DNA of 17,227 bases, from NCBI GenBank assembly GCA_950072105.1, contig CATMOE010000068.1:1-17227 (forward strand). Direction: 5' to 3'. This DNA comes from an uncultured Dehalococcoidia bacterium. GTDB taxonomy: Bacteria > Chloroflexota > Dehalococcoidia > Lucifugimonadales > UBA3495. Shown here piece by piece: positions 1 through 17,227 of the stretch (position 1 is the stretch's first letter; the number at the start of each line of letters is the position of its first letter). Under the pieces are notes generated by a model. That model searched no databases, was not told the DNA's origin, and worked only from the letters and a program-made list of their open reading frames with translations. The position numbers and the translations under genes are program-made.

Positions 1-324
1 ATGGCAGTGGACGACGACTTTACGTCCGGTATGTCCCAGCTCCCTTTGGATCGTGTCGGAGACCAGGTCCACCGTCTCTCGTTGACGTTCTACGTCTTCG
101 ACGTAAGGGTCTATGGGTATGCAAGCGTGCGCGTCATTGATGATCTCCTCGGCCACGTTGATGACGAAGCAACCTTCCTGGAGTAGGGCTTCCTCCGCCC
201 CACCCACGGATGTGATGGCTACGTCGCTGGTGACCCAGCTTATCGTGTCTACATCAAAATCTGCGGGTATCGGATAGTAGCGGGATATCTCTTTGAGTTG
301 CTCTTGTCTTTCTATGTTGTTCAT
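1..324 (-). CDS. Dual-specificity/protein-tyrosine phosphatase-like protein, 3' end runs off the window (missing from the ORF track)
   Basis: Translated by hand: GAGGTG RBS, then ATG at 324, open to position 1: MNNIERQEQLKEISRYYPIPADFDVDTISWVTSDVAITSVGGAEEALLQEGCFVINVAEEIINDAHACIPIDPYVEDVERQRETVDLVSDTIQRELGHTGRKVVVHCH... The VINVAEE and GRKVVVHC segments match the DSP fold leading into the HCx5R P-loop. The Arg of the motif lies outside the window. Confidence 0.75.
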   Translation of the reverse strand, partial: MNNIERQEQLKEISRYYPIPADFDVDTISWVTSDVAITSVGGAEEALLQEGCFVINVAEEIINDAHACIPIDPYVEDVERQRETVDLVSDTIQRELGHTGRKVVVHCH

Positions 325-424
325 ATATATTCACCTCGTTATGATCGCCCACAGGTGCCGATCGGCGGCTGTGGGTTGTTTGGTCTGTCCTGGGATCGTT
401 GATGGGCTATCTGCCGGCCAGGAG

Positions 425-829
425 CTACTCCAAGCCGCCGGCCTCGCGCCAGGCAAGGAGCGCTTCCCGGTCCCTCTCCCGTACTTCCCTTTCCCGTCTG
501 GCGCTCTCCTCGGCCTCTTTCTTCTCGCGCTCCATGCGAGCCCGGTATTCCGCCTGTATGGCGTCTTTCCGTTTCGTGGACAACCAGTCGCACTGCACCA
601 GCTCCTCCACCATGGCCTCGTATTCCGTGGGGTAGGAAGTGAGCAGGCTTCCGTACGACACGTGGGAGGCCCAACGGGGTTGAACACCGCAGACCAACTT
701 ATGCTCCAGATCAGTCAAGCCGGATATGCGCCCACGCTCGCTCCATGAGGTGTTCTTGATCAGTTCCCTGAGGAAATCCGTCTTCACCCCACGGATGTCG
801 TCCGCCTCGATCTCTACTCCATATGCCAT
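425..829 (-). CDS. Hypothetical protein (134 aa) with a charged coiled-coil C-terminus
   Basis: Strong RBS AAAGGAGG upstream of ATG at 829 (MAYGVEIEADD...); E/R/K-rich helical tail; co-oriented with its neighbours. Confidence 0.75.
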   Translation of the reverse strand: MAYGVEIEADDIRGVKTDFLRELIKNTSWSERGRISGLTDLEHKLVCGVQPRWASHVSYGSLLTSYPTEYEAMVEELVQCDWLSTKRKDAIQAEYRARMEREKKEAEESARREREVRERDREALLAWREAGGLE

Positions 830-942
830 ATCACCCTCCTTTATCATCTGACCGGGTTATCCCTCCGCCGGACCACATCAACACCACACCGGCATCCCCC
901 GGTCTTCCGGATGTCTTAAGCTTGGGCCGCGGTCCGGAGCTA

Positions 943-1248
943 TCACCCCGGGTCTCCGCCGATGGTCCCGGACCGGGCCGGGCAAGAACCGGGGGACAGC
1001 CGTTCGTCTCGTTGCCCATCCTTCTGGCAGAGGAAGCAACTGAATATGTCTGGCTCCCTGATGCCGGGGTCAACCAGTACTATTACTGCATCTTTCAGTT
1101 CTTGCCTATGGATGGACTGGGCCAGGGCTTCGATATGCTCATGGCATGTAGGCATGCTTCTCGTCTCTGGCTGCTCGTGCGCCTCTCTCAAGAGTTTGGT
1201 GTAGGGGGTTTCGCCAGGATGTAGCCTCGTAAGCACTCTTCCTCTCAT
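943..1248 (-). CDS. Small hypothetical protein (101 aa), possible Zn-binding (CxxH...CxxC)
   Basis: ATGA start/stop overlap with the upstream ORF; contains TCHEH and SCFLC motifs. Confidence 0.5.
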   Translation of the reverse strand: MRGRVLTRLHPGETPYTKLLREAHEQPETRSMPTCHEHIEALAQSIHRQELKDAVIVLVDPGIREPDIFSCFLCQKDGQRDERLSPGSCPARSGTIGGDPG

Positions 1249-1436
1249 CCTTTCACCGCCCTGGCTACCTTGAGCGACTTGTTGGTGTTGATGACGGCCC
1301 GGGCCTCAGCTCCGCCGTCGTGGTCGTTGACCGTACGTTTCCTGCCGGGCTCACCGTCACCGACCCGTGGCGTTGGCGGCACCCTGTTTATGGGGCCGGT
1401 CTTGCCGGCCCTGGTCTCTACCGTGTATCCCATCAC
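1245..1436 (-). CDS. Small hypothetical protein (about 63 aa)
   Basis: GTGA/TGATG overlap with the upstream stop, with GGAGG just upstream; its own stop overlaps the next ATG. Confidence 0.45.
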   Translation of the reverse strand: MMGYTVETRAGKTGPINRVPPTPRVGDGEPGRKRTVNDHDGGAEARAVINTNKSLKVARAVKG

Positions 1437-1588
1437 TTCCTCCTTCGCTTGGATGATCTTAACTCTGCCTTTTCTACGTGCCGGCGCACCTCCGCCTCGG
1501 ACGCTTCCCGTATGTGGGTAGCCCCGATCCCGAAGTGGCCGTACCGGGACCTGAATCTCTTTTGGGACCGTCTATCAGCCCTGTACAT
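1433..1588 (-). CDS. Small basic hypothetical protein (51 aa), first ORF after the riboswitch
   Basis: AGGAGGT RBS before ATG at 1588; MYRADRRSQKRFRSRYGHFGIGATHIREASEAEVRRHVEKAELRSSKRRRK. Confidence 0.55.
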   Translation of the reverse strand: MYRADRRSQKRFRSRYGHFGIGATHIREASEAEVRRHVEKAELRSSKRRRK

Positions 1589-1666
1589 GTCATTACCTCC
1601 TGTGTCTCGCTTCGTTGATGTTGTCCGGTCGCCCTCCCGCCGGCGTCCTGGAGACAACACCTGGCG

Positions 1667-1709
1667 AAAAAGGAAAAGCCCCGCGCCGTCTCGATACGGA
1701 CGCGGGGCT
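1667..1709 (-). terminator. Intrinsic terminator forming the riboswitch expression platform
   Basis: Minus-strand RNA AGCCCCGCG-U-CCGU-AUCGAG-ACGG-CGCGGGGCU followed by UUUCCUUUUU. Confidence 0.9.
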
Positions 1710-1724
1710 GTAGGTCAGCTCGGC

Positions 1725-1836
1725 GTCCTTTCGTTGCCTATGCAACGCCCATCGTTCCCTTTCGGGCTGGGTCCACCTTTAGGACAAGGTTGGCGTGCGG
1801 TCAAAGGGCCAGGTCCCTCGCGCACCTCGGGATGGC
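1725..1836 (-). promoter_or_regulatory. SAM-clan riboswitch aptamer (SAM-I core plus P5/PK-2)
   Basis: RNA: CCAUC CCGAG GUGCG CGA GGG ACCUGG CCC UUUGAC CGCAC GCCAACCUU GUCCUA AAGGUGG AC CCAG CCC GAAA GGG AAC GAUGG G CGUUGC AUAG GCAACG AA AGGAC. Elements: P1 CCAUC/GAUGG, AUCnnGAG motif, kink-turn GA/GA, PK-1 CUGG/CCAG, P3 CAACC/GGUG, P4 with a GAAA loop, P5, and PK-2 GUCCU/AGGAC. Confidence 0.9.
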
Positions 1837-1911
1837 TTGTGTTTTGTAGGCTATCTGCGGTCTATGGCTGCTCCGAAACCAGTAGAGTAACTAACGAAAC
1901 CACTACATATC

Positions 1912-1940
1912 ATTATACATAACGGATCATGTTCTGTCAA
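1912..1940 (-). promoter_or_regulatory. Consensus sigma70/sigmaA promoter
   Basis: Minus strand TTGACA (1940-1935), 17-nt spacer, TATAAT (1917-1912). Predicted start near 1905, about 70 nt upstream of the aptamer. Confidence 0.85.
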
Positions 1941-2081
1941 CTTATGGATGGATTACGACACAGTATTCGCTGGTTTTCGTCAGCCAGTGAGATGTATGCG
2001 ATCAGGATGGCGGGGGAGCTAGCCGGGTAGGGCCTCATCGGGCCGCGGCTGGCCTGTGTCAACTCTCGACACTCAAGCTTA

Positions 2082-2226
2082 TTACCTTCTAACATCAGAT
2101 CAGAGAGGGCGATCGGCACGTGTATCTTTGTCTAAAGCCTTAGCGAGTTGGCCTAGGGTTTGGAAAAGGCTACGGAGGATTTCCGCCACGGCGGATAAGC
2201 TAAGAGTTCAACTCCCTTCATTCTCC
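2082..2226 (+). repeat. Repeat family 1, copy A (tRNA-3'-like end, CCGCCACGGCGG hairpin, antisense peptide frame)
   Basis: Ungapped alignment of 2082-2215 with 3730-3863; core also shared with 11820-11913. Confidence 0.85.
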
Positions 2227-2294
2227 GCTGAGTTCCCTCCCAATCCCAGGTCCATCCGCAGTACGTACATCCGCTATAATCCCCGGCAACAGTC

Positions 2295-2711
2295 ATGTTC
2301 CAACGAATCGGCAGATACGAAAACTTCGAGCGGATAGCTGCTGATGGACAGGGTACGGTATACCGTGCCCGGGACACCGTGCTGGACCGTGTCGTCGCCG
2401 TCAAGGTCATCAACCAGCCGGTCACTGACGACCCCCAGTACCTAGAGGCCCTCCAAAGGGAGGCCAGACTCGCCTCCAGCCTCGACCACCCAAATGTCAC
2501 CCGTGTCCATGACTTCCAGGTGGAGGGTGACACTGCCTGCATCACCATGGAGTACGTCCCCGACTCCCTGGACAAACATATCCGTGCGGGACAGCCTCTG
2601 TCGTATCAGCGAGCCGTCCAGATAGCATGTACAGGGGGACGTCCAGCCGGTGCCGCCGTAGATGTTCGAGACGGTAGACAAGTGCACGTTCTTAGTTCGT
2701 CAACAGGCTGA
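2295..2711 (+). pseudogene. Truncated Hanks-type Ser/Thr protein kinase (N-lobe only)
   Basis: IGRY..., GQGTVYRARD..LDRVVAVK, REA..ASSLDHPNV, ITMEYV are present. Homology stops near 2625, before HRD and DFG. The Gly-rich loop is degenerate. Confidence 0.85.
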
Positions 2712-2783
2712 CTCAAAATGATAATAATATAGAGGCTAATTTTCGCACCGCTTCTTGAGGCGAACGAGATAAACAGGAGCAAC

Positions 2784-3581
2784 ATGTACGCTGACGCCAA
2801 CGGAATCCGGGTTCACTATCAGGTCGAAGGCCGAGAAGGCGCCCCATGGGTGACCTTTGTTACAGGTATCGCGAATGACACGACCATGTGGGACGGCCAA
2901 GTGCCGGTGCTGCAAGATGATTTTCGAATCCTGAGAATCGACTCCCGAGGCCACGGTGGCACGCAAGCAACCGAGGGAGATTACACCTTTGATATTCTGA
3001 TTGGTGACGTACTTGGCTTGTGGGATACGCTTGAAATTCGTCGGTCACATTTGGTTGGGCTTGGGCTTGGCGGCTCTACCTCACTTGGTCTGGCGATCGA
3101 ACATTCGGACCGACTTCTGAGCCTGGTGCCATGCGCCTGCCGTGCGGTCATGGTTACGGAGTTGGCGTCCATATGGCCGGAATTGGTCGAACAGGTAAAG
3201 GCCGGTGGAATGGAAGCGATCGCCGAAACCACGGTGCAACGGTGGTTCACCGAAGAATTCAAGGCCGCCAATCCAGATGTGTTGGACTCAGTACGGGCTC
3301 AGATCCTAGGCACCAACCCCCTTGGGTACTTCGGATGTGTCGCTGCGTTCTTGAAGTTGGATTTTGGGAACCTAATCGAGCGGATCAGTGTTCCGACGCT
3401 TTTCATAAGCGGAGCAGACGATCAGCGAGGCGGGCCACCGACAGTTATGCAAGACTTGGTTGGTATGGTGCCAGGCGCCCGGCACGTATCCGTACCTAAT
3501 GCTGCGCATATCTGCAACATCCAAAACCCCGATGGGTTCAACGAAGTGCTTGGGACCTTCCTAAGGCAACCGGTCGGGTAG
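2784..3581 (+). CDS. Alpha/beta hydrolase, 3-oxoadipate enol-lactonase (PcaD)-like; nucleophile Ser replaced by Gly
   Basis: MWDGQV, RIDSRGHG, RWFT, GADD and AAHICN motifs; nucleophile elbow reads VGLGLGG; AGGAG RBS. Confidence 0.85.
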   Translation: MYADANGIRVHYQVEGREGAPWVTFVTGIANDTTMWDGQVPVLQDDFRILRIDSRGHGGTQATEGDYTFDILIGDVLGLWDTLEIRRSHLVGLGLGGSTSLGLAIEHSDRLLSLVPCACRAVMVTELASIWPELVEQVKAGGMEAIAETTVQRWFTEEFKAANPDVLDSVRAQILGTNPLGYFGCVAAFLKLDFGNLIERISVPTLFISGADDQRGGPPTVMQDLVGMVPGARHVSVPNAAHICNIQNPDGFNEVLGTFLRQPVG

Positions 3582-3628
3582 GCTGCCCTTTAAATTCGGG
3601 TCCTGTCCTCGAAACGATTTAGCCTGCG

Positions 3629-3710
3629 TTCTTAACCATGCGACCGACCCGGTTTGTACCGACCGGGATTCTAAGCAAGTTATTTGCTGGGCGCTTGGAA
3701 TTCACTCCAA
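3629..3710. repeat. Repeat family 2, copy 1 (82 nt)
   Basis: Ungapped alignment to 13218-13299 and 17055-17136; shared AAGTTAkTTGyTGGGCGnTTGGA core. Confidence 0.75.
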
Positions 3711-3729
3711 TTCCAATGTCCTAAGTCCG

Positions 3730-3863
3730 TTACCGTCAGCCATAATATCAGAGAGAGCGATCGGACCGTGTTTCGGTGTCCAGAGAGTCGGCGAGTTGGC
3801 CTAGAGCTTGGGAAAGGTTACGGAGTGCGTCCGCCACGGCGGATGAGCAAGGAGTTCAACTCC
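3730..3863 (+). repeat. Repeat family 1, copy B
   Basis: GCTTGGGAAAGGTTACGGAGTGCGTCCGCCACGGCGGATGAGCAAGGAGTTCAACTC is nearly identical to copy C. Confidence 0.9.
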
Positions 3864-3959
3864 GACCCGTCTCGATCAAACTCTCCCCACGAGGACAAGC
3901 TGTGTGCGGTTTCAACCGATCTGAACACCTCGGGGAATGATGAGTTACTCCAGATCCGG

Positions 3960-4077
3960 TTTCGGGAGTAAACTGCTGTACTCCTGAATTGGCCACGTAC
4001 AAGTTGCCCTCCGGGCTCACTGATATGCCTGTCACGCCACCCTCGGTTTCCCAGGAGGTTATAAACTCCCCATCCCA
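3960..4077 (-). pseudogene. NHL-repeat (beta-propeller) protein fragment
   Basis: WDGEFITSWETEGGVTGISVSPEGNLYVANSGVQQFTPE matches a single NHL repeat. No start is apparent and it abuts the epoxide hydrolase stop. Confidence 0.6.
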
Positions 4078-4078
4078 G

Positions 4079-5233
4079 TTACCGCAACCCCCGGAAGAAG
4101 CCTCGGATGTCCTCAACCAACCTAGTCGGCTCTTCAAGGGCGGCGAAGTGCCCTCCGCTCGGCATGACCGTCCACCGTTGGACGTTATAACAGCGTTCGG
4201 CCCACTCTCGGGGCGGGCTATTTATCTCATAGGGGAAGACTGCGATGGCGCAGGGGACATCGATCCGTTCGTCCTTGGCCAAATTCCACGGCTTGCGTCT
4301 GTTCTCGTAGTAGAACCGAGTAGAGGAGTTTATAGTCTGTGTCACCCAGTAGATGGTTGCGGTGGTAAGGAGCACATCCTTGGAGAAGCGGGATTCCACG
4401 TCGCCGCCGCAGTCGCTCCAACTGCGATATTTCTCCACGATCCAGGCAGCCAATCCGGCCGGAGAGTCGTTCAGGCCGTAGGAAAGAGTCTGAGGTTTGG
4501 TGCCCTGGATATGTGAATATCCACCTTCGGCCGCCGTCCACTCATTCCGCTCCCTGAGATGTGCTTCTTCCGCTTCAGTCAGTTCTCTTGAGCCAGGTCC
4601 CATGTAAGGAGTAGGTCGAGCGGAAACAAATGTTGAATGGATTCCGATGACGTTTTCGGGGTATGAGAAACCCAGTTTGTTGGTAACCATGGCTCCCCAG
4701 TCGCCGCCTTGAGCGGCGAATCTCTGATAACCGAGTCCCTCCATCATCAACTTGGCCCACATATCTCCCACGGTGGCCACGTCCACGCCCCTCTCCACAG
4801 GTTGATCGGAGAAACCGTAGCCTGGCATCGATGGGACTACCACGTCAAACGCGTCTCCAGCATCTCCGCCGTGGCTGGACGGGTCGGTGAGCAACGGGAT
4901 GATCTTGTGCATCTCGAAGAACGTTCCTGGCCAGCCGTGCGTTATCACCAGTGGCATAGGGTTTGGCCCCTTGCCTTTCTCGTGGATAAAATGGATTCCG
5001 ATTCCGTCAACAGTGGTCTTGAAATGGGAAAAGGTATTAATGAACTCCTCTTGGGATCGCCAATCAAACTCGGTGCGCCAGTAATCGACCAATTCCCTGA
5101 TGTAGTCCAGATTGCTCCCGTAATCCCAGCCGCTGCCAGGAATCTCGTCAGGCCACCGAGTACGGTCTAGCCGTTCCTTTAGATCTTGAAGGATGTGGTC
5201 GGCTACTTCTACTTTGAATGGAGCGATCGGCAT
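4079..5233 (-). CDS. Epoxide hydrolase (microsomal/EHN-type alpha/beta hydrolase)
   Basis: GGGAGG RBS before MPIAPFKV at 5233; EHN N-terminus RTRWPD..YW; HGWP, PSMPGYGFS, QGGDWG nucleophile Asp, GGHFAALEEP. Confidence 0.95.
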   Translation of the reverse strand: MPIAPFKVEVADHILQDLKERLDRTRWPDEIPGSGWDYGSNLDYIRELVDYWRTEFDWRSQEEFINTFSHFKTTVDGIGIHFIHEKGKGPNPMPLVITHGWPGTFFEMHKIIPLLTDPSSHGGDAGDAFDVVVPSMPGYGFSDQPVERGVDVATVGDMWAKLMMEGLGYQRFAAQGGDWGAMVTNKLGFSYPENVIGIHSTFVSARPTPYMGPGSRELTEAEEAHLRERNEWTAAEGGYSHIQGTKPQTLSYGLNDSPAGLAAWIVEKYRSWSDCGGDVESRFSKDVLLTTATIYWVTQTINSSTRFYYENRRKPWNLAKDERIDVPCAIAVFPYEINSPPREWAERCYNVQRWTVMPSGGHFAALEEPTRLVEDIRGFFRGLR

Positions 5234-6032
5234 CGTTGCCTCCCTGTTTGGCGATCTAAAGAGCGAGTAATCGTCCACGCCATAAGTTAGTCGCTTGGAT
5301 CTAAGCATTGGAAGAGCTTTTCTGGCTAGTCCAGTCGGTAAATTGTTTTGTGGCGCTGATGCATTATACGATTCACCTAGTGGATTTGTGCTGTGTCTTT
5401 GCGGCCGCAATCATTACGGCGAGTTCATCTGTGTCCGTATTGAAAATTCCCCGCAACTATGGTCATCAAATCTTTCAACCAATTCTCACATTAGCTTGAG
5501 CGGTCTCACTCGCTGTGAGAGCAGTGGTGATTCTCTAAAGATTACTCCCACCGCGCTCTACCCGAGATATCGTGTCGGGAACTTAATCTAGATTCATAGG
5601 GCCCTCGTTTCTAGATATTTGTGTCTGATCTGTATAAGTGGCATTTCTGTAATCTTAGAAACCTACTTCCAGGTGAAAGGGTTGAAGGGGAAGGCCGACT
5701 CGAGCGTTTAGCATGTTTTGAAGGTCGGTCTGGAAAGATGCGAACCCTTGACGGGCGAAGCTTAAAATAACGGGTTTATGGCTGGGCTGGCGGAAGGGCA
5801 CATCATTGATTGTGATGACTCCAAGGAACAAGTCATGGTCATTGCGAGAAATGTGGACTGCGAGGCATCTAAGTAAAGCTAGACAAGTTTTGATCCGTGT
5901 CGGACCATCGGGGTTACTTGCGTCGCTATTACCTCGCTATACTGTGTGGCAACGGCGATATTCTAACTTGATTCAGCCCGCAATCAGTAGACCAAGATTG
6001 GGTGACTGAATGCTGACCTGGAGGCGCGTCAG

Positions 6033-7265
6033 ATGATTCTCAACATCATCAACGGTAATGTTTTGGACCCGGCAGCGGGAGAGATAATCGGTGAACGTTC
6101 CATAGTCGTTGAGAACGACGTGATCGTTGATGTGCTTGAAGGGCAACCCAGTGTCAAGCCGGACTTGGAGATCGATGCCCACGGACGTTACGTACTTCCC
6201 GGATTTATCGACGCTCATGTGCACTTGTCGATGACTACCATGAACTTTGGTCGGGCTCTTAGGCTCTCTGAGGTTGAGTGGTCTCTTGCTATGGCGGGTT
6301 TGGCCGAAGCAACAATACAGCGGGGCTTCACAACCGTCAGGGATACTGGAGGAGCGATCGGGGGATTGGTGCGGGCGGTCCAGTCTGGGCTCTGTCGGGG
6401 CCCGAGAATAGTACGCTCTGGCCGTGTGCTTTCTCAGACCGGAGGACATGGAGACACTAGGCCTCAAGACGTGCCTCTACCTGGGTGCGGGTGTGAGCTT
6501 GTTTCAAGCCGTTTCAGCCATATCGCCGACGGCCCTGACGCAGTTCGGAAGGCGGCTCGCCATGAGCTGCGTGAAGGGTCTGATTTTCTTAAGATCATGA
6601 CTTCTGGCGGGGTTGCCTCACCATCGGATCCCTTTGACAGCATCCAATACACGGCCGAGGAGATCAAAGCCATCACCATAGAGGCTGAACACCGCCATAC
6701 CTACGTCACCGCTCACGCCTACTCGCCCGAGGCTATCTACCTAGCGGTCGACCATGGAGTGCGCTGTATCGAGCACGGAAACCTCCTTGATGAAACCACA
6801 GCTAAGCACCTCGTCTCTCTCGGTGTGACGATGGTTCCTACCTTGAGCACCTACCGGGCTATGGGTGAACTCGGTGCCAAGTTTGGGATGTCAGAGCGGA
6901 ATCTGGAGAAAAATCGTGGTGTGTTCGAGGCGGGACAGCGATCGATTGATATCGCCCGAAGAGAGGGGGTTGAGCTTGGGTTCGGTACCGACTTGCTGGG
7001 CGAAGCACAGGTGCGACAAAACCAGGAGTTCTCGATCCGAGCAGACCTGGAATCTGCAGCCGACGTCTTGCACTCCATGTATGTAGTAAACCCGAGGCTA
7101 TGCGGACTCGAAGGAAAAATCGGCCTGATCCAGCCTGGGGCGTACGCGGATCTGCTCATTTCTGAAGTAAACCCAATCGAGGACCTGAGCAGACTCAGCG
7201 AACCAGAACCTAACTTAAGTGTCATTATAAGCGCTGGTAAAGTGGTGAAGGAGATCCTCGGCTGA
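6033..7265 (+). CDS. Metal-dependent amidohydrolase (Xaa-Pro dipeptidase/imidazolonepropionase-like)
   Basis: PGFIDAHVH, GFTTVRD, KIMTSGG, AHAY, IEHG, FGTD, G..ADLL; GGAGG RBS. Confidence 0.95.
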   Translation: MILNIINGNVLDPAAGEIIGERSIVVENDVIVDVLEGQPSVKPDLEIDAHGRYVLPGFIDAHVHLSMTTMNFGRALRLSEVEWSLAMAGLAEATIQRGFTTVRDTGGAIGGLVRAVQSGLCRGPRIVRSGRVLSQTGGHGDTRPQDVPLPGCGCELVSSRFSHIADGPDAVRKAARHELREGSDFLKIMTSGGVASPSDPFDSIQYTAEEIKAITIEAEHRHTYVTAHAYSPEAIYLAVDHGVRCIEHGNLLDETTAKHLVSLGVTMVPTLSTYRAMGELGAKFGMSERNLEKNRGVFEAGQRSIDIARREGVELGFGTDLLGEAQVRQNQEFSIRADLESAADVLHSMYVVNPRLCGLEGKIGLIQPGAYADLLISEVNPIEDLSRLSEPEPNLSVIISAGKVVKEILG

Positions 7266-7330
7266 ACGGTACGGTGTAATGGATTACGATAGTAGATAAA
7301 TGCACTGTGCCGACGAATTAAGTGATTAAT

Positions 7331-7369
7331 TGGTCGGGGTGAGTGGACGCGAACCACCAGCCTCTTCGT
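7331..7369 (-). tRNA. 3' half of a tRNA-Pro (remnant, att-like)
   Basis: Minus strand reads A CGAAG AGGCT GGTGG TTCGCGT CCACT CACCCCG A CCA: anticodon stem 3' strand, variable loop, T arm, Pro-type acceptor strand and encoded CCA. Confidence 0.8.
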
Positions 7370-7518
7370 ACTGACGTTGATTTAGTAGTATAAATATCAA
7401 TAGTACGAGGCACACTTGAATTCCGCATCAGCAACCAAAAGGGCTCTAGGCTACCTGTCGGGTCCCCACCCCGGCCAGGTGGGCGGCCAAGGCTTGGAGT
7501 CATCGGCCGGGTTGTCGG

Positions 7519-7993
7519 TCAGCCCGCATGCTTGAAGCCCGCGGATTCCATGGTTAGCGGGTCACCGGAGGTACGATGACCAGCTCCTATAAATTCGCCT
7601 AAGAAGATGACCGAGTCTTCAGAGTCCAACTCTCTTCTTGCCTGACATCCCACGTAAGCGAGGGCTTCAACGAGCAACGGAGCGCCGGTAACCCCTGTAT
7701 CCCCAGCGACTCCGTCGAATTTGGCTGGCCTGCTTGCAGAATACCTCCCCAGCTGTCCTGCCAGTTCACGCTGGTCTGATCCGTACACACTGATCGCAAA
7801 AACTTTGTCTTGCCGCAAAAGAATTATCGTCCGGCTGGAGTTCTCTAGCGAGATTGCTAAGAGAGGAAGATCAAACGAACTTTGGGTGACCAGTTGATAG
7901 TGGCAGCATGTCCCTTCGGTAGGTCGGAACCGTCAGAGCATACAGCCCATAGGTGAACATTCGAAAGACCGTTTTCTTGGCGTCAACATTGAA
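7519..7993 (-). pseudogene. Flavin reductase (HpaC/DIM6/NTAB family) pseudogene
   Basis: Three pieces joined by two frameshifts: NVDAKKTVFRMFTYGLYALT / HAATINW / TQSSFDLPLLAISLE...FAISV...TGAPLL..ALAYVGC. No clear start codon; the GDH motif is altered. Confidence 0.8.
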
Positions 7994-8072
7994 TATGCTT
8001 GAGTCCACTTCTAGCCAATATCTCCGGTCGTCGGTAGTCACTGGACAGGCCAATGGGGCCAGCGTGGGGACG

Positions 8073-10364
8073 TCAGTCTATTTCAGGGGGTGCGAAAACC
8101 GTAAGTTCAGGCACCGGACCCTCGTAGCGCTCAATCTCCACCAGCGTAGTCTGGGCGGAGGTGCTTTGAGCGAGCTTTGATGTCCCCTTATCCATGGTCA
8201 GAACGTTGGGATTGCCATGCTTATCCAGGCTGCCTACGGCACCGGGCTCCAGAGGGTCGTACCACGCCCCGGTGGCCAGTTGCACTACCCCGTGCCGAAT
8301 CTCGTCGGTGACCAGGGCACCAGCTAAACAAGTGCCCCGGTCGTTGTAGAGGCGGACCACGTCACCGTCAAGAATGCCTCTCGCCGCAGCGTCCTGAGGA
8401 TTGATCCACACCGGCTCTCGCCCTGAAACTTTGCTCGCTTGGCTGACCACGCCGCCGTCAAGCTGGCTGTGTAAGCGGGCCCGAGGCTGGTTTGATATCA
8501 GATGTAGCGGGTATTGCTTCGTTCGTTCCGAACCTAGCCATTCGGCGGGCTCAAACCAGGCGGGGTGGCCCAGACAGTCATCGTAGCCGAAGCCGTCGAT
8601 GGTCTCCGAAAAGATTTCAATCCTGCCCGAAGGTGTCATGAGGGGGTTAGTGTCAGGGTCCTCCCGGAATGACGCGAACAGCACCGGCGGGTCTTCGGGA
8701 ACCGGAAACTCGACGTGGCCGATTTCCCAGAATTGTTCGAAGCCCGGCAACTCTAGATTGTGCTCGCCCACCTGTTGCCTCGCCTCCTCATACAGATGTC
8801 GCAGCCAGGCATCCTCAGTCCGTCCTTCTGTGAAGACCTCCTGAAAGCCCAGGCGTTCAGCCAGTGCCGTATAGATATCGTAATCGGTGCGGGCCTCGCC
8901 TATAGGGGGGATCGCTTGCTGCATCGCGAACCAGAACCGGTCAGAAGAGGTGGCGCCGATGTCATTACGCTCCAAAGAGGTGGCGCAGGGCAGCACAATA
9001 TCGGCTCGGCGGGCTGCTGCGGTCCACCAGGGCTCGTGGATGACGATAGTGTCCGGTTTGCGCCACGCCTGCAAGAGCTTGTTTATGTCTTGTTGCTTGT
9101 GGAATGCGTTCCCACCGCACCAGTACACCAGGTGGATGTCGGGATAGGTTAACTCCTGACCGTTAAATTCGAAGTGCGCGCCAGGGTTCATCAGCATGTC
9201 GGTGACTCGTGCCACAGGTATAAACGCATTGACTGGGTTACTGCCTGTAGGCAACCTGGGCGAGGGCAATCGCATTTTCGGGCGACCTCCATTACTGGAG
9301 CCATAGCCGTATCCGAAGCCGCCTCCCGGTAAGCCGATTTGGCCGAGCATGGCAGCCAGGGTGGCTGCCATCCAATAGGGCTGCTCTCCGTGGTCGGCTC
9401 GTTGCACCGACCAGCTGACAGAAATCATGGTACGGCCCGCGGCCATTCGTCGGGCCAAGCTTCGGATTGTCGCCGCGTCAATCTCGGTTATCTGGGCCGC
9501 CCAGTCGGCGGACTTGGCCACGCCGTCGACATTTCCTGTGAGGTAGTCTTGGAAGCGTTCGAACCCCACACAATAGCGGGCGAGAAACGCAGTGTCGTGA
9601 AGGTCTTCCGTGGCGAGGGTATGCATCAGTCCCAGCATCAGGGCCGTGTCGGTGTTGGGCCGGATCGGCAACCAATCTGCGTTTACGGCACCACCATCTC
9701 CCCGCAATGGGCTGATGCAAACGAATTTTACGCCAGCGGCGCATACTTGTTCTAGCCAGTCTGAGCTATCGTGAGCGCCGATGCCGTCCTTGTTGACTTG
9801 AGCATTCTTGGGCGACATGCCGCCGAATAAAACCATTAAATCTGTGTGTTGGCCGATGGTAGGCCATGAGGTGATCTGCCCAAGCACCGGCTCCATGGTG
9901 CCCAGAATTCGGGGCACGATCACCGATGCTGCCCCGAAACTATAGTTAGTTACTTGACCGACGAATCCACCAAAGCAATTGAAAAACCGTTTCAGTTGAC
10001 CCTCGGCGGTATGGAAACAACCGGCGCTGCCCCAACCCGAACTGGCATAAAATGCCTGGTTACCGTGGGTGGACTTTACTCGCTGTAGCTCGGCCGCGAG
10101 AAGGTCCAGCGCCGTGTCCCACGACACGGCAATGAAGGGCTCGACACCGCGTCCTGCTGTATCGCTTTCACATCCCCGATTCAGCCAGCCCTTACGCACC
10201 ATTGGACGCATGATCCGGTTTTCAGCGTGGACTGCGCTGGGTATTGCTTCGATGAGTTGGCTCGGATGGGGGTCTTTATGAAAGGGTTCCACATCGACGA
10301 CCTTACTATCCTCGACGTCGACGGTGTACATTCCCCAATGGGAGCCGGTCTTGACCTTGCTCAT
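8073..10364 (-). CDS. Cytoplasmic Mo-bisPGD S-/N-oxide reductase (BisC/DorA/TorA family)
   Basis: GSHWG N-terminus, RIMRPMVRKGWL, NYS Mo-ligand Ser, QRADHGEQ, ADIVLP...ERND, RLHSQ, GNPNVLT; no Tat signal or Fe-S Cys motif; AAGGAG RBS. Confidence 0.95.
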   Translation of the reverse strand: MSKVKTGSHWGMYTVDVEDSKVVDVEPFHKDPHPSQLIEAIPSAVHAENRIMRPMVRKGWLNRGCESDTAGRGVEPFIAVSWDTALDLLAAELQRVKSTHGNQAFYASSGWGSAGCFHTAEGQLKRFFNCFGGFVGQVTNYSFGAASVIVPRILGTMEPVLGQITSWPTIGQHTDLMVLFGGMSPKNAQVNKDGIGAHDSSDWLEQVCAAGVKFVCISPLRGDGGAVNADWLPIRPNTDTALMLGLMHTLATEDLHDTAFLARYCVGFERFQDYLTGNVDGVAKSADWAAQITEIDAATIRSLARRMAAGRTMISVSWSVQRADHGEQPYWMAATLAAMLGQIGLPGGGFGYGYGSSNGGRPKMRLPSPRLPTGSNPVNAFIPVARVTDMLMNPGAHFEFNGQELTYPDIHLVYWCGGNAFHKQQDINKLLQAWRKPDTIVIHEPWWTAAARRADIVLPCATSLERNDIGATSSDRFWFAMQQAIPPIGEARTDYDIYTALAERLGFQEVFTEGRTEDAWLRHLYEEARQQVGEHNLELPGFEQFWEIGHVEFPVPEDPPVLFASFREDPDTNPLMTPSGRIEIFSETIDGFGYDDCLGHPAWFEPAEWLGSERTKQYPLHLISNQPRARLHSQLDGGVVSQASKVSGREPVWINPQDAAARGILDGDVVRLYNDRGTCLAGALVTDEIRHGVVQLATGAWYDPLEPGAVGSLDKHGNPNVLTMDKGTSKLAQSTSAQTTLVEIERYEGPVPELTVFAPPEID

Positions 10365-10648
10365 CTAGTCTCCTTTAACCGCACAAGATGCGTGTAATGG
10401 CTCCTTCGCTGGAAACCCTTGCCGGCAATCTGTCAGCTGGAGCGTAGCCTTGCATGATGATCATTCCAGCGGCGATGACGAAGGCCGCGTCCAATCCAAG
10501 ATCTCGGACCGTTACGCACTCATTATAGCCGCTGGACAGACCCTTCCCTTGGGCTGTGGGCTTCTTGTTTGGGAACACACGACTCAGCATGGAACTGAGG
10601 AAGCTATCCCTATGCCAAATACTGTAGCCTTTCCATCCGATATACAGC

Positions 10649-11626
10649 CTACTCTAGTTCTACTTCAGCGATCGCAATACCACTTTCTCCGGCCACTGCA
10701 TAGAGCAGATAGACGTGGTCGTCTTCTACGAAGACGGCCGGATCGCGCAATTGATTCACGTGGCCATACGCAGTGCTGCGCACAGAGGGTTCCAGTGGCG
10801 CATCGGCGCCTTCCCATTGACGTTCCGGACGCAGTACCTCTATGGCTTCTGTCTCCTTCCATGCCTGCCATCCCATCGACAGATCGATCGTGCTCAGCAA
10901 GATCCGTTCTGGGATGTCACCCACCCGGGTCCAAAACACGTGCAGTATCCCATTCCTTTCCAACAAAGCGGAGTGCCGCATATCTCTGTTGAACAATAAC
11001 GGGCCTTCTTCAAATGGTGACAGACCATCCTTGGACCGATAGAACTGGCCTGGCATGACCATCGCGTAAGTGTAATCAGCATGAGTGAAGGTTCGGAAAT
11101 AACTTCTGCCAAGAATCTCAGGGCGGGCTGCGAAATGGATACCATCTGTAGACCTAGCTACCCGGGTTACTTGATCCCCAAGCCCCTGAAGCCCGTGAAA
11201 GTACATCACTATAGTCTGATTCTGGGAGTCAACGTGTACGTCGGGTGAGGCGATGTGAGGAGTGGTCAATTCCGTAAGGAGATCGTGGGACAGAGCGTCA
11301 GGCCCTCTTGACGATTCACGGCGTATCCTCAGTTCCTCGACTGCTTCCGCCGGGGCATCCGGTGGCTCTGTGAGGAAGTGGGACTCGGCAAGTTGTAGGC
11401 TGCCGGGCTGATAAACTTTCCAGGGTCCCCGAAGATCATCAGCATAGGCTAGTCGGATATAGCTCCCTTTGTGATCAGCGAAATACAGGTAGTAGGTCCC
11501 AAGCCTAGACTCCACCCAGTCCGGCACGCGGATCAACGACGGGCCTTGGATGTTCTTCCCGATACTCGGATGAAGGTCAGGTGCAATGATGGGGTCATCA
11601 AGGAGACGGGTAGCGCGCATATTCAC
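10649..11626 (-). CDS. Conserved hypothetical protein, five-bladed beta-propeller glycoside-hydrolase-like (GH43/32/130-like fold)
   Basis: YYLYFA...IRLAYADDL.GPW, ASPDV, STDGIHF and LRDPAVF..YLLY blade motifs. Confidence 0.7.
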   Translation of the reverse strand: MNMRATRLLDDPIIAPDLHPSIGKNIQGPSLIRVPDWVESRLGTYYLYFADHKGSYIRLAYADDLRGPWKVYQPGSLQLAESHFLTEPPDAPAEAVEELRIRRESSRGPDALSHDLLTELTTPHIASPDVHVDSQNQTIVMYFHGLQGLGDQVTRVARSTDGIHFAARPEILGRSYFRTFTHADYTYAMVMPGQFYRSKDGLSPFEEGPLLFNRDMRHSALLERNGILHVFWTRVGDIPERILLSTIDLSMGWQAWKETEAIEVLRPERQWEGADAPLEPSVRSTAYGHVNQLRDPAVFVEDDHVYLLYAVAGESGIAIAEVELE

Positions 11627-11819
11627 TTCTTCCGCATGTCTATAGTCTAGGACCTACGGTCTCCCTTACATATACGTTAATTACCTCATAGTTGTCTACC
11701 GGAGTTTACCATCGCGCATCTAGCTAGCGGTCCTAAGATATCTGATGCGAGCAAGTAAGGTTGCCAAGATTTCTCCCAACAATAGACACCAATCAGTATT
11801 TTTAAGGTGCCTGCTTGCA

Positions 11820-11913
11820 GTCTAGAGCGTTCGAGAGTTGTGCCAGGGCTTGGGAAAGGTTACGGAGTGCATCCGCCACGGCGGATGAGCTAGGAGTTCA
11901 ACTCTCATTCTCC
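11820..11913 (+). repeat. Repeat family 1, copy C
   Basis: Shares the core with copies A and B, and the TCATTCTCC end with copy A. Confidence 0.9.
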
Positions 11914-12063
11914 ACTTCCCCAGTATCATGTTTATCATACTAATTCGACTAGACTCCATGGACATCTGAGGACACAAAGTGCTTCATGGTAGAAATTGGG
12001 AGTGTCCACCGTTAGGTCTTACAATGCTTTCAACTAAACAAGCCGAAATTTTAGGGGGTTGGT

Positions 12064-12858
12064 ATGACAACACTGGACGAACGGGCCAAAAGAGGCGCGG
12101 AGGTTCGGGCAAGGTTTGGTGGTGGGACACCTAGTAGCGGCTCGGTTCCAGCGTCGAGGGAAATGGCGCCTGATCTGCACCGTATAGCTGAAGAAGCGTT
12201 GTTCGGATCCATATGGCAGCGGCCTGGCCTAAAAATTGAACACCGGGAGATGATAGTGCTCTCGGTTTTGACCGTACTACAAAAGGAGAACCAGCTGAGG
12301 CGGCATGTGGCCAATGCGGTTAATCTAGGGCTGCCAGCCCAACAGGTCATAGAAGTCATGATTCATGCCTCATTCTACGGCGGCGTGCCCGCCGCCTTCA
12401 CCGCCATGGGGGTGGCCCAAGAGGTATTCACGGCCAACGACATCCCTTTCACACCCCAGTTAGTGTTCGACCCAAACGAAACCCCCGATGACCTCTACCA
12501 AAGGGGAGTCGATCGACGTGAAGAACTGATGGGCGCTCCTACCTCCAGCCAAGGGCCTGGTCCGGTTACTCAGGCGGAACGGGAATTCAACCGGTTGACC
12601 ACCGAATATTATTGGGGATCCGTATGGAATCGGCCTGGCCTAGACTTACAATGCCGCTCGATCTGCACGCTGTCCGCTCTGACCGTGTTAGGGCGGGAGG
12701 GCCCGTTGCGCAGCCACATCAACGGAGCGCTGAACATTGGTCTGACTCAAGAAGAGATCATAGAGGTGTTCATTCAGACGACGTTCTACGGTGGTCTGCC
12801 TTTCACTAGAGCAGCGATTGACATAGCCAATGAGATCTTTCGCGCAAGGAGCGGATAG
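12064..12858 (+). CDS. Carboxymuconolactone decarboxylase (CMD) family protein with two tandem domains
   Basis: Two repeats: FGSIWQRPGL...LRRHV..A..LGL...YGGVP and WGSVWNRPGL...LRSHI..A..IGL...YGGLP. Confidence 0.9.
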   Translation: MTTLDERAKRGAEVRARFGGGTPSSGSVPASREMAPDLHRIAEEALFGSIWQRPGLKIEHREMIVLSVLTVLQKENQLRRHVANAVNLGLPAQQVIEVMIHASFYGGVPAAFTAMGVAQEVFTANDIPFTPQLVFDPNETPDDLYQRGVDRREELMGAPTSSQGPGPVTQAEREFNRLTTEYYWGSVWNRPGLDLQCRSICTLSALTVLGREGPLRSHINGALNIGLTQEEIIEVFIQTTFYGGLPFTRAAIDIANEIFRARSG

Positions 12859-13112
12859 GGCAAGCCCGTACACATAAAGAAGGGGTTGCTTAAGCATGAT
12901 TTGGCTTTATGAGAGGGTTAGGTAACTAAAGTCACCGTGTGGAGTTAGCAGCCCCACATCGTGTTGATATGGTAAATAATCAGACAACTGACGCTTTAAA
13001 TTGATAGATTAGTCGAGCTGAGTCGTTTTAACTATTAGTCTCTTAATTCAACATGCATTGCTAACTCGCACGCTCTATCGTGCCCCTTTCCTGATTTTAA
13101 TACTATGATGTT

Positions 13113-13160
13113 GACCTCTGGGCCCCGAACGAAGCGCGCTAGCCACTGCGCTATACCCTA
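13113..13160 (-). tRNA. 5' half of tRNA-Pro(CGG), decayed, followed by a non-matching partial 3' segment
   Basis: Minus strand TAGGGTA TA GCGC AGTGGCTA GCGC G CTTCG TTCGGG | G CCCAG AGGTC. D arm and CGG anticodon are intact; no T arm follows. Confidence 0.8.
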
Positions 13161-13217
13161 GTCTACAGGCATCTGCCCTGTTTGAGGGTCTTTATAACCG
13201 TTGACGCTAAACCACTC

Positions 13218-13299
13218 TTTTCAACCAAGCAATCGAACCGATTTGCATCCACCGAGACTCCTGGGAAGTTAGTTGCTGGGCGGTTGGACTCACCTCCAT
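13218..13299. repeat. Repeat family 2, copy 2
   Basis: About 60/82 identical to 17055-17136 by hand count, without gaps. Confidence 0.8.
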
Positions 13300-13428
13300 C
13301 TCCTGCAAAAACTCCACAGACGTCAACATCGGAGTAAGGCACTCATTATATGATGCCAGGTAACGGCCCAAGATGGACTGACAGTCCCAATCCAGACGAA
13401 AATAAACGCTCCGGCGCGAGATCAACGA

Positions 13429-14883
13429 TTACTCTTGCTCCAAGAACTCGCGGACCCACTCGGTCATGGGCTCCCTATCACACATGTTATATAGGAGTAC
13501 CGCGTTTCGCAGAGAATCGGCTTGGAAGAACCGCTCGTAGAGTACCTGCCTGGAACCGAAAGCGCTGCAGCAGGTATCCCAAGCCAATCGAAATATTCTG
13601 ACTCGCTCTTTGGCCGTCGCAGTGTCCGTGTCGAGATAACGCTCGATTTCCGTGGCTAGCGGGCCGTTGAGGTCAGCCTCCGACGGAAGCGCCATCAAGC
13701 TACTGGAGCCGAGAAGCTGCAGGATTTCCACCATCCGGGGATACATTCGGATGAACAAGTTGCGCGCCACTTGCAGCGGCAACTCGGCGGGGCACATTAC
13801 GCCCCACTCATCGACTTTGGCATCCACCTCAGCAGAACGCAGGCAGGCCTTGGCTACCTCGAGGTTCTCGATGATCTCTGCCAACATTTGCTGCACCTGC
13901 GGAAGCTGGCCCGAACCTAGAGTCCTCACCATTAGGTTGGCGAGGCCCAATATGAACTCGCACTTGACCACGTTCTTGGTCACAACTTGATGTCCGGAGT
14001 GAAGATGCCGGTTGGTGGCCATCTGCAGGTTGTTGCAAAGTTCCACATCACCAAGCAAAAATACCCGTTCCCAGGGCACGAACACGTGGTCGAAGAAGGC
14101 AATCGCGTCCATCTCCTCGAAGCGGGATCCCAAAGGGTGATCGAAGTGGGATCGGCCCAGGTCGTAGCTCTCTCGGGAGAGGAATCGGAGACCTGGTGTG
14201 TCACATGGTATCGCGAAGGCAAAGGAGTAACGTTCCGGGGCTTCGCCGGGAAGCATATGTGACGCGGTCGGGTACAAAGCAATCTCCTCTGACAGCGGAG
14301 CGAGCGTAGCCAGGACACGGGCCCCATTGACTACTATTCCCGCATCGGTCTCTTTGACCACCGACAGCGCGACGTCAGTCCTGTCTTCTAGGGGTGTGGA
14401 ACCAGGGGTCCTGCTGCGTTGGAGGTTAAGCAGAGTGTGCGTGAGCACCAGGTCATTCTCACGTATGTACTCGTAGTAGTTCTGGATATTATTTTTGAAC
14501 TCCGGTCGATTTTGCGCAAAATAGTCCCCGGCGGCGGCCATCGCCATGATGTTGACGTTCATGAAGTCCGGGCTCCGCCCCATCATGCCGCAAGATAGCC
14601 GGGCCCATCGTGTCATCATCCTGTTCCGTTTTTCCAAGTCTTCCATAGAACGCGGGGTGATAAACGAAAGCCCCACCCTCTCACCGGTTGTCGGTGAAAC
14701 GTACGTCATCTCGTCGCGCAACTCGGAATCGTGTTGCAGGTCGTATAGGCGGGCCAGGGTGTGGATTCCATTGCGTAACGCCGGATGGGTCGTCACGTCC
14801 TTGACCTTTTCACCACCCATATACACCGCAGGTTGGTGATCCTTCAAGCGCGCGATGTACTGTTCCCCCGTTCTGGTTGGCAT
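13429..14883 (-). CDS. hpaB: 4-hydroxyphenylacetate 3-monooxygenase oxygenase component-like (group D flavin monooxygenase)
   Basis: RTGEQYI..L, GMMGRSPDFMN, GIVVNGARVLATL, FDHPLGSRFEEMDA, VFVPWERVF, FGSRQVLYERFF; GGAGGGAG RBS. Substrate not proven. Confidence 0.9.
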   Translation of the reverse strand: MPTRTGEQYIARLKDHQPAVYMGGEKVKDVTTHPALRNGIHTLARLYDLQHDSELRDEMTYVSPTTGERVGLSFITPRSMEDLEKRNRMMTRWARLSCGMMGRSPDFMNVNIMAMAAAGDYFAQNRPEFKNNIQNYYEYIRENDLVLTHTLLNLQRSRTPGSTPLEDRTDVALSVVKETDAGIVVNGARVLATLAPLSEEIALYPTASHMLPGEAPERYSFAFAIPCDTPGLRFLSRESYDLGRSHFDHPLGSRFEEMDAIAFFDHVFVPWERVFLLGDVELCNNLQMATNRHLHSGHQVVTKNVVKCEFILGLANLMVRTLGSGQLPQVQQMLAEIIENLEVAKACLRSAEVDAKVDEWGVMCPAELPLQVARNLFIRMYPRMVEILQLLGSSSLMALPSEADLNGPLATEIERYLDTDTATAKERVRIFRLAWDTCCSAFGSRQVLYERFFQADSLRNAVLLYNMCDREPMTEWVREFLEQE

Positions 14884-15157
14884 AATGCTCCCTCCATACA
14901 GTCGGCTTTTCAGAGCAGACCGTCGACTGCTATTTACGACGCTGGGCCCAAAGGCTGCCTGACCAGTTCAGAAACTCGCCAGGGACTTACCGGAGACCTG
15001 ATGTCGTTCTAAAAACGCAGGAATCAGGTCGGCAGCGCGACACTCCGGGACCTCAACCGCGACGCGATGGACGGCGCAAGAATAACCACACGACCAGGGA
15101 TAACAGCCACTGAACAGAACAACCGGTCAGCGATCTAAAGCGTCGTTTTCGGTCTTC

Positions 15158-16702
15158 CTACCGACCTTCTTTGATAAAGTCGGATACCCGCTCACCAATC
15201 ATGATGGTGGTGGCGTTGGTGTTGGCGCGGATGCAGTCTGGCATAATCGAAGCGTCGGCTACCCTCAGGCCCTCGATGCCGCGCACCCGGCCGTATTGGT
15301 TAACGACCGCCATATGGTCGGAGTCGACGCCCATCTTGCATGTGCCGGATATGTGATGGGATGTGCCGGAATTTTTCCTCAACCAGTCATCCAACGTAGT
15401 ATCGGAAGCCAGGTCTTCGTCCGTGGGGATGACCCGGTCCAACAAGATGGCGCTGAATTCGGGACTCTCCGCCAACCTTACTCCCAGCCGTATGGCTTCC
15501 CGCATCCGGCGCAGGTCCTCGGGTTCCTGATAGTAGTTGTAATTCAAGAACGGTTGCACGTGGGGGTCCGTTGACGTAAGGGTCAACTCCCCGGCACCCA
15601 AAGCTAACTGGAGGCTGGCGCTCATCCCGATGTAGTTTGCGTCGTCATCAACAACCACTTGCGCGGGACGGTGTTCGCTGGTCATCAACATCGGGGAGAG
15701 TTGCATGTCGTTTCGCAGGTCAGAGCCCTCGATGGTGTAACGGAGCCCAACTTGGATGACTGGCGCTTGCAGGTCCGGCTTCTCGCCGGCGGCCCGATAG
15801 ATGACGGCGGCGGAGGGATGATCGCGCAGGTTTTTGCCCACCCCAGGCAGGTCCTGAACAACCGGGATTCCCAGGCTTTCCAGGTGGGCGGCCGGGCCGA
15901 TGCCCGACAGCATCAGAAGCTGGGGTGAGGCCACCGCGCCGCTGCTGACCACAATCTCGTCGGCTTCCACAGTGAACACCTCACCGCCGCTCTCAGCCTC
16001 CACGGCTACCGCGCGCTTGCCTTCGAATATGATACGGCGGGCCGTAACGTCGCCTCTGATGGTGAAGTTCAACCGGTGCCGGGCTAGGTCCAAGTAATTC
16101 AAGGCCATGCTCATCCTAACGCCTTCGATGGTGTTTCGCGCCCGGGGAGAGACCCCAGTGGACTCCGGATGGTTCATGTCTTCGTCTTGTGGGTACCCCT
16201 CAGAGACGCACGCTTGTTCAAATGCCAAGGCGTAGGGCAGCCACTCGCTGCGGGGATAGCGGCGGACTGGCACCGGACCGTCAGAACCGTGGAAGTCACC
16301 TTTGAAATCTAGATCGGTCTCAAGCTTGTTGAAATATGGCAATACCTTTGTGAAAGCCCATTCGTCGTTCCCCATCGCGGCCCAGCCGTCGTAGTCCTCG
16401 GGGATCCCCCGGAAGAGCACCTGCCCATTGACTGCGCTAGACCCACCGGTGGCCTTGCCACGGGGGATGGTCAGATTGGGTTGCTGCGGAGTCATTTGCG
16501 CGGTGTAGCCCCAGTTGTGGGGTCCGTAGGCGGAAAGGAATATGTTATTGCCGAACTTCAAGTCGTCCGGTAGCTGTTCAAAATTGGGATAGTCGGGGCC
16601 CGCTTCCAAGAGCAGGACCGAGCGGTTCGGGTCCTCGGATAGACGGGTAGCAATGGTGCATCCGGCGGAGCCGCCGCCCACCACAATAACATCGTACTTC
16701 AT
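15158..16702 (-). CDS. GMC family oxidoreductase (choline dehydrogenase/MftG-like)
   Basis: YDVIVVGGGSAG, GGSSAVN, SPQLLMLSGIG, VGKNLRDH, HISGTCKMG, RVADASIMP, NTNATTIMIGER. Confidence 0.95.
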   Translation of the reverse strand: MKYDVIVVGGGSAGCTIATRLSEDPNRSVLLLEAGPDYPNFEQLPDDLKFGNNIFLSAYGPHNWGYTAQMTPQQPNLTIPRGKATGGSSAVNGQVLFRGIPEDYDGWAAMGNDEWAFTKVLPYFNKLETDLDFKGDFHGSDGPVPVRRYPRSEWLPYALAFEQACVSEGYPQDEDMNHPESTGVSPRARNTIEGVRMSMALNYLDLARHRLNFTIRGDVTARRIIFEGKRAVAVEAESGGEVFTVEADEIVVSSGAVASPQLLMLSGIGPAAHLESLGIPVVQDLPGVGKNLRDHPSAAVIYRAAGEKPDLQAPVIQVGLRYTIEGSDLRNDMQLSPMLMTSEHRPAQVVVDDDANYIGMSASLQLALGAGELTLTSTDPHVQPFLNYNYYQEPEDLRRMREAIRLGVRLAESPEFSAILLDRVIPTDEDLASDTTLDDWLRKNSGTSHHISGTCKMGVDSDHMAVVNQYGRVRGIEGLRVADASIMPDCIRANTNATTIMIGERVSDFIKEGR

Positions 16703-17054
16703 GTTTCAGTATCCTATAATTTCGGTTCAACAGCTTGCATCAATAAACCGGACAGGCGCTGGCATACCGGAATCGCACGGGCATTCTAACCAGACAATAA
16801 TAATACAACCTCTACGAGGTGCAAGTCACCGCCGACTAAGGGCAGCCGATCAGGTTCCTTAACGGGCCATCGCGACTTACCAATCTCTTCTCCACTTGTG
16901 GAGTGAGGACCTCACGACCGTGCAAGAACAAGTCCAGTCCGACGGACGGTATCGGGAGACATTGGTGCACTGGCAATTACCCACCAAATCGTAAGTGGCT
17001 TATCCCCCCGGAAGAGTTCTTGCCCCGATGTCCAGTCAGTGCCTCAGGCTCCTC

Positions 17055-17136
17055 TTTTTAACCAGACGATTGAACCGATTTGAATCAAGCGAGGTCCTAA
17101 GAAAGTTAGTTGTTGGGCGTTTGGATTCTACTCTAG
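17055..17136. repeat. Repeat family 2, copy 3
   Basis: Ungapped alignment with 13218-13299 and 3629-3710. Confidence 0.8.
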
Positions 17137-17227
17137 CGCGCCACCAGTTAACTTTTTACCACCGTCCCCTTACCGAGACAAACAGCGTTGCCTGGTTGGT
17201 GAGAGCCGCCTAGATAGGCTGGGGTCA

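Follow-up and report, generated by a model that had tools for sequence, protein, structure and literature searches.

What does a SAM-clan riboswitch regulate when none of the sulfur genes usual behind SAM-I RNAs follows it? The question is raised by one end of a 17,227-nucleotide stretch of DNA from an uncultured Dehalococcoidia bacterium (the window, by which we mean the whole stretch), for which a first-pass annotation had claimed a perfect promoter, a riboswitch and a terminator ahead of three coupled tiny ORFs, a 134-residue coiled-coil ORF and a DSP-like phosphatase. This layout was confirmed: a promoter, a SAM-clan RNA, a terminator and five co-oriented minus-strand ORFs are all present (Table 1). 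Judging from the sequence, the leader is probably a SAM-off terminator switch of a hybrid subtype, routed through the pseudoknot PK-2, and acts on accessory genes.

Table 1 Features of the leader and its genes, in transcriptional order; pN/pS was computed against the window sequence from small counts.
Feature	Position	Strand	Details
Promoter	1912..1940	(-)	sigma-70-type, perfect consensus, TTGACA-17-TATAAT, 12/12
SAM-I-like aptamer core	1746..1838	(-)	RF00162 match over all 108 model positions
P1	1835-1831 with 1753-1749	(-)	predicted helix
PK-1	1812-1809 with 1770-1767	(-)	predicted pairing
PK-2 (predicted)	1725..1785	(-)	P3 loop 1785-1781 with 1729-1725; 5 Watson-Crick pairs
P5 hairpin	1732..1747	(-)	immediately 3' of P1; 6 bp, -6.8 kcal/mol, pairing probability 0.99
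Antiterminator (predicted)	1698..1728	(-)	-17.3 kcal/mol, prefix folding; PK-2 3' strand + terminator 5' arm
Intrinsic terminator + U-rich tail	1667..1709	(-)	hairpin 1709-1677, -25.7 kcal/mol, then U-rich run
ORF1	1433..1588	(-)	51 aa, basic; GGAGG site upstream
ORF2	1245..1433	(-)	62 aa; intact in 4/4 strain copies among the matches listed; pN/pS 0.70
ORF3	943..1248	(-)	101 aa, variable N- and C-termini; pN/pS 0.74
ORF4	425..829	(-)	134 aa; unnamed all-helical family, W-x3-GG at end
ORF5	1..324	(-)	dual-specificity phosphatase, residues 1-108 of 164; C-x5-R motif; CxxGMERS signature of its family

The leader and the genes behind it

A metagenome scan with ORF4 recovered at least seven loci, comprising the window's own contig and at least six strain copies at 91-95% nucleotide identity, and the stretch was found mostly in marine metagenomes; gene content suggests a SAR202-type Dehalococcoidia. 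The promoter was the sole perfect one among five promoter-like sites in a consensus scan of positions 1-3000; it is retained in two strain copies (L130 and L133), and the upstream DNA of a third (L132) differs. The claimed riboswitch was recovered as an RF00162 match with 31.5 bits (E = 5.9e-5), a score below the gathering score of 44.4, and no Rfam match within the window passed gathering. The terminator hairpin was seen by folding and was not called by a simple terminator scanner. Among the matches listed, four strain copies varied at 1 of the 54 sites in the region 1723-1670. The whole leader folded no better than its shuffles (z = -0.52). RNA-library contigs from three libraries covered parts of 1-1525, where DNA carry-over is possible, and left 1541-1960 uncovered in all three runs; since such contigs show neither transcript ends nor levels, the uncovered part is neutral as to termination.

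The three tiny ORFs are coupled as claimed, with overlapping stop and start codons from ORF1 through ORF3. Among the matches listed, ORF1 was intact in all four strain copies covering it, with a pN/pS of 0.37 (11 variants; all pN/pS values were computed against the window sequence and rest on small counts), and selection on ORF2 and ORF3 was weak. Neither ORF1 nor ORF2 had a match in Pfam, PHROG or PADLOC, and an overlapping 39-residue frame (1593-1474) was rejected as a gene at pN/pS 2.4. ORF3 sequences formed 47 clusters at 58-96% identity, all from close relatives and including 77-residue forms that reflect the variable C-terminus; a weak match to HTH_20 (E = 0.03) fell under the cut-off.

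ORF4 is where the coiled-coil ORF had been placed, and its predicted structure (pLDDT 95) is all-helical with a long C-terminal helix. The family has 48 library representatives at E <= 0.001, a few of them probably coiled-coil noise. The proposed search for a fold or family identity brought no name, with no assignment in Pfam, PHROG, PADLOC, PDB, BFVD or Atlas and no fold match. Purifying selection was apparent both on ORF4 (pN/pS 0.28) and on the phosphatase (0.20).

ORF5 runs off contig C68 at position 1 and is full length in three strain copies (L128, L129 and L131). Residues 1-108 had no Pfam match alone, and the full L128 protein matched PF00782 at 48.2 bits against a cut-off of 33.5, which together with the C-x5-R motif bears out the phosphatase assignment. 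In a 37-row alignment (A1), the Cys, Gly, Arg and Ser were invariant and a candidate general-acid Asp before the catalytic motif was unconserved. Relatives at 41-47% identity occurred in five viral contigs and in none of 199 family genomes or 400 class genomes; the nearest placed relatives are viral. The protein has the C-x5-R motif and DSPc domain in common with phage dual-specificity phosphatases (PF00782; PHROG 32716, 10650), and its phage relatives likewise sit among small ORFs, on viral contigs of 23-141 kb; unlike the window, the five viral loci had no SAM-clan match at E <= 1. Gaps of ~100 nt precede both ORF4 and the phosphatase gene and could hide internal promoters; the consensus scan of 1-3000 found none on the minus strand before either gene.

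A SAM-I core with P5 and a predicted PK-2

Besides P1 and PK-1, the aptamer core holds a kink-turn P2, a P3 and a short P4, as seen in sequence motifs and predicted pairings. All six SAM-contact bases of SAM-I (U7, G11, A46, U69, G70 and U103 in the accessible text of PMC12714719, whose numbering we follow) are present, at 1832, 1828, 1791, 1775, 1774 and 1751. Of the base-triple positions given there (24, 73, 74, 76 and 100), only 24 is retained in the cmscan alignment against that numbering: 73-75 are missing and the bases at 76 and 100 are different, leaving J3/4 three bases short and four of the five triple positions lost or changed. J1/2 is unlike that of nearly all controls and variable among strains. 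The window's PK-2 is only 5-6 bp long; when the 62 nt after P1 were shuffled, a hairpin plus five Watson-Crick pairs arose by chance in 0.8% of 2000 shuffles. Across four strain copies among the matches listed, the switch region was variable at 8 of 115 sites versus 12 of 70 in the adjacent UTR, and the switch and terminator platform was less variable than the UTR or the ORFs.

With SAM-I (RF00162), the window RNA has in common the core, the six contact bases, the kink-turn motif, PK-1, P4 and the terminator platform; it differs in the added P5 and PK-2, the short J3/4, a score under the cut-off and a predicted antiterminator that competes with PK-2 instead of P1. The sulfur genes usual downstream of SAM-I are missing behind it, whereas metK lies behind a relative, L433. 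With SAM-IV (RF00634) it has in common PK-1, P5 and a PK-2 that joins the P3 loop with the 3' end; as SAM-IV is described in the available part of PMC6890682, it lacks P4, gains a PK-2 linked to P5 and replaces the kink-turn with a four-nucleotide turn, whereas the window RNA keeps P4 and the kink-turn, both SAM-I features. With SAM-I/IV (RF01725) the common ground is P4, a hairpin 3' of P1 and a comparable A-rich 3' tail; going by those parts of the papers that were accessible, that family is without PK-1 (PMC6890682) and without the P2 internal loop (PMC2864571), both of which the window RNA has. Neither RF00634 nor RF01725 matched anywhere in the genome at E <= 1.

The same portion of PMC6890682 describes each of the three families as missing one peripheral element, and the window RNA is predicted to carry every one. 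Our search of the literature, in the portions accessible, yielded no description of a natural SAM-clan RNA that combines P4 with both pseudoknots; an earlier mention is possible in Trausch et al. 2014 or in the supplements of PMC2864571. An RNA with all elements that switches via PK-2 would allow one to test directly how the outer domains of the clan separate binding from regulation.

From these elements we infer folding, ligand and switching as follows. With SAM bound, the P3 loop would keep the strand after P5 in PK-2, which would block the antiterminator and let the terminator halt transcription; without SAM, the post-P5 strand would pair with the 5' arm of the terminator, permitting read-through into ORF1-3 and probably on to ORF4 and the phosphatase gene. 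PK-2 and the predicted antiterminator would be mutually exclusive because the antiterminator begins with the 3' strand of PK-2. A SAM-off switch of this kind implies that the operon goes up when SAM falls. Because the terminator is predicted to be more stable than the antiterminator, switching would have to be kinetic. Competition between the antiterminator and P1 was rejected, as prefix folding preferred the hairpin that uses the PK-2 strand. The SAM-clan assignment of the first-pass annotation held, and the hybrid architecture and PK-2 switch are additions to it.

By its sequence, the window RNA is the most degenerate copy of the hybrid subtype, and it may bind SAM weakly or not at all. It is conceivable, if rather unlikely, that this copy no longer senses physiological SAM or favours a related molecule, for example SAH, and is a fixed attenuator or a retuned sensor whose relatives are true SAM switches. 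The score below the Rfam cut-off, the short J3/4, the missing triple positions, the odd J1/2 and the strong terminator would all fit such a loss, but the six contact bases and every helix are retained and the region is better conserved among strains than the neighbouring DNA. A C-G flip in P3 was rejected as a sign of an altered ligand, being frequent before ordinary genes.

Recurrence of the hybrid RNA and its gene neighbours

We assessed how common the architecture is using 125 SAM-I loci as controls, of which 101 distinct ones were parsed, 21 failed and 3 dropped out. P5 together with a 5-bp PK-2 occurred in 1 of the 101, and that one (L134, from an Acidobacteriota MAG; 64.7 bits as SAM-I) is a relative with long blocks in common with the window RNA; a near-identical copy (L278) is present in G1086. 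A model built from the window RNA and its relatives (R1) was then searched in class and order genomes, and matched in 7 of 146 genomes of the class and in 47 of 146 of the order of G1085. Most matches were ordinary SAM-I, and three were new hybrids: L430 and L436, both in G459, and L433 in G440. L431 (G360) looked hybrid by eye and failed both parsers, and we regard it as probable and keep it outside the firm count. The hybrid architecture hence recurs in four other genomes, possibly five, and all of these RNAs (L430, L436, L433, L134/L278 and L431) scored above the SAM-I cut-off, at 46.9-64.8 bits. Sub-threshold SAM-I matches in G092, G044 and G129, of the host's order, were rejected as hybrid RNA.

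A second parse took 53 loci, with 42 distinct, 6 failing and 12 lacking a loop. Five contiguous PK-2 pairs were found only in L278, L433 and the window; three pairs plus an interrupted extension were seen in L430 and L436, and the other 25 had at most four. L433 has 8 perfect PK-2 pairs, and its PK-1 letters change in step. The P3 loop and the PK-2 tail strand shift together among the related RNAs: in a 6x6 duplex matrix representing four independent sequence types, every loop preferred its own tail, with one tie, in which the window loop pairs equally well with the L134/L278 tail. Formal covariation in the 7-row alignment was weak, being reached by 28 of 500 shuffles, and PK-2 had no two-sided change. 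The window, L430, L436 and L433 show the same overlap of tail, antiterminator and terminator; no terminator or antiterminator was identified in L134/L278.

RF01725 had no match in 150 family genomes, and the control likewise gave none. Two pattern scans of viral sequences gave nothing, or one chance coding match; one that was too loose gave 119 matches that were not individually checked as RNAs, another gave 4 ordinary-looking SAM-I matches, and of 113 matches in a further scan, 12 passed a crude filter and none was of the hybrid type by eye. Neither the leader nor ORF4 had a match in the viral, phage and plasmid collections.

Inspection of the genes behind homologous switches, a check proposed with the original claims, turned up a second metK, a 455-residue protein with a CpXC gene, and small-ORF operons. 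L433 precedes one of the two metK genes in the complete G440 genome, and this position before a second metK ties the subtype to SAM. BrxA, BrxB and BrxC begin ~4 kb after that metK, in a region where several kilobases are lower in GC. Behind L430 and L436 lie paralogous operons of ORFs without an assigned role, most of them small, on contigs of 3.6 and 4.0 kb; the seventh ORF of the L436 operon belongs to the ORF4 family (E = 2e-37), and the L430 operon has no ORF4. That family occurs in only 2 of 291 class genomes (G000 and G459), behind the hybrid subtype in both, with G459 having come up through the RNA search first and the ORF4 family second. L278 precedes the 455-residue protein, of which a homologue lies in the G440 island, and the CpXC gene.

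First genes behind the subtype vary by lineage (metK, a 316-residue unknown, a 455-residue unknown and ORF1), as would be expected if the leader had been picked up as an orphan from a mobile metK cassette, with passenger genes behind it and incidental SAM control. Such an origin would also fit G440 and G459, which have leader sequence 3' of the terminator in common and not the first gene, and L128, where ORF4 and the phosphatase follow different DNA that includes a second phosphatase paralogue, with no such leader in the available 0.9 kb. We nevertheless consider it unlikely. The leader and ORF1-4 are linked in all four strain loci that reach the leader among the matches listed, including L132 with its replaced upstream DNA; a genome from a different family of the class also has the ORF4 family behind the subtype; and the first gene behind the switch in G1086 is 45% identical to its homologue in the G440 island.

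Accessory DNA and a probable low-SAM response

Operon extent and mobility we likewise infer, from the strain copies and from relatives. The sequence beyond position 1, which the first-pass annotation had proposed to retrieve, came from the strain copies: among the matches listed, three of six strain loci reached the end of the 164-residue phosphatase gene, and the only one running further continued into a YgjP-like metallopeptidase gene. No met or cys gene was found in the window operon or in the six strain loci listed, in agreement with the claim that no sulfur gene lies behind the switch. The host's core mtnA-mtnP operon has its own unrelated canonical SAM-I (73 bits), and metK follows 4.7 kb downstream on that strand. 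A truncated, divergent kinase fragment lies at 2295-2711 of the window, and the genome and metagenomes hold multiple copies of kinase-like sequence.

The cassette lies within a hypervariable island of a marine bacterial population. Its DNA had no match in 59 relatives, save one in G026 that was judged chance. Both congeners and every other relative searched lack the cassette, which supports its accessory status. As for the suggested mobile element, the 15 window ORFs scanned contained neither an integrase nor phage structural or replication genes, on a contig that ends inside the operon. Being accessory DNA in a hypervariable island points away from a sulfur pathway, and the cassette genes most likely form a low-SAM response carried by horizontally moving DNA. 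That the operon instead serves host sulfur or methionine starvation signalling, with the phosphatase countering the lineage's many Ser/Thr kinases, is highly improbable: the neighbouring kinase fragment and the multicopy kinase-like sequence would suit it, but neither congeners nor 199 family genomes carry the cassette, the nearest placed relatives of the phosphatase are viral and the adjoining kinase is truncated.

A low-SAM response on mobile DNA may have a more specific purpose, which we propose tentatively. The hybrid switch might be a SAM-depletion alarm, by which a phage SAM lyase or a heavy methylation load, in draining SAM, would turn on a rescue metK that keeps BREX working, as in G440, or an effector operon in which the ORF4 family and the phosphatase take part in an undescribed defence or counter-defence. 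Such an alarm is plausible, on circumstantial evidence; the earlier suggestion of a link to SAM-dependent defence gained circumstantial support from the related switch that precedes a second metK, with BREX genes downstream of it. Phage T3 uses SAM loss against BREX, according to the available part of a preprint (bioRxiv 10.1101/2023.02.27.530186), and the switch copy on a spare metK beside BREX would let one test readily whether cells detect SAM loss inflicted by phage and counteract it. The window RNA, for its part, would connect SAM status with a phage-type phosphatase and a protein family that has no name. Our literature search found no description of SAM switches on mobile DNA in the accessible parts of its sources. 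In a separate genome (G1101), a SAM-I/IV RNA above the cut-off precedes small ORFs in an element with an integrase and a primase-polymerase.

SAM-clan RNAs ahead of other genes

A SAM-I/IV riboswitch scoring 47.3 bits, above the cut-off, was found in the L286:12060-12180 region (G1101:C75), immediately upstream of two unknown ORFs of 82 and 257 aa. The surrounding element (L286:1275-12018) carries tyrosine integrase and primase-polymerase genes, and the 257-aa protein has an N-terminal SHWDGYP motif that, by eye, is common to it and to the gene after the phosphatase in the viral loci L258 and L259. The IMG/VR contig L324 has a candidate SAM-I/IV-like RNA that appears to have a PK-2; downstream of it come an unknown ORF of 134 aa and a gene resembling those of AAA ATPases. 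In G440:C1 (L440:9890-19000), the hybrid switch is followed by the second metK, unknown and TPR genes, and BrxA-BrxB-BrxC, with a nif cluster divergent from this stretch.

Variation around the leaders and ORF4

In G1086 the hybrid switch leads a 455-aa gene; in G1085 this gene shows an apparent internal deletion and frameshift (L134:355-1164 vs L285:9456-11358), while the switch itself is intact. The G459 (L430, L436) and G440 (L433) leaders have in common a segment 3' of the terminator, which is complementary to the P1 5' strand.

At the strain locus L128 (L128:1-800), the leader and ORF1-3 are replaced upstream of ORF4 by a basic ORF of 47 aa and a second phosphatase paralogue, which as assembled here has Ser at the catalytic Cys position. 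The 278-aa protein P0132 consists of two ORF4-family domains in tandem, which suggests that members of this family may work as dimers.

Window repeat and kinase fragment

No Rfam family matched the repeat at gathering. Window positions 2107 and 3806 are connected in one DNA contig, across two copies of the repeat. The 5' part of the truncated kinase gene occurs in multiple copies, both in the genome and in metagenomes.

Repeat copies and truncated gene in the window
Feature	Position	Strand	Remarks
Non-coding repeat, ~130 nt	2082-2229, 3730-3863, 11820-11916; also C141		copies ~78-80% alike
Ser/Thr kinase gene	2295-2711	+	truncated after ~110 codons

Follow-up and report, generated by a model that had tools for sequence, protein, structure and literature searches.

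The SAM clan of riboswitches is the standard case of one binding core carried on different scaffolds, and the locus described here raises the question of whether a single natural RNA can carry the scaffold elements of several families at once. The window, by which we mean the whole analysed stretch of 17,227 nucleotides from an uncultured Dehalococcoidia bacterium (genome G000), contains on its minus strand, at 1835-1725, an element that a first-pass annotation had described as a SAM-clan riboswitch with the kink-turn, PK-1 and P4 together with P5 and PK-2, and as fitting none of the families SAM-I, SAM-IV and SAM-I/IV. Every helix named there could be located at this position, and the element is composed of the following parts.

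1835-1831/1753-1749, minus strand: P1, 5 bp, whose 5' strand holds the SAM-contacting AUC
1826..1830, minus strand: J1/2 with the conserved pocket GA
1795..1825, minus strand: P2a (5 bp), kink-turn (1820-1818 with 1805-1800), P2b (3 bp) and L2
1812-1809 (L2)/1770-1767, minus strand: PK-1, 4 Watson-Crick pairs
1772..1794, minus strand: P3, with the CAACC/GGUG pocket and a short apical stem
1781..1785, minus strand: L3, the 5' strand of PK-2, compensated in the orthologous locus L301
1757..1766, minus strand: P4 hairpin, 3 bp, GAAA (GNRA) loop
1747-1742/1737-1732, minus strand: P5 hairpin, 6 Watson-Crick pairs, -6.8 kcal/mol
1785-1781/1729-1725, minus strand: PK-2, 5 Watson-Crick pairs, whose 3' strand doubles as the 5' arm of the antiterminator

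The SAM pocket (AUC/GAU in P1, GA in J1/2, CAACC/GGUG in P3) had been called intact, and all of its letters are found on the minus strand. Likewise, the kink-turn, the four pairs of PK-1, P4, the perfect P5 of six pairs at 1747-1732 and the complementarity between AGGAC and L3 (1729-1725/1785-1781) are present where they had been placed. G1836 and G1748 are unpaired and lie outside P1, the outer pair of P3 is a G1794.A1772 mismatch, and J3/4 consists of one base only. Judged from its letters, P2 follows the standard kink-turn pattern with a three-U bulge (1805-1803), G1802 and A1801 opposite A1818 and G1819, and C1800.C1820 as 3b.3n. L3 comprises 5-6 nt, of which 5 would have to pair, and the linker between P5 and PK-2 measures 2 nt; both are shorter than in most relatives, which counts against the proposed architecture. 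The swap to C-G of the pair below the pocket, which had been regarded as unusual, is indeed there, but it is not peculiar, because the same pair represents the Rfam SAM-I/IV consensus.

The published definitions, here and below taken from the accessible portions of the cited papers, separate the families as follows. SAM-IV has neither P4 nor a genuine kink-turn but a four-base turn (PMC6890682), while SAM-I/IV lacks PK-1 and has an undivided P2 (PMC6890682), on which the accessible part of PMC2864571 agrees, flagging one SAM-I/IV sequence with a possible internal loop. With SAM-I (RF00162), its best Rfam match, the window shares the pocket, the standard kink-turn in P2 (3b=C), PK-1 between L2 and J3/4, and P4. 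It differs from SAM-I in its P1 of approximately 5 bp instead of 8, in one additional base in L2 and after J1/2, in the added P5 and PK-2, in a predicted switch that does not use the P1 3' strand, in its score below 44.4 bits, and in 3b.3n = C.C. The latter is rare in SAM-I, where 3n is G in 95% of kink-turns, though it permits folding, as 3b=C allows ion-induced formation of the kink (PMC4382518). The short P1, the single-G linker, P5, the A-rich linker, PK-2, P4, the C-G pair under the pocket and AAGGUG are shared with SAM-I/IV (RF01725; env87, PDB 4L81), whereas the divided P2 with its kink-turn, the presence of PK-1 and a score below 41.1 bits set the window apart from it (PMC6890682, PMC2864571). 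Like SAM-IV (RF00634; cryo-EM structure in PMC6890682), the window combines PK-1, P5 and PK-2, and its P3 nearly abuts PK-1; unlike SAM-IV, it has P4 and a standard kink-turn in place of the four-base turn, and the SAM-IV model does not match it. By the definitions in PMC6890682, none of the three families accommodates the window, each being at odds with it in one defining feature. This agrees with the first-pass annotation. The predicted switch is SAM-I/IV-like and the 5' scaffold SAM-I-like. The further label "ancestral-like" found no support, since the core identity of full-architecture RNAs to the nearest SAM-I and to the nearest SAM-I/IV sequence was 0.861 each.

No Rfam model matches the window at gathering level. 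In the model comparison that had been suggested as a check, only SAM responded, i.e. RF00162 with 31.5 bits at the E-value level, below its cut-off of 44.4, whereas with E<=10 as the limit G000 contains no match to RF00634 (150 of 571 candidates scored) or RF01725 (cut-off 41.1 bits; 150 of 155 candidates scored). In contrast, the score of 19 of 20 relatives lies above the RF00162 cut-off, and two relatives (G487:C6 with 42.5 and L271 with 45.4 bits) also exceed that of RF01725, therefore such RNAs are probably already contained in the Rfam full-region lists. However, the RF00162 model comprises 108 positions and stops at P1, without P5 or PK-2. From covariation analysis of the SAM-I seed, one pseudoknot only has been reported (PMC7657543). 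Hence, the concern that existing family alignments might already hold this architecture applies to its members and not to its structure: relatives are annotated, but not with these predicted helices.

Relatives were collected by several searches. The SAM-I/IV model applied to 151 genomes of the phylum led to L015, which scores below the cut-off and displays the full architecture with PK-2 letters that differ from those of the window. L015 shares its PK-2 letters and P1/P5 junction with the SAM-I/IV RNAs L009, L011, L016 and L017 of the same phylum, as if the kink-turn/PK-1 module were the sole difference. Searching the genome collection with a pattern restricted to the 5' half gave at least 121 stretches; among the matches listed (113 unique parsed), at least 14 have a hairpin where SAM-I/IV carries P5, with AA behind it, and some were overlooked by the parser (such as L069, L076, L133). 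A pattern including the linker returned 52 metagenome stretches, 19 of them from the window's own lineage (counting L155, a duplicate of the window that was dropped), and P5 is present in 31 of the 39 unique parsed ones. These patterns demanded the kink-turn letters. A covariance model without the PK-2 pairs later found L228 and L231, both with an 8-pair PK-2 before metK, and L271. The titled records bearing P5 belong to Chloroflexota, Acidobacteriota, Actinomycetota and Patescibacteria, with one from Spirochaetales and one from a gammaproteobacterial bin. The full architecture recurs in the four phyla named first, and metK or methionine-pathway genes often lie downstream of it. When the element was compared with 100 relatives by BLAST, only two 26-base matches appeared, at the terminator end, and the order-level sample of 150 other genomes gave no match above 56.4 bits besides G000, the five loci examined there being without P5. 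G000 itself has one further SAM riboswitch, a canonical SAM-I upstream of an IF-2B-family gene, which we take to be mtnA. Its gene content suggests a host that is probably marine, a Chloroflexota bacterium of Dehalococcoidia type.

Several observations address whether the 3' additions are genuine. When the 40 bases 3' of P1 were shuffled 200,000 times, P5 (at least 6 pairs, adjoining P1) together with an exact L3 complement arose in 47 cases, and 26 of 199,659 random 40-mers from the genome contain the two elements; P5 and the PK-2 strand are not there by chance. Missing conservation or covariation of L3/AGGAC had been named as one finding that would overturn the proposal, and the homologues covary in PK-1, P5 and PK-2. 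In alignment A1, a plain MAFFT alignment of 20 RNAs that were picked partly by eye for a visible PK-2, 92.1% of the cells are paired compared to 33-45% in slid controls, and two-sided changes were found in all six PK-2 pairs, in 2/4 PK-1 pairs and in 3/4 P5 pairs. PK-1 cells are paired to 93.8%, PK-2 cells to only 69%. L029 and L118 (G489) are included in alignments A1 and A2 and in the counts, with no claim resting on those two alone.

In a permutation test, the tails of all 48 P5-bearing RNAs were dealt among clusters. With 22 clusters at 90% the values were 9.86 versus 8.04 (3/20,000), and with 13 clusters not selected on their 3' part the result was 20/20,000; at 80% clustering these became 110 and 51 of 20,000, and the count test weakened to 456-498/20,000. 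As controls, RNAs with P5 and without kink-turn (mostly SAM-I/IV) gave 0/20,000, whereas RNAs with kink-turn and without P5 (SAM-I) showed no signal (9,250/20,000). For the 15 kink-turn and P5 RNAs outside model building, a set that includes RNAs left out for lacking PK-2, the outcome was not significant (8.33 versus 8.04, 6,307/20,000). PK-1 was kept in 16/16 full-architecture RNAs, which were found by patterns requiring the kink-turn letters.

Nearer to the window, 12 close relatives vary in 16 columns, of which 14 are unpaired and two make up a single P1 pair; this distribution is as expected if the predicted fold is under selection. In type-B relatives, the end pair of P1 changes from C-G to U-A. 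The letters of kink-turn, P2b and PK-1 and the pocket bases G1828 and A1827 of J1/2 are invariant in 12/12 of the aligned close relatives. The stems of PK-2 and P5 are invariant as well, which is conservation, but not proof of pairing. One contig from run X6, whose loose end aligns gap-free with 1744-1715, contains compensatory changes at 1744/1735 and 1742/1737, i.e. in P5 in the originally proposed register. P5 in the usual family register, leaving AACGAA open, was considered too; it has only -1.4 kcal/mol, is contradicted by X6 and L301, and was rejected for this lineage.

The best evidence for the window's own predicted helices comes from L301. A model without the PK-2 pairs found the element in 1 of 149 other genomes of the family, G968 from another genus, and this copy is L301. 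In its PK-2, G1785-C1725 is replaced by U-A, U1784-A1726 by C-G and C1783-G1727 by U.G, two pairs are unchanged and a sixth pair is gained. P5 is again found in the register of the first-pass annotation, with 5 pairs, and PK-1 has only 3 of the 4 pairs. The antiterminator is rebuilt from altered letters (-10.5, beside a terminator of -18.3). By sequence and comparison, the pocket is intact and kink-turn, PK-1, P4, P5 and PK-2 are present, with pairing kept through sequence change, and the predicted architecture is real, conserved and distributed over several phyla.

How such an RNA could control transcription is suggested by three elements that the first-pass annotation did not contain.

1912..1940, minus strand: sigma-70-type promoter, 12/12 consensus, 17-nt spacer, start expected near 1905
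1698..1728 (1728-1723 with 1703-1698), minus strand: antiterminator hairpin, -17.3 kcal/mol
1667..1709 (hairpin 1709-1677), minus strand: intrinsic terminator (-26.0 kcal/mol) with a tail of 8 U in 10 bases

A sigma-70 scan of 1-2400 returned 3 sites compared to 1.2 expected, and only 1940-1912 scores 12/12. In RNA libraries of three studies, contigs span the leader and end at or below approximately 1903, a weak hint, as strand, start, end and level are not readable from contigs; two of the three read through the terminator. The terminator was not called by a simple scan because the scan rule permits no bulge, and the terminator finder overlooked many leaders. In P1-regulated switches the antiterminator takes the P1 3' strand (PMC5049679), unlike the window, in which it is built from the PK-2 strand. 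When the RNA was folded to 1697, P1-P5 and the antiterminator coexisted, hence P1 is not the switch strand, and the PK-2 3' strand can alternatively pair with the terminator 5' arm. The antiterminator is retained with altered letters in L144-type relatives and L301, and the three-way pattern of PK-2, antiterminator and terminator is also found in L144-type relatives and L107 and, by eye, in L228 and L231.

Taken together, the window probably encodes a riboswitch of the SAM-I/IV/SAM-I clan that has both peripheral modules and acts as an OFF switch of transcription. SAM is most likely the ligand, because the pocket is intact and 12 of the 28 scanned downstream proteins of relatives contain domains of the SAM, methionine or aspartate pathway (SAM synthetase, homoserine dehydrogenase, cobalamin-independent methionine synthase, PALP or MTHFR), the others being recombinases, YgjP-like peptidases, an AAA ATPase or proteins without assignment. 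For SAM-I/IV, the accessible part of PMC8525861 reports, after Trausch 2014, that SAM promotes PK-2 contacts, which are needed for regulation. In the window, kink-turn and PK-1 would pre-organise the core and SAM bound between P1 and P3 would lock PK-2; the strand 1729-1725, held in PK-2, would then keep the antiterminator blocked during terminator synthesis, and transcription would stop near 1670. At low SAM, the antiterminator would form and RNA polymerase would continue into the orphan genes downstream, a small accessory operon. The control is probably kinetic, because the completed terminator (-26.0) is calculated to exceed the antiterminator (-17.3) in stability and PK-2 is weak by itself (-6.9).

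This reading has to be weighed against others. The RNA could be a SAM-I/IV riboswitch in function, in which PK-2 switches and kink-turn and PK-1 are vestigial or incompatible with P4 and PK-2. The one-base J3/4, the mismatched outer pair of P3 and the loss of one PK-1 pair in L301 would be in line with this, as would the SAM-I/IV-like 3' half, in which the short P1 and the G linker are accompanied by a GC-AACGAA linker as in env87 (PMC5393176). However, SAM-IV forms PK-1 and PK-2 together with P3 running straight into PK-1 (PMC6890682), the invariance of kink-turn, P2b and PK-1 in 12/12 close relatives is hardly that of a vestige, and PK-1 is not only kept in 16/16 full-architecture RNAs but also covaries, though the search patterns required the kink-turn letters; we regard a purely SAM-I/IV-like function as improbable. 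Conversely, the element could be a SAM-I variant with an ordinary expression-platform hairpin, the L3 match being a by-product and PK-2 unformed. SAM-I is the best Rfam match, P5 without PK-2 is common (17/33 in A2) and PK-2 is weak beside the antiterminator, but in L301 the changes in L3, in the 3' strand and in the terminator arm go together, the chance rate is approximately 2 in 10,000, and, as P1 lies outside the antiterminator, it is not evident how SAM would act on the terminator if PK-2 did not form. This explanation appears quite improbable to us.

SAM-I variants with other ligands exist. The fold could be right and the lineage could nevertheless sense something other than SAM, or the element could be an unregulated relic on a mobile cassette. 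The orphan genes downstream of the window's copy, the YgjP-like peptidase in type-B relatives, the Rfam score below cut-off and the single occurrence among 149 other family genomes would fit such a view. In contrast, all pocket letters agree with the SAM-I and SAM-I/IV consensus, relatives sit upstream of metK and are read as controlling it, and with 14 of the 16 variable columns unpaired and the remaining two in one P1 pair, the variation is that expected under selection, which makes a foreign ligand or a relic most improbable.

The preferred reading, a SAM-responsive OFF switch, would place the following genes under its control or in its neighbourhood.

1433..1588, minus strand: ORF1, 51 aa, basic, good Shine-Dalgarno sequence, first gene under the switch
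1245..1433, minus strand: ORF2, 62 aa, start overlapping the ORF1 stop
943..1248, minus strand: ORF3, 101 aa, start overlapping the ORF2 stop
425..829, minus strand: ORF4, 134 aa, an orphan whose 15 database relatives are all 89-97% identical
1..324, minus strand: ORF5, truncated at the contig end, a possible phosphatase of the DSP/PTP type

The ORFs tried received no assignment from Pfam, PHROGs or Atlas, and in Pfam and PHROGs no link to SAM was found for the genes under the window's copy. The Atlas matches of ORF5 are phosphatases at 0.83-0.87, below the tool's 0.9 line, and the reading frame ends at the contig edge in VVVHCH, a stretch that resembles the DSP/PTP phosphatase active site. 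In L301, the first downstream ORF is 61% identical to ORF1 over 41 aa, and an ORF behind it is 49% identical to ORF3 over 72 aa. The window's cassette is considered accessory because of its patchy distribution and the different neighbours in G968. A prophage could not be shown, since ORF4 has no viral relative; of the viral pattern scans, two gave chance matches and one nothing. In L144, L151, L164, L185 and L187, the window's riboswitch lineage stands before a YgjP-like (PF01863) peptidase and not before orphan ORFs. Full-architecture riboswitches directly upstream of serine recombinases or AAA ATPases, i.e. in mobile-looking contexts, were seen in L089, L167, L191 and L251.

The variation among the relatives bears on the origin of the families. 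In A2, 16 of the 33 RNAs with kink-turn and P5 reach the PK-2 score and 17 remain below it; 6 of the latter show matches of 3 pairs in the expected position, where the loop rule may undercount, and the remainder have none. P5 without PK-2 includes several Rubrobacteria and Patescibacteria loci. The metK leaders L013, L054, L134, L227, L229 and L230 carry kink-turn, PK-1, P4, P5, a conserved P3 internal loop and long structured tails; PK-2 was sought in these six and none was placeable. L173:139-254 and L231:1501-1626 combine a kink-turn-type P2, PK-1, P5 and PK-2 without P4, which is the SAM-IV topology with a SAM-I turn. As P5 without PK-2 is common and L173 and L231 lack P4, the full architecture represents one point in a continuum. 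A bolder interpretation, which we offer tentatively and hold to be less probable than not, is that these RNAs form a fourth, so far unrecognised SAM-clan family with the full module set, whose members in several phyla are concealed by their annotation as SAM-I. SAM-I would have derived from it by loss of P5 and PK-2 and SAM-I/IV by loss of kink-turn and PK-1, the P5-only and P4-less forms would be intermediates, and in this lineage the RNA would have been recruited to SAM-gate a mobile orphan cassette. A natural RNA with both scaffolds, together with forms minus one part, makes the ancestry of SAM-I versus SAM-I/IV testable, and it could serve as a ready-made test case for additive effects of the modules on affinity. 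Trausch 2014 reportedly engineered a hybrid with both subdomains. In RNAs annotated as SAM-I, the aptamer may be cut approximately 30 bases short and the switch be assigned to P1 instead of PK-2. For SAM-I/IV, an ancestry possibly different from that of SAM-I has been discussed (PMC5393176). A natural RNA with all modules was not found in the accessible portions of the literature searched, which included PMC5393176, PMC12714719, PMC10907184, PMC11477058, PMC4684408 and PMC4371280; such RNAs could be mentioned beyond that scope, in Weinberg 2008, in Trausch 2014 or in the supplement of PMC2864571 (Additional files 1 and 7).

Some further observations were made at individual loci. In the metagenome loci L159 and L170, the latter upstream of an ADP-ribosylglycohydrolase gene, the pocket pair AUC/GAU of P1 is swapped to AUG/CAU. 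L069 contains a full-architecture SAM riboswitch (733-836) and a cobalamin riboswitch (1472-1662) about 640 bases apart on opposite strands. L158:931-1116, on the minus strand, joins a type-B upstream flank to the 3' half of a type-A aptamer and type-A genes, which points either to recombination at the riboswitch or to a chimeric assembly. An intergenic repeat of 100-135 bases with 78-80% identity occurs in four copies in the genome, three of them on the contig (window 2082-2229, 3730-3863 and 11820-11916; G000:C141 2449-2569). Finally, the plus strand of the window contains at 2295-2711 an ORF of 138 aa with a Ser/Thr kinase domain (PF00069, residues 16-110 only), which looks truncated or frameshifted.
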